From positions 32,001 to 96,000 of the forward strand of contig JAWOCD010000075.1 of NCBI GenBank assembly GCA_046483985.1: a stretch of DNA of 64,000 nucleotides, read 5' to 3'. This DNA is from Promethearchaeia archaeon (GTDB lineage Archaea > Asgardarchaeota > Lokiarchaeia > Sigyniarchaeales > SOKP01). Made by a program: the position numbers and the translations under genes. The notes beneath the pieces are model-generated. The model did no database searches, was not told where the DNA came from, and saw nothing but the letters and a program-made list of their open reading frames with translations. Of this stretch, positions 1 through 64,000 are shown piece after piece; position 1 is the stretch's first letter; the number at the start of each line of letters is the position of its first letter.

Positions 1-626
1 GAAATCTCTCCTTTTCCTAATTCCATTAGTTTTTGAACCATCCGTCGGATTTGTTGTCTTAAAAACCCTTGACTAATAATATCAATTATGATATAATCGT
101 TAATAACTTGGTAATTGATGTTATCTATATCTCGAACACTTGTGGAACTTTCTGGATCCCGTTTTGAAAAGTTCTGAAAATCATGACGACCTTTAAAGTC
201 GATTAAACCCTTTCTCATTAAGTCCACATCAAATGAAAATTCCTTTTTGAGAAAGGAAAGGGGAAATGGAAAGATATATTTATACTGGCGACTTTTCGCA
301 TTGAACCGAGAAGAAAAATCTTTCCGAACCTTTGAATATCCCCATAATCCGATTTCTTTTGGAAGCGCCGAGTTGATTTCCATTAATATCAACTTTTTAT
401 CTGTTAAAAAAGAAAAAGCAGATCCCCGAGCTGATACATATCTGTCCGTTCGACTTGCCACTTCGAAACCAGAATCTTCCCCATTTTTTATATATTTTCT
501 TTTTATCAACGCTTTTAAAATCTGCTCCTCAATCGTGAGAAATTCCTTTTGCCTCTGGGAGCCATAATATTTTTTCAATCCGATATAATAGAATTTAATC
601 AAATATCTCGACTTTTCTCTATTCAT
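1..626 (-). CDS. truA: tRNA pseudouridine(38-40) synthase TruA, 3' end outside the window
   Basis: Not in the ORF track. Manual minus-strand translation from ATG at 626 gives MNREKSRYLIKFYYIGLKKYYGSQRQ...ASRTDRYVSARG...SRFNAKSRQYKY, with the TruA RTD catalytic motif. Confidence 0.9.
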   Translation of the reverse strand, partial: MNREKSRYLIKFYYIGLKKYYGSQRQKEFLTIEEQILKALIKRKYIKNGEDSGFEVASRTDRYVSARGSAFSFLTDKKLILMEINSALPKEIGLWGYSKVRKDFSSRFNAKSRQYKYIFPFPLSFLKKEFSFDVDLMRKGLIDFKGRHDFQNFSKRDPESSTSVRDIDNINYQVINDYIIIDIISQGFLRQQIRRMVQKLMELGKGEI

Positions 627-797
627 TTTTCAACAACCTTTCGACATTTTAAAATATTTAGAATATTTCTTGATATTTAATACCTTATTCTACGAATGGA
701 TAAATTTTTAATGATAGGTAATTTTTTTTTTATTAAATTCTATTTATTTTGAAAAAGAATTAATTTAAGCTAATCAGAACTTAATGATTGAATAAAT

Positions 798-3700
798 ATG
801 TCACGAATCGGTGAATCATTTAAAAATTTCCGCGATAGAATAAAAGCGGCTGTGAATGTAAAGGCGCGAAATATTCTATTCTTTACCGCTTTATTTTTAA
901 TCGTAATTATTGCAATTTTAATACGGCTTAGTCCTATTTTACAAGGTCCGAAGTTAATTAAAGCTTTCGATCCATGGATCCAATATTATAATGCCGAATA
1001 TTTATCGGAACACTCTCTTTTTGAATATTTTCATTGGCATGATTATAAAAGCTGGTTTCCAAAGGGTATGGATCGTTCAAATCTGAGACCCGGTCTCACT
1101 TTTACAGTAGTGATTATTTATAAACTTCTAAACTTTTTTGGTCTCCCCATAAGTTTGTATAACGTGTGCTATTTTTTTCCAGCGTTTATGGGGGGGATGA
1201 CCGTTTTAGCTGCTTATTTCTTGGGAAAAGAGATTTTGGACAGGAAGATGGGTTTATTTGCCGCGTTTTTCTTGGCCTTTAATACGGGTCATATGCAGAG
1301 AACAATGGCTGGTTTCTTTGATAATGAGACAATCGGAGTTTTTGCAGTTCTAATGACTCTTGTTTTCTTCTTAAAGACGATCAAAACCGGAAGAACCTTT
1401 TACTCTCTAATTGGCGGAATCTTTTTGGGTTATCTTACATTAAGTTGGGGGGGATTAACCTTTGGTCTCTATATAATCCCTTTAGTATGCGGAGTCTTGG
1501 TTTTACTAAATAAATATGATGAGAATGTACTTACTGCCTATGCAGGAGTTGAGGGAGTGGGTTTACTAATTTACTCGTTGTTTACTCGCTTTAATGTCAA
1601 TGAATTATTTAGCAGTTTAAAAGTCGGAGGAGTTTTTGCATTCACAATCGTCTTAACGGTGTATCATCTGATTTACCAAAGACGACGAAAATATCCCAAT
1701 TTCTACAGAAATTTGCTAAATACTATAAAATATGCAATTATTCCGGGCTCAATAATAATTGCGGTAGTGGTATGGATAGATCCCGATTTAATTCCTCTTG
1801 CGGGAGGCAGATTGGATAGTATTTTAAGTCCTTTTATGAGAGATCAGATGCATATTGTCGCTTCAGTTGCCGAACATATGCCGAGTTCGTGGTCTAATTT
1901 CTATTATAATACACTAATACCCTTATTGGTGGCTCCCTTAGGCATATTTTTTTGCTTTAAGAGGTTGAATGCTTCGGATATCACACTAATGGCGTTTTTT
2001 CTAACTTTATTCTATTTTACGAGCAGCATGGTTAGAATTGTTTTATTATTTGCTCCTGCGGTCGCTTTAGTTGCCGCGTACGGATTGGTAAACATTTTGA
2101 AAATCTTCGGAAGTTTTTTAAAAGAAAAGAGCCATGGAATCAGTAGGAAGAGAAAACGACAATTAAAACAAACTGTTGGCAAATCTGAAGTATATGGGGT
2201 CTACATTTTGATTGGATTCTTATGTATTGCGCAAGTTTCCCATGCCACCGAGATATCAATAAACCAGCTTTCTCATTCGCAAATCGTGGCTGGAGGACAA
2301 TTTCACGACTGGGAGGATTCGCTGACGTGGATGAAGAGTAATTTAGCGGGAACGGATGTGGTAGCAAGTTGGTGGGACTACGGATATTGGCTGACTCCCA
2401 TCGGGAACGTCACAACAATAAATGATAATGGAACTTGGAACTCAACTCAAATCGGGCTAACGGGTATGTCGTTAATGCAGACAAATGAGATTAATAGTGC
2501 AAAAATATTAAAAAGATTACAAGCAGAGTATGTTCTAGTCTATTTTGGGTTTCTTATTAATGGCTTAGGAGGAGATGAAGGCAAATGGCCCTGGATGTTG
2601 CGTATTTGTAATGATCACTACAATAAATATAAAGAATGGGGACTAGAAGAGGACAACTGGAAAGAAGATCAAGTGTTCGACGAAAGTGAATATATTAACA
2701 ATACAAGCGGGCAATACGAAGATAAGTGGTTTGAATCTCAGTTAGTGAAACTAATGTTTTATGGGGAACCAACAAATGTGCAATCAATTACTGATCCCAA
2801 TGCGAATTACTTGAAATATCATTACGCTTCGCAAATTGGTGGCGATCAACAACGAGGTGTCGAACCGCGGAAGGATGATAATGGAAATACTTGGGAATCT
2901 CATATCCCTGAGAATGGAGAGTATGATTTAAAAGTATTTCAACCCACCTATTTCTCGTCAAATGGAATGGTCAAGATCTACAAAGTTGACTATACTGCCT
3001 TGGATTCGAGCTTTAGCATAGAGGAACCACAAGTCTACAATGATGGTCATGGTACTTTAAGATTAGAAAACACGGGTAAAAAAGATTTAGAAATTAAAGA
3101 AGTGGAAATTAATCAAGAACCCTATAATTTTAGCCTAAGTCAACCCGGTGATTCGACAACTCTTGAGCAAGATGGAAAAGAAATAGTCTGGATAGAACCC
3201 TCAGAGACAACAAGCTTTAATAAAGATGATACGGTCAATGTAACCGTTACAGCTGAAGCTGATGCACTCGGCGAAGAAACTTACACTTTCGATACTTCGA
3301 CGAGTAATCTATTTGTAAAGGAATCAGAACCAAGCGACCTTCGGATTAATAGAAATAACAGCAATGTGGTGCAAAATATGGACCAAAACAACGATCCAAC
3401 CGATTCTGAGATATATCTAGAGGTCGAAAATACAGGCGATTCCATAACTAACTTGGATGAATTTTACTCCGTAGATTTAGGAGAAAGTTTTACTGATGTC
3501 ACTTATTTACAAGGATCCTCAATTCTTGCACCAGGAGAGAAGGCATACGTGAAAATAACAAAATCTCCACCTTTTTATCCATTGGGAATTTCTAACCATA
3601 TAGTAGGAGTCGAAGCATTTACCGGAGAAAAAGACGAAACATATTTCTCAGGAAATATGGAAGATTACAAATTGTCAATCTTAAGTGAAGAAAGAATCAC

Positions 3701-4730
3701 CTCGCCAGAGGCAAAAATATTTGGAGATTCGGCAACAAGAGACCACATACCGGTTGATCTCAATGGAACGGTAGGCTATATAGACGATAATGGGACTATT
3801 GATATGAACATTCATACTCAAAATACTGGGGATTTACCTTTTGGTCTTCATTCAGTAAATCTAACAGAGCAATCTACAGATACACAATATGGTACCCTTG
3901 AGCCCGATGAGTACCTAGAGGTGGGCGATAATAAAACAACTCAATTGCAAACATCTGAATTCGACTTGGCGGTAAATGACGAGATCTTTACTTCAATTAC
4001 CGGTAATTTCGAAGGAGAGACTAAAGCTTCCGATATTGGAAAGATACATTTAATTAAAAGAGCTCCCGATCTGACGATGCTCGAAGATGTAAATGATGAT
4101 CTCTCTTCATATATCTTAGCTGATGAAAGCGGAGAGTTATTGATTAAAAATACTGGAAATGAAACCATTACCTTGGATAATATTTCAATTACGGTAAATG
4201 ACACAACCCAAGAATTGTCAATAGAAGATGACATTTCATTTGAGTACGGGGATAAAGAATTGGGCATTCAAGAGTGTGCAATTACCTCATTTGATGACCT
4301 TGATTTGAATATCAATGAATCTACCCCGGTAGATATTAACATCACCACCACAGAATCTCTCTCTAAGGAATATACACTGAATGCCACTGTTAATCTTCCC
4401 GATACGTATAATTATGGGATTGAGATCAATAAGGAAAGCAGTGCTCAAGCTGATGATGATTTAAACCTTCTGGTTGATAATATATTTAAAAATGTAACGG
4501 TTGACTCTGTCTATGTGAATGATACCTACATTCCTTTGAACAACTTTACGAAGGATGGAGACTCTTTTGAAATTGAATCGGACGGACAAATTGAATTGGG
4601 TATGAAAATGAGCGAACTTGAAACGTTCTTAGATGTTTCTCAAATCGAAAATGGGGATAAGTTGGACATTTTGGTAAGAACCAAAGAAGGCGCTGAAGAT
4701 CAAAAAGATATAGATGTAACTAGTAGCTGA
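798..4730 (+). CDS. aglB: Oligosaccharyltransferase AglB/STT3 with a long acidic C-terminal extension
   Basis: AFDPW, GFFDNE, SVAEH, WWDYG, DNGT and DEGKWPWM motifs; multi-pass TM N-terminal half. Confidence 0.95.
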   Translation: MSRIGESFKNFRDRIKAAVNVKARNILFFTALFLIVIIAILIRLSPILQGPKLIKAFDPWIQYYNAEYLSEHSLFEYFHWHDYKSWFPKGMDRSNLRPGLTFTVVIIYKLLNFFGLPISLYNVCYFFPAFMGGMTVLAAYFLGKEILDRKMGLFAAFFLAFNTGHMQRTMAGFFDNETIGVFAVLMTLVFFLKTIKTGRTFYSLIGGIFLGYLTLSWGGLTFGLYIIPLVCGVLVLLNKYDENVLTAYAGVEGVGLLIYSLFTRFNVNELFSSLKVGGVFAFTIVLTVYHLIYQRRRKYPNFYRNLLNTIKYAIIPGSIIIAVVVWIDPDLIPLAGGRLDSILSPFMRDQMHIVASVAEHMPSSWSNFYYNTLIPLLVAPLGIFFCFKRLNASDITLMAFFLTLFYFTSSMVRIVLLFAPAVALVAAYGLVNILKIFGSFLKEKSHGISRKRKRQLKQTVGKSEVYGVYILIGFLCIAQVSHATEISINQLSHSQIVAGGQFHDWEDSLTWMKSNLAGTDVVASWWDYGYWLTPIGNVTTINDNGTWNSTQIGLTGMSLMQTNEINSAKILKRLQAEYVLVYFGFLINGLGGDEGKWPWMLRICNDHYNKYKEWGLEEDNWKEDQVFDESEYINNTSGQYEDKWFESQLVKLMFYGEPTNVQSITDPNANYLKYHYASQIGGDQQRGVEPRKDDNGNTWESHIPENGEYDLKVFQPTYFSSNGMVKIYKVDYTALDSSFSIEEPQVYNDGHGTLRLENTGKKDLEIKEVEINQEPYNFSLSQPGDSTTLEQDGKEIVWIEPSETTSFNKDDTVNVTVTAEADALGEETYTFDTSTSNLFVKESEPSDLRINRNNSNVVQNMDQNNDPTDSEIYLEVENTGDSITNLDEFYSVDLGESFTDVTYLQGSSILAPGEKAYVKITKSPPFYPLGISNHIVGVEAFTGEKDETYFSGNMEDYKLSILSEERITSPEAKIFGDSATRDHIPVDLNGTVGYIDDNGTIDMNIHTQNTGDLPFGLHSVNLTEQSTDTQYGTLEPDEYLEVGDNKTTQLQTSEFDLAVNDEIFTSITGNFEGETKASDIGKIHLIKRAPDLTMLEDVNDDLSSYILADESGELLIKNTGNETITLDNISITVNDTTQELSIEDDISFEYGDKELGIQECAITSFDDLDLNINESTPVDINITTTESLSKEYTLNATVNLPDTYNYGIEINKESSAQADDDLNLLVDNIFKNVTVDSVYVNDTYIPLNNFTKDGDSFEIESDGQIELGMKMSELETFLDVSQIENGDKLDILVRTKEGAEDQKDIDVTSS

Positions 4731-4915
4731 AAATAAAAAATATTACCTTATTATTTTATTTATTCTTCTCTTAGAGTTTAGTTTTAGAAAATTATTTTGA
4801 GATTTAATTTTTATAAGCATAAAAATCTTAAAATATTACATATTCTCTATTTCAACAGATATTTTAATATTTTAATTACTTCTCGGATAAAGAGTGAACC
4901 ATTATTTAATTATCT

Positions 4916-6898
4916 ATGTGTGCTCATTTTAATCTAAAATCAGACTATACTCCTAAAGGGGATCAACCAAAAGCGATTAAAACATTAGCAAAAAATATTA
5001 AGAATGGGAAAAGGTTTCAGACGCTTTTGGGAGCAACTGGCACAGGCAAAACTTTTACTATAGCTAATATCATTCAAAAGGTGAAAAAGCCCACCCTAGT
5101 GATGGCACCCAATAAGACTTTAGCGGCACAGTTATATAATGAGCTAAAAGAGCTGTTTCCGGATAACGCCGTGCATTATTTTGTCTCTTATTACGATTAT
5201 TATCAACCGGAGGCATATCTTCCCACGACTGGATTATATATTGAAAAGGATTTTAGTATAAATGAGGAGATTGAGAGATTACGCCTAGCAGCAGCCCATG
5301 CAGTGAAGACTCGGAAAGATGTTATTATTGTAGCAACGGTCTCTTGTCTCTACGGGTTAGGAAATCCAGAAGAATGGGTTAAAGTTTCTTTGAGTCTTGA
5401 AGTGGGGCAAAGAATTAACAGGTCGGAGATAATTACGCGGCTAATTAAGATGAATTATGAGCGGAGCAGCTATGAATTTAAACCAGGAATTGTGCGGGTA
5501 AGAGGAGATATCGTTGATATATTCCCCGCTTATTTAGAAACCGCAATTCGGATTTCTTTATTTGGGGATGAGATTGAATCGATACAAGAAATCCATCCCA
5601 TTTCAAATCAGAAGATCAAGGATATGCCTAATTGTCGTATCTTTCCGGCGACTCATTTTATCATTCCCGAAGAAAATAAAAAAAAAGCGCTCGAATCAAT
5701 TGAGCAAGAGCTAAAAATGCAAATACAAAAGTTTAAGGAGGAGGGAAAACTCGTTGAGGCTCAGAGAATCGAACGTAGAGTAAAATTTGATTTAGAAATG
5801 ATGCGAGAAATGGGGTATTGCAAAGGAGTTGAGAACTATTCAAGACATTTAGACAGAAGGGAACCAGGTACACCTCCCATGACATTAATAGATTATTTTC
5901 CCAAGGATTTTTTAATGGTTGTGGATGAGTCCCACATTAGTATCCCTCAGATCCATGGCATGATAGGGGGAGATAAAGCAAGAAAAAAAAATTTAGTCGA
6001 ACACGGCTGGAGATTGCCTAGTGCCTTTGATAATAGACCCTTAACCTTTGAAGAGTGGGAAAAAAAAATTGAATATGTAATCTTTATGAGCGCAACGCCT
6101 GGCCCGTACGAAATTAAGAAAAGTGGTGGCGTTTCTGTCGAGCAAATTATACGTCCAACAGGATTGGTGGATCCAAAAGTAGAAGTACGGCCTGTAGAAA
6201 ATCAAATTGATGACCTATTAGAGGAGATACGAAAAGTTATTGAAAACAACGGGAGGATCCTCATCACGACATTAACCAAGCGTATGGCCGAAGATATTGC
6301 AGAATATTACTCTGAATTGGGAATTAATATTGAATATCTTCATTCTGAAATAGATACCGTAGAGCGTTTTGAGATACTAAGAAAACTCAGAGATGGAACC
6401 TATGATGCAGTTGTGGGTATAAATCTCTTAAGAGAAGGATTGGATCTCCCAGAGGTGCAGTTAGTTGCAATCTTAGACGCAGACAAATTGGGATTTCTGA
6501 GAGATACACGCTCATTAATCCAAACAATTGGAAGGGCTTCGAGAAATGTGGACGGAAGAGCAATATTATACGGTGATAATATAACAACAGCAATGAAAAA
6601 TGCAATTGAAGAAACGAATCGACGTCGCAGAAAACAGATTAGTTTTAATAAAAGGCATAATATTACTCCACAGACTATAAAAAAGAACATTTTAAAATCA
6701 CTATCCGAAGAGAAAGAACTTCAAGAGAAACATTCTAAGAAATTAAAAAAGAATGTGAATGAAAAGCTTGAAGAAATAGAAGATAAGGAAGTCACAGCTC
6801 AATATTTAGAGGAAAAAATGTATAAAGCAGCCGAGGAGTTACGATTTGAAGACGCAGCCTATCTTAGAGATAAAATCCAGGAAATCAAGGGAAAATGA
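4916..6898 (+). CDS. uvrB: Excinuclease ABC subunit B
   Basis: GATGTGKT Walker A, YYDYYQPEAY beta-hairpin, DESH, C-terminal UVR domain. Confidence 0.98.
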   Translation: MCAHFNLKSDYTPKGDQPKAIKTLAKNIKNGKRFQTLLGATGTGKTFTIANIIQKVKKPTLVMAPNKTLAAQLYNELKELFPDNAVHYFVSYYDYYQPEAYLPTTGLYIEKDFSINEEIERLRLAAAHAVKTRKDVIIVATVSCLYGLGNPEEWVKVSLSLEVGQRINRSEIITRLIKMNYERSSYEFKPGIVRVRGDIVDIFPAYLETAIRISLFGDEIESIQEIHPISNQKIKDMPNCRIFPATHFIIPEENKKKALESIEQELKMQIQKFKEEGKLVEAQRIERRVKFDLEMMREMGYCKGVENYSRHLDRREPGTPPMTLIDYFPKDFLMVVDESHISIPQIHGMIGGDKARKKNLVEHGWRLPSAFDNRPLTFEEWEKKIEYVIFMSATPGPYEIKKSGGVSVEQIIRPTGLVDPKVEVRPVENQIDDLLEEIRKVIENNGRILITTLTKRMAEDIAEYYSELGINIEYLHSEIDTVERFEILRKLRDGTYDAVVGINLLREGLDLPEVQLVAILDADKLGFLRDTRSLIQTIGRASRNVDGRAILYGDNITTAMKNAIEETNRRRRKQISFNKRHNITPQTIKKNILKSLSEEKELQEKHSKKLKKNVNEKLEEIEDKEVTAQYLEEKMYKAAEELRFEDAAYLRDKIQEIKGK

Positions 6899-6953
6899 TA
6901 GAATTTTTTTATGAAATTTATCTATGCAATGACCATTAAAGGAGTGAGATATC

Positions 6954-9833
6954 ATGACTGAAAATTCCATAATAATTAGAGGAGCTCGACAAAACAATCT
7001 AAAAAATATCGATGTTCATATTCCCAGAAATAAATTAATTATCATTACGGGTGTTAGCGGCAGTGGAAAATCTAGCTTAGCTATGGAGACCTTATACGCG
7101 GAGGGACAACGAAGATTCTTAGAATCCCTCTCAAGTTATGCTAGGCAATTTTTGGGGGAGATGGATAAGCCAGATGTGGATTCAATTGAAGGATTATCTC
7201 CTTCTATTGCAATTGAGCAAAAACCGCTCTCAAAAAATCCGCGTAGTACAGTTGGAACAATAACAGAGATATATGATTACTATCGTCTTCTCTTTGCTAA
7301 TATTGGAACGCCTCACTGCCCCCAGTGTGGGAAGGAGATTAAACCACAAACGTCACAACAAATAATTAACCAAATTAGAAAAAGGTTGAAGGAAGAGCAG
7401 AAATTTATTATTAAGGCTCCAGTTATTCGCGACAGAAAGGGGGAATATCGAGAATTGCTCCAAGATCTTAAGAAAAAGGGCTATTTCCGGGTGGAAGTTG
7501 ACGGAATTCAATATACCTTGGATGAAGAAATCTCCATGGATAAAAACGTGAAACATACCATAAACGTAATAATTGATCGACTGATAAACAGAGACGATAT
7601 CAAGACACGATTAGCCGATTCCATTGAGACCTCCTTGCATCTCGCAGAGGGATTAGTAATAGTAGAATTTTTTGAGGAAGAGGGAAAAAATGAGGAAACT
7701 TTTTCCGAACATTATGCTTGTGTGGAGTGTGGGATTTCCATTCCGCAATTAAATCATAAGATGTTTTCCTTTAATATCCCTCATGGAAGTTGTAAGTATT
7801 GTAACGGGTTAGGAACTGTTATGGAGTTTGATGCCTCACTGGTCTTAGGAGATAATTATAATGTCCCTCTTCAACAAAGTAAAATCCGTGATATTCCGGG
7901 ATTTGGAACATTGAAAAGTTATTCTTGGCAAGTATTAAATCAAGTTGCTGACCATTATGGCTTTGATACCGAAAACACTCCAATTAAAGAAATTAAAGAA
8001 GAAAAATTAAATAAATTACTCTATGGTACTGGCGAGGAGTTAATTGAAATTGAAATTAAGAGCAAAAAGAAAAATAGAAGATATAAAAATCCCAATAGAA
8101 AGTCAAAATATAATTATGTTCGCCCGTATGAGGGACTTATTCCTAAACTTCATCGAAGATATATGGAAACCAAATCCAACCGTGATAAATATGAAGAATT
8201 TATGGATAAAGTACCGTGTCCCCACTGTACAGGCCAGAGATTAAAACCAGAAAGTAGAGCTGTCACCATAAATGGCATTAACATTGCCGAATTATCTGAT
8301 ATGCCCGTAAAAGATTCGCTTGTATTTTTCGATAATCTGGAGCTCAATGAAAGGAAAAGCGTAATTGTAAAAGAAGTCCTTAAAGAAATAAGGAGTAGAT
8401 TATCATTTTTAGACAATGTTGGATTAGATTATATTGCACTTAGTCGAAGAGCAGGTACGCTTTCAGTGGGTGAGGCTGAGCGAATACGCTTAGCAACTCA
8501 ACTTGGCTCAAGTTTAGTTGGGGTTTTATATGTATTAGACGAGCCCAGTGTGGGATTACATGCCCGGGATATTACTCGACTGGTAAATATGTTGAAAAAA
8601 TTGAGAGATTTAGGAAATACCATCGTAGTTGTAGAACATGATGAGGAGATCATTCGAAATTCTGATCATATTATTGATTTAGGTCCTTTAGCGGGAGATC
8701 ATGGCGGTAGAATTGTAGCGGAGGGTTCAGTTGACGACATTCTTGAACATGCTCAAAATGAATCAGTAACCGCCCAATATTTAAGCGGAAAAAAGAAAAT
8801 ACCCGTTCCGAAAAAAAGGAGAGAAATTACCGAACAGATTATCACGTTAAAGGGCGCAAAGGAGCATAACCTAAAAAATATCGATGTGAAAATTCCGTTG
8901 CATCTTTTTACGTGTGTAACGGGTGTTTCTGGCGCTGGAAAAACGAGTCTTATTATTGATTGTTTGTATAAAGGGTTAAATAACTTGGTAAATACGAGAA
9001 GTAGCAAAATTGATACGGGAGAATTTGATGAAATTATTGGATACGAGGATATCGATAAAGTAATTGAAATCGATCAATCACCTATCGGAAGAACTCCCCG
9101 ATCTGTTCCTGCAACTTATTCGAAGGCATTCGATTATATTCGAAAATATTATGCGCAACTTCCAGAATCTAAAGAAAGAGGATATAAAAAGGGTCGCTTT
9201 TCGTTTAATACCAAGGAAGGCTATTGTAAAAAATGTAAAGGTAAAGGGTATATCCTAAAGGAAATGTATTTTCTTCCTGATGTTTATATAGAGTGCGATT
9301 TATGTAATGGACATCGGTATAATGCTGAAACGCTTGAAATTGAATATAAAGAAAAAAATATCTCCGATGTCTTGAATATGACTTTTGAACAAGCCTTAGA
9401 TTTTTTTAGTAATTTCCCCAATTTAAAAAGAACATTAAAGACGGTGGTTGATGTCGGATTAGGATACCTAGAATTAGGACAGCCATCCCCTACTCTAAGT
9501 GGAGGGGAATCTCAAAGACTTAAAATTGCTCGACAATTAAGAAAAAGGAGCACTGGAAATACATTATATATTCTGGATGAACCTACTACTGGGCTTGCCA
9601 ATTACGATATAAAAATTCTCCTTAAAGTACTCCAACGATTGGTCAAAAAGGGAAACACCGTAATTATTATTGAACATAACATGGAAATTATTAAATCTGC
9701 AGATTATATTATTGATTTAGGTCCAGAAGGAGGCGGGTTGGGAGGAAATGTTGTAGTAACTGGTACTCCCGAAGAGGTAATTAAATGTAAAGACTCTTAT
9801 ACAGGAGAGTATCTGAAAAAACATTTGAAATGA
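6954..9833 (+). CDS. uvrA: Excinuclease ABC subunit A
   Basis: GARQNNLKN, two ABC ATPase modules (GVSGSGKSS, GVSGAGKTS), CxxC zinc fingers, LSGGE signature. Confidence 0.98.
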   Translation: MTENSIIIRGARQNNLKNIDVHIPRNKLIIITGVSGSGKSSLAMETLYAEGQRRFLESLSSYARQFLGEMDKPDVDSIEGLSPSIAIEQKPLSKNPRSTVGTITEIYDYYRLLFANIGTPHCPQCGKEIKPQTSQQIINQIRKRLKEEQKFIIKAPVIRDRKGEYRELLQDLKKKGYFRVEVDGIQYTLDEEISMDKNVKHTINVIIDRLINRDDIKTRLADSIETSLHLAEGLVIVEFFEEEGKNEETFSEHYACVECGISIPQLNHKMFSFNIPHGSCKYCNGLGTVMEFDASLVLGDNYNVPLQQSKIRDIPGFGTLKSYSWQVLNQVADHYGFDTENTPIKEIKEEKLNKLLYGTGEELIEIEIKSKKKNRRYKNPNRKSKYNYVRPYEGLIPKLHRRYMETKSNRDKYEEFMDKVPCPHCTGQRLKPESRAVTINGINIAELSDMPVKDSLVFFDNLELNERKSVIVKEVLKEIRSRLSFLDNVGLDYIALSRRAGTLSVGEAERIRLATQLGSSLVGVLYVLDEPSVGLHARDITRLVNMLKKLRDLGNTIVVVEHDEEIIRNSDHIIDLGPLAGDHGGRIVAEGSVDDILEHAQNESVTAQYLSGKKKIPVPKKRREITEQIITLKGAKEHNLKNIDVKIPLHLFTCVTGVSGAGKTSLIIDCLYKGLNNLVNTRSSKIDTGEFDEIIGYEDIDKVIEIDQSPIGRTPRSVPATYSKAFDYIRKYYAQLPESKERGYKKGRFSFNTKEGYCKKCKGKGYILKEMYFLPDVYIECDLCNGHRYNAETLEIEYKEKNISDVLNMTFEQALDFFSNFPNLKRTLKTVVDVGLGYLELGQPSPTLSGGESQRLKIARQLRKRSTGNTLYILDEPTTGLANYDIKILLKVLQRLVKKGNTVIIIEHNMEIIKSADYIIDLGPEGGGLGGNVVVTGTPEEVIKCKDSYTGEYLKKHLK

Positions 9834-9932
9834 AATAACCCATTTTTATTTTCATAAAATTCTAAATCTTACTTACATTTATTTTAACAAATAGACTAGA
9901 TCTTATAGGAATTTTAATAACGTGAATTGCAT

Positions 9933-11741
9933 ATGACATCCGAGGAAAATGGAAAAGTAATAAGAGCACCTATTGCGTGCATTTTAGGTCATATAGACCA
10001 TGGCAAAACATCTCTTTTAGATTATATAAGGGGTACTGTGGTTCAAGAGAGAGAAGCAGCGGGCATCACTCAGCATATTGGAGCATCTTATTTTCCAATA
10101 GAAGATATTAAGCGCTTTTTGGAAAAATCTAATCCCGACTTTGCCGATAAGAAATTCGATTTACCAGGTATATTGATAGTAGATACTCCTGGACATGCTG
10201 CTTTTATGAATTTAAGAAAACGCGGAGGTGCTGTGGCAGATATCGCTATATTAGTAATCGATGTTATGGATGGCACTATGCCGATCACATGGGAATCTGT
10301 TCGAATATTAAGAGAAAGAGGGACTCCTTTTATTATTGCTGCAAATAAGATTGACCGAATCTCGGGATGGGAACCGAATAAAGATGCTGATTTTCCATTA
10401 ACATATAAGAAACAAAGGGATTTTGTAAAGGAATATTTAGAAGAAAAACTTTACAAGATCATAGGGGACTTTTATGAAGAGGGTTTTAAAGGCATTGATA
10501 GGTATGATAAAATTAAGGACTTCACTAAAAAGATCGCTATAGTTCCTACGAGTGCAAAGACTGGAGAGGGAATATCTACTTTATTAATGGTCTTACTTGG
10601 TCTGACCCAGCAATATCTTACAAAAAATTTGCAATTTTCTGAGGGCGCTGCAGAAGGGGTAGTCTTAGAGGTAAAAAAAGAGAGAGGCTATGGAAAAACG
10701 ATGGATGTTCTTATCTATAATGGAATTGTCCACCAAGGAGATGATTTTATTGTGGGCGGTTTGTCCCAGCCGATTAAATCACGGGTTCGGGCATTACTCG
10801 CTCCAAAGGCTTTGGATGAGATAAGGGATCCAAGAAAAAAATTTGAATCAAAAGAAATGATAAGCGCTGCAGCGGGGATTAAGATTTTAGCCCCAGATAT
10901 TGACGATGTAGTTGCCGGTTCTCCTTTTAAGGTAATCTCAGACCCAGAAGAGGAACGGAATGTTTATGATCAAATTGAAGAAGAAATAGAAAAAATTAAG
11001 ATCAAAACCAAAAAAGAAGGAGTAGTACTGAAAGCGGATACTTTAGGCTCTTTAGAAGCGTTAGAAAACCATTTTAGCCGAAATAATGTTTCCATCAGTA
11101 TTGCGGATGTGGGACCCATTAAGAAAGAGGATATTATTAATGCATCGATCGTTCGGAAATATGACCCGTTCTCCGCAGTTGTATTGGGTTTTAATGTCCC
11201 TATTTTGCCCGAAGCAGAAGAGCACGCCCGAGAATACAATATTAGAATATTTACTAATAATGTAATATATCGGTTGCTCGAAGATTATATTGAATATTCA
11301 GAACGAAGAAGAGCTGAAGAAACAGCGAAAAAATTAAGCGAACTGATTTTACCCGCAAAGCTCAAAATCTTCCCGGAATATATTTTCCGCAAATCTAACC
11401 CTGCTGTATTTGGTATAAGTGTTGAAGCTGGAACATTAGTTCCAAAAGACCCCTTGATAACCGATGATGGCAAAAAAGTAAAGAGGGTTCATGAGATTCA
11501 AGACAGAGGCCAAAACTTGGATAAGGCTGAAAAGGGAGATGATGTTGCGATATCGATGAGAGGGACAGAGATAGGAAGGGATATAGAGACCGATGATATA
11601 CTTTATGTAAGAGTTCCTGAATCGCACGTGAGACAGTTGTATCATAAGTTCTTAAATGAATTAACCTCGGATCAAAAAGAAGCATTAAAAGAATACACAA
11701 TGCTTATGAGAGAGATACGCCACCCATGGTGGGGCGTTTAA
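9933..11741 (+). CDS. infB: Translation initiation factor aIF5B (IF-2)
   Basis: GHIDHGKT, GITQHIGA, DTPGH, NKID. ATG at 9933 preferred over TTG at 9927. Confidence 0.97.
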   Translation: MTSEENGKVIRAPIACILGHIDHGKTSLLDYIRGTVVQEREAAGITQHIGASYFPIEDIKRFLEKSNPDFADKKFDLPGILIVDTPGHAAFMNLRKRGGAVADIAILVIDVMDGTMPITWESVRILRERGTPFIIAANKIDRISGWEPNKDADFPLTYKKQRDFVKEYLEEKLYKIIGDFYEEGFKGIDRYDKIKDFTKKIAIVPTSAKTGEGISTLLMVLLGLTQQYLTKNLQFSEGAAEGVVLEVKKERGYGKTMDVLIYNGIVHQGDDFIVGGLSQPIKSRVRALLAPKALDEIRDPRKKFESKEMISAAAGIKILAPDIDDVVAGSPFKVISDPEEERNVYDQIEEEIEKIKIKTKKEGVVLKADTLGSLEALENHFSRNNVSISIADVGPIKKEDIINASIVRKYDPFSAVVLGFNVPILPEAEEHAREYNIRIFTNNVIYRLLEDYIEYSERRRAEETAKKLSELILPAKLKIFPEYIFRKSNPAVFGISVEAGTLVPKDPLITDDGKKVKRVHEIQDRGQNLDKAEKGDDVAISMRGTEIGRDIETDDILYVRVPESHVRQLYHKFLNELTSDQKEALKEYTMLMREIRHPWWGV

Positions 11742-11839
11742 TCTTATTTTTTTCTAAAATAAGACAAGTATCAGATATTTTAACCATAAAGCATTTTAAT
11801 TATTTATATTAATCTGCAATTTTAGAGCTTTGTTAATTC

Positions 11840-13300
11840 ATGAAAGACGTTGACAATATCTTCCGTAAAGTCCTAAAAAGAATTCGCCCTACTGAAAACG
11901 AGCTTAATTTAATAAATCGAATAGTTGAAGAGGTTAAAACGCTTCTCTCGGAAAAAGCAAGAGAATTAGATATAGTATATAAAAGTATCCAACCCCAAGG
12001 ATCAACTGGCATAAAACAAACCCAATTAAGAAATGATTTTGATATAGATCTTTTTATTGGTCTGGATTATGAACTCTATAACCAAGAAATTGAAGGTCTA
12101 AGTAAAAATAAACGAAAGGAGCAATTTAAATCTCTTTTTAAACAGTTTTGCAATAAGTGGATTATTCCAGCAATTTCTATTGACAAAATTAAAGATCCTC
12201 GGTTATTTTATGCTGAACATCCTTATGTAAAGGCAAAATATGAAGATCCAAGACAAAGTCAACAATATTTAGAATTAGATATAGTTCTTTATTTCGAGTT
12301 AGAGAAAGAATATATTAAAAAGAATGGACCCATTACCGCAGTAGATAGAACTCCATGGCATGGCAAATTTGTGAAGAATAATCTGACTGAAAGACAAAAA
12401 GATCATGTGAGACTTTTAAAGCAGTTCTTTAAAGCATGTCATAGCTATGGCGATAAAAGTGCGGTGGGAAGAGTGGGATTCATCGGATATAGTGCTGAAT
12501 TATTGATATATCATTATGGAGATATTCTCAATGTGTTTCAGCATTTTAAGGAACTTAAAATAAATCCTTTAGACAATTTTGAGAGGGATCCCTCGAAACT
12601 TAAAAATATTAAACGATTTCAAAATGACTACCTCATTATTATTGATCCTGTGGATAACCAGAGAAATGTAGCATCAGCCATCTCACCGAGAGCCTATAAA
12701 TATTGCAACCAACAAATTTTGGAATTTCTTCAAGCTCCTAATGAATCATATTTTCGAATTGAATCGATTCCTCCAATAGGTAAAGATAAAGATAAGACAG
12801 AGCAGTTATTCATAACTGAACTTGAAAATACAGATATGGAATATCACTACACCGAAAATCGGGATAAATTATATTCTCTGGGATCTTATATCAAAAATAT
12901 CGGAGAAAGAGAATTTACCCATGAAAAACGGTTTGGGACCATTATTTATGAACTTTATTTTGAATTAGAAAAAAAAAGATACTGCTTGGCATTCTATTGT
13001 GAGGATCCTTCAATTTCCCAAACCTATATTCGAAAGGGCCCCCCCAAGAAGAAAAAGCACCATGTAAAGAAATTTAAACAGAAAAATCCTAAAACATTTG
13101 AAAAAAATGGCTTTGTATGGACTGAAACTAAAAGAGAATACACTCTATTTAAAAATTTCTTGAATGACTATATTCCGAAAAAGTTACCTAACAATTTTAG
13201 AATAAAGAATATTTCTGGTGCTTCTCAGACTCAGAGTACTACTGGGAAAAAAACCCTTTATGTTTTAAAAAATATGATATTACCCTTTTTCTTGGACTAG
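11840..13300 (+). CDS. cca: Archaeal (class I) CCA-adding enzyme
   Basis: GS...DIDLF nucleotidyltransferase motif, YAEHPY, AVDRTPWH, GFIGYSAELL, DPVD..RNVA. Confidence 0.93.
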   Translation: MKDVDNIFRKVLKRIRPTENELNLINRIVEEVKTLLSEKARELDIVYKSIQPQGSTGIKQTQLRNDFDIDLFIGLDYELYNQEIEGLSKNKRKEQFKSLFKQFCNKWIIPAISIDKIKDPRLFYAEHPYVKAKYEDPRQSQQYLELDIVLYFELEKEYIKKNGPITAVDRTPWHGKFVKNNLTERQKDHVRLLKQFFKACHSYGDKSAVGRVGFIGYSAELLIYHYGDILNVFQHFKELKINPLDNFERDPSKLKNIKRFQNDYLIIIDPVDNQRNVASAISPRAYKYCNQQILEFLQAPNESYFRIESIPPIGKDKDKTEQLFITELENTDMEYHYTENRDKLYSLGSYIKNIGEREFTHEKRFGTIIYELYFELEKKRYCLAFYCEDPSISQTYIRKGPPKKKKHHVKKFKQKNPKTFEKNGFVWTETKREYTLFKNFLNDYIPKKLPNNFRIKNISGASQTQSTTGKKTLYVLKNMILPFFLD

Positions 13301-13375
13301 TACAGAAAGAAAATTAGCAAAATCTAAAAAAAATTAAAAGTAAACCCCTATATCAAAAACTAAATATAACTTATA

Positions 13376-15478
13376 ATGAAAATGAACAGATTATTTAAAA
13401 TGCTCTTTAGCAATAAGATCTCCGAAGAAAAGCTGCAAACCCTCCCTTTTATGGATGAAAGATTAGATATTGAAGAGAGAGTAAACGATTTTTTAGAGAG
13501 GCTAACATTGGAAGAGAAAATATCATTACTCTCTGGAAAATGGATTTTTTTTTCCGATAGAATTAAAAGGCTCCGTATGCCTTATTTTAAAACAACTGAT
13601 GGTCCACACGGCGTTGGAAGCGGTGTCTTCTACCTAAAAAAAATGACGTATTTCCCCGTTGCAATCTGCCGAGCTGCTACTTGGAATCCGGATCTCTCCC
13701 AACAATTCGGGGTGGCATTAGCACAAGAGACTCGGGCTACTGGAAGACATCTAATATTAGCTCCCGGTATTAATATCATTCGAACCCCGCTTTGTGGTCG
13801 GAATTTTGAATATCAGACGGAGGATCCTTTTTTAAATAAAAAGTTAGCGGTTGAGGTGGTTAAAGGCATTCAAAGTCAAAAGATCGGCGCTTGTGTAAAA
13901 CATTTTGCAGCAAATAACCAAGAATACAAGCGATTTGAAATAAGTTGCGAAGTAAGTGAACGGGCACTAGAAGAGATTTATTTCCCCGCTTTCGAAGCCA
14001 CCGTACGAGAGGTCGATGTGTGGTCCTTTATGGCATGTTATAACCGATTAAATGGGACTTTTGGATGCGAACATGTTGAACTTTTAAGGGAGAAATTGAT
14101 GAAGCAATGGGGATTTAGCGGATTTGTTGTGTCTGATTGGTTTGCTACACGGGATACTAACACTGTTGAATGTTTAAAAGCTGGACTTAGTTTAGAAATG
14201 CCAAAAGCAATCTGCTACAAGGAAAAAAAGGTGAAGAATGCCCTATCAGAAGGTAAGGTTTCGGAGGATACATTTGAAGATAATTTGCGGAGACTCCTTA
14301 GAGTGATGTTCCGTGTGGGATTATTTGACAGTCCATCCTCTGTTCCCGAAGGAAGTCGCAATACTGAAGAGCACCAAAAAGTTGCACGAAAGATCGCAGA
14401 AGAAGGGATAATTCTATTAAAGAACCAGGACGACCTTCTTCCTTTGGATATTAATGCTGTGAATTTAATTGCCATTTTGGGTCCTAATGCGGATAAGAAA
14501 ATGGCATTTGGGGGAGGAAGTTCTATGGTCAGAGCAAAATATGAAGTGACCCCGGAAGAAGGACTTAAGAGTAAGTGCGAAGGAATGGTAAATACTACTA
14601 CAAAAGTGAATGATGTCGATGCTGCGATCATTTTTGCTGGCCTAAATCATAAAAAACATAATGATCGGGAAAATAAGGATAGACTTAGATTAGACCTTCC
14701 AAAAGAGCAAGTAAAGCTCATCAAAAGAACAGTTAAGAAAGTTCCGAAAACTATTGTGGTGCTCATTAATGGAGGTCCCATCTCTATGGACGATTGGCTT
14801 GCCGATGTGCCCGCAGTTATCGAAGCATGGTATGCTGGGATGGAAGCAGGAAATGTGATTGCAGATGTGATCTTTGGAGATGTAAATCCTTCTGGTAAAT
14901 TATCGGTAACTTTTCCGAAAAAATTGGCTGACAGTCCGGCCCACATTCATCCTTGGACTTATCCTGGTATAAGGAATGTGTACCAGAACGGAGATATTGA
15001 CCTAGAAGCAGATGATTTCCGAGTATATTATAATGAGGGTATATTTGTTGGGTATCGTTATTTTGATACTTTCAATGTGGAGCCGATTTTCCCTTTTGGG
15101 TATGGTCTTTCTTATACTACCTTTAACTTCTCTAATCTTTCCCTAAATAAAGAAAAACTGATGGAAGGAGAGGACTTTAATGTGAAAATAGAATTAGAAA
15201 ATACGGGAAAACGAACAGGTGCTGAAGTTGTCCAAGTTTATATAAAAGATAAAGAATCCAGCGTAAAGCGCCCTGAAAAAGAATTATGTGGATTCAAAAA
15301 AGTCTTTCTTACACCGGGAGAGAAACAATCTGTGGAGATTTCTATCGATTCTGAAGCATTAGCATTTTATGATGAGGGGGAACATCAATGGAAAGTAGAA
15401 AAAGGGAAATTTCTTATTTTAGTGGGAAATTCCTCCCGACATATTAAATTATCACAAGAACTCGAATATATTGGATAA
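13376..15478 (+). CDS. GH3 beta-glucosidase
   Basis: DGPHG, CGRNFEY, KHFAAN, SDW nucleophile motif, YxEGIFVGYRYF, C-terminal Fn3-like domain. Confidence 0.93.
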   Translation: MKMNRLFKMLFSNKISEEKLQTLPFMDERLDIEERVNDFLERLTLEEKISLLSGKWIFFSDRIKRLRMPYFKTTDGPHGVGSGVFYLKKMTYFPVAICRAATWNPDLSQQFGVALAQETRATGRHLILAPGINIIRTPLCGRNFEYQTEDPFLNKKLAVEVVKGIQSQKIGACVKHFAANNQEYKRFEISCEVSERALEEIYFPAFEATVREVDVWSFMACYNRLNGTFGCEHVELLREKLMKQWGFSGFVVSDWFATRDTNTVECLKAGLSLEMPKAICYKEKKVKNALSEGKVSEDTFEDNLRRLLRVMFRVGLFDSPSSVPEGSRNTEEHQKVARKIAEEGIILLKNQDDLLPLDINAVNLIAILGPNADKKMAFGGGSSMVRAKYEVTPEEGLKSKCEGMVNTTTKVNDVDAAIIFAGLNHKKHNDRENKDRLRLDLPKEQVKLIKRTVKKVPKTIVVLINGGPISMDDWLADVPAVIEAWYAGMEAGNVIADVIFGDVNPSGKLSVTFPKKLADSPAHIHPWTYPGIRNVYQNGDIDLEADDFRVYYNEGIFVGYRYFDTFNVEPIFPFGYGLSYTTFNFSNLSLNKEKLMEGEDFNVKIELENTGKRTGAEVVQVYIKDKESSVKRPEKELCGFKKVFLTPGEKQSVEISIDSEALAFYDEGEHQWKVEKGKFLILVGNSSRHIKLSQELEYIG

Positions 15479-15512
15479 AAAATATCATTTTTTTAACTTT
15501 TCTTTCTTCTTT

Positions 15513-15762
15513 GACTAAGTGTTATATTTTTTGTAAGGAGATAAAAATAAAATCACCTCTTTTCCTTCGTTCTCTAAAAAGGTAAACACGGCTATTTGCA
15601 CCATTTTTATAACAAGAAGTTTAAGGAACTCTCTGAATCTGGGAATAATCTCCTTAAGAAGGAGATTCTACTGGGTCAGTTGGAGACACAATTTTCGGGC
15701 GAAGATCGAATGGTTTTAAGAAGAAGTTAGAGTTTGATCATACAAAAAATATAACAATAGTC
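15513..15762. mobile_element. Non-autonomous miniature inverted-repeat element (MITE), 250 bp
   Basis: Terminal inverted repeats GACTAAGTGTTATATTTTTTGTA (15513-15535) and TACAAAAAATATAACAATAGTC (15741-15762), with a 16-bp perfect core. An exact 8-bp direct repeat TCTTCTTT flanks both ends (15505-15512, 15763-15770). No transposase ORF. Confidence 0.85.
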
Positions 15763-15945
15763 TCTTCTTTATTGAGATTTGGAAAACCCCTGATAAACAT
15801 AATAGAATATATTTTTCTTCTTAAGATTCTAATATAATGGGGATTTCTCGCCTATATTCGTAAAATTTTTATGATTTCCTATATTTTGATATATACTAAA
15901 GTATATTTTATATTCATGGAAAACACATTAAAGTGAAAATTTCAA

Positions 15946-18225
15946 ATGGTTAAGGTAAAAAATCCACAAGAAATCGCCGAAATGGTTACTGCTGGGTCAT
16001 ATAAGAAAAAACGTCTGTTTTCGATCGTTGCGCATATTGATTGCTGAATGAATGTCTCATTTAGCCAATAACATGGCAAAACGACGGCAACGGACTATTT
16101 AATGCGAAGAGCAGGGCTTATGCGTCCCGAAGATGCGGGAGAGCTCCAAATGACAGACTCAGATGAAGAAGAACAAGCAAGAGGGATTACGATCTTTACT
16201 TCCGTGGTGTTACTTGCGTTTAATGATCCACGGGAAGAAGAAGGGGTAGAACCTTATATTTTCCAAATAAACGATACACCGGGTCACATCTCATTTACTG
16301 GGGAAGTTTCCAGAGCACTTAGAAGCAGTGATGGAGCGTTGATCTTAGTTGACGCTCTTGAAGGAGTGATGACCCAAACAGAGACGAATATTAATCTTGC
16401 TGTTGGAGAGGAATTATGTAAACCTGTTTTATTTATTAATAAAGTTGATAGGTTAATCTCTGAAATCAAACTTTCACCTCAAGAAACATATGATAAAATT
16501 GATGAAATAACAAAACAAGTTAATGAATTGATTAGAAAAGTCAGACCTGAATGGTCAGATTGGGGAGTCGAATTTGCAGAAAATTCCGTTGCCATCGGTT
16601 CTGCAAAAGATGGATGGGGCTTCACTTATGAAATCCTAAAAGAGAACGATTATACACCTGTGAAAGTTTTTGAAAAATATGAGGAAGGAGATATCCAATG
16701 GTTAAGAGAAAATCTCCCGTTGGATGAACCGATGTTGAGAATGGTAGTTGATCATTTACCAGATCCAGTTACAGCCTCGAAATACAGGATACCTGAAATT
16801 TGGCAAGGGGATTTAGATTCTGAACTAGGGCAAGCATTACAGAAAAGTGATCCAAACGGGCCATTATATGGGATTATTTCCAAAATTTTCTTAGATCCTG
16901 CACAAAATTACCGAGCAACCTTAATAGGAAGGATATTTTCGGGTACAATGGACGAATCGGACACTTTATATCTGCTGAACAGTCGAAAGAAAAGTAGAAT
17001 AAAACGGTTAGGCGTAATGGAAATAACAGATATTTTAAATATCAAAGAAATACCAGCAGGGAATATTTTTGCAATGTATGGTCCGATGTGTCCATCCGGG
17101 GAAACTTTTGTGGATAACGTTGGGCTTGCTAAGGACAAAGATAATATTGATGAGATTCCTTCCTTTGAAAATATTAATTATGCGTGCAAAGCAGTAGTTT
17201 CTCGAAGCATTAAACCCAAAAATCCGCATGATATCGCAAAGTTAGGACAAGTGGTAAAGAAATGGTTAATGGCGGATCCAACCGCAGAGTTTACGATGGA
17301 CAAGGATTCTAAGGAGTTTATCCTTTCTGGAATTGATCCTCTGCAGATTGATATCCTTACCAAACGAATTAACAACCAAGTGGAGATCAATATCGGAGAG
17401 CCTATTATTGTATACAGAGAACGAATTACAAACAAAAGTGCCACGTTTCATACTAAATCTTCAAACGGTCATAACAGAATTCAACTGTATATTGAACCCT
17501 TAGATGAAAAGACTCTTGACCTTCTGGAGTCGGGAAAAATTACCGACTTAATGAACGAAGATGAAAGAGCCGAATTATTGAGAGACGTTGGATGGGACAA
17601 AAAAGAAGCAAAGAGAGTGGTAGATGTCTACAAGGGTAATCTCTTAGTAAACGCCACGAAGGGGTTACAAAGATTTGACCGAGTGAAAAGCTACTTATCT
17701 GGCGCTTTCCGTGATTGGTGTGAAAATTGTATTTTAGCGAAAGAACCTGCTTTAGGACTGCGTTTAGTATTTACGGATTTAACCATTCACGAGGACCCGG
17801 CACACACCGGGTATAATCAAATAGCAAGCATGAGTTATGCTGCTTTTTCCCTTGCAATGATGGATGCAGATCCACATCTTTATGAACCTATCCAGAAAAT
17901 TGATATTAAAACTCCCTCTGGCACAGATCCTGGTGTATTAGCCGTCATAAATAAGCATCGTGGAAGAGTTAATAATGTTGTACCCGATGGAGAATATGTC
18001 CGAATCAGCGGACAATTACCCGCCTCGGAAACCGTTGGTATTGCCGATGAAATTCGAGGATCTACTCAAGGACGTGCCTTTTTTGGATATGAATTTCTCG
18101 GATTTGAACGCGTTCCAGCCTCAATAGAGCCAGACTTGATCCTAGAAATTCGCAAGCGAAAAGGTCTTAAAGTCGAGCTTCCTGATGTTTCCTCATGGCA
18201 CCGATTTCTCTATAGAAAAACATAA
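15946..18225 (+). CDS. Elongation factor 2 family GTPase (possibly the Asgard EF-2 paralog); spliced CDS join(15946..16041,16072..18225), 749 aa
   Basis: The ORF-track protein (16102..) has RGITI, DTPGH, NKVD, SAK and EF-2 domains IV/V but no G1 box. The same frame upstream reads MVKVKNPQEIAEMVTAGSYKKKRLFSIVAHID, then 30 nt with two stops, then HGKTTATDYL. Confidence 0.92.
16042..16071 (+). other. Predicted bulge-helix-bulge (tRNA-type) mRNA intron, 30 nt
   Basis: Outer helix CAU/AUG (extended by UUGC/GCAA), central 4-bp helix AUUG/CAAU, 3-nt bulges AU^U and AA^C, inner 9-bp stem GCUGAAUGA/UCAUUUAGC. Cutting after the 2nd nt of each bulge rejoins GAU|CAU (Asp-His). Confidence 0.88.
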
Positions 18226-18332
18226 ACAATTTTTATTAACTTCTTTTTCAGAAATTGTTTGTAAAATTTTTCGTTTATTTTTTTCTTTTTGTTTATTATC
18301 CATATTTTGCCTACTAAAGAAAAAGAGTAACA

Positions 18333-19043
18333 TCACAACCCTAAGACTTGTTTTAATTCCCTTGTATTCTTCAAAACTAAATCTGGATTATATTCTCTTA
18401 TTTTTTCTTCAGAAGCTAATCCTGAGCTCATACATATAATTTTAACATCAGCAGATTTCCCGGCTTGAATATCTGTAACCATATCGCCAATAAAAATTGC
18501 TTTAGAAGGGACAATTTCCCATTTTTTGAGGATTAGCTGAATTCCCTCGGGACTTGGTTTAACCTCACTTACTTCATTAAAACCGATAATTAAGTTAAAA
18601 TATTTTTTTAAATCATATTTTTCAAGAACTTCTTCTGCATGGGTATTTTTGTTATTCGTTAAAACAGCCAACCTTATCCCATCATCAGCTAATGATGAAA
18701 TAATATTATCAATCTCTGGATATAACGTGGCATCTTCTTTATATTCATTGAATTGGTTAAATAAATAAATCCCAACGCGCAATTTTTTGAAATAACTTAA
18801 CCCTTCTAAGAATTCTACTTTTAATAGATCATAGGATTTGAGAATTATCTTAGGGACGGGATAATGTTGTAATTCTTCGATTAAATGAGCCACTTCTTGA
18901 AGCACATCTTCAATATCCACATCAATCTGATACTTTTCTACGGTATCCTCAACAGCTTGTTGAATTGCATTAGTAATATTAAATATTACTCCATCCAAAT
19001 CAAAAATAATTCCCGAGTAATTAGTAAGTTCTAGTTTATCCAT
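18333..19043 (-). CDS. HAD-IA hydrolase (phosphoglycolate phosphatase-like)
   Basis: FDLDG, LTN, KPSP and GDxxxD motifs. Confidence 0.88.
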   Translation of the reverse strand: MDKLELTNYSGIIFDLDGVIFNITNAIQQAVEDTVEKYQIDVDIEDVLQEVAHLIEELQHYPVPKIILKSYDLLKVEFLEGLSYFKKLRVGIYLFNQFNEYKEDATLYPEIDNIISSLADDGIRLAVLTNNKNTHAEEVLEKYDLKKYFNLIIGFNEVSEVKPSPEGIQLILKKWEIVPSKAIFIGDMVTDIQAGKSADVKIICMSSGLASEEKIREYNPDLVLKNTRELKQVLGL

Positions 19044-19157
19044 ATAAAATCATCTAATAAAAATATAAAATTTCAAATTAATTTTATGATAAATATAAAA
19101 TATAAAGCAAAAATAGGAAACTAATAACAAAATTAATTAATTTGTAACGTCTTCAAA

Positions 19158-20039
19158 GTGATAGGAATGTCTGAAAAGAAAAAACAAAAGAATATAGAAG
19201 AGGCGGAGAATACAGATGATACAGAATTTGATGATTATCAGAATTATATTAGTGAAATGGAGGAATTGGGTTCAGATTTTTCTGATCTTGATGATTTAGA
19301 TCTTGAAGAAATAGAAGAGATGAGAGAAGCGGTTGAAAAAGTTCAAGATGGAGAAATCCCAGATCAACCCAAAGTGAAAAGGGCAGCAGATCCAGAGGTA
19401 AATAGTCTTATAGGGGATAAGGATCATTTATTTGAGGATTTCTCTGATTTAGAAGCAATCGATTTCGACGAACTAAGAGAGATGAAGGAAGCTATTGAAG
19501 TGGTAAAAGAGAAAGATACGGAACAAGTCTCAAAAGATTCCCAAGGATCTGAGCCTGCTTCAGAAAGCATTTCCGAGGAACTCGAAAAACGCATAGAAGA
19601 GGAGTTGGATAATAAGAAAGAGGAAAAAGAAGAGGAGGTCATGACCCCAGAGAACTTTCTTGAGTATCTCAAGAAAAAAAGAGATAAAATCTGGTATCAT
19701 GCTCTTTATTTCTTGGCTTTTGAGGTAAATGACCATACCGCCTCAAAAGAATTATTATATAAGACACTGAAAGAAGATACCAGTAAAAGTGCAATTGATA
19801 CTATTCCCAAGCATCAATTTTTCTTCGGATTGGGCTATATTCTTCGACTTACCTTAAATAAGAAAAAAATTATCCGATATCAGTCTGGAAGTAAGTTTAA
19901 AATTAATATTAATATTGAAACTATCCAAGATATATTAAAACAAGCAGGAGAACCAATTAATCGTCGTCCAAAGATTCCCGAGGATAAAAAGAAGGAAATG
20001 TTTAAGGATTTTTTAAAGGATGATTTTTCAGACATTTAA
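19158..20039 (+). CDS. Hypothetical protein with an acidic, internally repeated N-terminus
   Basis: 293-aa ORF filling the gap between neighbours; duplicated DFSDL...MREA/MKEA segment. Confidence 0.75.
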   Translation: MIGMSEKKKQKNIEEAENTDDTEFDDYQNYISEMEELGSDFSDLDDLDLEEIEEMREAVEKVQDGEIPDQPKVKRAADPEVNSLIGDKDHLFEDFSDLEAIDFDELREMKEAIEVVKEKDTEQVSKDSQGSEPASESISEELEKRIEEELDNKKEEKEEEVMTPENFLEYLKKKRDKIWYHALYFLAFEVNDHTASKELLYKTLKEDTSKSAIDTIPKHQFFFGLGYILRLTLNKKKIIRYQSGSKFKININIETIQDILKQAGEPINRRPKIPEDKKKEMFKDFLKDDFSDI

Positions 20040-20072
20040 TAGATCATAATTCACTGCACATATTTGGTTCTT

Positions 20073-20699
20073 ATGGATGACGAGAAATATTTACTTATTA
20101 TCGGCAACTCAAATGTAGGAAAATCCTCAATCACAAGGCTTTTACTCCCCCATCCTAAGCGATTTAAAGGAAAAACAGGAAAAAGTCCTGGCAGCACTTT
20201 GCAGATAAAACCCATTTTTCAGCATGGCATGTCATATAAAATTGTTGATCTGCCGGGATTTGGATATATGCGTCATTCAAGCAAGAGGAGAGAAGATCAT
20301 CTTAAGAAGCAGATTGTGGTCCATATTGAAAAAAAACATCATCGCTATTTTTTTGCCCTTGTGGTGATCAATATTCTGCGTATCGAAGATGAATTGGAAA
20401 AATACCATTATCTAAATCAAAAAACAATTCCTTTATCGTTTGAATTAATTAACTTTTTGCGCGAGTTTCAAATTCCCTTACTGGTCATAATGAATAAAAT
20501 AGATAAACTTAATAATTTCCATGTGAGACGGAGAATTCGCCTTTTTGTGAATACAGCCACCCAATATGGTTTAAATCTCCTTCATCTAGATGAATATCGT
20601 CACGAAGACGAAATAATTCCATATCTAGAATTCTCTGCCCTCAATAAAACGAATTTGGGAAAACTTAAGAAAGAACTCCACTATCGATTAACCCATTGA
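20073..20699 (+). CDS. engB: EngB/YihA-like GTP-binding protein
   Basis: GNSNVGKSS, PGST, DLPGFGY, NKIDK, FSA. Confidence 0.85.
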   Translation: MDDEKYLLIIGNSNVGKSSITRLLLPHPKRFKGKTGKSPGSTLQIKPIFQHGMSYKIVDLPGFGYMRHSSKRREDHLKKQIVVHIEKKHHRYFFALVVINILRIEDELEKYHYLNQKTIPLSFELINFLREFQIPLLVIMNKIDKLNNFHVRRRIRLFVNTATQYGLNLLHLDEYRHEDEIIPYLEFSALNKTNLGKLKKELHYRLTH

Positions 20700-20853
20700 T
20701 TTAGAATTAATGCATTAATTGATAAAATCATCTTTTTTCTTCGGAGAACACTAAGATAATAAAAAAGTTTTATATATATTCCCTCTTTTAAAAATTAGTA
20801 AGGTTCCTTTTGTATAAAAATAATAGAATAACCTTAGAGGAAGAAAAGGATAC

Positions 20854-22095
20854 GTGACTAAGTATATTATCTTAATTTGTGACGGTGGGGCAGATTGGCC
20901 CATTGAAGAATTGGGAAATAAAACTATTTTTGAAGCCGCAAAGTTACCACATTTGGATTGGATTGCCACACACGGAAAAATGGGGATGTTAAAGACGATC
21001 CCGGAAGGAATGGCCCCGGGGAGTGAATGTGCAAACATGACAATCATGGGATATCGCCCAGAAAAGGATTTAACGGGGCGAGGGCCACTTGAAGCGTTAA
21101 GTGCTAAAGTACCATTAAACGATACCGATTTAGCTTTTCGGTGTAATTTTATTACCATAAAAAAAGGGATAATTGCTGATTATTCTTCTGGCCATATTAG
21201 TTCAGAAGAGTCAAAACCCATAATCGCTTCACTCCAATCAAAATTACATGATGAAGGGGTAGATTTTTTTCATGGTGTTCAATATAGACATATCTTGCGA
21301 CTGGACGGGGAAAGATTTTCTGCCAATATGGAACTGACCCCTCCTCACGATCAGTTAGGAGAACCGTATAGACAATTCTTGCCCCGCCCCCTAGATCCAG
21401 ATAATGGAAAAGCAGTGAAAACGGCGGCTTATCTTCGAAAACTTATAGAAAAAAGCCATGCTATCCTTGTAGATCATGAAATCAACAAAAAAAGACAAGC
21501 GGAAAATAAAGAAATGGCAACCCATATTTGGCCATGGAGCGGGGGAAAAAAACCCACCATTGAACCATTTGAACAAAAATTTGGGCTGAAAGGATCAGTA
21601 ATTTCTGCAGTAGACTTAATTTTTGGCTTAGGTATTGCCGCTGGAATGGATCCAATTCATGTGAAAGGTGCAACAGGATTGCCAAATACTAATTATTCGG
21701 GGAAGGTTTCTGCGGCGCTCAATGAATTAAGACAGAAAGATTTGGTCTACTTACATATAGAAGCCACCGATGAAATGGGTCATACTGGTATTCCACAAAA
21801 GAAGATAGCAGCGATTAAAGCCTTTGATCAATATATCGTTAAACCATTTATAGATGCTGAAGAAGAATTTAATAACCAGCTGGTTATTGCCGTGTTACCC
21901 GACCATCCGACCCCGTGCAAAATTAGAACCCACTCACGGGAACCCGTTCCCTTTGCAATCTATAATCCGGAAGATAACTCTAAAAACTTAAAACAACGTA
22001 ACTATACAGAAGAAGCTGGAAAAAAAGGGGAATATGGACTTATTCCTGATGGAGAACTGTTTATGCGGCTATTTTTAGGAAAAGAGGAAAAATAG
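20854..22095 (+). CDS. apgM: Cofactor-independent phosphoglycerate mutase (ApgM family)
   Basis: DGGAD, PGSE, GRGPLEA, AFRCN, DEMGH, DHPTP, HSREPVPF. Confidence 0.92.
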   Translation: MTKYIILICDGGADWPIEELGNKTIFEAAKLPHLDWIATHGKMGMLKTIPEGMAPGSECANMTIMGYRPEKDLTGRGPLEALSAKVPLNDTDLAFRCNFITIKKGIIADYSSGHISSEESKPIIASLQSKLHDEGVDFFHGVQYRHILRLDGERFSANMELTPPHDQLGEPYRQFLPRPLDPDNGKAVKTAAYLRKLIEKSHAILVDHEINKKRQAENKEMATHIWPWSGGKKPTIEPFEQKFGLKGSVISAVDLIFGLGIAAGMDPIHVKGATGLPNTNYSGKVSAALNELRQKDLVYLHIEATDEMGHTGIPQKKIAAIKAFDQYIVKPFIDAEEEFNNQLVIAVLPDHPTPCKIRTHSREPVPFAIYNPEDNSKNLKQRNYTEEAGKKGEYGLIPDGELFMRLFLGKEEK

Positions 22096-22105
22096 ACAAA
22101 AAAGG

Positions 22106-23395
22106 TTAGATTTCTGTGATTGTAGGATCCTTCTGTTTATCCCAATTAACCGCAAAAAGAAAGTCTCTACTTACTTCATTTTCATAAATTAAGGGAAAAT
22201 TACTGACTTCTTCTACTTTTTTGGCGTAATTTTTCAGATCATCGTAATCAGGAAAATAATAACTCGCCGGCTTTCCGGATTTTAATCTCTTATTAATACG
22301 TAGGGCTTTTGCTTGGAGCGTAAACCCTTTTATTTCAAGGAAATTGGGATTTGCTTTTTTGATTATTTTAACATATTCTTCAATATTTTTTTCTTTTATA
22401 TTAAGATTTTTTACTGCTGTTAGCCTGATCAATGTTCGACAGGGGAGTGTTTCGACTAAGTCCATTGTTTTCATAATTTTATTCCATCCCTCTTTTATCT
22501 TTGGACGGCACACTTTTTTATATTGTTTTTCATTGGATGCTGGCAGTGATATGTATAATTGAGATGGATAACTCTCCATTTGTTCGATTTTTTCCGGAAG
22601 AGTTCCATTAGTAACTATAAATGTTGTCATATCTCTATTTCTGAACTCCTTAACCAAGCTGGAAATATGGGGATACAAATAAGGCTCCCCATCCAAGGAA
22701 ATCGCTGCATGGTTTGGTCTCATTGCCTCTGAATGTATTTCCATTATCTCATCGGGGCTTGTTAACTCTCTGTTCATTAACAATTCTATTTCATGTCTAT
22801 CATCAATACTGTCCACAATATCTTCATCTAAAACATAATACTCATAATTCTTATCAACTGGTTTAATAAATCTCTGGTTTTTGAGAAGATTAAGAGCTCT
22901 ATTTATTTTAGTTTTGCTTGTATGTATATACTTCGATAATGAATCTATATTTTGTTTGCTTTTATTAATTATCATATAATGAATTATATCTATCATGATT
23001 TCATAATTATCAAGAAATCTTTTCAAGGGTAAATGGTTTTGGATTAAATTTTTTTGATGCCTTATCATTTCTTTTACGAGGTACTTTGGATCATCTGGTT
23101 CCACGGAGAATTCATTGCCTATAGTTTTATTCTCAACATCCCTCCAACAAAAGACACACTGATGGTTGCAAAACGCAAGGCTGGGTGTATTTTGTAAGCA
23201 TCGATGGCTTTCTACCCCGAATACTCCTTTATAACAATTACGGTTGTCTCTTCCGGTTAATAATTTTTGTTCAAGCCAATGACATGGCTTTATTGCGGAA
23301 TGGTGTTCTTTTCCGACTATTCGATAATTTGACTTTGTATAATCTTTAATGAACTCATTCGTAATTTTATGATTCTTGATATATTTTCTATTCAT
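22106..23395 (-). CDS. taw1: 4-demethylwyosine synthase Taw1/TYW1 (radical SAM) with an internal insertion
   Basis: HSAIKPCHW, CYK, SHRCLQ.TP, CNHQCVFCWR (CX3CX2C), HAAISLDGEP, VTNGT. Confidence 0.92.
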   Translation of the reverse strand: MNRKYIKNHKITNEFIKDYTKSNYRIVGKEHHSAIKPCHWLEQKLLTGRDNRNCYKGVFGVESHRCLQNTPSLAFCNHQCVFCWRDVENKTIGNEFSVEPDDPKYLVKEMIRHQKNLIQNHLPLKRFLDNYEIMIDIIHYMIINKSKQNIDSLSKYIHTSKTKINRALNLLKNQRFIKPVDKNYEYYVLDEDIVDSIDDRHEIELLMNRELTSPDEIMEIHSEAMRPNHAAISLDGEPYLYPHISSLVKEFRNRDMTTFIVTNGTLPEKIEQMESYPSQLYISLPASNEKQYKKVCRPKIKEGWNKIMKTMDLVETLPCRTLIRLTAVKNLNIKEKNIEEYVKIIKKANPNFLEIKGFTLQAKALRINKRLKSGKPASYYFPDYDDLKNYAKKVEEVSNFPLIYENEVSRDFLFAVNWDKQKDPTITEI

Positions 23396-23615
23396 GGAAA
23401 AGCCCGCCAGATTGATAACAATTCATATCTCCAAATAGTCTTTATAATATAATGAATTTTGTCTTTATACATTAAATTTGTTCTTAAAAATTATAAGTTC
23501 GGACGTTCCTTAAAAGCAAACTTATAAATTATAACATTATATCTCTAAAATATCAAGAAGATCAGAGTTTGAAAAATTAATTTAAACTTCATAAATTATC
23601 TTCTTATGATTACAA

Positions 23616-24470
23616 ATGTTTGATAAATTAAAAGCGGGCTTACTAAATGTAGGCATGAAATTCATTTCTGTCGATGAAAAGATTGTTCGAATGTTCTTTG
23701 AAACGAAACCATCCAGATTTAAAAAAATCGTTATAATGCCAGCAGTAAAATTTGTGATGAAGAAATTAATTGATGAGCTTGATTCTAAACGAAAACATGG
23801 AAGAGTCTTTAATGGGGTTCTCAACAATACACATGTTAGTATTGTCAGATCTCTGGTCGGAGCTCCTAATGCCGCTATTGCGATAGAATGTTTGAAAAGA
23901 TGTAATGTAGATACCATCATCCGTATTGATTTTTGTGGAGGGCTTGATAAGATCAATATTGGGGATATATTAATTCCAGAGAGAGCATATTGTGGGGATG
24001 GGACTTCACCCAATTATCTCATGAAGTATCCAACCATACGTCATCAATTAAATTGGACTGAAAATCCCTTCTACGAGGGAGATACGTCTAGACTAATAAG
24101 TGAGAGAACGTATCAAGTACTTCCGAATAAAAAGTTAATGAAACTATTTTTGACCCAATTTAGCCAATTAAAAAAAGTGAATTTATGGAGCACCGATGCT
24201 CTTTTTTGCGAAACTAATGAGTTCATTAACACGATAAAAAAACTTAATATTAATGCAGTGGATATGGAAACTTCCATCCTTTATTTACTGGGAAAAATCT
24301 ACAATATTAAAACAGTTTCTGTTCTATCTGTCTCCGACCTTCCCGGTCATGAAAAATATGATTTCTTGAAACAAAATAATATGCATCCGGATATGGAAAG
24401 GGGAATTAAAAATGCGATCAAGCTGCTAATTAAATTATTACCTAAGATCAGTAGGATTTCACGGGCTTAA
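23616..24470 (+). CDS. Nucleoside phosphorylase family protein (PNP/UDP fold)
   Basis: VGAPNAAIAIE, DGTS, WSTDA, AVDMETS, VSD. Confidence 0.8.
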   Translation: MFDKLKAGLLNVGMKFISVDEKIVRMFFETKPSRFKKIVIMPAVKFVMKKLIDELDSKRKHGRVFNGVLNNTHVSIVRSLVGAPNAAIAIECLKRCNVDTIIRIDFCGGLDKINIGDILIPERAYCGDGTSPNYLMKYPTIRHQLNWTENPFYEGDTSRLISERTYQVLPNKKLMKLFLTQFSQLKKVNLWSTDALFCETNEFINTIKKLNINAVDMETSILYLLGKIYNIKTVSVLSVSDLPGHEKYDFLKQNNMHPDMERGIKNAIKLLIKLLPKISRISRA

Positions 24471-24489
24471 AATTAAATTAGAACCCCTA

Positions 24490-25446
24490 CTATAATCCCA
24501 TTAAGAAGTTCGAGAAGTCGGGCTCTTGGAAAATTTCATTATAGGTCTTAAGCAATTCCAGATTAACGAGATAAATCTTATTGTTGGATTCATTTTCTGC
24601 TGATTTTATCAGATCCAACTTTTTTAATTTTTTTATATGATATTGCACAGTTCCAGGATATACATCGAGATTCTTCGCAATTGTAGAGATTGCAGTTGTT
24701 TCATCCTTGATAAATGATTTAATTATTTTATAATTCATCTCATCCAAGAAGATCGCTTTAAATTCATCCATTTCCTCTGGAACATCCGCGAGAAAGTAAT
24801 GCAGTTTACGTCCGATCTTTTTTGACCGGATTAATTCAAACCTCTCCAAGGTCATAATATGTTTTAAAAAAGGGGTCCGGGTAATATCTAATTCTTTTTC
24901 AATCTTTTCATCACGTGCATGAATTCCTGGATGTTTTTTAATAAAATCAAGAATTTCAGATAACTTTTCATTATTTAATATTTCTAATTTCGTCCTTCTC
25001 TCATTACTCACTATATAATTCTTCTCTTCTAAATCTCTGATTGTTAAAAATATCTTCCGTTTACTATATCCCTTATTATATGCGAGTTTCCCTATGCTTT
25101 TGGCATATAACTTCTCAATAATGGGGAAGTGCTGTAATTCTGCCGCAGAATTTAGATCAAGATCAAAACTGGAATCATAACGATTTAATTTTAAAATATC
25201 TTCTGCAATATCTAATATTTCTTTTTCAATTTCAGTTAAGTTTCCTTTAATTCGTTCTGCATCAATTGCTGATGGTTCTTCTTCACTCGCTTTATAAATA
25301 TCTTCTTCTCCGACTTCGACAGATTTTTCGATCGCTTCAGACCCTAAAGGTTCAAGGTCACTTTTTCTAAACTGACTTTCATTCAGAGGCTCTTTTTCCT
25401 TTTTTTCTTCCGATTCTTCGGATGGCTTTTCTTTCTCAAGCGACAT
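24490..25446 (-). CDS. Winged helix-turn-helix protein (putative transcriptional regulator)
   Basis: Two wHTH-like segments (ILDFIKKHPGIH...HIMTLERFELI; ISTIAKNLDVYPGTVQYHIKKLKK) after an acidic N-terminus. Confidence 0.7.
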   Translation of the reverse strand: MSLEKEKPSEESEEKKEKEPLNESQFRKSDLEPLGSEAIEKSVEVGEEDIYKASEEEPSAIDAERIKGNLTEIEKEILDIAEDILKLNRYDSSFDLDLNSAAELQHFPIIEKLYAKSIGKLAYNKGYSKRKIFLTIRDLEEKNYIVSNERRTKLEILNNEKLSEILDFIKKHPGIHARDEKIEKELDITRTPFLKHIMTLERFELIRSKKIGRKLHYFLADVPEEMDEFKAIFLDEMNYKIIKSFIKDETTAISTIAKNLDVYPGTVQYHIKKLKKLDLIKSAENESNNKIYLVNLELLKTYNEIFQEPDFSNFLMGL

Positions 25447-25476
25447 AAATAAATCTCTCCTGATTTTGGCACTTAT

Positions 25477-27018
25477 TTAAATAGCATGTTTTTCCAGAAA
25501 TTGAACGTATTCTATTTGCTCTTCTGGATTCATCGTTTTTAGTTTATTCACAATTTTTTGGTAATGCTTCTCTTTGAGATTAGGAAGGTTTCTAATTTTC
25601 ATTACCAATTTCTCCGGAATATCTTCTTTATACAAGTTAACTATTTCTTTCATATATCTTACTTGCTTTTCTTTAGAAAGGAAAGCAAGCTCTTTGAGAA
25701 GATCCCTTTTTTCCTCTCTGGGAATATCTAATTCATAGATTTGCTCTCTAATATCCCTTGATAAAATTGTAAAGATTTTTGAAAAGTATTTTTTGACTAC
25801 CTTTTTATCTTCTTTATCTTTTACGGGTAAAAGCGAGTCATGCAGTCTTAATTCTAGTTCCTTTTCTTTTTCTTTTCTTGCTTTTTTAAGATCCTTCTCT
25901 TCTGATTTCAATTCAGAAACTCGCCTTTGGACCTTGGCACTCTGAATTTTTTTCTTCCGATCTTTATATATTTTTTTCTCTCTCTTATTTTCTTTTCTTT
26001 GACCTGGAGTTGGCTTTTGTTTTTTTTGCTTTCCTTTTTTCTTTTTCTCTCCTTTTTGTACCCTATTCAAATAACTTTGTGATGGTTCTCCGAAGATTAG
26101 GAAAAAGATGAGAATTGACTTTAACATTATGAATATCCCAGCTGCAAAGAATAAAACGCCCAATATTCCTATAATGAGAAGACCGATTGAATCAAATATA
26201 TCATAATTCCATTTTTCCTTTAATTCCTTTCTATAATAAATATAATCTATTGTTAAAGCAACTGATGATAGCGCTAAGAATGTAATCAACGGGGCGAGAG
26301 GAAAATCCAGTGCTAATCCGGAAAAAAGAGCAGAAAATCTTAACAGAATTATAATTACTCCCCCCATAGCAGAAAAGTTATTAAAAGAATCTTTCATATA
26401 TAATCCGAAGTCAAATAGTTTCCTTTGTGGGTCCTCTGGATAAAACAACGCATAGAGAAAGACAAATATTCCTTTTATTAAAATTAAAGATCCGCTCCCA
26501 AGGATTATTGACCCCAAAATCCCCCAACAAAAAGCGTCAAGGACGACTTTTTCGAAGTTATTTGCTTTTATCTGCGGGGAAATATACTTTATATCATAAA
26601 GGGAGATTAATATTCCGCTCGTACCCAAAAAAATTCTTTCAGGGAGGGTTGAGATCCATAAATTAAACTCTATGATATCTGTTATTCCGATTAGGATTAA
26701 AATAGAAACTATGAATAAGGGAAAGAACGAGATTTTATTTAATATCTGAATTAACTTAATAAAGCCCTTTTTTTGATCCTCTGATAAGGGTTTAATCTCT
26801 CTTTCATGTTGATACTTCGGTTGTTTTTCTTCTTCCTTCTTGTTAAAATTCCTCTCTTTCAGTTTTATTCCTTCCAGCTCGAACGGCGTGCCACATTTTT
26901 CGCAATATACTTGAACCTTCTTTTCCAACAATTCAGATAACTCGGTGGAAAGGATATGCCCACATTCCTTACAAACGTATTTTTTTTTAGAGTTTCGTTT
27001 TTTCGACAACTTGCTCAC
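25477..27018 (-). CDS. Membrane protein with an N-terminal zinc ribbon and a charged C-terminal domain
   Basis: CKECG...CEKCG; about 7-8 hydrophobic segments; Lys-rich linker. Confidence 0.7.
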   Translation of the reverse strand: MSKLSKKRNSKKKYVCKECGHILSTELSELLEKKVQVYCEKCGTPFELEGIKLKERNFNKKEEEKQPKYQHEREIKPLSEDQKKGFIKLIQILNKISFFPLFIVSILILIGITDIIEFNLWISTLPERIFLGTSGILISLYDIKYISPQIKANNFEKVVLDAFCWGILGSIILGSGSLILIKGIFVFLYALFYPEDPQRKLFDFGLYMKDSFNNFSAMGGVIIILLRFSALFSGLALDFPLAPLITFLALSSVALTIDYIYYRKELKEKWNYDIFDSIGLLIIGILGVLFFAAGIFIMLKSILIFFLIFGEPSQSYLNRVQKGEKKKKGKQKKQKPTPGQRKENKREKKIYKDRKKKIQSAKVQRRVSELKSEEKDLKKARKEKEKELELRLHDSLLPVKDKEDKKVVKKYFSKIFTILSRDIREQIYELDIPREEKRDLLKELAFLSKEKQVRYMKEIVNLYKEDIPEKLVMKIRNLPNLKEKHYQKIVNKLKTMNPEEQIEYVQFLEKHAI

Positions 27019-27184
27019 TTCCTTTCCTACTAATAAGATTATTTTCGCTTTTTATTTTTTTTCTTATGAACTTTATATCGCTAAATAGATGGTTTTCTAA
27101 CGAATATTGTTTTCTTATCTTAATAACCTCTTTCTTATAAGGAACATATAATTTTTTAATTATAAAATAAACGGAGACCAATCT

Positions 27185-28327
27185 TTAAGATTCATCATTT
27201 ATCTTTTCTTGAGTATTTACTCCTTCTGACAGATTCCTCTGCTCATGGTAATCAGATTTTTCCATCTGTTCTTCGAATTTTTTCATCTCTCTCCGATAAC
27301 CCCAGAACATTAATAATCCAAATACAGAGAAATAAAAGATTACCACTCCCAACATAAAGAGATAGTATTTTTCGGTGTAAGAAAGCATATAAAGGGCGAT
27401 CCCGATAATAAATCCCGTGAACAACCGTGATCTTGTATTTGCTTTTCGGATTAAGAGTCTCTGTAGTCCCCAATCCACTAATCCTGGAATAGGTAGAATT
27501 ATACAAATCAAGAGAGCAATTTCCGCCGTAATTTCTATACCCAATGTCGAATTGAGGAGATCTGAAAAAAAAGTGGTAAATATAGCACCTAAGATAAAAC
27601 CAGAACAACGTGTACATAAATATATATAGGTTCTACCGAACTTCAAGTAAAAGGTATGGTCAGATTGAGAGGGAGGATGATGTGTGAGCAATATAGTATA
27701 TATGTGTCTTTCTTTATTTGCTAATATTTTGTCATATAATACTAACAAAAAAGGGACAATAAAAATAACGGAGAGTAAGGACTGTAATAAGAAATTAAAT
27801 CCTACTTCGATGATAACATTATTGATATGAGTTTGAGATGTGGTTGATAGATTACCACTAATTATTAATACTCCTATGGTAATAAACGATGAAATTAACA
27901 AGGTTAGAAAACTGTAATACACTTTTTTTCCTTCATGAAATCTTAAAGGTTTGTACCTATAGATGGCGCAAGTTAACCCAAAAATAGGTATTGCCAAGAG
28001 CCATTCTATATAAAGAATATCGTAAAAGGCTAATTGGTATAATAATTCACCAAGAAGCCCCCCAAAAAATGCATGAACTGGCCCCGCCAAAACAGCAAGA
28101 AATACAAATATTAAAAGGGTAAAATTAAATGAAGGTGAGATTGATTCGCTATCGATAAAGCAAGTTGATACTGATCCAAATAAAGATGAGGTATAATAAT
28201 AAACCAACACAATGAAACTCGCAATTAAGATATTGAGGAATATCCTTCGAACTAATGATTGACTCCTATTTCCATTATCATGATCCGAAATTTCTTTTTC
28301 TTTTTGAGTTTGGTCCATAAAATACAC
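27185..28327 (-). CDS. Membrane protein: ECF S-component-like N-terminus fused to a DUF2085-like domain
   Basis: LAGPVHAFFGGLLGELL resembles S-components; CTRCSG...P.LVDW..Q...RLFTG resembles DUF2085. Confidence 0.6.
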   Translation of the reverse strand: MYFMDQTQKEKEISDHDNGNRSQSLVRRIFLNILIASFIVLVYYYTSSLFGSVSTCFIDSESISPSFNFTLLIFVFLAVLAGPVHAFFGGLLGELLYQLAFYDILYIEWLLAIPIFGLTCAIYRYKPLRFHEGKKVYYSFLTLLISSFITIGVLIISGNLSTTSQTHINNVIIEVGFNFLLQSLLSVIFIVPFLLVLYDKILANKERHIYTILLTHHPPSQSDHTFYLKFGRTYIYLCTRCSGFILGAIFTTFFSDLLNSTLGIEITAEIALLICIILPIPGLVDWGLQRLLIRKANTRSRLFTGFIIGIALYMLSYTEKYYLFMLGVVIFYFSVFGLLMFWGYRREMKKFEEQMEKSDYHEQRNLSEGVNTQEKINDES

Positions 28328-28424
28328 TAATATTATATTAAAAAAGTTAAATAAAATAGAAGTTGAAAAATTTTAAATGTTTTTTTAAATGAAATCATTT
28401 AAGAATAAATTAAAATAAAGAAAA

Positions 28425-29090
28425 TTAATTATATATCCTTTCTAGATTACCCAATAGTTCTTTTTTCGATTCTATAAAGCCCTTGCGCAAAACCTTTATA
28501 ATTATGTTTTTTCCAGTTGGAACTTTTAAAATAGAGGGATCTTCTTCTACTATTTTTATTCCTGCATCATTATAGCGCAATTGAGTGTTTAAAGCGTCGA
28601 GAGCTTCTTGTTTTGATTGATATACTGACTTTGTTAGGTCATCATAATCATCAACTTCGCTTTTTACCTTTAAAAACTTTACGACTTCCTCAACTTGAGT
28701 AATAAAGCAATCTTTTGTGATCCTTTTTAATTCATTAAAATCTTTATGGTTTTTTTTGCATTGCCGATAAGTTTGATCTCCTTTTAGATATTTGGGAAAA
28801 TACTCTTCTATTACCTTTTCCTTTTCATCCTCACTGATGCCGTTTTTCACGATTTTTCTTCCGCAATCTAAAGTAGCTTCAATTTGTTGCAATGTTCCTT
28901 CCTTAGCATCATTCTTACTCCAATAATCATAAAAAGATTTGACCACTGGTTTCACGAGGAAATTAAATAATCCTGCATCCAATTCCGCATCAATTAAAGA
29001 TTTACCGAACTTTAAGGAATGTTCCATCTGTTCAATCATTTTTTCTTGAATGATCTCATAATTTCTTTCTATATGACTCATCTTCATCAC
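28425..29090 (-). CDS. Hypothetical protein
   Basis: 221-aa helical ORF with no recognised motif. Confidence 0.7.
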   Translation of the reverse strand: MMKMSHIERNYEIIQEKMIEQMEHSLKFGKSLIDAELDAGLFNFLVKPVVKSFYDYWSKNDAKEGTLQQIEATLDCGRKIVKNGISEDEKEKVIEEYFPKYLKGDQTYRQCKKNHKDFNELKRITKDCFITQVEEVVKFLKVKSEVDDYDDLTKSVYQSKQEALDALNTQLRYNDAGIKIVEEDPSILKVPTGKNIIIKVLRKGFIESKKELLGNLERIYN

Positions 29091-29245
29091 TCTTCAAAAA
29101 GCTATAATTTCTCATTTTAAAAAAATATAAAAATTCTATTATCCAATTAATTATAGTGAGAAAATATGAAATTTAAATTCATCCATAAAAGTAATATGTT
29201 TATTTTTATTACTTTGAGGTAGGATATAAAACAAGGGGCTATTTC

Positions 29246-32200
29246 ATGAGATTCATGTTTAAAATATTGGTGTTGGGGGAGTCAGATCTCACTTTTCCCT
29301 ATATAGTGAATGCACTGGGAGGAAAAGGAGAAGATATGGGGACATATTATGAATGGTTTAAAGAATTCAAAGTCTTTGACAATGTTTGCGATCTTGAGAT
29401 AGATGTAATTACTGACATTATCTCTACTAATTTTGATGAGATAATCCCAATGGTTGACGGAATAGTGTATATTCTAAATCCAATGAAAAAGGAAGAATTT
29501 GAATTCTTTGAAATGTTGGTGGATATTATCGAATCTGTCAAGCGAGATATCCCAATGATTATTTTATTTTATGATAGAAATGGTATCCTCCCAATTTCTA
29601 CTAATAAATTATTGGAAACCGTATGGCAAGTATATTCCGACTATGAAGCTTTTGTTAATTTATTTCCCGATGAATTTCACCAAATAATTCAATGCTTATC
29701 CCTTTCAATGATTAGTGGTGACCCTCCTTTGAATGTAGAAACTGCTTGGTTAAGGCTACCAATAATTATTCGGATGGCTAATTTTTATTATGAACAAGGT
29801 AATAATGTCAAGGCAGCCCATGCACTTAAAAAGGTTGCAACTATTGCCGATATATATAATAAAAATGAATACTATGTGTACTGTGAACAAACTGCATATC
29901 TATTCTCAAGGGCAAATCTTTATTTAGAGGCCTCAGAAATAATAAAAGATGTTAGCCAAGTGAAAGCAAATAATTTCAAACGATTATATGTAGAAAATCT
30001 CATTAGGGAAGGGAATAAACTATTTAATAAAAAATCCTTTGAAATGGCCGCTAGACAGTACGAAACCGCAGGACAATGGACTTCCATTGAGCTTAAAGAT
30101 AAGATGCTTATCCAAGAATCCTTTCGATTAGCAATAAATTCTTGGATTTCTGCATGCAAAAATCAGGAGGCCTTTCGAGTCCTTGAGCGGTTAGATCATG
30201 AAGAAACTATCTCTGTTTTAACTGATATTTCAGATAAAATTATCGATGCAGCAGATTTTTTGATTTCAGCAAATCAACTGGAAAAAGCAAAGGAAGAACT
30301 TTATCTGGCAATCAATACTTATCAAAAAGAGGATTTATTTGATCAAACTGAGAAATTTACTGCAAAATTAGCTCAAGTTTTAATAAAAATATTAGAAGAG
30401 CAAACAAAAGCTAAACAGATCTATGAAGCAAAGCAAACCTTTGATGAGCTTGAAAATATATGGCAGTCTTATGATGTAAATAAAACAAATCTTGACCATA
30501 TTTTAGAACCATTGATTAGAGAGTTTATTGAGCGATTAAATTTCAGTATGACATCAATTCTGATTAATAAGCTGGATTCCCTAGAATTAAAGAAGGAATT
30601 GACGGAATATAGTTCGGAGATTGAAGAAAGAAATAAAGAAAAGCAAAAATTAGAAAAAGAGGAGAATCTACAAAGAGGTATCGAAATAATAAAAGAGTTT
30701 TTAACTGCAGAGTATGAAGTTATCCGGAAGTTAAATACTGGAGTGTTGGAAAAAGCAAAAAATAAAGCTGAATTGGAGGATTTTTTGGATGCAGCAGAAC
30801 TGATTAAGGCTCAAGTGAACTACTTAGTTGATATTGGAATGAAAGAAGTCGCAGATCAAATGCTTACTAATTCCTTAGATTATTTAGTAAAAGGCAAACA
30901 TTTTGAGAAGTTTTTTGAATTTTATTCTGAACTCCAAAAATCTATGAAGAAGATATATCTAAAGAGGATTTTCCCTCTGTTAAAAGAAAAATTGGAAGAG
31001 CTAGCAAATTTTGAAGAGTTAAAGAAATCAAAAGATTTTAAAGAAAAGTCCAGAATTTTTAAAACAATAAATCAGAGATATCGGAATGTAATGCTTTATG
31101 AGAAATCGAGGGAAATAAGTTATTTATTTATTGAATTAATTAAGAATCAAGCTTTATTGATTGTCCAGAATAATGAAACAAAACCCGCTATTAATACTTC
31201 TCTGAAACTGATTAAGAAAGTCAAAAATATTTCAAACGCTTACCTCAATAATGAAAAAATTACTTTTGATAGGATTTATAAGAAAATTGCAGAAATTTAT
31301 ATCTCTCTTGATGATCTTTCCTCTGCACATGTTTATAATGATAAAATAGAGAATAAGGAATATAAATCGGAGATTCATAAAAAGATAGCGAAAATGGAAG
31401 CCAGTCGGAGCGCTATTAAATCCAAAAAAGCTGAAGAATCATTGAGAGGAGAAATATTAAAGGAACAAATCTCTCTCATCAAGAAAAAAGCTAGAGATGC
31501 ACGAGCAGATAAAAAGAACGATTTAAAGCAGCGAGGGGGGTTAAAAAGAGCTTTTTTTAAAGACCCCTTAGAACTCCTTAAGAAGCAAAACTATCAAGAG
31601 GCATATAAAGCATATAAAAGAGCCGCACTCCGCTTAAATCGGATTAAAAAATACAACCTTGCTGGCACCTCCTTTATGGTCGCCTCTTTGATATTAATGA
31701 AACAACGAAAATTTGATAAGTTAATAAAATCCTTTAAATCTTTAGAGGATGAAATCTCTGAATCCTCTAAAATCTTTTTTGAAACCTTCCCTATGGTTCT
31801 TATTGACTATATCATTTCCTTAAAAAAAATCGGTGATGAGGCCAAATTAAATGCTGCTTTATCCTATATCGAATATCTTCCTCTATTTGAGGAAGAGCTT
31901 GGGCTTTTATATGACATTTTGGGAAAGGAACGGAGAACGGAGTTAAAAGCTGGAGACGATTCCACTGAGGTAGCAGATGCTCAAAAATTAAAAGCAAAGA
32001 TTAAAATTATCAGTAAAAAAATAGAAAATACTAAACAAGACGAATCTAAAAGGAAACTTATGAAAAGTAAATACTGGATTAAACCTTTGGACTCCTTAGA
32101 GAATGAAGAATATCTCAATGCTTCGATGAACTATCTGGATGTCGTACCTCCCTTGATGAAAAAAGACTTTCAAAAACATGCTGCTATAGCAATTATTTTA

Positions 32201-32989
32201 GGCTCTTTTACGTTATTAAAGGCAAAAAATATACACTTTGCATATTCAACTTTTCAAGAACAACGGGAACAATTTGATAAGGAATTGAAAAATTTACCTG
32301 AAATTTCCCTGGCGGGATATATTTTTAATGCATTTGAGCATAATATGGACCAAATTATCTCTTTTGGGATGGGAAAGTTAACAGAGGAATTGATTCTTTT
32401 CAACCCTGAAATTGATTTTTTAAGAAAGATTGCTGATATCGATATTCAAAAGGCAAGTGAAGAGGATTCTTCTAAAAAACTTTCTCGAAAAGAAAGAGCT
32501 GATTTGAAAAAGTTGAGGGTAGAATTAGACCAAACTTATGGGCTCCTCAAGCAAAGAAAACGAGACGTTAAAACCGAATTTACCCAATTTTTTAGGAAAC
32601 GAAAAGCGATGCGGCGTCGGTTTTATGATGATATCTTATCTTCACTTAAGCAAGAAGATTATACCGAGGCTGCAGCTCAGTACAGTGAATTAGCACACCG
32701 ATTTGCAAAGAGAAAAGATACTCTCTTAGTTTCCATTTCAATTATGCTTTATGCATTTTGTCTCTTACAAACCGATTTTAACTATGAAGAAATTGGTCAA
32801 AAGGTTGATAGTTATATAAAGACATTGGACATTAGAGAAGGTTTGATAAACGATACTTTCGTTATTAAATTACTAACCTTCATTCTAAATTTAAGAGCAT
32901 ATGGGATCACGGATTATAACTCTAGGATTAGGACGATGTTGGAAGATTTACCCCTCTTTGAAGAGGAAAAACATCTTCTTAAAATATAG
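29246..32989 (+). CDS. Large alpha-solenoid protein with a degenerate small-GTPase-like N-terminal domain
   Basis: FKILVLGE...DGIVYILN...IPMIILF follows Ras-fold strand order but lacks GK[ST]; TPR/SNAP-like helices follow. Confidence 0.65.
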   Translation: MRFMFKILVLGESDLTFPYIVNALGGKGEDMGTYYEWFKEFKVFDNVCDLEIDVITDIISTNFDEIIPMVDGIVYILNPMKKEEFEFFEMLVDIIESVKRDIPMIILFYDRNGILPISTNKLLETVWQVYSDYEAFVNLFPDEFHQIIQCLSLSMISGDPPLNVETAWLRLPIIIRMANFYYEQGNNVKAAHALKKVATIADIYNKNEYYVYCEQTAYLFSRANLYLEASEIIKDVSQVKANNFKRLYVENLIREGNKLFNKKSFEMAARQYETAGQWTSIELKDKMLIQESFRLAINSWISACKNQEAFRVLERLDHEETISVLTDISDKIIDAADFLISANQLEKAKEELYLAINTYQKEDLFDQTEKFTAKLAQVLIKILEEQTKAKQIYEAKQTFDELENIWQSYDVNKTNLDHILEPLIREFIERLNFSMTSILINKLDSLELKKELTEYSSEIEERNKEKQKLEKEENLQRGIEIIKEFLTAEYEVIRKLNTGVLEKAKNKAELEDFLDAAELIKAQVNYLVDIGMKEVADQMLTNSLDYLVKGKHFEKFFEFYSELQKSMKKIYLKRIFPLLKEKLEELANFEELKKSKDFKEKSRIFKTINQRYRNVMLYEKSREISYLFIELIKNQALLIVQNNETKPAINTSLKLIKKVKNISNAYLNNEKITFDRIYKKIAEIYISLDDLSSAHVYNDKIENKEYKSEIHKKIAKMEASRSAIKSKKAEESLRGEILKEQISLIKKKARDARADKKNDLKQRGGLKRAFFKDPLELLKKQNYQEAYKAYKRAALRLNRIKKYNLAGTSFMVASLILMKQRKFDKLIKSFKSLEDEISESSKIFFETFPMVLIDYIISLKKIGDEAKLNAALSYIEYLPLFEEELGLLYDILGKERRTELKAGDDSTEVADAQKLKAKIKIISKKIENTKQDESKRKLMKSKYWIKPLDSLENEEYLNASMNYLDVVPPLMKKDFQKHAAIAIILGSFTLLKAKNIHFAYSTFQEQREQFDKELKNLPEISLAGYIFNAFEHNMDQIISFGMGKLTEELILFNPEIDFLRKIADIDIQKASEEDSSKKLSRKERADLKKLRVELDQTYGLLKQRKRDVKTEFTQFFRKRKAMRRRFYDDILSSLKQEDYTEAAAQYSELAHRFAKRKDTLLVSISIMLYAFCLLQTDFNYEEIGQKVDSYIKTLDIREGLINDTFVIKLLTFILNLRAYGITDYNSRIRTMLEDLPLFEEEKHLLKI

Positions 32990-33011
32990 TCATCTCTTAT
33001 TAATGATCTCT

Positions 33012-33932
33012 TTATTGTGCAGGTATTTTTGCATATTTTTTTAAATCTTTTGCCCTTTGTCGAAGGGTCACCTCAGTTACTTTAGCTAATTTGGCGATCT
33101 CCTTTTGAGTGCGAGACTCATTACATATTTTTGCCCCCATATAAATTGCAGCAGCAGCAATCCCTTTTGGATCCTTTCCGCCAGTGTTGAATCCGTTTGC
33201 TTTCGCATTTTTAATAAGTTTTACTGCAATATTTCTGCATTTCATAGATAAGCCAAGCTCACTGTTAAACTTATCTACATACCTGTCTGCGGAAAAATGT
33301 TGTACTTTAAGATTTAAATGCGGCAGAACCTTGATTAGAATGAGCCTATAATTTTTAATTACTTTTTTTTTTGGCAGTTGAGCTGCTTTTGTAATCTCTT
33401 CGATAGTGCGGGGAATACCATGGACTCGTAAAGAACAAAAGATTGAAGCAGTCAAGAGAGTGTCAATACTTCGTCCCATTGTTAGTTTTTTTTTTACAGT
33501 TTGGGTATAAATCCTTAAGGCATCCTCTGCAACTTGATCTGGAATTCTTAACTTTTTCTGTAATCTCTGGAGGTTTGGGAGCGCAATCCAGAGGTTTCGT
33601 TCATAGCTCGTTGTTAAAGATCGATGGATCTTTGCTAATCGATTAAACTTGGATTTATATTTTGGGCTTAATGAGCCGCCCCGTGCATCTCTGTTCCCCC
33701 GGATTACTGTTCTTGGCCCAATAGGGCTGTACACTCTTTCATTTCTCTTTCTTTTTTTGATCTCCTCGTAGGTAAAGGCCCGTCGGGGTCTGTCATCTAA
33801 TACTTGGCTATATACAAAACCACAATTAAGACAAACAAAAAAACCATCTTCTTGGGATACTTTTGGTGAATCGCAACAAGGTTCCTCTTCAAATTCCTCA
33901 AAAAAATCCCGCTCCTTGAAGTCAAACGACAT
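33012..33932 (-). CDS. tfb: Transcription initiation factor TFB
   Basis: N-terminal zinc ribbon (CC...CLNCG) and two cyclin repeats (GRSID...PRTIEEI; GKDPKGIAAAAIY...RTQKEIA...VTEVTLR). Confidence 0.95.
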   Translation of the reverse strand: MSFDFKERDFFEEFEEEPCCDSPKVSQEDGFFVCLNCGFVYSQVLDDRPRRAFTYEEIKKRKRNERVYSPIGPRTVIRGNRDARGGSLSPKYKSKFNRLAKIHRSLTTSYERNLWIALPNLQRLQKKLRIPDQVAEDALRIYTQTVKKKLTMGRSIDTLLTASIFCSLRVHGIPRTIEEITKAAQLPKKKVIKNYRLILIKVLPHLNLKVQHFSADRYVDKFNSELGLSMKCRNIAVKLIKNAKANGFNTGGKDPKGIAAAAIYMGAKICNESRTQKEIAKLAKVTEVTLRQRAKDLKKYAKIPAQ

Positions 33933-34211
33933 AATTTGCCCTTCTTTTTTATGAAATTATTATTAATTGGAATTTATTGTATTATATAATGTTCTAAATA
34001 TTTAAATATGATTTTTTCTTAATGACCTTTTTCCTCATTAGATCAAGTTTTTATTGGAAATTGAAATTATAATAATAAATAACAAATTCTTTTGAGAAAT
34101 AACACAGGTCTCTTAAAACTTGTTAATATAAAATATAAACGTAAAAAAAAAAAAAAAAATAAGCATAGAAATAAAATTACTAGTAGAATGCAATAAAAAT
34201 GGAATAGAAAG

Positions 34212-35483
34212 ATGAAAAATACAGAAGAATCAAATGTGATCTCAAGATTCTCCAAATTTTTAGATGAGAAATTCATTGGTAAGAAAAAAATAGAGACAAT
34301 CGAGGATTTATTGGAATTACCAATTTATTCCTATAGATTTCTCTCTAAAAAAGAAGCTAAGATATTGGAAGATGTGTTAGATATATATGATATCGGAGCA
34401 GCCTCAACACTTGAAAAAGACGATCCTTTTAAAAATCTAATAGAATTGGAGTCAACAACCGACCCGATTAAAGCAACAGAAATGAGAGAAAAGCTAAAAA
34501 AGCAAATTACCGTACTTAAAAAAAAATTCCCCGATTTAGAAGCCCATTTTAAAAAAGCTATAATGATCAGTTCTTTAATTCAAGATATTAAAGATGAGAG
34601 ATTAGAAATAGACAAAAAGCAACAGAAAATAGTTGTTGCTGGGTTAGACAATGCGGGTAAAACCGCAATTTTATCGAAACTGGGAGGTAAACTAGGAATA
34701 AACAATTTAGCAAGTCTTAAACCAACTAAGGGGGTCGATCGGAAGCAAATAAAGGAAAAAGACTTAAATTTGTTTATCTTAGATATGGGAGGTCAATCAG
34801 AATATAGAAAACGATATATGAATAAACCCGAGAATTATTTTATTGCAACGGATTTGTTACTCTATGTTGTAGATGTTCAAGATCCTGATAAATTTGATGA
34901 GAGTTTTGAATATTTCCAAAAAATAATTGACACTTTACTGATTTTAGAGGAATGTCCCTATTTTCTTATCTTTATTCATAAATACGATCCAGATCTTAGG
35001 AACGACCCAGAAATCCAGTTGAATGTTGAGTTATTAAAAGATACTATTAAAGATCTATTTGAGAAGCAAGATCAGGAGTTTGAATATGAAATATACACCA
35101 CCTCGATATATTCTTTAATCACGAATGAGCCAAAATTTTCCAGATATATTAAGGAAGTAATGAAAGCCGATTATGCCCTAACCGATCCCACGGTAAAAAA
35201 AATTGAGGGATTGGGAAAGATATTAGAGCAGACGCTAAATGCAGTTATTAAGTTATCAGAATCACTTTCCGTTCAGTTAAATAACATGGATTCTCGACTC
35301 GGAACACTTGAAGATCGAGTATATCAAATAACTCAAGGAGAATACGGTGTCGAAGAAGTGGAAGAAAATAAAGAAGAGGAAAAAAAGAAAGCCCCTCCAG
35401 AAAGAGGTCCCCCCGCCAGTGTACGTCAACAAGTATTAAGTGAATTAAAAAATCTGTTTGATAAGAAAAAGAGTTTAATGTGA
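34212..35483 (+). CDS. Arf/Rag-like small GTPase with N- and C-terminal extensions
   Basis: GLDNAGKT, PTKG, DMGGQ, HKYD, TSI. Confidence 0.88.
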   Translation: MKNTEESNVISRFSKFLDEKFIGKKKIETIEDLLELPIYSYRFLSKKEAKILEDVLDIYDIGAASTLEKDDPFKNLIELESTTDPIKATEMREKLKKQITVLKKKFPDLEAHFKKAIMISSLIQDIKDERLEIDKKQQKIVVAGLDNAGKTAILSKLGGKLGINNLASLKPTKGVDRKQIKEKDLNLFILDMGGQSEYRKRYMNKPENYFIATDLLLYVVDVQDPDKFDESFEYFQKIIDTLLILEECPYFLIFIHKYDPDLRNDPEIQLNVELLKDTIKDLFEKQDQEFEYEIYTTSIYSLITNEPKFSRYIKEVMKADYALTDPTVKKIEGLGKILEQTLNAVIKLSESLSVQLNNMDSRLGTLEDRVYQITQGEYGVEEVEENKEEEKKKAPPERGPPASVRQQVLSELKNLFDKKKSLM

Positions 35484-35485
35484 AT

Positions 35486-36193
35486 TCACTCCATAATATA
35501 TTCTCTTATCATTTTTGCTGTGGCACTTAGAAATAAGCACGCAAAGATCACAATACATAAAGAAAGATACCAAATTTCTTCAAAGAGCATACTATTTATC
35601 TGCTGGTAATTTATATTTAGGATTGTATATTTTTCCAGAGATAAAACTATATTATACATAAAAGGACCGAAGATATATTGAACAAATAAGAATCCTATAA
35701 CTGCTAATAAGAATCCTGATACACTATCGCTGAGATAGTGGACTCCGAGTTGAACCCGTGAGAAAGCAACCAATACCATTATAACTGCAAGAATTATTAA
35801 TAACATGAGAGAATCCACTAAGGTTCCGATTAATAATCCATGAATTACGATATTATATACATGCCAAGATGGAAAGCTTTTTGAAGTAGGTTCTCGTTCA
35901 TAGATTGGTATATTTAACTCCTTAAAAGGCCTCTTTCTGTCCGTAATCTCTTTTATGGGAGCAACAATTAATACTCCGCTGAAGAATGAGGCAAAAAAAT
36001 AGGAAAACAGGAAAGGATCATACCATATGAATAAAAAGAAGAGGATAAGAAAAATCCAAAGGGTTTCTCTTCCCAAAAAGGTTACAGCTTTTAGAAAATA
36101 TGTAAACCTCTTTCCGCCGATCCCATTGCATTTCTTCATTACATTTTTATCAATTTGTTTTATATTGCTAATAAGTTCTTGAATTGGGGACAT
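35486..36193 (-). CDS. PAP2-family membrane phosphatase
   Basis: K.....RP, SFPSWH, SRVQLGVHYLSD. Confidence 0.9.
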   Translation of the reverse strand: MSPIQELISNIKQIDKNVMKKCNGIGGKRFTYFLKAVTFLGRETLWIFLILFFLFIWYDPFLFSYFFASFFSGVLIVAPIKEITDRKRPFKELNIPIYEREPTSKSFPSWHVYNIVIHGLLIGTLVDSLMLLIILAVIMVLVAFSRVQLGVHYLSDSVSGFLLAVIGFLFVQYIFGPFMYNIVLSLEKYTILNINYQQINSMLFEEIWYLSLCIVIFACLFLSATAKMIREYIME

Positions 36194-36206
36194 ATTTTTT
36201 ATAACT

Positions 36207-37001
36207 CTATTTTAACGAATTGAGAAATTTATAAGCGTTTTTTACATTCTGGACATTTTGTTTAAAATATTCTAAGCTATGAGAATCCGATCCCACATAT
36301 ACTGGAGCTCCCTTGAGGGTTAATTCTTTAATCACATATTTTGACGGAAATGGTCGACCAATAGAATATTTATAGCCCGAAAGATTATATTCAATCCTTA
36401 TTCCATTTTCAATACATAATTGTCCTAACTTTAAAACTCTCTCTTCAGAGATGTTACAATCTTTTGGTGGCAGAATATCATCCTCATTTATATATCGAAA
36501 GATCGTATCTAAGTGGCATACGTTTTCAAATATCTGAGATTTAATTAGTTGCTCCATGATGGAAAAATAATCATCGACCACTTTTCCTATACTGAACTTT
36601 TTTAATAATTCCATTAATTTGGCTCTTGTTGTCACGGGAAATCCCATTTTGGTTTCGTGTAAGGTTCCAGCAATGAAGTCAAACTCTTTTCCGAAATCGT
36701 CCATAAATGTTCTGAGTTCATTTTCCTTTTGCGGATAATATTCTACCTCCAAACCATTCTGAATAAACTCATAATTTTCTTTTAATTTATCCATAATTTC
36801 TAAATAGTCTACAATTTTATTATCATAGAATGGATATGTGGAGTCTGTTTCAAGATAATAGAGTTCATAGTGATCTAAGAAGCAGATATTAATCCTATGT
36901 CTTTCTGCCTCTTCTATATATTCTTTAAATGTAGGCCCGGTATTAACAATATCATGACTCCAGTTTGTATGCACGTGATAATCTGTAAATTTAAACTGCA
37001 T
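36207..37001 (-). CDS. PHP-domain phosphatase (HisJ/histidinol-phosphatase-like)
   Basis: DYHVHT, DH, GLEVEY, CHLD, GSDSH. Confidence 0.85.
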   Translation of the reverse strand: MQFKFTDYHVHTNWSHDIVNTGPTFKEYIEEAERHRINICFLDHYELYYLETDSTYPFYDNKIVDYLEIMDKLKENYEFIQNGLEVEYYPQKENELRTFMDDFGKEFDFIAGTLHETKMGFPVTTRAKLMELLKKFSIGKVVDDYFSIMEQLIKSQIFENVCHLDTIFRYINEDDILPPKDCNISEERVLKLGQLCIENGIRIEYNLSGYKYSIGRPFPSKYVIKELTLKGAPVYVGSDSHSLEYFKQNVQNVKNAYKFLNSLK

Positions 37002-37108
37002 TTTGATATTAAAAAAATAATTTGCTCTAAATTGTACTTATACTAGTAAAAAAAGGCAATAAAACTTTATTTTAAAATTAACATCTAAGTTTTTCCTAGT
37101 TAATTAAA

Positions 37109-38998
37109 TTAAAAATGTACCTCATAAAAGAGTTCATTTTGTCCTTGTTCCGGTTCAATTTTGACCTTTCCCCCTTTCTTAATAATATGGATGGTTTTCT
37201 TGTTTTGAATGTGGATATTCCCATAAAATCCTTTTATCCCATGTTCTTTTGCGATAATTATCATATGATGATATAAAAAAGATCCAATCCCTTTTCCTCT
37301 CCATTCCTCCTTAACCAAAAAATCAAATTCCGCCATATTTGAATTTGGATTTAAATGATATGATGCCTGTCCCACCATGGTTTGTTCTGAGATATCCTCC
37401 CCCACAAATGCTCCAATAGAGAAGACATTATAATAATCAATATTTACTTCGCATTGAGTCTTTGAATGACTGAACTCTTTTCTTAATTCGAAGAATCGCA
37501 AATATCTATCTCGCTCATTTAAACTATAATATAAGTCCTTTAATAAATTCTCATCAGTTGGTTTTATAGGTCGGACATAAATTCTTTTCCCTGTATCTGC
37601 TTCAAAATAGGTTTCATATTCCTTTGGATATACGCAAATATTTCCTTCTTCATCTTTGGGTAAGATTTGGTCTGAATACACATAATTCCGTTTTTTTGCT
37701 TCTTCTAATAATCTATCTCTGAATTTAGGATGCGCGATGCTTATTAACTCTAATACCCGTTCTCTAATGGTTTTTCCATGAAGATAGGCGATTCCATACT
37801 CTGTGACTACATAATGAATGTCTGCTCTCGATAAAAGCACTCCAGCTCCCTCTTCCAAGTGTGAAACAATTTTAGATTCAGTCCCATCCAAATTTGTAGA
37901 AGGTAGTACAATTATGGGTTTTCCCCCTTTAGAGAATGCGGCGCCCTTCATAAAATCGGCAATTTCTCCCACTCCGGTGTGAAAATTATATCCCTTTGAA
38001 GAAGCGTTTACTTGTCCCGTCAAGTCGATTTCTAAGGCTTGATTTATGGATACCATGTTTTTATTCATGCCAATGTATTTCGGATTACATACATAGTCAG
38101 AGGGATAAAATTCAATATAAGGATTATTATCCAAAAAATTATAGAGTTTTTGGGTCCCGAGCGCATAACTGGTAATGATTTTCTCGGGATGAAAATTCTT
38201 TTTTCGACACGTTAATACAGAATTTTCAATTAACGGAATTATGTTATCAGTAATAAAATGGCTGTGCATTCCGAGATCTTTTTTATCCATTAAATATTTT
38301 AGGCATGCGTTAGGTAAGTATCCATAGCCTATATGGATAGTTGCATTATCTTGGACAAGTTTGGCCACGTGTTTACCGATCTGCTCAGCAACGTCTCTTT
38401 CTTTAAAATGGTATTCCAATAATGGTGTATCATTCACTACAAAAGAATCAATCTCTTTCATATGGATAAAACTATTGCCTAAAGTTCTCGGCATTTGAGG
38501 GTTTATCTCCACAATAGTGAGATAAGCCGATTGGGCGATTGGTTTTGTAATATCAACATTGATCCCACATGAGCAATATCCATACTGGTCTGGCGGTGAA
38601 ACTTGAATAAATGCAACATCTATATATTTCCGTCCCGTACGGTAGAGATCAGGGATTTCACTTGCGTAAATTGGAGTGTAATCCGCTTGCCCTTTATTAA
38701 CCTCCTCTCTCAGAGTCCGTCCAATAAAAAGCGCATTATGCCTAAAGAGATCTTCCGTTTTATCATCAAAGTACTTTTCAGGGAATATCGTTAAGAAGTG
38801 AACAATTTCAGTATCGATAAGTCTTTCTGAATGTTTTATCAATTGCTCAGTTAACGCTTGAGGCTCAGAGCAACCTGTTCCAACAAAGACCCGATTTCCG
38901 GGAATAACCTTCTCAATTGCTTCTTCAGGAGTAATTTCCTTTTTTTTCCACCTTTTTCTCCAATTTTTATCCAAATAATTATTTATTCGTTCCATCAT
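37109..38998 (-). CDS. Acetyl-CoA hydrolase/transferase-like domain fused to a C-terminal GNAT acetyltransferase
   Basis: QVSPPD.YGYCS.G, INQALEIDLTGQVN, VVTEYGIAYL.GK; GNAT part VRPIKPTD...RYLRFF...AEF..LV.EEWRGKGIG. Confidence 0.9.
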   Translation of the reverse strand: MMERINNYLDKNWRKRWKKKEITPEEAIEKVIPGNRVFVGTGCSEPQALTEQLIKHSERLIDTEIVHFLTIFPEKYFDDKTEDLFRHNALFIGRTLREEVNKGQADYTPIYASEIPDLYRTGRKYIDVAFIQVSPPDQYGYCSCGINVDITKPIAQSAYLTIVEINPQMPRTLGNSFIHMKEIDSFVVNDTPLLEYHFKERDVAEQIGKHVAKLVQDNATIHIGYGYLPNACLKYLMDKKDLGMHSHFITDNIIPLIENSVLTCRKKNFHPEKIITSYALGTQKLYNFLDNNPYIEFYPSDYVCNPKYIGMNKNMVSINQALEIDLTGQVNASSKGYNFHTGVGEIADFMKGAAFSKGGKPIIVLPSTNLDGTESKIVSHLEEGAGVLLSRADIHYVVTEYGIAYLHGKTIRERVLELISIAHPKFRDRLLEEAKKRNYVYSDQILPKDEEGNICVYPKEYETYFEADTGKRIYVRPIKPTDENLLKDLYYSLNERDRYLRFFELRKEFSHSKTQCEVNIDYYNVFSIGAFVGEDISEQTMVGQASYHLNPNSNMAEFDFLVKEEWRGKGIGSFLYHHMIIIAKEHGIKGFYGNIHIQNKKTIHIIKKGGKVKIEPEQGQNELFYEVHF

Positions 38999-39259
38999 TC
39001 AACCTAAGGATCATATCTTTTTTTAGCTTTAAAATTTTGTTGATTACTTTATGAAAGAACGTCTTGAAGTGTAAAATCTTTATGAAAGTAAGAAAATATC
39101 CGAAAGGCATTCCAAAAATAATATAAAAAATCGAAGGCTTTTCTGAATCCTTCTGAATGTAAAAGCTTTTTATTTTTCTCTTATTTTTCCTTATAATATA
39201 TTACATCGATTTAAAGTCGAGATTAAATCTAAGAAAATTTTTCGAAAATGTGAGAAATT

Positions 39260-41233
39260 ATGTCTGAAAATGAAGAAAAGATGGAAAGTATTCTTTCTGA
39301 GGAAAGAAAATTTTTTCCTAAAGAGTTGAATCCTGAATTCGCAAAATCTGGGATGTCTTATGAAGAATATGAGGAACTATATGAACAAAGTATTGAAGAT
39401 ATGGAAGAATTCTGGGGGGAACGAGCAAAATCACTTGATTGGTTCGAGGAATATGATGAGGTTTGGGAAGAAACAGACTTATTTCCTGGAAAATGGTTTG
39501 TAGGCGGTAAATTAAATGTGTGTTACAATTGTATTGACCGACATGTGGAAGCTGGCAAAGGAGACGAAGTCGCCCTTATCTGGGAAGCAGATGAGCCGGG
39601 TAATGTGAAGAAGTACACCTTTAATGAACTTTTAAAAGAGGTAAGTAAATGTGCAAATGGAATGAAAGAGCTAGGTATAAAAAAGGGAGATAGAGTCACT
39701 ATTTGGCTTCCTATGATTCCTGAGTTAGCCATTATCATGCTAGCGTGTGCTCGTCTAGGTGTTATCCATTCTATTGTATTTGGAGGCTTTTCAAAAGAAG
39801 CTGTGAAGGATAGAGTGGAAGACTCGAATTCCAGACTCCTATTTACATGTGACCAAACTCTTCGAGCTGGAAAAACCTATCCAAAAATGGATGACGTGGC
39901 TAAAATTGTCGATGATATTCCCATGATCGAACATGTAATAAAAGTGAAGCATACTGGAAATGAAGTTGCAAGCACAGAAAAAGATATCTGGTACGAGGAT
40001 TTTATTGAAGGAGTCGATGATGAATGTGAATGTGAAGAAATGGATTCAGAGGATACCTTATTTATCCTCTATACAAGTGGAACCACGGGAAAACCGAAAG
40101 GAGTAAAACATACCACTGCTGGTTACCTCTTATATACTTCCTATACTCACAAATATGTCTTTAATTATCAAGAAGGGGATGTATGGTATTGTACAGCGGA
40201 TATTGGTTGGATTACGGGTCACAGTTATATTATTTATGGACCGCTGGCTAATGGAGCCACAACCTTAATGTTTGAAAGTGTACCAACTTACCCCGATGTG
40301 GACAGATTTTGGCAAATTTGTGAAGACCATGAGGTGACTCATTTTTACACTGCGCCGACCGCGATTCGTGCATTAATGCGACATGGAGAAGAGCCCGTTG
40401 AGAAACACGATCTCAGTTCTCTGAAAGTTCTCGGAACAGTGGGAGAACCCATTAATCCTGAAGCATGGTTATGGTACCATAGAGTGATTGGAAAGGAGAG
40501 ATGTCCTATTGTTGACACATATTGGCAAACTGAAACGGGAGGTTTTATTGTAACCCCTATTGCAACCGCCACTCCAACTAAGCCAGGTTCTTGCTGTAAA
40601 CCCGCATTAGGTATTGACCCAAAAATTTTCGATGTATCTGGAAATGAGATTACTGAACCGAATGAAGGGGGGTATTTCTGTATGGCTCAACCATGGCCTG
40701 GGATGCTCCGTGATGTATGGGGTAATACTGAACGATTTAAATCTACATATTTAGAAAGATATCCGGGTAATTATTATACGGGTGACGGTGCCAGAATAGA
40801 CGAAGAAGGTTACTATTGGATCCTTGGACGCCTTGATGACGTTATTAAAGTTTCTGGTCACAGAATTGGAACTATGGAAGTTGAATCTGCTTTAGTGAGT
40901 CATCCAAAGGTTGCAGAAGCTGCTGTTGCACCATTTCCTCATAAGATAAAGGGAAATGCTATTTGGGCTTATGTAACTCTGATGGAGGGAGTAGAAAAAA
41001 CGGAAGATCTCAGAAAAGAAATTTCCCAACATGTTAGAACCGAAATCGGTCCTGTCTTTCAACCTGATGTTGTGCAATTTGCAGACGCGTTACCAAAAAC
41101 CCGAAGCGGAAAAATTATGAGAAGAATTCTGAAGGCTATTGCTTCTGGTGAAGATGTTGGAAATACGACTACTTTGGCTGACCCGAGCGTTGTTGACGAT
41201 CTCTTAGAAGCACGCAAAGAAATGGATTTATAA
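39260..41233 (+). CDS. acs: AMP-forming acetyl-CoA synthetase
   Basis: YTSGTTGKPKG, ADIGWITGH, GEPINPEAW, WQTETG, PKTRSGKIMRR, TTTLADP. Confidence 0.97.
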   Translation: MSENEEKMESILSEERKFFPKELNPEFAKSGMSYEEYEELYEQSIEDMEEFWGERAKSLDWFEEYDEVWEETDLFPGKWFVGGKLNVCYNCIDRHVEAGKGDEVALIWEADEPGNVKKYTFNELLKEVSKCANGMKELGIKKGDRVTIWLPMIPELAIIMLACARLGVIHSIVFGGFSKEAVKDRVEDSNSRLLFTCDQTLRAGKTYPKMDDVAKIVDDIPMIEHVIKVKHTGNEVASTEKDIWYEDFIEGVDDECECEEMDSEDTLFILYTSGTTGKPKGVKHTTAGYLLYTSYTHKYVFNYQEGDVWYCTADIGWITGHSYIIYGPLANGATTLMFESVPTYPDVDRFWQICEDHEVTHFYTAPTAIRALMRHGEEPVEKHDLSSLKVLGTVGEPINPEAWLWYHRVIGKERCPIVDTYWQTETGGFIVTPIATATPTKPGSCCKPALGIDPKIFDVSGNEITEPNEGGYFCMAQPWPGMLRDVWGNTERFKSTYLERYPGNYYTGDGARIDEEGYYWILGRLDDVIKVSGHRIGTMEVESALVSHPKVAEAAVAPFPHKIKGNAIWAYVTLMEGVEKTEDLRKEISQHVRTEIGPVFQPDVVQFADALPKTRSGKIMRRILKAIASGEDVGNTTTLADPSVVDDLLEARKEMDL

Positions 41234-41417
41234 ATTATCTCCTATCTTGTAAATTATTACTTTTCAAATCTCTTTTTATTTTTTTCTACCCTTTTTTAGA
41301 GTATAGAATAAGTTTTCTCTGATTGCAGATTAAAGTATTTTGTTGGACGGCGAATCGATATTTTTTAATTCTATAGCAAGCCAGATCACAAGAATAATTG
41401 TTTAATGGACCCGTAGT

Positions 41418-41449
41418 TATCCCCTTCCTTTAGGGAGGCGAGGTTTCAA
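41418..41449 (+). mobile_element. IS200/IS605-like right-end remnant (hairpin followed by TCA)
   Basis: TATCCCCTTCCTTTAGGGAGGCGAGGTTTCAA: GC-rich hairpin around CCTTTAGG followed by TCAA; no tnpA/tnpB ORF nearby. Confidence 0.5.
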
Positions 41450-41829
41450 TTTTCTAGAGACTCATTAATCTTCTTCACGAGATTATTAAAGTCAGCCATT
41501 AGATTACTGACGTTCATGGATTTGATCAAAACCATTATAAGAATCATTTCTTCATTACATTCTTTAATGACGAGATTATGGTCAGCCAGTTCAGCAAAAA
41601 TCTGTGTGATTCCTTTCTTATTAGAATTATACGCGATTCCCATCCCACCTTCAAAGGCTGTCGCGCACATAGCCGAAAAATTTTCTAAATCGGTCATAAC
41701 CTTCTTAAAATCCTGACTCAAGGTTTTCGTAATAGGTTCTCCATTTTTTCTGGCAAGTATTATCCCACATATATTTCCCATAGATCTTATCTGCTCTAAT
41801 TTCCGTAATAATTCAGAATCTTCTCGCAC
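41446..41829 (-). CDS. Roadblock/LC7-domain protein
   Basis: 127 aa; GIILARKNGEPI, FSAMCAT and IFAEL..HNLVI match the roadblock pattern. Confidence 0.75.
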   Translation of the reverse strand: MREDSELLRKLEQIRSMGNICGIILARKNGEPITKTLSQDFKKVMTDLENFSAMCATAFEGGMGIAYNSNKKGITQIFAELADHNLVIKECNEEMILIMVLIKSMNVSNLMADFNNLVKKINESLEN

Positions 41830-41947
41830 GAACTATTTCATCACTCCTATGAATTGTTTCCTATGGGTGGTAATTTATGAAGGTATATAAATCATCTTGT
41901 CATATTTGAAGATAAACAGAAAAACTTTTTTAGTATGTGCTTAGAAT

Positions 41948-43318
41948 ATGTCCGAAAGACTGACAACAATTATTGAAAAAACAAATGATGAGTTTATTAA
42001 AAATGATCTCCGTCCGTTTTTACAGATTCCCAGTAATACCCTAAATACTAAGGGTATTCAAAAAGCCAAGCAATTCATACTCGACTATATACGAGAGATC
42101 TGTGACGAAGTAACGGAACTGGAGGGTAAAATAAGTCCACTCTTTTTAGGAAAGATATCTGGGAAAAGTGAAAAAACTCTACTCATTTATATGATGTATG
42201 ATACGCAACCGGTTTATAAAACCGACAAATGGATTTGTGAACCTTTTTCTGGAGATATTACTCAACTGCCTGCCCCATTAGATTCACTCGGAGATTGTAT
42301 AATTGCAAGAGGCGCATATAACTCAAAGAGCCCTTTATTGTGTTTTTTAAATACTATAAAACTGCTAAAAAAAGAGAAAGCGTTACCGATTTCCTTGCTT
42401 CTCTTATTTGATGGGGAAGAGGAAAAAGGATCTCCTACGCTTTTGCAAACTTTGGAAACCAAACAAGAATTATTCAAAGGATGTATGGGTGCCTATTATC
42501 CTGCTGCAAAGCAAGATCTTAATGGAAATGCAGTACTCAAATTGGGCTATAAAGGGATCCTTTCCCTCACTCTTCACATCACAACACCGAATAAAGAACC
42601 GCATTCGGCCTTCAGTGGTATGATTCCTAACCCTGCATCCGAGTTAGTCAATTTATTAACTAAGATCTACTCCAATTCTCAATTTCAAATTGACTCGCTT
42701 AAGCAAAGTTATGAACTTTCCAAGGAAGATCAAAAAATTCTAGACCAACTTTATGCTATATTAGATCTGGAGAAAATTAAAAAGAAAGCGGGAATTCGAG
42801 TGACTCGGTTTAAAGACCTTGAGAAAGATTTTGAGCATTATTTGTTCTCTCCCACATTCAATATTTCTACCTTAAGATCGGGGTTTTTAGGTGAGGGAAT
42901 CAAAAACTTTACCCCCAATGAAGCTTTTTGTAATATTGACATTCGATTTGCTCATAATATTAAGGCACAACAAATTTTCAAGGAGATTAAAGAGATTGTG
43001 TCCCATTATTCAAATGAATCATCAGCGAATATCAAATTAATCAAACACATAGGGTATAAAAGTTCACGAGTTCAAAGAAATTCATTGTTAGTGAAGAATC
43101 TAATCCACGGTCTTGAAAACTTCGATATTGATATTGAAATCTGGCCTATAAGTGCAGCAGCAGCCCCATTAAGTAAAATTCAAAATATTTTAGGGTTTGA
43201 TTTTATAGTTGGCGGAATGGGCATTGGAGGATATGCACATCAAATGAATGAATTCATACAATTAAAATCCATCATTAAAATGAGACTATTATATTACTAT
43301 TTCCTTAACAATTTCTGA
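41948..43318 (+). CDS. M20/M25/M40 family metallo-hydrolase with atypical metal ligands
   Basis: YDTQP, ARGA, DGEEEKGS, HS, DIRF, AH..NE. Confidence 0.85.
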   Translation: MSERLTTIIEKTNDEFIKNDLRPFLQIPSNTLNTKGIQKAKQFILDYIREICDEVTELEGKISPLFLGKISGKSEKTLLIYMMYDTQPVYKTDKWICEPFSGDITQLPAPLDSLGDCIIARGAYNSKSPLLCFLNTIKLLKKEKALPISLLLLFDGEEEKGSPTLLQTLETKQELFKGCMGAYYPAAKQDLNGNAVLKLGYKGILSLTLHITTPNKEPHSAFSGMIPNPASELVNLLTKIYSNSQFQIDSLKQSYELSKEDQKILDQLYAILDLEKIKKKAGIRVTRFKDLEKDFEHYLFSPTFNISTLRSGFLGEGIKNFTPNEAFCNIDIRFAHNIKAQQIFKEIKEIVSHYSNESSANIKLIKHIGYKSSRVQRNSLLVKNLIHGLENFDIDIEIWPISAAAAPLSKIQNILGFDFIVGGMGIGGYAHQMNEFIQLKSIIKMRLLYYYFLNNF

Positions 43319-43473
43319 ACATTCATAGATTTCATGTGAGTAGGAGGAACTTTCTATTCTTGCTATTAAATTTAAAAATAATGAAACCATAAATATTATA
43401 TAAATAAAAATTCACATTTTTTAGAAATTTTATAATTTGAAAGATGAGAAAAATTGGAGGGCGAAATTAAGAA

Positions 43474-44019
43474 ATGGCAGATGCCCTATATAAGTTAGTG
43501 GTTTTCGGAGATGGGGGTGTGGGAAAAACCAGTTTAGTGACCCGATATTTGCAAGGAGTTTTTACAGGAAATACAACAATGACTATCGGTGTAGATTTTC
43601 ATACTAAAACGCTCAATATTAATGGAACAGAAGTATCTTTACAAATATGGGATTTTGCAGGAGAGGACAGATTCAGATTTCTCTTGCCCAGTTATTTAAG
43701 GGGTGCTAATGGAGGAATATTCATGTATGATATCACCCGCTATTCTAGTATTAAAAATTTTGATGCATGGCTTAATGTCTTAAGAACAGAAGCCGAAGAA
43801 GAGGTTAAAAATATGCCGATATTACTGGTTGGGGGAAAGTCAGATCTTGAACAAAGTCGGTCAATTAGCAAAAAAGAGGGCCGAAGATTAATGGAAAGTA
43901 AAGGACTGTATAATTTTATAGAATGCTCGGCAAAAACGGGTGAAAATGTTGAAGAAGTATTCTATACTATCACAAAACGGATGCTTGAAAGATCGGATAT
44001 TTTACAAGTTGAACCTTAA
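43474..44019 (+). CDS. Rab-like small GTPase
   Basis: GDGGVGKTS, TIGVDF, WDFAGEDRF, GKSD, ECSAK; no C-terminal prenylation Cys. Confidence 0.95.
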   Translation: MADALYKLVVFGDGGVGKTSLVTRYLQGVFTGNTTMTIGVDFHTKTLNINGTEVSLQIWDFAGEDRFRFLLPSYLRGANGGIFMYDITRYSSIKNFDAWLNVLRTEAEEEVKNMPILLVGGKSDLEQSRSISKKEGRRLMESKGLYNFIECSAKTGENVEEVFYTITKRMLERSDILQVEP

Positions 44020-44174
44020 TATCTTTGGGACTAAAGGACAATACAGGGATGCAAGATAAGATTAAAACACAACTTAAGTTCTTGCAGTAATCTAAAAAAA
44101 ACCTGACCTCTTAAAAGATTTCAATATTGGGAATTTAGAGAATTATATATGGAGAACCTGACCAAAAAATATTC

Positions 44175-45008
44175 TCAATTTAAAAAAATGGCTTCCATTT
44201 TTTCTATCGTCAGATCTGGAAGAAGATCTTTATCCATGTTCTTGGTTTTTCGTAATTCTTCAATTTTTGCAGAATCAACAACTCCCGTTAAGACCGCAAC
44301 TGTCGTGATGCCAGCTCTATTTCCGGCCAAAATGTCAGTGTCTAATCTATCTCCAAAGATACAAGCCTCCTCAGGATTGATATTATAATTCTTAAGAATT
44401 AATTGAATGCCATCGGGTTGCGGTTTCCCGAAAATCTTTATGGGTTTTTTCCCCGTACATGTTTCTATTGCATTAACCATTACTCCTGCTCCCGGTAAAA
44501 GACGACCCGGTGCGGGGAGAGTGGTATCGGGATTTGTTGCATAAAATTGTGCGTTTCCATCCAAAATACAACGCTGTGCTTTGGCTAAATTATCATAATT
44601 AAAATTCCTATCAAGTCCAGCGATGACAAAATCAACTTCGTTATAGCGTGTTTCGTCTGTAATGATTTTATGACCCAAAGCTTTAAGTTCTTCTCGGAGT
44701 CCTATTTCTCCGATTACAAAGATATTTGCCTCTTTCTTAATATTCGTAATCTCTGCAGAGGTAATAGACGCTGATGTATAGAAATCTGAAAATTCACATT
44801 TAATATTCATTTTCTTGAGCTTTTTTACGTACATCTGCCGGGTAATGGTCGAATTATTGGAATTATAGATAACATGAACCCCCGTTTCCTTTAATTCTCC
44901 TATTACCTTATCCACGCCCTTTATGATCTCTAATCCCCGATATACCACTCCGTCTAAATCAAAAATGGCCACTTTTATGTTCCTTAACTCCTCAATTAAT
45001 TGCGTCAT
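44175..45008 (-). CDS. HAD-IIA (NagD-like) phosphatase
   Basis: FDLDGV, SNNS, ATNPD, GKP, GDRLDTDI. Confidence 0.93.
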   Translation of the reverse strand: MTQLIEELRNIKVAIFDLDGVVYRGLEIIKGVDKVIGELKETGVHVIYNSNNSTITRQMYVKKLKKMNIKCEFSDFYTSASITSAEITNIKKEANIFVIGEIGLREELKALGHKIITDETRYNEVDFVIAGLDRNFNYDNLAKAQRCILDGNAQFYATNPDTTLPAPGRLLPGAGVMVNAIETCTGKKPIKIFGKPQPDGIQLILKNYNINPEEACIFGDRLDTDILAGNRAGITTVAVLTGVVDSAKIEELRKTKNMDKDLLPDLTIEKMEAIFLN

Positions 45009-45156
45009 TTTACCTAATAAGGATAATAGAAAATTATTTTTATTATTTTAGATATTAGGATTCTGGGGAGAATTTATCTATTTCTTCCATTATTATCCAT
45101 AAATTTGAGAGATTTTTTCTACAAGTTACATTAGCGTTAAAGAAAAAAGTAAAAAA

Positions 45157-46353
45157 TTAAAGAAATCCCACGGGAAATCCAAACAGCGATGTAAAGAACG
45201 CAAGACCAATTGTGATCAAAATGGGATTGAGAATATTATCTGCAATTACAAATGGGAAATAATCTAAGATAAAAAAGATGAGCGCTGCAAAAAGTCCATA
45301 GAATGGACCGACCGTAAATAATCCAATTAAATAAGCACTACCTACCCCGGCAAGAAACCCCTCAACGGATTTAATCTCTCCTCCATTACATTTAATCTTA
45401 TGGTCTCCATATTGACGTCCGATGAGGGCAGCAAGAGCATCAGAAAAACACGCCACCAATATACTGCATACGACAATCCAAATTTCAACAAATCCTGATA
45501 CATAGAAGAGAAAAGATACTATTGCCCCCGTAATTAAATAAATCTGTGGTCCAGCAGCATTATATTCCTTTTTTCTTAAGACATTTTTAGTAAGGAAATT
45601 GAAGATAGAATATTCAGCGCCCCATAATACTCTGATAAGATCCGAGATAATAGTTAACACTAACACAGCAATTAAGGCAAACATGGTGAGGTCAATGACT
45701 GCTTGGAAATCATTTTTGATATAAGGATAGTGGAGATTAATATCTCCCCAGAGCAAATTATAGGACCATTCTTGTTGGCTTATGAAATCTATCACCGAAT
45801 TATTCACCAATGTTGTTACAGGCGGAATAAAGAAAAATCCAAAAAAGGATAACAAAAATAGAAGACCTGCTAAGTGGAAGGACTTTCGTACACCCTCCAT
45901 CTTAATGGAGATCTTCTTTTGATAAGTTTCATTATTGCGTATATATCGAACAAATCTCCGGAGGGCAGTATCTTTTGGATCCTCTTCAAGATGGGTTTTT
46001 TTTTCCATATCTTCAATAATCTTTCTAATTATTAACGCGAACCCAATAAATATTCCTAAAATTATCCCAATCCACCAGATCATAAAACCATTATACGGAT
46101 ATGGAAGAAATCCGTAAATCGAATTATAGTATCCGAAGAAAATAAAGAGAATCCCCAAAAGAGTGGTAGAACTCCCTCCATAGTTATTCTCTGCTTTATA
46201 ACCTCTATATGCAATGAAGAACATTAGAAATGCGAGGAAAAAGAAAAATCCAGTAAAAGTGGTATTGTAGATTCCTTCAACTATTGTCCAGTTGTGCATC
46301 ATCCTTTTCATAGAAAAAATTAGATGTTTAAAAAATATTTTCAGATTTCTCAC
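45157..46353 (-). CDS. CTP-dependent lipid kinase (phytol/dolichol/DGK1-like) membrane protein
   Basis: RKSFH, SDALAALIG..YG, KSVEG, DNILNP. Confidence 0.8.
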   Translation of the reverse strand: MRNLKIFFKHLIFSMKRMMHNWTIVEGIYNTTFTGFFFFLAFLMFFIAYRGYKAENNYGGSSTTLLGILFIFFGYYNSIYGFLPYPYNGFMIWWIGIILGIFIGFALIIRKIIEDMEKKTHLEEDPKDTALRRFVRYIRNNETYQKKISIKMEGVRKSFHLAGLLFLLSFFGFFFIPPVTTLVNNSVIDFISQQEWSYNLLWGDINLHYPYIKNDFQAVIDLTMFALIAVLVLTIISDLIRVLWGAEYSIFNFLTKNVLRKKEYNAAGPQIYLITGAIVSFLFYVSGFVEIWIVVCSILVACFSDALAALIGRQYGDHKIKCNGGEIKSVEGFLAGVGSAYLIGLFTVGPFYGLFAALIFFILDYFPFVIADNILNPILITIGLAFFTSLFGFPVGFL

Positions 46354-46376
46354 TTTCGTAAAATAGGGTTTTTATC

Positions 46377-46434
46377 AAAAAAGCAAAAGAAAATTCCATT
46401 CTTTAGGATGGAGCCTTTAGGTGTGAGTAATTCA
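46377..46434 (+). mobile_element. Fused IS200/IS605-like left-end and right-end remnant
   Basis: 46377-46413 matches 59189-59225 at 34/37 nt, and is followed directly by a second CCTTTAGG...TTCA unit. Confidence 0.45.
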
Positions 46435-46638
46435 AAATATTAAAGATAAAACATTATCACCCTTATTACAGAAAAATAATAATCAAGTATGGGTCAAGGC
46501 GGTGATTTGACTCTATCCTTTCAAGCACGCCAGAAACCTGGCTTTTTCAATTGAGAGGATTTGATAATTTGGTATTGGCCCTATTTTCCATAAATTTTTT
46601 TAAAATCAAATTAACTCACTTTTCGCTCTCAAAAGAAT

Positions 46639-47706
46639 GTGAAGGAAAAAGGTATGAGAAAAATTAACTTTCATAAGGCCCTTAATCATGAATTACCGGA
46701 AGAGACACCCTTATACTGTACTGGATATCCGGAAAAAGAGTTCTTAGCCAATTATGTGCGTCAATATAAGTTGCAAATGAATCCCCGCTCTGATATTATA
46801 TTAAATAATAAAAATTTTTCTCTTATTGCACGAATGGGATTTGATGCAATTTCGCTCTGGGATTATCGAAGAGGAAAGGGAGGTTATGAATTGGATAACG
46901 GTTTACGTGTTGATGGATGGGGAAGGGTCTATAAGGGAAAATGGTATCAAAATGACGGGGTATTTAAGCAAAAAGCTGCCCTTGATACCTGGGATGAGTT
47001 ACATTTACCCAAAGAAAAGAAATTCGAAGAATTAAAAGAGTTCCTCCCCCAAATTCGAGAAATGTTGGTTCCTATTTTGTCTCTCCCCGGACTCTTTGAA
47101 AAGACTTGGCAATCGATGGGTTTATTCCATTTTTCCAAGTACCTTCATAATGATATTAATTATGTCCATCAAGTAATCGCTTTTTATGCCAACTATATTA
47201 AAGATCTTTTGGATAAGCTTTTTGCTGCTGGGGCTCGATCCTTTTTAATTGCCGATGACTGTGGATATAAGCAAAGGACCTTTTTATCTAAAGAACGTTA
47301 TGAAAAATTATTTGCAAAACCCTATAAGACGATCATAAAAATTATTAAAGACCATAACGGTAAGGTAATCTTACACGCTGATGGCAATATTTCTGATTTT
47401 GTGGATTTATTTATAGAATGGGGATTTGATGCCCTTCAAAGTTTAGAACCTAATGCTGGAGTCGATATTTTTTCTTTATTCGAACAATATACAAACAAAA
47501 TTTGTTTTATCGGCAATCTCGACGTCTCAACTCTCCTTTCCTATGGTAAACCCCAGCAAGTAAAAGAATATGTAAAAAAGGTGATATATACCTCAAGAAT
47601 ATATCAATCTCCGCTCATCGTTTCACCTACTCAGCAGATCCATACTCAAATTGACCCGGAAAATATTAAATCTATGATTGAAACCACTAAAAAAAGCAAA
47701 GATTAA
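46639..47706 (+). CDS. Uroporphyrinogen decarboxylase / MtaA-CmuA family protein
   Basis: DGWG, ADDCG, LHADG, GFDALQSLEP, GNLD; start may be ATG 46654. Confidence 0.85.
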   Translation: MKEKGMRKINFHKALNHELPEETPLYCTGYPEKEFLANYVRQYKLQMNPRSDIILNNKNFSLIARMGFDAISLWDYRRGKGGYELDNGLRVDGWGRVYKGKWYQNDGVFKQKAALDTWDELHLPKEKKFEELKEFLPQIREMLVPILSLPGLFEKTWQSMGLFHFSKYLHNDINYVHQVIAFYANYIKDLLDKLFAAGARSFLIADDCGYKQRTFLSKERYEKLFAKPYKTIIKIIKDHNGKVILHADGNISDFVDLFIEWGFDALQSLEPNAGVDIFSLFEQYTNKICFIGNLDVSTLLSYGKPQQVKEYVKKVIYTSRIYQSPLIVSPTQQIHTQIDPENIKSMIETTKKSKD

Positions 47707-47781
47707 AAATTTTATTTAATTTCTTTATTGAAAGTAATCTTATGTATCACTTTAGAAATTTGAATAATAGTACACAAATAT

Positions 47782-49383
47782 GTGCTGTATGCACCCATGA
47801 AAACATCTGATTTGAAGCGATTTTTAAAACGAGTTTTTCTCCGAGATTTAAATATTTCTAAGAAGGGTTTTTTGTATTTTCTCTCTGGTTTTTTATTTTT
47901 ATTTATTGCACTTGATTATATTTTAATGACCCGTTTGTTCAATTCGACGATTGACTTTTTGGCCATCAACGGAATCTTTATGCTTGTGATGATTTTTATC
48001 ACTATTGTGGCCTCGGGGTTTATTGTTGATAGATATAAAAATCGAATGCAATTACTGGTTCTTACTTCTATAGGTGTTGTTGGGGCCTTTCTCATCTTTC
48101 ATTTTCTCCCATTTGAGATTTCATTTTTAGCTGTTGGGCTTATCATTTTTTTTGGAGGAATTTTTCTCATAGATTTGCTTACTATTATTACCCACGAAAC
48201 AACTATCTTGAATCGGGGGCGAATATATGCATACCTTTTCTTTATTTCCTATATAGTAAGTCGGGTCATAGTTGTAATTAGCTTAATGCTCGATAATATT
48301 ATGGTAATTATAGGAATCGAGGCATTTCTCAGTATTTTTATATTTTTTGTATCTACACAATATAGCTATATTGAAACGGAAAAACGACTCACTTCTGATC
48401 TTTCATTTGGGGAGATCATAATTGAACGGGAAGAACTGCCCATCCTCGGATATTTATTGGCATATATGGGACTTGGATTCATCATAGGAAACGCTTTTCA
48501 GTTTAATATAAAATTTGAATTAGATCCTTTAAGTTTTTTGATTATTGCATTATTTTTTTTCCTTATTGCTGGCGTGTTACTGGACAATCAAGGGAGAAAG
48601 TGGACTTTTACGGCAGGTATTCTGATTATTTCATCCTTGGTTATATTTTCTGGAGTATTTGCAGAGTTGTATAATTCTATTTTCTTTGGCGTAACTATTT
48701 CAATTGTACTTATTATGCTTTTCGTTTTCACGAGTGATTTTGCAACCGAGCGAGATACCCTAAAATACCGTGGAAGAATCCCGTGCCTATTTTTATTTTT
48801 TCTATTTGGCGGATTTTTTATTGGTGTCTTAGTTAAGTTTATTTTAAACGAGGTTTATTTAATGAATCCAACCTTATTATCATGGTTTCCTGCGCTAATT
48901 AATGGGATTAATTCTTTTCTGCTCGTTTTGCTCCTGGTCTGGATTATGCCCCTCCCCGAGATTCTTTCAGCTAAAGAATCTGATTGGGCTCAATCCTTAC
49001 GAAATTTATATGTCTTTAATAAAAATTCAATCTGTCTCTATACTAAAAACTTCCTCTCTAATGATTACGATTTGGAATTGCCAAGTGAAGACCTTGTAAC
49101 TGGGGGATTAACTGGCATACTTGCATTAATCTCGGAAATTACTAATGAAAAGAAGAATCTAAGGATAATTGATAAAGATAAGGTAAAGATTTATTTTGCA
49201 TATGGAGAAAATGTGATAGTTTCATTAATTTCTACAAAATACTTACCAATATTATTTAAAAAATTGGAAATCTTTACTAAAGCATTTGAAGATAAATTTG
49301 AGGAGGAGCTGCTTAACTTCACAGGGAAAATCAACGTATTTAAGGATGAAACAGATTCTCTTGTTTCGAAATATTTTAAGTGA
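47782..49383 (+). CDS. MFS-like multi-pass membrane protein with a C-terminal longin-like domain
   Basis: About 12 TM segments with GxxxDR/DxxGRK loops; C-terminus LYVFNKNSICLY...LVTGGLTGI...F...FEDKF resembles Asgard longin domains. Confidence 0.7.
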   Translation: MLYAPMKTSDLKRFLKRVFLRDLNISKKGFLYFLSGFLFLFIALDYILMTRLFNSTIDFLAINGIFMLVMIFITIVASGFIVDRYKNRMQLLVLTSIGVVGAFLIFHFLPFEISFLAVGLIIFFGGIFLIDLLTIITHETTILNRGRIYAYLFFISYIVSRVIVVISLMLDNIMVIIGIEAFLSIFIFFVSTQYSYIETEKRLTSDLSFGEIIIEREELPILGYLLAYMGLGFIIGNAFQFNIKFELDPLSFLIIALFFFLIAGVLLDNQGRKWTFTAGILIISSLVIFSGVFAELYNSIFFGVTISIVLIMLFVFTSDFATERDTLKYRGRIPCLFLFFLFGGFFIGVLVKFILNEVYLMNPTLLSWFPALINGINSFLLVLLLVWIMPLPEILSAKESDWAQSLRNLYVFNKNSICLYTKNFLSNDYDLELPSEDLVTGGLTGILALISEITNEKKNLRIIDKDKVKIYFAYGENVIVSLISTKYLPILFKKLEIFTKAFEDKFEEELLNFTGKINVFKDETDSLVSKYFK

Positions 49384-49563
49384 GTTTCAAATAGATCTTT
49401 ATTTTTTGTCCGAAAAAAACAAGTGGTAGGTGGGATCCTATTCTCTCATTTTATTAGGCAAAAATATATTTAAATTTAAAAACTATAAATTCTATATAAT
49501 TTTTATAACAACGTTAATTATAATATTTAAAAAAAATAAAAGATCTGGAGAAAAGCACGTTCT

Positions 49564-49935
49564 ATGGAAGCATCTACACCAGAAACTCTCGATGATATAT
49601 TGAAGAAGCTATTAGCGAGTATACCAGAGGTTAAATCAGCTGCCGTTGTAAGTGTCGAAGGACTTCCGATTGCCTCCGTGTTACCGCAAGGAGTTGATGA
49701 GACGCGTATAGCAGCGATGACAGCAGCAATTCTCTCCTTGGGAGAACGAGCCGCTATGGAGATGAATAAGGGAGACCTTCAGCAGATCTACGTAAAGGGA
49801 AGTAACGGATATTTACTGGTCTTAGAGGCTGGAAAGAATGCCGTACTCACTGTTTCTACAACAAGCGATGTGCGTTTAGGATTAATCTTTCTGGATTGCA
49901 AACGGACATGTCAAAAAATTGAGAAACTTATCTAA
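49564..49935 (+). CDS. Roadblock/LC7 (MglB-like) protein
   Basis: AAVVSVEGLPIAS, RIAAMTAAILSLGER, QIYVKG..GY, LGLIFLD. Confidence 0.93.
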   Translation: MEASTPETLDDILKKLLASIPEVKSAAVVSVEGLPIASVLPQGVDETRIAAMTAAILSLGERAAMEMNKGDLQQIYVKGSNGYLLVLEAGKNAVLTVSTTSDVRLGLIFLDCKRTCQKIEKLI

Positions 49936-50097
49936 TTTTAGTTGTTTTTTTTCTGATGCAATGAAATCCTATTTAGAAGGATGAAAACCGTAAACTATTA
50001 ATTTTAAGATTCATTATGTCTCTTATCTTAATTTATTAAATAAACAAATACTTGGAAAACTCGAAGGATATTATCTATATCAAGGAATTGGGTAATT

Positions 50098-50688
50098 ATG
50101 TTTAAACTTTATACCATTCAAGCCAAGATTGAAATCCCGCCTTTTTTATTTTCTCAGCCGAAGCGGGTATCAGCGAGGATTATACTCAGTGAGGATTATG
50201 AGGGTATAATCACGAGGAATTACGGTTTTATCATTTCTATTGTCGATGTATTGGAAGTAGGGGAAGGGGTCATTATTCCGGGAAATGCAAGCACTTTCCA
50301 TGAAGTGGAATTTACCATTCTTGCCTTTAAACCGTCCATTTCTGAAGTTGTCGAAGGAATCATCGTGGAAATCGTAGATTTTGGGGCATTTCTCAGATTA
50401 GGACCATTAGATGGGCTTATCCATGTGTCTCAAATCTGTGATGATTATATTACATATGAACAACCAGCGAATCGATTTATGGGAAAAGAAACAGGAAAAA
50501 TTCTCGAAGTAAATGATACCGTTCGCGCACGTATAATAGCGGTGTCTTTAGGAACTGGCAGGAGCGGAAAATTAGGTTTGACAATGCGTCAGAAGTTTTT
50601 GGGAAAAGATGCTTGGATTGAGGAGGATATCGAACAAGTGTACGAAGATAAAAAAGAATCCCCTGAAGGGGGAGAGAAAAAAGATTAA
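50098..50688 (+). CDS. rpo7: RNA polymerase subunit Rpo7 (E')
   Basis: GEGVIIPG, FGAFLRLGPLDGLIHVSQI (S1 domain), LTMRQ.FLG. Confidence 0.96.
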   Translation: MFKLYTIQAKIEIPPFLFSQPKRVSARIILSEDYEGIITRNYGFIISIVDVLEVGEGVIIPGNASTFHEVEFTILAFKPSISEVVEGIIVEIVDFGAFLRLGPLDGLIHVSQICDDYITYEQPANRFMGKETGKILEVNDTVRARIIAVSLGTGRSGKLGLTMRQKFLGKDAWIEEDIEQVYEDKKESPEGGEKKD

Positions 50689-50781
50689 TCAAATTTTTAA
50701 TTAAGTGTGCCAATTTCCTAAAAAATAAAAGCCTCAGCACGATTATATACATAAGTAAATCTTAAGGAGTGAATAAATAAT

Positions 50782-50970
50782 ATGACAGAAAAAGCATGTA
50801 AGCAGTGTCATTTGATTACAAAAAATGAAACTCTGTGCCCTAAGTGCAAAACGCATACACTTAGTGAGGATTTTAATGGAGAGGTTATCATTCTGAAACC
50901 TGAAGAGTCCAAAATTGCAGAATATTTAAAGATTTTGGTTCCTGGAAAATATGCTCTGAGAGTACGATAG
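50782..50970 (+). CDS. spt4: Transcription elongation factor Spt4 (RpoE'')
   Basis: ACKQCH...CPKC, SKIAE, PGKYALRVR; directly after rpo7. Confidence 0.95.
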   Translation: MTEKACKQCHLITKNETLCPKCKTHTLSEDFNGEVIILKPEESKIAEYLKILVPGKYALRVR

Positions 50971-51090
50971 ATCTTTTTATTGTGAAAATCAGAAAGCAAG
51001 CTGCTCAGTAATTTGTCTCTATTTTTATATTATCATCTATTTCATAGGTCAGAATAAAGCTTTTTTAACCATACTAATTTTAATTAATTC

Positions 51091-51699
51091 ATGGATATTG
51101 AGATAGATCATGATTTAAAGTTACCCCTGGATAAACGCCATGTGTTCGCAAAGCCATTGGATATGCTCATTGCTGGAAATCGAGAAGAAACCATCTTGCA
51201 AGTGGAAAACCTCTTGAAAGATTACTTGAACAAGAAGGAAGAACAAGAAGAGGTCAACTATTATCTTGTTGGGGATATTGTAGCGGAGGACTTCTTATCT
51301 TCCCCCTCTTTGGCAGAACACGTAAATCTGTGTATAATCGATGAGAAAACCCAAAGAAAAAAGATTAAAATGGAATCAAAAACCAAGTTTGAACAGATTA
51401 TTGAATTTGAAAACCCAGCAGGCCTTATTGTACAGAAAAGTTGGGCTATCATCAAAAACGCGCTGGACACACACAAAAAAACGTTAATTAAAATCACAGA
51501 AGGAGAAGAGGATCTTCTTCTTATTCCGCTGGTACTTCTTCTCCCTTTGGGGCAGGAAAGAACCCATTTTGTATTTTACGGCCAACCGCCTATAACAGAT
51601 GCCAATCTCACCATTCCCCAAGGCATTGTCGTGGTAAAGGTGGATGAAAAGATCCAACAGGAAGTTAAAAATATGCTCTCTTATTTGAAAATCGTCTAA
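51091..51699 (+). CDS. GTP-dependent dephospho-CoA kinase (DUF359 family)
   Basis: VGDIV, IIDEKTQR, NPAG, GEEDLL, YGQP; conserved position between spt4 and rps24e. Confidence 0.88.
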   Translation: MDIEIDHDLKLPLDKRHVFAKPLDMLIAGNREETILQVENLLKDYLNKKEEQEEVNYYLVGDIVAEDFLSSPSLAEHVNLCIIDEKTQRKKIKMESKTKFEQIIEFENPAGLIVQKSWAIIKNALDTHKKTLIKITEGEEDLLLIPLVLLLPLGQERTHFVFYGQPPITDANLTIPQGIVVVKVDEKIQQEVKNMLSYLKIV

Positions 51700-51716
51700 A
51701 TCTCTCTTTTATTTGT

Positions 51717-51911
51717 TCATCTGGTTGTTTTTTTCCGCAAGATAAAACAAATTATGAATACCCCAACATTTATGATGATAGTGACTACATAGATAACTAA
51801 AAGGATGCCGGTCAGGATATTTTCCAGCCAAAAATAGAGGAAAGTGAGAACACATAGAGATATCAGATTGAGAATCAAAAAAGCAGTTCCACGAGATTGT
51901 TTAATATTCAT
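51717..51911 (-). CDS. Small two-TM membrane protein
   Basis: 64-aa hydrophobic ORF with a basic C-terminus, filling an intergenic gap. Confidence 0.55.
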   Translation of the reverse strand: MNIKQSRGTAFLILNLISLCVLTFLYFWLENILTGILLVIYVVTIIINVGVFIICFILRKKTTR

Positions 51912-52016
51912 TAAAATAGATTAAAAAAGCAAAATTTTAATTTTTATCTATTATTTTATAAATTCAATACATAGAAATTAGATAATAATTTATAATTTGA
52001 GAAAGGAAGATTTACG

Positions 52017-52379
52017 TTGCCATTTGAATTAGAAGTTTTAGAAGAGAAAGAAAATCCTCTTATTGACAGGACGGAATTTAAAGTAAAGGTGGATCATTTT
52101 GGGGAAGGAACTCCAAACCGTTTGGATGTACGGAAAAAGTTTGCCGCTACTCAAAACGCGAAGGAAAAATTAACTATTATTAAAAAGATCAAAAATTATT
52201 ATGGAGTAGCTCATGCCATAGCAAGAATTTATATTTATGAAAAAGCAGAAGATTTAAAATATTTTGAACCATTTCATATTCAAGTCCGAAACCTCCCCAT
52301 TGAAAAAAGAGAGGAAATTTATAAACTGAAACGTAAAAATGAGCCTTATCAACATTTATTAAAAATTGAAAATGATTAG
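52017..52379 (+). CDS. rps24e: Ribosomal protein eS24
   Basis: ENPLIDRTE, GTPNR, YG...ARIY; TTG start. Confidence 0.92.
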   Translation: MPFELEVLEEKENPLIDRTEFKVKVDHFGEGTPNRLDVRKKFAATQNAKEKLTIIKKIKNYYGVAHAIARIYIYEKAEDLKYFEPFHIQVRNLPIEKREEIYKLKRKNEPYQHLLKIEND

Positions 52380-52394
52380 GAGAGGTAAGCATAT

Positions 52395-52637
52395 ATGACA
52401 AAAACTTCAAAATATTTCAAAGTGGAAGAAAATAAGCTTATTCGGACCCACAGAACATGTCCAAAATGTGGAGAAGGATACTATTTGGCAGATCATTATG
52501 ATCGGCAATCTTGCGGTAAATGCGGTTATACCATTTTTAAACGAAGCTCAAAGAAAGGAAAACGGATTAAACGCCGTACATCTTCTCGCAGGTCACGTTC
52601 CCGAAGAAAATCTCGAACAAGAGAAAAAAATAAGTAA
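52395..52637 (+). CDS. rps27ae: Ribosomal protein eS31 (S27ae)
   Basis: CPKCGEG..LADH.DR..CGKCGYT. Confidence 0.95.
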   Translation: MTKTSKYFKVEENKLIRTHRTCPKCGEGYYLADHYDRQSCGKCGYTIFKRSSKKGKRIKRRTSSRRSRSRRKSRTREKNK

Positions 52638-52711
52638 TTTTTTAGCTTTTATTCTATTTCTCTATTTGTATCCTTTTTTAAGCTAATTTAACGAGTATTT
52701 TTAAGGATTTT

Positions 52712-53740
52712 ATGACGCAAAATAACCAAAAAAAATGCCTTGGAATCGAATCCACTGCACATACTTTTGGTGTCGGAATCGTTGATTTTTCCGGAATCGT
52801 GTTAAGTCGCATAAATGAGGTATTTGTTCCCGAAGAAGGAGGGCTCCATCCCGTCCTGGTCAGGGAACATCATTTAAATAAATTCGATAAAGTAATTAAA
52901 AAAGCTTTAGATGAGGCTGGCATTTCGATAAAAGAGATTGATCTTATTGCGTTTAGCCAAAGCCCTGGCTTAGGTCCCGTACTTAAGGTTGGAGCTTTAG
53001 TGGCGAGAATGCTCAGTGAATTTCTTGATATTCCTCTTGTGGGTGTAAACCATTGTGTAGCCCACATAGAAATAGGAAGATTAAAATGCAATATTGAGGA
53101 TCCGCTGACTTTGTATGTGAGTGGAGGAAATACAATTATAAGCGCTTTTGAGGCAAAACATTATCAGATTTTTGGTGAAACCTTAGATTTGGCAATTGGG
53201 AATATGATTGATTCGTTTGCACGAGAAGTGGGAATTTCCCATCCTGGCGGCCCAAAAATAGAAAAGTTGGCGAAAGATAACGAATCTGAGCGAAAATATA
53301 TGCAATTGCCGTATGTTGTCAAGGGAATGGATCTCTCCTTCTCGGGGCTTTTTACAGCAGCCCGAAGATTAATAGAATCACCTGATTATAATAAAAAATA
53401 TAATCTAAATGATGTGGCCTTTTCCATTCAAGAAACTGCCTTTGCAATGTTAACTGAAGTGACGGAACGTGCCTTAGCACACACCGGTAAAAAGGAGGTT
53501 TTATTAACGGGCGGTGTCGCCGCCAATAGACGCCTTCAAAACATGATTAAGTATATCGCCGAAGAGCACGATACCCAGTTTGAAGTAGTTCCATTAAATT
53601 TAGCAGGTGACAATGGCGCAATGATTGCATGGACAGGTATTTTGCGCTATAAAGGTGAAGGACCCCATAAAATAGAGGACACAATTATTAAAGCAAAGGA
53701 ACGGATGGATAATATCGCTATTCCATGGAGGGATGGATGA
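52712..53740 (+). CDS. kae1: KEOPS t6A synthase Kae1
   Basis: GIESTAHT, VNHCVAHIE, VSGGNT, GETLD, GGVAAN, DNGAMIA. Confidence 0.97.
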   Translation: MTQNNQKKCLGIESTAHTFGVGIVDFSGIVLSRINEVFVPEEGGLHPVLVREHHLNKFDKVIKKALDEAGISIKEIDLIAFSQSPGLGPVLKVGALVARMLSEFLDIPLVGVNHCVAHIEIGRLKCNIEDPLTLYVSGGNTIISAFEAKHYQIFGETLDLAIGNMIDSFAREVGISHPGGPKIEKLAKDNESERKYMQLPYVVKGMDLSFSGLFTAARRLIESPDYNKKYNLNDVAFSIQETAFAMLTEVTERALAHTGKKEVLLTGGVAANRRLQNMIKYIAEEHDTQFEVVPLNLAGDNGAMIAWTGILRYKGEGPHKIEDTIIKAKERMDNIAIPWRDG

Positions 53741-54441
53741 CTATGAAACCGATAAATGATGCTGAGATGAATAGCAGTATCAGAAGAATGGATTTAATTA
53801 GTATGGGGGCAGAAGCCTATTTGTATGAAGGCTCTTGGTTTGAACGGCATGTAATTTTTAAACATCGCATTTCGAAACAATACAGGTTAAAGGAACTCGA
53901 TGATAAAATAAGAATTAAACGAACCTTGAATGAAGCCAGAGCTTTGATTAAGATAAAAAAGTATGGAGTAAACGTTCCGCAAGTTTTCGAAATCGATACG
54001 GTCAATATGACCATTGTAATGCAATTTATCGAAGGAGAAAAACTGAGATCGGTCTTAGATACATTGTCACGCGAACAAAAGGACACTTATTTCAAAAAGC
54101 TCGGCAATTTTATTGCAATATTACATCAAAACGGCCATATCCACGGTGATATCACCACTAGTAATGTAATTATCACCCCACAAGAGGAGATCTTCTTGGT
54201 GGATTTCGGATTACATGAATATTCTGATTCTATTGAAGATAAAAGCGTTGATTTACATCTTTTGAAACGAGTGCTGTTAAGTTCCCATGCAACACATTTT
54301 AAACAGTGTTTTCCACCATTTCTTAACGGTTATCGTGAAATGTATAAAAATTTTGATGAAAGGAAAGCAGAACATATTATTCGTAATATTTCTGCCATAG
54401 AATCTCGCGGAAGATATGTTAAAAAAGAAGAACGCCTCTAA
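53737..54441 (+). CDS. bud32: KEOPS kinase/ATPase Bud32
   Basis: GAEA, K.YR..ELD, HGDITTSN, DFGL, VDL, RGRY; ATGA overlap with the kae1 stop. Confidence 0.95.
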   Translation: MTMKPINDAEMNSSIRRMDLISMGAEAYLYEGSWFERHVIFKHRISKQYRLKELDDKIRIKRTLNEARALIKIKKYGVNVPQVFEIDTVNMTIVMQFIEGEKLRSVLDTLSREQKDTYFKKLGNFIAILHQNGHIHGDITTSNVIITPQEEIFLVDFGLHEYSDSIEDKSVDLHLLKRVLLSSHATHFKQCFPPFLNGYREMYKNFDERKAEHIIRNISAIESRGRYVKKEERL

Positions 54442-54730
54442 ATTCTCTGTTTCCGCTTTAAATTCAATCTTTTCATATCCCATTCTTGTATAAAAATTTT
54501 TAAAAATCTTTTTATACGCAATAAAATAATGTTCATTTGTTTATATAATGCATCAAAATAGGATTCAGCCTAATTAATTTAAGAAACAACTTTTATATAT
54601 TAAATTATCTTAATATAATTAACGAGAAAAGTAAGTTTCGCTTCAAAAGGGCTTTTACGCTTTTATCATATTTAAGCATTTGTAAATATAATTAAATTTG
54701 TTTGGAATAACTCCAGTAGGTACCCTCATT

Positions 54731-54922
54731 ATGGCTAAAAAGAAAAAAAAATCACCCATGCAAAACATCTCGATAAATCTTCCTGAAATTTATTTAAAGA
54801 ATATTCAAAAACTAATTGATTTAGATTTGATACCCAACCGTTCTGAGGCTGTACGTACGGCTATCAGAGAATTCTTACACGAAGAGTATAAAAATCTGAA
54901 CCTACTGGGTTTTTTTGATTAA
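54731..54922 (+). CDS. Ribbon-helix-helix (CopG/Arc/MetJ) protein
   Basis: NISINLPE...NRSEAVRTAIREFL. Confidence 0.85.
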   Translation: MAKKKKKSPMQNISINLPEIYLKNIQKLIDLDLIPNRSEAVRTAIREFLHEEYKNLNLLGFFD

Positions 54923-54996
54923 TGATTAATAGAATTAGTTTAAAAAGAATAATAGAATTTTTTTCTAAAGAATACTTAAAAAAAGATTAATTGCTT

Positions 54997-55221
54997 TTAT
55001 CTTATTTTCCGTGCTTCCCTTTCCACTTCGCGGAGTATGACCATATCATCAACTCGAACAGGCCCTTTTACATTTCGGGTTAATATCCTATTTTTATCCC
55101 TGCCTTCGAGGATTCTGACTTTCACTTGGGTTAGTTCTCCCGTGAGTCCTGTTCTTCCAATAATCTGAATAACTTGGGCGGGAACAGAATTATCATCGTA
55201 AAGGGATTTCTTTTTACTCAC
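54997..55221 (-). CDS. rps28e: Ribosomal protein eS28
   Basis: [25 protein letters not shown]; GTG start. Confidence 0.97.
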
Positions 55222-55234
55222 CTTGAGTCACCTT

Positions 55235-55603
55235 CTATTTTAATTCTTCCGTTCTTTGAATAATTTCCTCTAAAATACCTTTATTTCCTTTCCCCACATT
55301 TTCTACCGCGACACTTGACGAAGACACATTTATTCCGATTGCTTTTCCCAAATCTTTTTGTTTTGAGATATAGGCGTAAGGAATTTTTTTCTCTTCACAG
55401 AGTAATGGGATATGATATAAAATTTCTGGAGGGGTAACGTCCTCAGCCATGACCACCAATTGGGCATTCTTCCGCTCAATTGATTTTGTGACTTCATTTA
55501 AACCAGCGCGGATTTTTCCCCCATCCGATTCTGCAATAATGCTTAGAGTATTCTTAATTTGCTCCTTTAATTTTTCGGGGAGTTCAACTTTTATATAGCT
55601 CAT
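55235..55603 (-). CDS. rpl7ae: Ribosomal protein eL8/L7Ae
   Basis: G.NEVTKSIER, AEDVTPPEI..H.PLLCEEK.IPY. Confidence 0.97.
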   Translation of the reverse strand: MSYIKVELPEKLKEQIKNTLSIIAESDGGKIRAGLNEVTKSIERKNAQLVVMAEDVTPPEILYHIPLLCEEKKIPYAYISKQKDLGKAIGINVSSSSVAVENVGKGNKGILEEIIQRTEELK

Positions 55604-55793
55604 TTTATTTTAACTCGTGTTTTCTCATTCAAATATATTGTTTAGAATATATTATCATAAATCATCGATTTTAATGATAAAAGAATTAATTTAAGATATT
55701 AAATAAAATTTGTGGTTATTAGAGAAAAAAGCGGAATATATAGTTGTAACTGATAAAGAGATTTGTTTAATATCCGAGATTTTAAGAGATTTT

Positions 55794-55994
55794 TTATTGC
55801 AGTCGAGGAAACTCTAAAAGTTCATCGATTAAATCCACATGGGATACGATCATCCGTCTGCAGCAAAAGCGCTCAAGCCCTAACTCTTCAAATGCTTCAT
55901 CTGAACTGATTCCCTTTTTTTTGTATTCTAAATAGGGTTTATAGAGGCTTGCGATTTCCTTTCCACAGCTGAAACATCTTATAGGCACAATCAT
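55794..55994 (-). CDS. rpo10: RNA polymerase subunit Rpo10 (N)
   Basis: PIRCFSCGK...LG..R.CCRRM..SHVD. Confidence 0.97.
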   Translation of the reverse strand: MIVPIRCFSCGKEIASLYKPYLEYKKKGISSDEAFEELGLERFCCRRMIVSHVDLIDELLEFPRLQ

Positions 55995-56122
55995 TGATTT
56001 TTTTATCTCTAAACAATATTTATTTATAGTATTAATTTAAAATTTACAATGTACTGTCAATTAATAAGGCAACATAAGATTAAAATTTTATGGTATGATT
56101 TTAATTGGAAGAGAAAAATAAA

Positions 56123-56305
56123 TTATTCTTTCCCGTAATGCTTGGTCCATCTGGTCTTACGGGGGTTTTTCTTGTACACTAATTGAGCTTTACGGCATTT
56201 ATTGGAGCAAAAATTGAAGATTGAACCATTATTTTTCACATACATAACTCCTCTACCAATAGGTATATCCTTTCCGCAAAAGGAACATTTCTTGACCTTA
56301 GCCAA
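56123..56305 (-). CDS. rpl24e: Ribosomal protein eL24
   Basis: CSFCG..I..G.G.MYV, FCSNKC, PRK..WT; TTG start. Confidence 0.96.
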   Translation of the reverse strand: MAKVKKCSFCGKDIPIGRGVMYVKNNGSIFNFCSNKCRKAQLVYKKNPRKTRWTKHYGKE

Positions 56306-56316
56306 CTTAACTCAAC

Positions 56317-56718
56317 TCACTCCGATTCCTCTTCTTGGTCTATATTGAATAATTCTGTCTTACCGAACTCTTCAACGACTACATTAATTAATGTCATATC
56401 TGCGGTTATTTCATTTCCACGCAGTGTTTTTCTCCGTTTTGCACCTTCCCGTTTTGGTTTATAACCTACACCTTTCTTAGAAACTAAGACCTTCTTCTTT
56501 ACAGGTCCGTGTATATCCTTTCTCATAGGAAATCCGCTTGAATCCGAACCACCGGTTATTTTAAATTCATATCCTGGAAATCCAATTAAATCTCCCTTGA
56601 TAGTGTCTCCGATTTTCATGCCTTCAAAACGGAACTTGCTTTCATCAAGTTCTATTTTACGGGATAATCCTTTTGCATCTCCAGAGTTGGCGGAAATGTT
56701 GAGTCTATAGACTGAAAT
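56317..56718 (-). CDS. rps6e: Ribosomal protein eS6, extended to a probable ATT start (133 aa)
   Basis: ITGGSD.SGFPMR, RRKTLRGN. The frame stays open 33 codons upstream of the track ORF to ATT at 56718, with GGTGA 6 nt before it and an in-frame TGA just upstream. Confidence 0.9.
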   Translation of the reverse strand: MSVYRLNISANSGDAKGLSRKIELDESKFRFEGMKIGDTIKGDLIGFPGYEFKITGGSDSSGFPMRKDIHGPVKKKVLVSKKGVGYKPKREGAKRRKTLRGNEITADMTLINVVVEEFGKTELFNIDQEEESE

Positions 56719-56887
56719 CTTTCTTCACCAAATTAATTTTAAAATATTGTTTAACACTATAAATATTTAAAATAATAAATATTTTTTGCTTTCTATAAGT
56801 CTAAGTCTTAAAGAACAAAGATAATAATATTATATAATCATAAATCATAATTAAATATAGAGAGAGCATTGCAATAAGAGGTTTCAA

Positions 56888-57730
56888 ATGCAAATATTTA
56901 AAACGATCATCTTAAAAAAATACCCTTATATGAAAACAGAGGAAGTAACAGAGGGAGAAACCGTAAAAGAAATATTAAAAGCCCCCGACCATCAAGACCA
57001 TGTATATTTATTAGTTGACCATGATAAAAAGCGAATTTTGACCTATAATGGTCCCAAAAGCAGCCTTAAGTTACAAATTTATGGAGGAATCCTTGCTCAT
57101 AAATTACGGATCCAACTCCGGGGATTTTATCGCATATTTCTGCTCAATCGCCATTTAATGGACTCTGACTTCTTTACAGAAGCCTTGAAAAGCCCCTTGG
57201 GCGGTGGAAGAGCCGAAGAAATTACCGAATCTGATTTTACCGAGCAACACGAATTAGAACAAAAAAGAAAAACTCTCTCAGTTCACCAAGACTTGCAGGT
57301 AAATGAAGCCCTAAATTATATTAAGGAACTTCCAAAACCAGAAGGTCTTAGACGAGAGTGTATTCTAATAGGAAATAATATATTTGTCGACGAGAAAAAA
57401 ACAAAGGCGCTTATCACTGATAAGAAAGAAGAGAAAACCATAAAAAAGATGGGAAAACTCAATACTGGCTTTACTTTTTTCGGGGACAGAAAATATTCTA
57501 CTCGCCTAATTATAAGGAACAAAAAAGTGCAAGGAATTGAACTTTTTGTTCCCAAAGACAATAAATCCGAAAAAATTCTCAGCCTCAAAGTCCCCGTTAT
57601 ATATGACGAAAAAGTTTCACAGTCTCGAGATATCAATCAACTCGTGAAGGCCTTTAATATCCCGGAAGAATACCCGGGAGATGACCAAGATACTCACGGA
57701 GAGCCTCACGCCACGTCTTCTCCTTCTTAA
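56888..57730 (+). CDS. Hypothetical protein with a gelsolin-like N-terminal domain
   Basis: DHVYLLVDHDKKRILTYNGPKSS...A resembles the gelsolin D-x-F/Y-I-L-D...I-x-x-W-x-G-x-x-S pattern. Confidence 0.55.
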   Translation: MQIFKTIILKKYPYMKTEEVTEGETVKEILKAPDHQDHVYLLVDHDKKRILTYNGPKSSLKLQIYGGILAHKLRIQLRGFYRIFLLNRHLMDSDFFTEALKSPLGGGRAEEITESDFTEQHELEQKRKTLSVHQDLQVNEALNYIKELPKPEGLRRECILIGNNIFVDEKKTKALITDKKEEKTIKKMGKLNTGFTFFGDRKYSTRLIIRNKKVQGIELFVPKDNKSEKILSLKVPVIYDEKVSQSRDINQLVKAFNIPEEYPGDDQDTHGEPHATSSPS

Positions 57731-57836
57731 ACTCTAAATCAATTGAATAATCTCAAGATTAATATTCTAATAATATCTCATTATAAATATAAGCATTAGA
57801 AATATTATTTAAAAAAAATTTATGTGATGAAACTTT

Positions 57837-59144
57837 ATGTCAGAATTTTATGTAGGCGAGGCCTTGATTGGAGAAGAGCCCAATATGGCTCATATTGATT
57901 TGATGATCGGTTCAAAGGATAGCCCTGTTGCTACAGCGTTTGCAAATAGCATAAGTAACCCTTCTGAAGGTCATGGTGGGCTGCTAGCTTGTATCAGACC
58001 AAACTTGTTGCCGAAACCATACACATTAATTATTCCTAAGGTGACGGTTTCAAAGTTGCAGGAAGCGAACAAGATATTTGGCCCAGCGCAAGCTGCTGTT
58101 GCCAAAGGAGTAGCTGACGCCGTGGAAGAGGGAATTATTCCGAAGAAAAAAATTAACGATTGGATGATTGTTGCTAGCGTATTTATCCACCCCGAAGCGA
58201 CCGATTTTAGAAAAATCTATCAATTTAATTACGGAGCCACAAAATTAGCAATCAAGAGAGCCTTAGATAATTATCCACCATTGGAGAAAATATTCTATGA
58301 TAAAGATAGAGCAAAGCATCCGGTAGCTGGTATGCGAGTCCCCAGATTATGGCGACCACCTTACATTCAGGTTGCTTTAGATCATCCTTCTATTTCGCAT
58401 CATTCAAAAGTGGTTCCGGAATTACCAGAAAGTGATCGATTGATTTTAGAAATAGGAACCCCCTTCCTAAAAAAATACGGGATGGAAGCAATTCAAAAAA
58501 TTAGAGAATTAGCACCCGACAAGTTTATCGTGGCAGATTTAAAAACCCTTGATGTGGGTAAATTAGAAGTAGATTTTGCCTTTGATGCAACGGCAGATGC
58601 AGTGGTAGCATCTGGACTGGCCTCAGCTGCTTCAATCGATAAATTCATCTTAGAAGCTCATAGATTAGGTATATATGCGTTTTTAGACACAATGGAATTA
58701 GAAGATCCTCTTGCAAAGTTAAAGAAATTAGATGAGATTCCCGATGTGGTCATTCTTCATAGAGCAATTGATGTAGAATTAGCAGACAAAGACTCAGATG
58801 AATTACAGCGCGAAAAATGGAAATTTGTCCCAAAGATTAAGGAATTCTATGCAAAAGATAAGTTAGTGTCTGGAAGAGACCGCGTATTAGTCGGAGTTGC
58901 TGGGGGAATTGAACCGCAATCGGCGCAATATGCAATAGAGATGGGAGCAGACATTTTAATAGTAGGGAGATTCATAACTTCAAGCAAGGATGTGAAAAAT
59001 TCAGTGCGACGCTTACTCAATATCTTACCTGGATACTCTGATATTGATTTGAAACGTATTCATAGTGATGATGACGATACAAACAAAATAAAACAAAATA
59101 AAACAAAAAAAACAAAAACAAACAACGAAGAAAGAATAATGTGA
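57837..59144 (+). CDS. fae-hps: Bifunctional formaldehyde-activating enzyme / 3-hexulose-6-phosphate synthase
   Basis: GEALIG...AHIDLMIG and FGPAQAAVAKGVAD (Fae); QVALD, EIGTP, ADLKTLD.G, VAGGI, VGR.IT (HPS). Confidence 0.95.
   Translation: MSEFYVGEALIGEEPNMAHIDLMIGSKDSPVATAFANSISNPSEGHGGLLACIRPNLLPKPYTLIIPKVTVSKLQEANKIFGPAQAAVAKGVADAVEEGIIPKKKINDWMIVASVFIHPEATDFRKIYQFNYGATKLAIKRALDNYPPLEKIFYDKDRAKHPVAGMRVPRLWRPPYIQVALDHPSISHHSKVVPELPESDRLILEIGTPFLKKYGMEAIQKIRELAPDKFIVADLKTLDVGKLEVDFAFDATADAVVASGLASAASIDKFILEAHRLGIYAFLDTMELEDPLAKLKKLDEIPDVVILHRAIDVELADKDSDELQREKWKFVPKIKEFYAKDKLVSGRDRVLVGVAGGIEPQSAQYAIEMGADILIVGRFITSSKDVKNSVRRLLNILPGYSDIDLKRIHSDDDDTNKIKQNKTKKTKTNNEERIM
59079..59126 (+). repeat. 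A/C-rich short tandem repeat in the 3' end of fae-hps
   Basis: AAACAAAATA twice plus degenerate copies, encoding TNKIKQNKTKKTKTN. Confidence 0.6.
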
Positions 59145-59188
59145 TTAATACCTTATCCTTTCTTTTTATCCTTCTTCTTTTATTTATT

Positions 59189-59236
59189 AAAAAAGCAAAA
59201 GAAAACTCCCTCCTTTAGGATGGAGATGAATTTTGC
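59189..59236 (+). mobile_element. IS200/IS605-like left-end hairpin remnant
   Basis: GCAAAA-GAAAA-CTCCCTCC-TTTA-GGATGGAG-ATGAA-TTTTGC nested palindrome; near-identical partial copy at 46377. Confidence 0.5.
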
Positions 59237-59341
59237 GTTTAAATCACTAATTAATTAAAATTTGCATTTGTTTGTTCTTTAATCTTTAAACAAAAAAAAA
59301 TAATAAATAAGAAAGTAAATAAATTTTAAACTTTAAACTGA

Positions 59342-62098
59342 TTATTTTATTGGACGACTGTTTGACAAGAACATAGGACCTATTACCGAAGAATATAGCT
59401 TCGCATAACCTTGTTGGGTGGAATGAATGCTTATAAGCTCCGATTCTTTATCTGTTGCAGGTGCAATAATGATTTCTTCTGCATCTCGTGTGCATGCGTA
59501 ATATTCACCTTTAGATGTAAGATTTCTAAATTGAATATTCCCCAATTCCTTCATCTTCTGAATAATTGTACCGTATTGGTTCATATCCCAATGACTGGTG
59601 AGAAGAAATCTTACAGCTTTCTTCTTAAATGCAAATTGAGAAATAAGCTTTAATACTTCTGGAATAACTTGGGGCATAACTACAATTACCGAAGACTTTA
59701 CCCGATAAATTGCATCTTTAATGGCTGAAATTAGTGCGTTTCGACCAACAGTATGCCAAGTATTAACTTTTGAAGTTTCCTCAATCTTTTTAGAAGCTTG
59801 ATGAATATCGGAAAGTTTCTCCTCATTTTTCTCTGCTAATTCGGTGGCATCGTCAATAGAAGTCATAAATTCTAAGGTGAAATTGGCCACTGCATCTTTT
59901 GTATCTTTAGTAGTTTCTTGTGTCGTGGTTGAAAGACTGTTTTGAAGGGTTTTTGCATTCTCTTCATACTTTGCTTTATGATCGGCCAACATATCTTTAA
60001 GTTCTTTATTCATTCTGGTAGATTCATCTTTCCAGAGTTTAATCTCAGCATCAATTTTATCGGAGATATTATTTTTCGAGTTATCGAAATCTCCTCTCAC
60101 CTTTTTCAAGAGCTTGTCATAAATTTCTCGCTGTTTTGACTTAACTTCTTCAACGTCATTTTCAAATTGTTGAGAATGTTCATCATTCTTGTTGATTGCC
60201 TTTTGAAGATGTTCATTGAGAGTTCTGATTTGGTTATCTTTGTACTCATTCAGATTTTGGGTTTGATCATTTTTATAATCTGTGGTATCCCGAATTTGAT
60301 CTTCGATTTCAGTGGAAATTTCTCTTTTTGCCCCTGTAAATTTGGTCTCAACATCCTTAACCCAAGTTTCATTATTTCTCTTAATGTCCTTATCAAAATT
60401 TGTGTAGTGATGTAAAGTACCTTCTTTATGTCTGTTAATTGCCTCATCATAGCTTTTATGATGCTGATTCAGTGATCTTTCTAAGGAATCTTTCAGTTTG
60501 AGGGTAGTTTCTGAACAATCTTTAATACCTCCTTGTAAGGTATTGTCAATCTCTGAGGCCATATCTGTTGCGAGAGTTTCTAACTCTGCGTTGATAGTAT
60601 CTTGTGCCTTTTTATCTAAATCATCAGACTCCCCGGATAAGGTTTGATTTTCTCGCTTCATAATCTGGTCAATTTCCGATTTTAATTGGTTCGTGGTTTC
60701 TTGAGTTTTGTTAATGTATTGATCACTTTCCTCAATAAAATCTCCTTTCATCGGTTCCGTGTAGGTTAATACATCTTCGATAACTTTTTCATGCTTTGCT
60801 CTATATTTCTTTTTCTTTCCAATCCAAAAGAAACCCTTGTCTGCCATATCTTCCGAGAAATCCGTGAAGTCATTCGCACGAGCTAATAAATTATCAATAA
60901 GTTGAAGGGTTTTTTCTTTGAAGTTATTTGTTTGTTGCTCCAATTCCGAGTGTCGTTCTTCAACGCGTTCTTTTAGTTCTTCTTGAAGAGATTGGCTGGT
61001 TCTTTTCACATGAGATACATGCTCATCGAGTATCTTTGAAATCTTATTTTTCAAATCGGTGATGACCTTATTCATTCTTTCCAGGTACTTTTCCAGAATT
61101 TGTTCCATTTTTGGCTTGAGTTCATTTGACACATTTTTATGTCTTTCTACATGGTCATCAAGCGATTTCTTTAATTCCTTTTCTAAATTTTCAACTCGTT
61201 CAGAAAAATCCGTCAATAAATCTGCAATTATTTTATTAACATCCTCTGTTGCAGAATTAATTTTGCTCTCATTATCATTTACCAGAGTCTTAGAAATACT
61301 CTTTAAATTAGAATTGAGTGTATCCATGATGGAATGAATGTTATTCTCTTCATTTTTTAAACTCTCATTGTGCTTATCGGTAAGTCTTTCTAGCTCAGAA
61401 TTCTCACTTTGAGTAAGCTCCTCTAAAGTGTTGTTTTTTGTTTCGGTTAAATTCGTAAGCTCATTATTTAAAGAAGTATTATCACTGGTGAATTTTTGGG
61501 AATTATTATCCCATACTTGACTTGTATCTTCATCCAATTTATCTACATCGTTAGTTAACCGAGAATAATCCTCTTCTAGGGTATTATGTAAATCAGATTC
61601 TAATTTTTTGTTGGTTTTTGTAAATCTTTTCGTTGCTTTATCGATGACTTCCTTCTTATTACTATCTTTGGAATCAGAATCTTTAAAAAAGGCTTGAAGT
61701 TGCTTATCAACCGCATTCTCTACCTTTTCAATACTACCATTTTGGATAGATTCAAGCTTTTCAAATCGCTCATTCTGGTCTGTTAGCAATTTATCTTTTG
61801 TGCTTGCGATTTCTTCTCGGAATCTCTCTGATTGGTTTGTGAAGAGGCTAAAATAGGGCTCAAGGGGTATATATCGATCAACAATTCCCTCAATTTTTTT
61901 AAGAAACCCTTTCTCTATTAATTTTTCTGTGATCTCTTTTACTTGCTCAAGTTTTTCTTCATATTCCTCACCGAGCGAAAGCCATACTTGCGAAACTGTA
62001 GCCCGTGGAATTCTTAAGTACCGTAGATATACGTTTATATCGTCTTCCGTCAGTCCTTCTTTTGTAAAGATTTCCTTTGTAAATTCTTTTAATGACAT
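59342..62098 (-). CDS. TrmB-like wHTH, a long coiled-coil/helical rod (about 690 aa) and a C-terminal TrmB/PLD-like domain
   Basis: GLTEDDINVYL...ATVSQV...LIEKGFL...Y.PL.P at the N-terminus; heptad-rich middle; W...GR.A...I...KSSVIVVMP...VRFL at the C-terminus. Confidence 0.75.
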   Translation of the reverse strand: MSLKEFTKEIFTKEGLTEDDINVYLRYLRIPRATVSQVWLSLGEEYEEKLEQVKEITEKLIEKGFLKKIEGIVDRYIPLEPYFSLFTNQSERFREEIASTKDKLLTDQNERFEKLESIQNGSIEKVENAVDKQLQAFFKDSDSKDSNKKEVIDKATKRFTKTNKKLESDLHNTLEEDYSRLTNDVDKLDEDTSQVWDNNSQKFTSDNTSLNNELTNLTETKNNTLEELTQSENSELERLTDKHNESLKNEENNIHSIMDTLNSNLKSISKTLVNDNESKINSATEDVNKIIADLLTDFSERVENLEKELKKSLDDHVERHKNVSNELKPKMEQILEKYLERMNKVITDLKNKISKILDEHVSHVKRTSQSLQEELKERVEERHSELEQQTNNFKEKTLQLIDNLLARANDFTDFSEDMADKGFFWIGKKKKYRAKHEKVIEDVLTYTEPMKGDFIEESDQYINKTQETTNQLKSEIDQIMKRENQTLSGESDDLDKKAQDTINAELETLATDMASEIDNTLQGGIKDCSETTLKLKDSLERSLNQHHKSYDEAINRHKEGTLHHYTNFDKDIKRNNETWVKDVETKFTGAKREISTEIEDQIRDTTDYKNDQTQNLNEYKDNQIRTLNEHLQKAINKNDEHSQQFENDVEEVKSKQREIYDKLLKKVRGDFDNSKNNISDKIDAEIKLWKDESTRMNKELKDMLADHKAKYEENAKTLQNSLSTTTQETTKDTKDAVANFTLEFMTSIDDATELAEKNEEKLSDIHQASKKIEETSKVNTWHTVGRNALISAIKDAIYRVKSSVIVVMPQVIPEVLKLISQFAFKKKAVRFLLTSHWDMNQYGTIIQKMKELGNIQFRNLTSKGEYYACTRDAEEIIIAPATDKESELISIHSTQQGYAKLYSSVIGPMFLSNSRPIK

Positions 62099-62104
62099 AA
62101 GTAA

Positions 62105-62205
62105 TTCTCCATATGTGTTATAGGTTCGAAATTTTAAATTTCTTTTTAGATAAAATTATGTTAATATTAATTTAAATTTCATAACTATTTAATTTTTTAA
62201 GGTTT
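62105..62205. repeat. 101-bp direct repeat, copy 1 (upstream region and RBS of the TrmB-like gene)
   Basis: 99/101 identical to 63889..63989. Confidence 0.95.
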
Positions 62206-62244
62206 ATAATAAAATATTAACAATACTTAAATTTTATAATTTTC

Positions 62245-63882
62245 TTAATTTTCGTGATTTTTCTTTAGGATTTTTCCATTTAAAAGTCCAAGGTGTTCCC
62301 CCTTATGCGCCGTGGTCTCTCCATTTACAATCACACATTCAATTCCTTTTGGATATTGGCGTCCATTGGCATATGTTGAAGTTGCTTCAATAGTGGCGGG
62401 ATCAAAGATTACGAGATCGGCTTTATATCCTTCTTTCACCAATCCCCGATTTTCTAATCCCAATATATTCGCTGGTAGCCCCGTCATCTTGCGAACACCC
62501 TCTTCAAGAGGAAACAGTTTTTTCTCTCGCACATATTCGCCTAAAATCTTCGGGAAGCATCCATATCCTCTGGGGTGAGTATTACTCTCCAAGACTAAAA
62601 AGCCATCTGATCCGATACACACGAAATCTTGCTTAATTAATTCTAATAAGCTCTTCTCTTCGCTCATCTGTTTGAAGGAAATCATAACAGCGCCCTCCTC
62701 ATCTCGAATAAAGTCTAATATGGCATCTTTAAATCCTTCATCTGGATATAACATATCCAATGCTTCTCCGAGGAATTTTCCCTCCACCTCATGGTGATGA
62801 ATGACGGAAATCACACGTGCATTCTTTTTCGCAAACCAAAAAACAAGCCGGTTCAAGAGAAATTTGGGGATGATTTTTATATACCATGGTAAATCTGACA
62901 GGAAAGTTTCGAAAAACATGTCTAAGGTTTCTTTAATAATACGTTCACGAGTTTGGGGGTCTGTGAGATTTTTATTGAAATCTTCATAAACCCACGGTCG
63001 TAATAAGACCCCCGACAAGCTTGTTGATCCTTCTTCATAGGGATACATATCTGCATGGATGTTTAATCCTTCTTCTCTGGCTTTTTTAACAAAATTCACC
63101 ATGTCTGGTGTTAATTTCCATGCAAAATTACTTCCCGCCTTCCAATGGGAGATATGTCCTTGAATGCCTGCAGCTTCCGAAATCTGTTTTAATTCCTTCA
63201 TGCCAACATCAATAACGCCTGTTCCCTCATTTCGTATGTGGGAATCGTATATACCACCATATTTTTTAACAACTCTACATAATTCAATTAGCTCTTCAGT
63301 AGGTGTGATTGACCCTGGAGGATAAATAAGTCCCGTACTCATTCCAAATGCTCCTTCTTCCATCCCTTGTTGGACAATATCTTTCATTTCTTGCAATTCT
63401 TCCTCGGTCGGATCTCGATTCTCAGTTCCTAATACGCATGCGCGTACGTTTCCTTGAGGGATAAAAAAAGCGAGATTACATGACACTCCCATTCCCTCGA
63501 TTTTCTTAAAATAATCAGAGAGAGAATCGTAAAGTTCCATTTCTTCTTTTCCAAATAATTTCGTCACAAAATTGGCATAGTATTTCCTTACTTTATCATT
63601 TGCGGGAGCTAATCCAATTCCACACATACCTACCACTAGCGTGGTCACCCCTTGCATAATTTCCGCCTCTGCTTTATTTACGCTCAGGATAGTCAAATCG
63701 CCGTGATGATGCATATCTATAAAGCCTGGACTCACAATTTTACCCGTTGCGTCGATAATATCTTCCCCATCCGCTTCGAGATTTCTTCCAATCTTTTTTA
63801 TTTCTCCTTTTTTTATTAGGAGATCGCATTTAAATCTCTCAGAACCCGTTCCGTCAATAATTTTCCCGTTCTTAATTATCAT
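62245..63882 (-). CDS. D-aminoacylase-like amidohydrolase
   Basis: IKNGKIIDGTG, PGFIDMHHH, GMCG, SH.R.E, HISHWK, GSDG, HPRGYG.FP. ATG at 63882 lies 8 nt after GGAG. Confidence 0.92.
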   Translation of the reverse strand: MIIKNGKIIDGTGSERFKCDLLIKKGEIKKIGRNLEADGEDIIDATGKIVSPGFIDMHHHGDLTILSVNKAEAEIMQGVTTLVVGMCGIGLAPANDKVRKYYANFVTKLFGKEEMELYDSLSDYFKKIEGMGVSCNLAFFIPQGNVRACVLGTENRDPTEEELQEMKDIVQQGMEEGAFGMSTGLIYPPGSITPTEELIELCRVVKKYGGIYDSHIRNEGTGVIDVGMKELKQISEAAGIQGHISHWKAGSNFAWKLTPDMVNFVKKAREEGLNIHADMYPYEEGSTSLSGVLLRPWVYEDFNKNLTDPQTRERIIKETLDMFFETFLSDLPWYIKIIPKFLLNRLVFWFAKKNARVISVIHHHEVEGKFLGEALDMLYPDEGFKDAILDFIRDEEGAVMISFKQMSEEKSLLELIKQDFVCIGSDGFLVLESNTHPRGYGCFPKILGEYVREKKLFPLEEGVRKMTGLPANILGLENRGLVKEGYKADLVIFDPATIEATSTYANGRQYPKGIECVIVNGETTAHKGEHLGLLNGKILKKNHEN

Positions 63883-63888
63883 TTTCAC

Positions 63889-63989
63889 TTCTCCATATGG
63901 GTTATAGGTTCGAAATTTTAAATTTCTTTTTAGATAAAATTATGTTAATTTTAATTTAAATTTCATAACTATTTAATTTTTTAAGGTTT
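63889..63989. repeat. 101-bp direct repeat, copy 2 (upstream region and RBS of the amidohydrolase gene)
   Basis: 99/101 identical to 62105..62205. Confidence 0.95.
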
Positions 63990-64000
63990 TCTTTGTGATT

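What the first reader, a model, noticed from the sequence alone, without database searches (positions are those of the whole stretch)
16025..16082. Canonical bulge-helix-bulge mRNA intron splitting the P-loop of an EF-2-family gene
Seen: the G1 codons GCG CAT ATT GAT | CAT GGC AAA ACG ACG (AHID|HGKTT) are interrupted by exactly 30 nt, TGCTGAATGAATGTCTCATTTAGCCAATAA (16042-16071), carrying in-frame TGA and TAA. The RNA folds as outer helix UUGC-G-CAU/AUG-GCAA, central 4-bp helix AUUG/CAAU, two opposed 3-nt bulges AUU and AAC, and a 9-bp inner stem GCUGAAUGA/UCAUUUAGC with an AUGUC loop. Established: archaeal splicing endonuclease (EndA) cuts BHB motifs after the second nucleotide of each bulge and RtcB ligates. 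Applying that rule gives AU^U and AA^C, the junctions that rebuild the motif and a 749-aa protein. The well-known archaeal protein-gene example is crenarchaeal cbf5; I do not know of one in an EF-2 gene or in Asgard archaea. Inference: this is a real pre-mRNA intron that gene callers miss, leaving an EF-2 call with no G1 box.
Basis: partly seen in the sequence, partly recalled or inferred. Interest (0 to 1): 0.97.

Follow-up and report, generated by a model that had tools for sequence, protein, structure and literature searches.

The report
tRNA-type intron splits Asgard EF-2 gene
The gene for the essential translation factor EF-2 of this Loki-type Asgard archaeon is broken, inside the codons of its GTP-binding loop, by a 30-base insert shaped like a tRNA intron, so its mRNA almost certainly has to be cut and rejoined by the tRNA-splicing enzymes; the papers I could search report this inside a coding sequence for one archaeal gene only (cbf5).

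Summary
Window 16042-16071 is a 30-nt insert with in-frame TGA and TAA between the GAT (Asp) and CAT (His) codons of AHID|HGKTT. It forms a canonical bulge-helix-bulge (BHB). The standard EndA cut rule rebuilds a 749-aa EF-2.

Comparative evidence is strong:
- A sister species (93% aa identity, a different sample) has the same intron at the same site. The introns differ at 4 of 30 bases: one compensatory stem pair and two loop bases. Synonymous exon sites are about 70% changed, and dN/dS is 0.01-0.03.
- About 30 orthologues in the same family carry inserts of the same build (1+9+5+9+4+2 nt) at five sites within the first 190 nt. Helices covary, and all predicted splices give open frames.
- The genome encodes EndA and two RtcB.
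- At least two other genes in this genome have the same kind of 30-nt intron.
- This copy is the canonical translocase; the second EF-2 copy is the aEF-2p paralogue.

No RNA data could be found, so splicing itself is inferred. Published precedent is the crenarchaeal cbf5 intron. This scan has noted similar introns before on other DNA, including in a DPANN EF-2 P-loop.

The parts
15946..16041 (+). Exon 1 of aEF-2: 32 codons, MVKVKNP...FSIVAHID
   Evidence: Open frame. It aligns to the N-terminus of intact orthologues. Against the sister species there are 14 synonymous and 4 non-synonymous differences.
16042..16071 (+). 30-nt BHB intron with in-frame TGA and TAA. Build: 1 nt, 9-nt stem arm, 5-nt loop, 9-nt stem arm, 4-nt 3' strand of the central helix, 2 nt.
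   Evidence: The same site and build occur in the sister species, with one compensatory pair change.
16072..18225 (+). Exon 2 of aEF-2: 717 codons plus the stop, starting HGKTT
   Evidence: Pfam GTP_EFTU (from profile position 14), EFG_III, EFG_IV, EFG_C. NCBIfam aEF-2, 584 bits.
16028..16035 (+). Outer helix h, 5' strand (exon 1). G16032 is unpaired.
   Evidence: Pairs listed. The MFE fold contains this helix.
16073..16079 (+). Outer helix h, 3' strand (exon 2)
16036..16039 (+). Central 4-bp helix H, 5' strand (exon 1, AUUG)
   Evidence: In 25 related introns this helix is 100% paired, with changes on both sides in 4 of 4 pairs.
16066..16069 (+). Central helix H, 3' strand (intron, CAAU)
16040..16042 (+). 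Bulge 1 (AU^U). The predicted 5' cut is between 16041 and 16042.
   Evidence: Read from the sequence. The cut rule comes from established knowledge of EndA. It is validated here because all 28 predicted splices give open frames.
16070..16072 (+). Bulge 2 (AA^C). The predicted 3' cut is between 16071 and 16072.
   Evidence: As for bulge 1
16043..16065 (+). Inner hairpin h': 9 bp with the loop AUGUC
   Evidence: The C16044-G16064 pair is U-A in the sister species.

Best explanation
This is a real pre-mRNA intron of the archaeal bulge-helix-bulge type in the canonical aEF-2 (translocase) gene of a Lokiarchaeia-type Asgard archaeon.

Proposed mechanism:
1. The gene is transcribed with the 30-nt insert.
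2. Exon 1 codons (His-Ile-Asp), the insert and exon 2 codons (His-Gly-Lys) fold into an hBHBh' motif.
3. The splicing endonuclease EndA cuts after the second base of each 3-nt bulge (16041|16042 and 16071|16072).
4. RtcB joins the exons. This restores AHIDHGKTT and a 749-aa protein. The 30-nt intron is released, probably as a circle.

Unspliced RNA can give only a 33-residue peptide, because TGA follows two codons into the insert.

Shown here: the structure, its conservation and covariation, purifying selection on both exons, and the presence of the enzymes. Inferred: the cleavage and ligation themselves, and when they happen relative to translation.
For: 1. Geometry. The motif is a canonical BHB, and the cut rule has no free parameter yet rebuilds the universally conserved G1 motif.

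2. Sister species (L099/L100, 93% aa identity, ENA ERZ10759773 and Logan ERR6290779). It has the same intron at the same site. Four of 30 bases differ: C3>U with G23>A, which is one compensatory pair, plus two loop bases. Meanwhile pS is 0.67 in exon 1 and 0.74 in exon 2, and pN is 0.053 and 0.044. So the intron is far more conserved than synonymous sites, and the gene stayed under strong selection while carrying it.

3. Orthologues. Of 146 orthologues found in the order, about 30 carry inserts, all in the same family. The inserts sit at five sites: after cds nt 90, 96, 103, 183 and 189. All are 30 nt except one of 31 nt, and all share the same build. Removing them by the same rule leaves every CDS stop-free.

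4. Covariation across 25 of these introns. The central helix is 100% paired, with 4 of 4 pairs changed on both sides. The inner stem is 93.9% paired, with 7 of 9 pairs changed on both sides. None of 500 shuffles reached the observed values. Slid controls were 35-43% paired.

5. Selection among the 18 carriers of the nt-189 intron. Median dN/dS is 0.05. For the exon upstream of the intron, pN is 0.077 and pS is 0.73.

6. Exon codons inside the motif are fixed in carriers. TCAGAT occurs in 18 of 18 carriers against 11 of 26 non-carriers. GCGCAT occurs in 3 of 3 carriers against 1 of 41 non-carriers.

7. Enzymes. One EndA gene of 200 aa and two RtcB genes are present.

8. The gene is needed. This copy keeps the HxDxxHxG loop of domain IV. 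The only other EF-2 copy (C59) lacks it, and no Dph2 was found. This matches the aEF-2 / aEF-2p split described in PMC6143161.

9. Two other genes of this genome are split in the same way, by 30-nt perfect BHBs inside conserved motifs. Pfam domains continue across each break.
Against: No RNA evidence exists. No RNA run holds the locus, and no spliced form was found in the protein collection or in metagenome contigs.

The thermodynamic MFE prefers a 3x3 internal loop (-20.3 kcal/mol) over the staggered-bulge BHB register (-15.2 kcal/mol). This is usual for BHBs but is not support.

In most orthologous introns at other sites, the 3 bp of outer helix next to the motif are paired in only 39% of cells. 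Those are therefore relaxed motifs that need a broad-specificity EndA.

Only one EndA subunit was detected by Pfam, so the enzyme type is not established.

Archaeal transcription and translation are coupled, so how ribosomes are kept off unspliced RNA is unexplained.
Confidence: 0.87

Rival explanations
1. Spliced, but conditionally. The intron acts as a gate on EF-2 synthesis, in the way IRE1/RtcB splicing gates HAC1/XBP1, so that EndA/RtcB activity sets how much translocase is made. This refines the main reading rather than opposing it.
For: The intron is conserved well beyond neutral expectation, with 4 of 30 changes against about 70% at synonymous sites. The introns contain early in-frame stops. 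All five sites lie in the first 190 nt of a 2.25-kb gene. The target is a global translation factor.
Against: Close relatives do without any intron in this gene. Sister pairs at 82-91% nt identity differ in whether the intron is present. That argues against an indispensable regulatory role. Structural conservation is needed for splicing alone. No expression data exist.
Confidence: 0.15
2. An unspliced insertion. The gene is a pseudogene, or it is expressed from the internal ATG at 16102 as a 707-aa protein without a P-loop, as gene callers annotate it.
For: The ORF list gives 16102-18225 as the longest ORF. Public calls of 707 and 702 aa exist. No RNA evidence contradicts it.
Against: Exon 1 is open and under purifying selection (14 synonymous against 4 non-synonymous differences, dN/dS 0.03). 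The intron shows compensatory change. Twenty-eight interrupted orthologues all keep both exons intact. A translational GTPase without G1 cannot bind GTP (established knowledge). This is also the only canonical translocase copy.
Confidence: 0.04
3. Programmed translational bypassing. The ribosome hops over the 30 nt, as it does in phage T4 gene 60.
For: A stable hairpin and a stop codon lie just after the take-off codon.
Against: No landing codon matches the take-off GAU; the sequence before CAT is AAUAA. The 31-nt and phase-1 introns in relatives, and the exact 3-nt bulge / 4-bp helix geometry that covaries with the exon, are not requirements of hopping.
Confidence: 0.02
4. An assembly or sequencing artefact, or a recent DNA-level insertion of a small palindromic element with no RNA processing.
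For: Short palindromic inserts can arise from mobile elements or from misassembly.
Against: An independent contig has the insert. So does a sister species from another study, and so do dozens of genomes. There is no target-site duplication at the borders. The insert has persisted through saturation of synonymous sites.
Confidence: 0.01

Closest known systems
BHB intron of the cbf5 (pseudouridine synthase) pre-mRNA in Crenarchaeota (Watanabe 2002; Yokobori 2009, PMC2738675)
   Same: A short BHB intron inside an archaeal protein-coding frame, removed by the tRNA-splicing endonuclease and ligase. It shows lineage-specific presence and loss. Gene prediction fails at the site.
   Different: The gene (EF-2 translocase) and the phylum (Asgard, Lokiarchaeia-type) differ. 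Here there are five insertion sites within 100 nt of one gene across one family. The 30-nt build is stereotyped, and the intron sits inside a catalytic motif. cbf5 splicing was shown experimentally; this one was not.
Archaeal tRNA and rRNA BHB introns (EndA/RtcB pathway), including the heavily interrupted tRNA genes of Asgard archaea (bioRxiv 10.64898/2026.10.13.758758)
   Same: [quoted passage not shown] Gains are repeated and lineage-specific. Presumably the same enzymes act.
   Different: The host RNA is an mRNA, so the exon half of the motif must also encode protein. The reading frame, rather than the tRNA fold, defines correct splicing. That preprint does not treat mRNAs.
BHB intron in the 5' UTR of Haloferax volcanii HVO_1309 (PMC7714728)
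   Same: An mRNA substrate of EndA that was shown in vitro and by circRNA-seq.
   Different: It lies in the untranslated leader, is 46 nt long and does not interrupt a reading frame.
IRE1/RtcB unconventional splicing of HAC1/XBP1 mRNA in eukaryotes
   Same: A spliceosome-independent endonuclease plus RtcB removes a very short intron (26 nt in XBP1) from a coding sequence and changes what is translated.
   Different: The endonuclease (IRE1) and the recognition motif (two stem-loops) differ. That system is regulatory and stress-induced. No such regulation is shown here.

Membership tests
Archaeal BHB (EndA-type) intron | [quoted passage not shown] | tested here: met
   Helix 16036-39 with 16066-69; bulges 16040-42 and 16070-72
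Archaeal BHB (EndA-type) intron | Flanking helices h (exon-exon) and h' (intron) of at least 2 bp | tested here: met
   Outer helix of 3 + 4 bp with one bulged G; inner helix of 9 bp. In orthologous introns at other sites, h' is kept (93.9% paired) but the adjacent h is weak (39% paired), so those motifs are relaxed.
Archaeal BHB (EndA-type) intron | Cutting after the second base of each bulge yields a functional mature RNA | tested here: met
   The rule restores AHIDHGKTT and a 749-aa frame. The same rule gives stop-free CDSs in all 28 related cases.
Archaeal BHB (EndA-type) intron | The structure is maintained by compensatory change | tested here: met
   The C-G pair is U-A in the sister species. 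Of 16 pairs, 13 show changes on both sides, and 0 of 500 shuffles reach the observed values.
Archaeal BHB (EndA-type) intron | The host encodes the splicing endonuclease and RtcB ligase | tested here: met
   PF01974 and PF02778 in one 200-aa ORF on C32; two PF01139 genes
Archaeal BHB (EndA-type) intron | The spliced RNA or the excised (circular) intron is observed | not testable with these tools
   No RNA run holds the locus. Two junction and intron pattern scans of metagenome contigs found nothing.
Canonical archaeal EF-2 (translocase) as opposed to the aEF-2p paralogue | Domain IV diphthamide loop HxDxxHRG is retained | tested here: inconclusive
   This copy reads HEDPAHTG, so both His are kept but Arg is replaced by Thr. 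The C59 copy has no such loop. Both copies score just under the aEF-2 equivalog cut-off: 584-620 and 637 bits against 738.
Programmed translational bypass (T4 gene 60 type) | Matching take-off and landing codons flank the skipped stretch | tested here: not met
   The take-off codon is GAU. No GAU or GAC lies at the 3' border.
Pseudogene | Relaxed selection (dN/dS near 1, further lesions) | tested here: not met
   dN/dS is 0.03 in exon 1 and 0.013 in exon 2 against an intron-bearing sister species. There is no other stop or frameshift in 749 codons.

The most novel reading that the evidence does not exclude
Lokiarchaeia-type Asgard archaea carry a turning-over population of stereotyped ~30-nt BHB mini-introns in protein-coding genes. 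These introns are gained, slid and precisely lost on short evolutionary time scales. Evidence here: at least five sites and at least three unrelated intron sequences in EF-2 alone, at least three interrupted genes in this genome, and sister species that differ in presence.

If this is right, the closest prokaryotic relatives of eukaryotes routinely need to mature mRNAs before translation. They would also have an active, spliceosome-independent route of intron gain into conserved, structure-compatible codons.
Probability: 0.45. Interest if true: 0.9.

Novelty: new member of a known kind. Interest (0 to 1): 0.8.

Why it matters
Published work documents splicing inside an archaeal coding sequence for one gene family only. 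A 2020 paper says so explicitly: cbf5 (PMC7714728). Here the sole canonical translocase gene of an Asgard archaeon cannot make a GTP-binding protein unless its mRNA is spliced.

Relatives show repeated gains and losses of such introns in the same gene. If RNA data confirm this, three things follow:
- mRNA splicing by the tRNA machinery is a regular part of gene expression in the lineage closest to eukaryotes.
- There is a tractable system for asking how introns enter genes, and how translation is kept off unspliced RNA when there is no nucleus.
- Current annotation has a systematic error. EF-2 is deposited as 702-707-aa proteins without a P-loop, for example in Loki_b32.

Tried and rejected
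RNA evidence:
- No RNA holder was listed for the locus. Only DNA contigs could be laid.
- A scan of metagenome contigs for the exact spliced junction of G000 and its sister found nothing. A scan for further copies of this intron also found nothing.
- The protein collection holds no full-length (spliced) form closer than 80% identity. It holds only the 707-aa truncated call of the sister species.

Covariance model. A model built from 22 introns of other genomes (R1) did not retrieve the G000 intron in the window; its best hits were AT-rich hairpins with E of 0.1 or more. The G000 intron shares only 22-42% ungapped identity with the introns at sites A, C, D and E. Only the build is shared, not the sequence.

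Genome-wide scans with loose structural filters showed no excess of the canonical topology over the mirror topology: 54,376 against 54,165 raw hits, and 398 against 415 after the ORF and coding filters. The scan therefore cannot be used as a census. Only the strict 30-nt perfect-stem hits were interpretable.

MAFFT mis-gapped the G000 row (A1), so G000 was left out of the covariation count.

I first placed the G003 intron after cds nt 106. The correct position is nt 103, phase 1. The tree and the dN/dS values are not affected materially.

Rejected readings:
- Stop-codon readthrough: it needs two readthroughs and a 10-aa insert in the P-loop, and relatives have 31-nt and phase-1 inserts.
- Group I or group II intron, or intein: 30 nt is far too short.

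Full report
**What is in the sequence**

The + strand from ATG 15946 reads 32 codons ending ...FSIVAHID at 16041. Thirty bases follow (16042-16071), translating as C*MNVSFSQ*. From 16072 there are 717 open codons starting HGKTTATDYL. The longest conventional ORF starts only at ATG 16102 and gives 707 aa.

Exon 2 carries GTP_EFTU from profile position 14 onward, followed by the EF-G domains II, III, IV and C. So the G1 loop is split between the two pieces.

- Outer helix: 16028-31 and 16033-35 with 16073-79.
- Central helix: 16036-39 with 16066-69.
- Bulges: 16040-42 and 16070-72.
- Inner stem: 9 bp with a 5-nt loop.

The strand order is h-H-bulge-h' on the 5' side and h'-H-bulge-h on the 3' side. 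This is the order in pre-tRNAs with an intron at 37/38, where the anticodon side pairs with the intron (my own knowledge of Marck and Grosjean 2003). Cutting after the second bulge base joins GAT to CAT. A one-base shift would not give the same product.

The BHB register costs -15.2 kcal/mol. The MFE fold is -20.3 kcal/mol and keeps both flanking helices but closes a 3x3 loop instead of the staggered bulges.

**Is it real DNA?**

A Logan contig from a freshwater-sediment run covers 15945-16340 with one mismatch and no gap.

A sister species has the same insert at the same place. It is 93% identical in protein, and it appears in ENA assembly ERZ10759773 and Logan run ERR6290779.

**The sister species settles the pseudogene question**

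Between the two genes, exon 1 has 14 synonymous and 4 non-synonymous differences (pS 0.67, pN 0.053). Exon 2 has pS 0.74 and pN 0.044.

The intron differs at only 4 of 30 positions. Two of these are the partners of one stem pair (C-G to U-A). The other two lie in the hairpin loop.

The insert has therefore been kept, with its structure, while synonymous sites went nearly to saturation. Both exons stayed under strong purifying selection over the same period.

**Relatives**

The genome is a Lokiarchaeia-type Asgard archaeon. Its relatives are deposited as Promethearchaeota or Lokiarchaeota.

I searched 154 genomes of the order with an intact orthologue (P0001). The gene was found in 146. About 30 copies are interrupted, all in the same family; none of the 18 orthologues in the other three families is interrupted.

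I fetched and dissected the interrupted genes. The inserts sit at five places, numbered by the cds position they follow:
- nt 90 (H|I): 4 genomes.
- nt 96 (D|H): this genome, its sister, and G035 with a 31-nt insert.
- nt 103 (inside the Lys codon of GK): G003.
- nt 183 (D|S): 2 genomes.
- nt 189 (D|D/E): about 19 genomes.

Two genomes carry two introns each.

All but one insert are 30 nt, and all have the same build of 1+9+5+9+4+2. Removing each by the same cut rule leaves every CDS free of stops and alignable to the intact genes.

**Covariation**

I counted pairs on 25 of these introns, leaving G000 out:
- The central helix, made of exon and intron, is paired in 100% of cells. All four pairs change on both sides, following the exon sequence at each site.
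- The inner stem is 93.9% paired, with 7 of 9 pairs changed on both sides.
- No shuffle out of 500 reaches the observed values. Sliding the partners drops pairing to 35-43%.
- The three outer base pairs next to the motif are paired in only 39% of cells. So most of these introns are relaxed motifs.

Asgard EndA is reported as the (alpha-beta)2 type with the L1 loop, which is linked to broad specificity (PMC5829648). I detected only one subunit by Pfam in this genome. G000's own motif has a good outer helix.

**Selection in carriers**

Among the 18 carriers of the nt-189 intron, median dN/dS is 0.05. The exon upstream of the intron has pN 0.077 and pS 0.73.

Exon codons inside the motif are frozen in carriers. 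TCAGAT occurs in 18 of 18 carriers against 11 of 26 non-carriers. GCGCAT occurs in 3 of 3 carriers against 1 of 41 non-carriers. These genomes are related, so this is not an independent-sample statistic.

**History**

On the protein tree, presence is patchy. Sister genes at 82-91% nucleotide identity differ in whether they have an intron, or in which site it occupies.

The G000 intron has no sequence likeness to those at the other sites (22-42% ungapped identity). Those at nt 90, 183 and 189 are 63-67% alike over the hairpin. The nt-183 and nt-189 sites both follow an xCAGAT hexamer, which fits sliding or re-insertion.

I take this as at least three independent origins plus losses. I cannot tell gains from losses without a species tree.

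**Why the cell needs the splice**

The genome has two EF-2 family genes:
- The interrupted one keeps HEDPAHTG in domain IV.
- The other, on contig C59, is 31-34% identical and has nothing in that place.

No Dph2 was found in a genome that is 97% complete.

This is the pattern of canonical aEF-2 plus the aEF-2p paralogue described for dph-lacking Asgard archaea (PMC6143161). The interrupted gene is therefore the presumptive sole translocase.

**Machinery and context**

One EndA gene and two RtcB genes are present.

ARAGORN finds only 22 tRNA genes.

My own strict scan found two more 30-nt perfect BHBs that join coding frames:
- One is in an AMP/thymidine-phosphorylase-family gene, splitting DKHS|TGG.
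- One is in a UDP-sugar dehydrogenase gene, splitting GMGY|VGIP.

In both, the Pfam domains continue across the break.

**Known or new?**

Full-text searches found no report of BHB introns in Asgard protein-coding genes or in any EF-2 gene. A 2020 paper states that cbf5 is the only reported case apart from its own 5'-UTR example. The 2026 Asgard intron preprint deals with tRNA genes only.

This scan has noted many similar candidates on other DNA. They include a 33-nt intron in a DPANN EF-2 P-loop and a Loki-type E2 gene said to have spliced reads. I did not test those notes.

**Limits**

Splicing itself is inferred, because no RNA run, spliced contig or spliced protein entry was found. Also open are the EndA subunit composition, the timing of splicing relative to translation, and the direction of gain and loss events.

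Noticed in passing
L098:1129-1158 (- strand) = G000 contig C32:149428-149457: A 30-nt perfect BHB intron splits an AMP/thymidine-phosphorylase-family gene at DKHS|TGG. The central helix is CAGC/GCUG, the stem is 10 bp and the loop is CAU. Exon 1 carries Glycos_trans_3N. Exon 2 starts at position 11 of Glycos_transf_3.
   Followed up: partly
L056:467-496 (+) = G000 contig C45:48366-48395: A 30-nt perfect BHB intron splits the NAD-binding loop of a UDP-glucose/ManNAc dehydrogenase-family gene at GMGY|VGIP. Exon 2 starts at profile position 11 of UDPG_MGDP_dh_N.
   Followed up: partly
L054:289-2520 (-) = G000 contig C59: A second EF-2 family gene (744 aa, 31% identical) lacks the diphthamide-loop histidines, so it is the aEF-2p paralogue. 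No Dph2 (PF01866) was found in the genome.
   Followed up: partly
whole genome G000: ARAGORN detects only 22 tRNA genes in a genome that is 97% complete. Several of those have odd or very long 'introns'. This suggests that many tRNA genes are too interrupted to be recognised.
   Followed up: no
L046 (G070 contig C3, 97,096 nt = Loki_b32 record) and P0121; also P0002: Public annotation deposits these EF-2 genes as 702-aa and 707-aa proteins that start after the P-loop, because the first exon is missed. Many 702-aa entries in the protein collection probably share this cause.
   Followed up: partly
L027 (G035) and L051 (G074): Two orthologues carry two introns each in the first 190 nt of the gene. 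G035 has them at nt 96 (31 nt) and nt 189. G074 has them at nt 90 and nt 189.
   Followed up: yes
window 13376-15478 (+) and 18333-19043 (-): The neighbours are a GH3 beta-glucosidase-like gene upstream and a HAD-family hydrolase downstream. The HAD gene is syntenic in the sister species; the upstream gene is not.
   Followed up: no

What the first reader, a model, noticed from the sequence alone, without database searches (positions are those of the whole stretch)
15946..16071. Possible splicing-dependent on/off switch for a translation factor, and a hidden class of Asgard mRNA introns
Seen: the intron is a multiple of 3 but has a stop at its second codon, so unspliced mRNA yields only a 33-aa peptide (MVK...AHIDC). 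Any restart at 16102 lacks the GTP-binding P-loop. Inference: active protein would depend strictly on EndA/RtcB, tying this translational GTPase to tRNA/rRNA processing capacity, comparable in logic to non-spliceosomal HAC1/XBP1 splicing. Other apparently truncated genes in this lineage may hide similar micro-introns.
Basis: inference. Interest (0 to 1): 0.8.

Follow-up and report, generated by a model that had tools for sequence, protein, structure and literature searches.

The report
tRNA-type mini-intron splitting Asgard EF-2 gene
A 30-base insert with the RNA shape cut by the tRNA-splicing enzyme interrupts the GTP-binding loop of the only true elongation factor 2 gene of a Loki-type Asgard archaeon, so its mRNA very probably has to be spliced; nothing shows that this acts as a regulatory switch.

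Summary
Window 16042-16071 is a 30-nt insert (second codon TGA) placed exactly between D and H of the P-loop AHID|HGKTT of an EF-2 gene (15946-18225). Unspliced, the gene gives a 33-aa peptide, and the next ATG (16102) lies after the P-loop. The junctions set by homology coincide with a strict bulge-helix-bulge (BHB) motif. A motif this good occurs at about 2 in a million positions of this genome. About 70 orthologues read AHIDHGKTT without a break.

The gene keeps the domain-IV HxDxxHxG loop and the other copy does not, so it is the organism's only bona fide aEF-2. EndA and two RtcB genes are present.

The "hidden class" idea holds:
- 23 of 161 genomes of the class carry 30-31-nt stop-bearing inserts at five sites within codons 28-63 of this gene. 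One site is shared by 19 genomes and shows compensatory changes.
- In this genome AMP phosphorylase and a WecC-like dehydrogenase carry 30-nt BHB inserts in full-length HMM matches.
- The scan has noted the same class in other Asgard genomes (radA, rpoA1, histone and others).

The "switch" idea has no support. An insert at this site is found in 2 of 161 genomes, and no RNA contig bridges the junction.

Papers found describe such an intron in a coding sequence only for crenarchaeal cbf5.

The parts
15946..16041 (+). Exon 1 of aEF-2: 32 codons, MVKVKNPQEIAEMVTAGSYKKKRLFSIVAHID, ending in the first half of the P-loop (G1 motif).
   Evidence: The orthologues' N-termini match it.
16042..16071 (+). 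30-nt BHB micro-intron with the layout 1 bulge nt + 9-nt stem + 5-nt loop + 9-nt stem + 4 nt that pair with the exon + 2 bulge nt. It carries an in-frame TGA (16045-47) and TAA (16069-71).
   Evidence: It is absent from about 70 orthologues. It is present in independent DNA contigs.
16036..16039 (+). Exon strand (ATTG) of the central 4-bp helix. It pairs with the intron's CAAT at 16066-16069.
   Evidence: Read from the sequence. Four Watson-Crick pairs.
16040..16042 (+). 5' three-nt bulge AU|U. The predicted EndA cut lies between 16041 and 16042.
   Evidence: BHB geometry is established knowledge: the cut follows the second bulge nt. The position equals the junction set by homology.
16043..16065 (+). 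Inner hairpin h': 9 bp (16043-51 with 16057-65, one G-U) and a 5-nt loop (16052-56).
   Evidence: The MFE fold contains this hairpin.
16070..16072 (+). 3' three-nt bulge AA|C. The predicted EndA cut lies between 16071 and 16072.
   Evidence: Same geometry as the 5' bulge. The cut restores GAT|CAT = D|H.
16021..16035 (+). 5' strand of the outer helix h (exon 1). It pairs with 16073-16087 (exon 2): 13 pairs in three blocks.
   Evidence: MFE. The BHB structure was evaluated at -19.7 kcal/mol.
16072..18225 (+). Exon 2 of aEF-2: 717 codons plus the stop, beginning HGKTT. It holds GTP_EFTU, domain 2, EFG_III, EFG_IV and EFG_C. The domain-IV loop reads IHEDPAHTG.

Best explanation
Window 16042-16071 is a genuine archaeal bulge-helix-bulge intron inside the coding sequence of the organism's only bona fide elongation factor 2 (aEF-2). 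The organism is a Promethearchaeota (Loki-type Asgard) archaeon that lacks diphthamide synthesis. In the pre-mRNA, the last exon-1 bases pair with the intron's 3' end. This 4-bp helix is flanked by two 3-nt bulges, and a 9-bp intron hairpin and an exon-exon helix close the motif. The tRNA-splicing endonuclease EndA would cut in both bulges, and the RtcB ligase would join the exons. That restores GAT|CAT, so the P-loop reads AHIDHGKTT (inferred, not shown at RNA level). The intron belongs to a family of about 30-nt micro-introns that have entered this gene at five or more sites in related genomes and that also sit in other protein genes of this genome. Splicing is therefore obligatory for making EF-2. 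It is most likely constitutive housekeeping processing of a tolerated, sporadically gained intron, not an evolved on/off switch.
For: Shown directly:
- The exact 30-nt excision restores the orthologues' sequence.
- A strict BHB sits at the junction set by homology. The chance rate is about 2e-6 per position.
- The gene is otherwise intact over 717 codons with all five EF-2 domains.
- It keeps the HxDxxHxG loop (IHEDPAHTG) and an SSNGHNR second loop. The only other EF-2-family gene (contig C59) has YSIDEETL there, which matches aEF-2p as defined by Narrowe 2018, PMC6143161.
- No Dph2 is found.
- EndA and two RtcB genes are present.
- The insert is present in an independent DNA contig. It is also present in a strain about 12% diverged, whose flanking changes fall mostly at third codon positions of the two exon frames.

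The class is supported by comparison:
- Relatives carry 30-31-nt stop-bearing inserts at AH|ID, AHID|HG, HG|KTT, TD|SD and TDSD|DE.
- The TDSD|DE intron is shared by 19 genomes of three genera. In it 96.8% of cells are paired, two pairs show compensatory changes, and covariation exceeds all 500 shuffles.
- In the same genome AMP phosphorylase (TIGR03327 positions 1-500, 569 bits, 1 TAG inside) and an NDP-sugar dehydrogenase (TIGR03026 positions 2-413, 1 TAG and 1 TAA inside) carry 30-nt BHB inserts.

From the literature: Asgard EndA carries the L1 loop linked to broad substrate range (Hirata 2018, PMC5829648).
Against: - No RNA evidence exists. The only RNA contigs that lie on the gene (16104-16363 and 17623-17922) do not bridge the junction.
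- This particular intron has no alignable homologue. The one other insert at the site (G153, 31 nt) is unrelated in sequence and its central helix has only 3 pairs, so covariation cannot be tested for this intron itself.
- The motif alone is weak evidence in this AT-rich genome. Structure-only scans gave equal counts in real and mirror-image searches. The case rests on coincidence with the junction set by homology.
- A second (beta) EndA subunit was not found with PF01974, even at E<=10.
- Whether splicing is constitutive or regulated is untested.
Confidence: 0.82

Rival explanations
1. Regulated splicing switch. The intron is kept because the spliced/unspliced ratio, set by EndA/RtcB activity, tunes EF-2 synthesis to RNA-processing capacity or stress, in the logic of HAC1/XBP1.
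For: The unspliced mRNA cannot give an active GTPase. The gene is the sole bona fide EF-2, so any drop in splicing would limit translation. In Haloferax, removal of a BHB intron from a 5' UTR matters for expression of HVO_1309 (PMC7714728).
Against: An insert at this site occurs in 2 of 161 genomes of the class, and the two inserts are unrelated in sequence. About 70 orthologues do without it. Like introns sit at four other sites of the gene and in metabolic genes, which looks like sporadic insertion. There are no data on splicing ratios, and no conserved intron sequence beyond what the helices require.
Confidence: 0.07
2. Inactivated gene. The 30-nt insert is a disabling insertion and the gene is a young pseudogene.
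For: Two in-frame stops lie inside the P-loop codons. This exact insert is known only from this genome and from contigs of two runs of one study, one of which may be the window's own source sample.
Against: The 717 codons downstream are open and 71-79% identical to those of orthologues in other genera. It is the only gene with the translocase loops in a genome that is 97% complete. The insert persists in a strain about 12% diverged whose flanking changes are mostly synonymous. The insert fits a strict BHB at the exact junction. Sister inserts are kept across genera with compensatory changes.
Confidence: 0.04
3. Translational bypass or other recoding. Ribosomes hop over the 30 nt, as in T4 gene 60 or the mitochondrial byp elements, or read through the stops.
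For: The insert is short, a multiple of three, has a stop right after the take-off region and contains a hairpin. These features recall gene 60 (comparison from my own knowledge).
Against: There is no matched take-off and landing codon. GAT precedes the insert, and no GAY codon lies at its 3' end. The same holds at the other sites. Related inserts of 31 nt are not multiples of three (G153, iorB), so they cannot be handled by in-frame read-through. Read-through would put 10 residues inside the P-loop. The BHB register is exact at every site.
Confidence: 0.03
4. Assembly or sequencing artefact.
For: The genome is a metagenome-assembled draft of 128 contigs with 4.8% contamination.
Against: Logan contigs from two runs carry the insert without gaps, one of them from a diverged strain. 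Equivalent inserts occur in many MAGs from unrelated studies.
Confidence: 0.01

Closest known systems
BHB intron in the cbf5 (pseudouridine synthase) pre-mRNA of Crenarchaeota (Watanabe 2002; Yoshinari 2006; Yokobori 2009, PMC2738675)
   Same: It is an intron of the tRNA/rRNA (BHB) type inside a protein-coding sequence. It is removed by the splicing endonuclease, is associated with a broad-specificity hetero-oligomeric EndA, and shows patchy gain and loss among relatives.
   Different: The lineage differs (Asgard/Promethearchaeota, not Crenarchaeota) and so does the gene (aEF-2). cbf5 of this genome is uninterrupted. Here one gene has five or more insertion sites, the introns have a nearly fixed size of 30-31 nt, and several other genes of the same genome are hit. 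Splicing of cbf5 was shown experimentally. Here it is only inferred.
BHB intron in the 5' UTR of HVO_1309 mRNA, Haloferax volcanii (Schwarz 2020, PMC7714728)
   Same: It is an mRNA substrate of the splicing endonuclease, and removal affects expression.
   Different: It lies in the untranslated leader, not in the reading frame, and the organism is a euryarchaeon with an alpha'2 enzyme.
Archaeal tRNA introns with strict hBHBh' or relaxed HBh' motifs (Marck & Grosjean 2003). These are very frequent in Asgard tRNA genes (bioRxiv 10.64898/2026.10.13.758758).
   Same: The motif geometry is the same: a 4-bp helix, two 3-nt bulges, and a cut after the second bulge nt. The predicted enzymes are also the same (EndA, RtcB).
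   Different: The host RNA is an mRNA. The exon side of the motif is built from codons for a conserved protein motif rather than from a tRNA stem.
HAC1/XBP1 unconventional cytoplasmic splicing (Ire1 plus tRNA ligase)
   Same: Splicing is non-spliceosomal, an endonuclease cuts at stem-loops, RtcB-type ligation occurs in metazoa, and protein output depends on splicing.
   Different: The endonuclease there (Ire1) is activated by stress and the intron is conserved as a regulatory device. Neither holds here. This is an analogy of logic only.

Membership tests
Archaeal BHB (EndA-type) intron | Two 3-nt bulges on opposite strands, separated by a 4-bp helix | tested here: met
   ATTG (16036-39) pairs with CAAT (16066-69). 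The bulges are 16040-42 and 16070-72. The structure lies within 0.6 kcal/mol of the MFE.
Archaeal BHB (EndA-type) intron | Flanking helices h and h' | tested here: met
   The inner helix has 9 bp. The outer helix has 13 pairs in three blocks.
Archaeal BHB (EndA-type) intron | Cuts in the bulges give an exon junction that restores the functional product | tested here: met
   The junction GAT|CAT gives AHIDHGKTT, identical to about 70 orthologues.
Archaeal BHB (EndA-type) intron | Splicing endonuclease and RNA ligase encoded by the host | tested here: met
   An EndA of 200 aa with both domains and two RtcB genes. A beta subunit was not found.
Archaeal BHB (EndA-type) intron | Structure kept by compensatory changes among homologous introns | tested here: inconclusive
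   No alignable homologue of this intron exists. For the sister intron at TDSD|DE of the same gene the feature is met: 19 sequences, 2 compensatory pairs, covariation above all shuffles.
Archaeal BHB (EndA-type) intron | Spliced RNA or excised intron observed | tested here: inconclusive
   The RNA contigs laid on the gene do not bridge 16041/16072.
Regulated unconventional splicing switch (HAC1/XBP1-like) | Intron conserved at the site across the lineage as a regulatory element | tested here: not met
   An insert at this site occurs in 2 of 161 genomes, and the two are unrelated in sequence.
Regulated unconventional splicing switch (HAC1/XBP1-like) | Spliced/unspliced ratio changes with conditions | not testable with these tools
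   No raw RNA reads of this organism were available.
Bona fide archaeal EF-2 (translocase), as opposed to aEF-2p | Five-domain EF-2 architecture with G motifs | tested here: met
   GTP_EFTU, D2, EFG_III, EFG_IV and EFG_C are all found. TIGR00490 aligns over positions 30-720.
Bona fide archaeal EF-2 (translocase), as opposed to aEF-2p | Domain-IV loops HxDxxH(R)G and SPNKHN-like are kept (criteria of Narrowe 2018) | tested here: met
   The window gene has IHEDPAHTG and SSNGHNR. The C59 copy has YSIDEETL.
Bona fide archaeal EF-2 (translocase), as opposed to aEF-2p | Score above the TIGR00490 curated cut-off | tested here: not met
   The score is 588 bits against a cut-off of 738. No genome of 41 relatives reaches the cut-off. 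This fits the accelerated evolution that Narrowe 2018 describes for lineages without dph.
Programmed translational bypass (T4 gene 60 / byp) | Matched take-off and landing codons flanking the gap | tested here: not met
   GAT precedes the insert and no GAY codon lies at its end. The same holds at the other sites.

The most novel reading that the evidence does not exclude
Promethearchaeota carry a proliferating family of about 30-nt BHB micro-introns that repeatedly enter protein-coding genes: five or more sites in the 5' end of aEF-2 alone, plus metabolic genes and, by the scan's earlier notes, rpoA1, radA and histone genes. If so, EndA/RtcB splicing of mRNAs is a routine and obligatory step of gene expression in the closest archaeal relatives of eukaryotes. 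Synthesis of the sole translocase would then be hard-wired to tRNA-splicing capacity and could be exploited for regulation.
Probability: 0.5. Interest if true: 0.85.

Novelty: new variant of a known kind. Interest (0 to 1): 0.75.

Why it matters
In the papers I could search, endonuclease-spliced introns inside archaeal coding sequences are described for one gene only, crenarchaeal cbf5 (PMC2738675; PMC7714728 says so explicitly). Here the same machinery appears to be needed to make the only functional EF-2 of an Asgard archaeon, and like micro-introns recur at several sites and in several genes.

If confirmed at RNA level, this has three consequences:
- Interrupted protein genes and obligatory mRNA splicing exist in the archaeal lineage nearest to eukaryotes.
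- It offers a tractable system for studying intron gain and loss. The inserts have a fixed size, occupy many sites and are patchily distributed.
- Automatic annotation of Asgard genomes would be systematically truncating or splitting essential genes.

The regulatory-switch reading would add a new layer of translational control, but it is currently unsupported.

Tried and rejected
1. RNA evidence. One DNA holder and two salt-lake metatranscriptome runs hold parts of the gene. The RNA contigs (16104-16363, 17623-17922) are identical to the window but stop short of the junction. No joint was reported, so nothing can be said about splicing either way.

2. Metagenome pattern scan for the P-loop flanks with a gap of 0-30 nt. 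It returned 20 hits, all without a gap and generic (any translational GTPase). It was uninformative.

3. Genome-wide, structure-only BHB scans with an ORF-restoration test. Counts were equal in the real and mirror-image searches (for example 449 against 450), so the motif by itself does not discriminate in this AT-rich genome.

4. A scan using codon-usage log-odds on both flanks plus hairpin energy. Only L=30 stood out (6 real, 0 mirror). Three of the six are convincing: EF-2, WecC-like and AMP phosphorylase. For lengths that are not multiples of three the signal is lost in noise, so I cannot give a count of mRNA introns for the genome.

5. Search for an EndA beta subunit with PF01974 at E<=10: nothing credible.

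6. cbf5 of this genome is uninterrupted.

7. I first took the gene for the aEF-2p paralogue. The domain-IV comparison with the criteria of PMC6143161 reversed that.

8. The HDAC and dnaG candidates from earlier notes were not verified. My quick BHB scorer did not rank a 31-nt solution at the HDAC site.
Full report
**What is in the window.** The + strand holds an ORF from ATG 15946 that reads 33 codons (MVK...FSIVAHIDC) and stops at TGA 16045-47. A 707-codon ORF starts at ATG 16102. Read from 16072, the frame of exon 1 is open for 717 codons and begins HGKTTATDYLMRRAG. The 30 nt between them (16042-16071) carry TGA as their second codon and TAA as their last. Deleting exactly these 30 nt joins GAT to CAT and gives AHID-HGKTT, the G1/P-loop of translational GTPases.

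**What the gene is.** Exon 2 contains GTP_EFTU, domain 2, EFG_III, EFG_IV and EFG_C. It aligns to aEF-2 (TIGR00490) over model positions 30-720 at 588 bits, below the curated 738. The genome (97% complete, 128 contigs) has only one other EF-2-family gene, on contig C59. No Dph2 was found.

Narrowe et al. 2018 (PMC6143161) showed that most Asgard archaea lack dph genes and have two copies. One is a bona fide aEF-2 that keeps the domain-IV loops (HxDxxHRG with the target His, and SPNKHN with K584 not conserved). The other is aEF-2p, which has lost them. The window gene reads IHEDPAHTG and SSNGHNR. The C59 gene reads YSIDEETL at the aligned place. The interrupted gene is therefore the organism's only likely translocase. 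This makes a pseudogene reading very unlikely and makes removal of the insert a condition of life.

The closest records are Promethearchaeota/Promethearchaeia MAGs, so the host is a Loki-type Asgard archaeon.

**The insert is a strict BHB at the junction set by homology.** Exon bases ATTG (16036-39) pair with intron bases CAAT (16066-69). They are flanked by the 3-nt bulges AU|U (16040-42) and AA|C (16070-72). The canonical cut after the second bulge base falls exactly at 16041/16042 and 16071/16072. A 9-bp hairpin (16043-51 with 16057-65, loop 16052-56) forms h', and 16021-35 pairs with 16073-87 as h.

The minimum-free-energy fold finds both helices and differs only in the register of the central helix. 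The BHB structure itself scores -19.7 kcal/mol against the MFE of -20.3. In this AT-rich genome, a 30-nt BHB with four Watson-Crick central pairs and nine consecutive inner pairs occurs at 18 of 8.1 million positions. The count is the same in a mirror-image control, giving 2.2e-6 per position. With three or more outer pairs it occurs at 3 positions (0 in the control). Protein homology fixes the junction to one position, so the coincidence is very unlikely by chance.

**The insert is real DNA and is tolerated.** A Logan contig of a freshwater-sediment run covers 15945-16340 with one difference and no gap. This run may be the MAG's own source sample. Contigs of a second run of the same study, about 12% different, also run through the insert without gaps. 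Their listed differences lie at 16005, 16008, 16014, 16032, 16080, 16083, 16116 and 16146 (third codon positions of the two exon frames) and at first positions 16003, 16015 (a synonymous CTG to TTG) and 16141. None is listed inside the intron, though the list is truncated.

**Orthologues.** In 41 relatives and 39 further records, nearly every copy of this gene reads ...FSI[VT]AHIDHGKTT... without a break. A pattern search over all 161 genomes of the class for AHID-N(20-60)-HGKT found only the window and one other genome, G153. Its insert is 31 nt, unrelated in sequence, and has a 3-bp central helix. This intron is therefore young or sporadic.

**A family of micro-introns in the same gene.** Relatives carry 30-nt inserts with in-frame stops at four other places:
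- AH|ID, in L075 and in G070/L131.
- HG|KTT, in G003/L034.
- TD|SD, in G012 and G024.
- TDSD|DE, in G004 and 18 more genomes of genera g11, g2 and g5.

G153 and G070 each carry two. In all, 23 of 161 genomes have at least one, and all lie within codons 28-63 of a gene of about 750 codons. Checked by hand or by script, the junction set by homology at each of these four other sites falls in a BHB with the same layout, 1 + 23-nt hairpin + 4 + 2 = 30 nt. The outer helix is often only 1-3 bp. Such a relaxed HBh' form fits the broad-specificity, L1-loop EndA reported for Asgard archaea (PMC5829648).

The 19 TDSD|DE introns align without gaps. For the central and inner helices, 96.8% of cells are paired. 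Two pairs show compensatory changes, G-C to A-U in four sequences and U-A to A-U in four. The covariation score exceeds all 500 shuffles. Sliding the partners drops pairing to 27-49%. The loop varies freely. This is the signature of an RNA structure kept by selection in a gene that is 85-87% identical at protein level.

- AMP phosphorylase (C32, minus strand, 149428-149457 in + coordinates) has a 30-nt insert in DKHST|GGVPG. It has a CAGC/GCUG central helix and a 10-bp hairpin. TIGR03327 aligns end to end (positions 1-500, 569 bits, above its cut-off) with one TAG inside.
- A WecC-like NDP-sugar dehydrogenase (C45:48366-48395) has a 30-nt insert in GMGY|VGIPMAA with a 10-bp hairpin. TIGR03026 aligns over positions 2-413 with TAG and TAA inside.
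- iorB (C4) has a 31-nt insert at ILGSE|MHGLAQ with an AGCG/CGCU central helix (checked by eye only).

A scan that requires coding potential on both flanks, breakage of the frame and a stable hairpin gave 6 hits at L=30 against 0 in the mirror control. Three of them are clearly real. At other lengths the background hides any signal, so the total number is unknown.

The scan's notebook holds follow-ups of the same class in other Asgard genomes: radA, sirtuin, rpoA1, histone, Roadblock, a chelatase and hydrolases. I did not re-test those.

**Machinery.** There is one EndA of 200 aa with N-terminal and catalytic domains and two RtcB genes. No second EndA subunit was detected. aragorn finds only 22 tRNA genes in this near-complete genome. 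That agrees with the heavy, often non-canonical interruption of Asgard tRNA genes described in a 2026 preprint, and it implies a busy splicing system.

**The switch idea.** Nothing supports it beyond the logical point that no EF-2 can be made without splicing. The intron is not conserved at this site, unrelated introns sit at neighbouring sites, and like introns occur in metabolic genes. The simplest reading is efficient, constitutive removal of tolerated insertions. RNA data that could show a variable ratio were not obtainable.

**Rivals considered.**
- Pseudogene: rejected by the open frame, by the gene's essential role, by persistence of the insert in a diverged strain, and by the exact BHB.
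- Translational bypass: there are no matched take-off and landing codons, and the 31-nt relatives are out of frame.
- Read-through: it would put ten residues in the P-loop.
- Artefact: independent contigs and many MAGs carry such inserts.

**Literature.** Full-text searches found BHB introns in coding sequence only for crenarchaeal cbf5 (PMC2738675). A 5'-UTR case is known in Haloferax, and that paper states that cbf5 was the only earlier example (PMC7714728). I found no paper on such introns in Asgard protein genes. The library is incomplete, so this is not proof of absence. cbf5 of this genome is uninterrupted.

**Verdict.** This is a real feature, very probably a spliced BHB micro-intron in the sole bona fide EF-2 gene. 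It is a member of a recurrent Asgard class that the scan has met before. Its function as a switch is unsupported, and proof at RNA level is still missing.

Noticed in passing
G000:C32:149428-149457 (minus strand; locus L135): AMP phosphorylase is split in its DKHST|GGVPG phosphate-binding motif by a 30-nt insert with a TAG. The insert has a CAGC/GCUG central helix and a 10-bp hairpin but no outer helix. TIGR03327 aligns over positions 1-500 above its cut-off.
   Followed up: yes
G000:C45:48366-48395 (+): A WecC-like NDP-sugar dehydrogenase is split in its GxGxxG loop (GMGY|VGIPMAA) by a 30-nt insert with two stops and a 10-bp hairpin. TIGR03026 aligns over positions 2-413.
   Followed up: yes
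G000:C4, minus strand, about 3680-3710 of the reverse-complement coordinates used: iorB-like gene: a 31-nt insert between ILGSE and MHGLAQREG with an AGCG/CGCU central helix and a hairpin that carries one bulged A. It shifts the frame.
   Followed up: partly
Relatives: L129 (G153) and L131 (G070): Two genomes carry two micro-introns in the same aEF-2 gene: AHID|HG plus TDSD|DE, and AH|ID plus TDSD|DE. All five known sites lie in codons 28-63 of about 750. This clustering at the 5' end and in the G1 region is unexplained. My widest survey covered only the first 143 residues of exon 2, about 175 codons of the gene.
   Followed up: partly
L037, L039, L035 (sites TDSD|DE and TD|SD): The introns at these two sites, 6 nt apart, share sequence (AUAG..AAG ... 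CUU.AUCUACUG) and both follow ..CAGAU. This suggests either intron sliding or re-insertion at a similar target.
   Followed up: no
G000:C59:34191-36365 (L001) and whole genome: The second EF-2-family gene lacks the diphthamide loop (YSIDEETL), so it is aEF-2p. No Dph2 (PF01866) is found in the genome. Neither copy reaches the TIGR00490 cut-off, and none does in 41 relatives.
   Followed up: partly
whole genome G000: aragorn finds only 22 tRNA genes in a genome that is 97% complete, and few have canonical-position introns. Many tRNA genes are probably hidden by non-canonical introns.
   Followed up: no
window 16104-16363 and 17623-17922: Contigs from two salt-lake metatranscriptome runs are 100% identical to these parts of the gene, while the best DNA holder is a freshwater-sediment metagenome. 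The organism, or a very close strain, seems to be present and possibly transcribing EF-2 in a different habitat. DNA carry-over is not excluded.
   Followed up: no
window 15906-15914: A TTTTATATT (TATA-box-like) element lies about 36 nt upstream of ATG 15946. It suggests a very short leader. This was seen by eye only.
   Followed up: no
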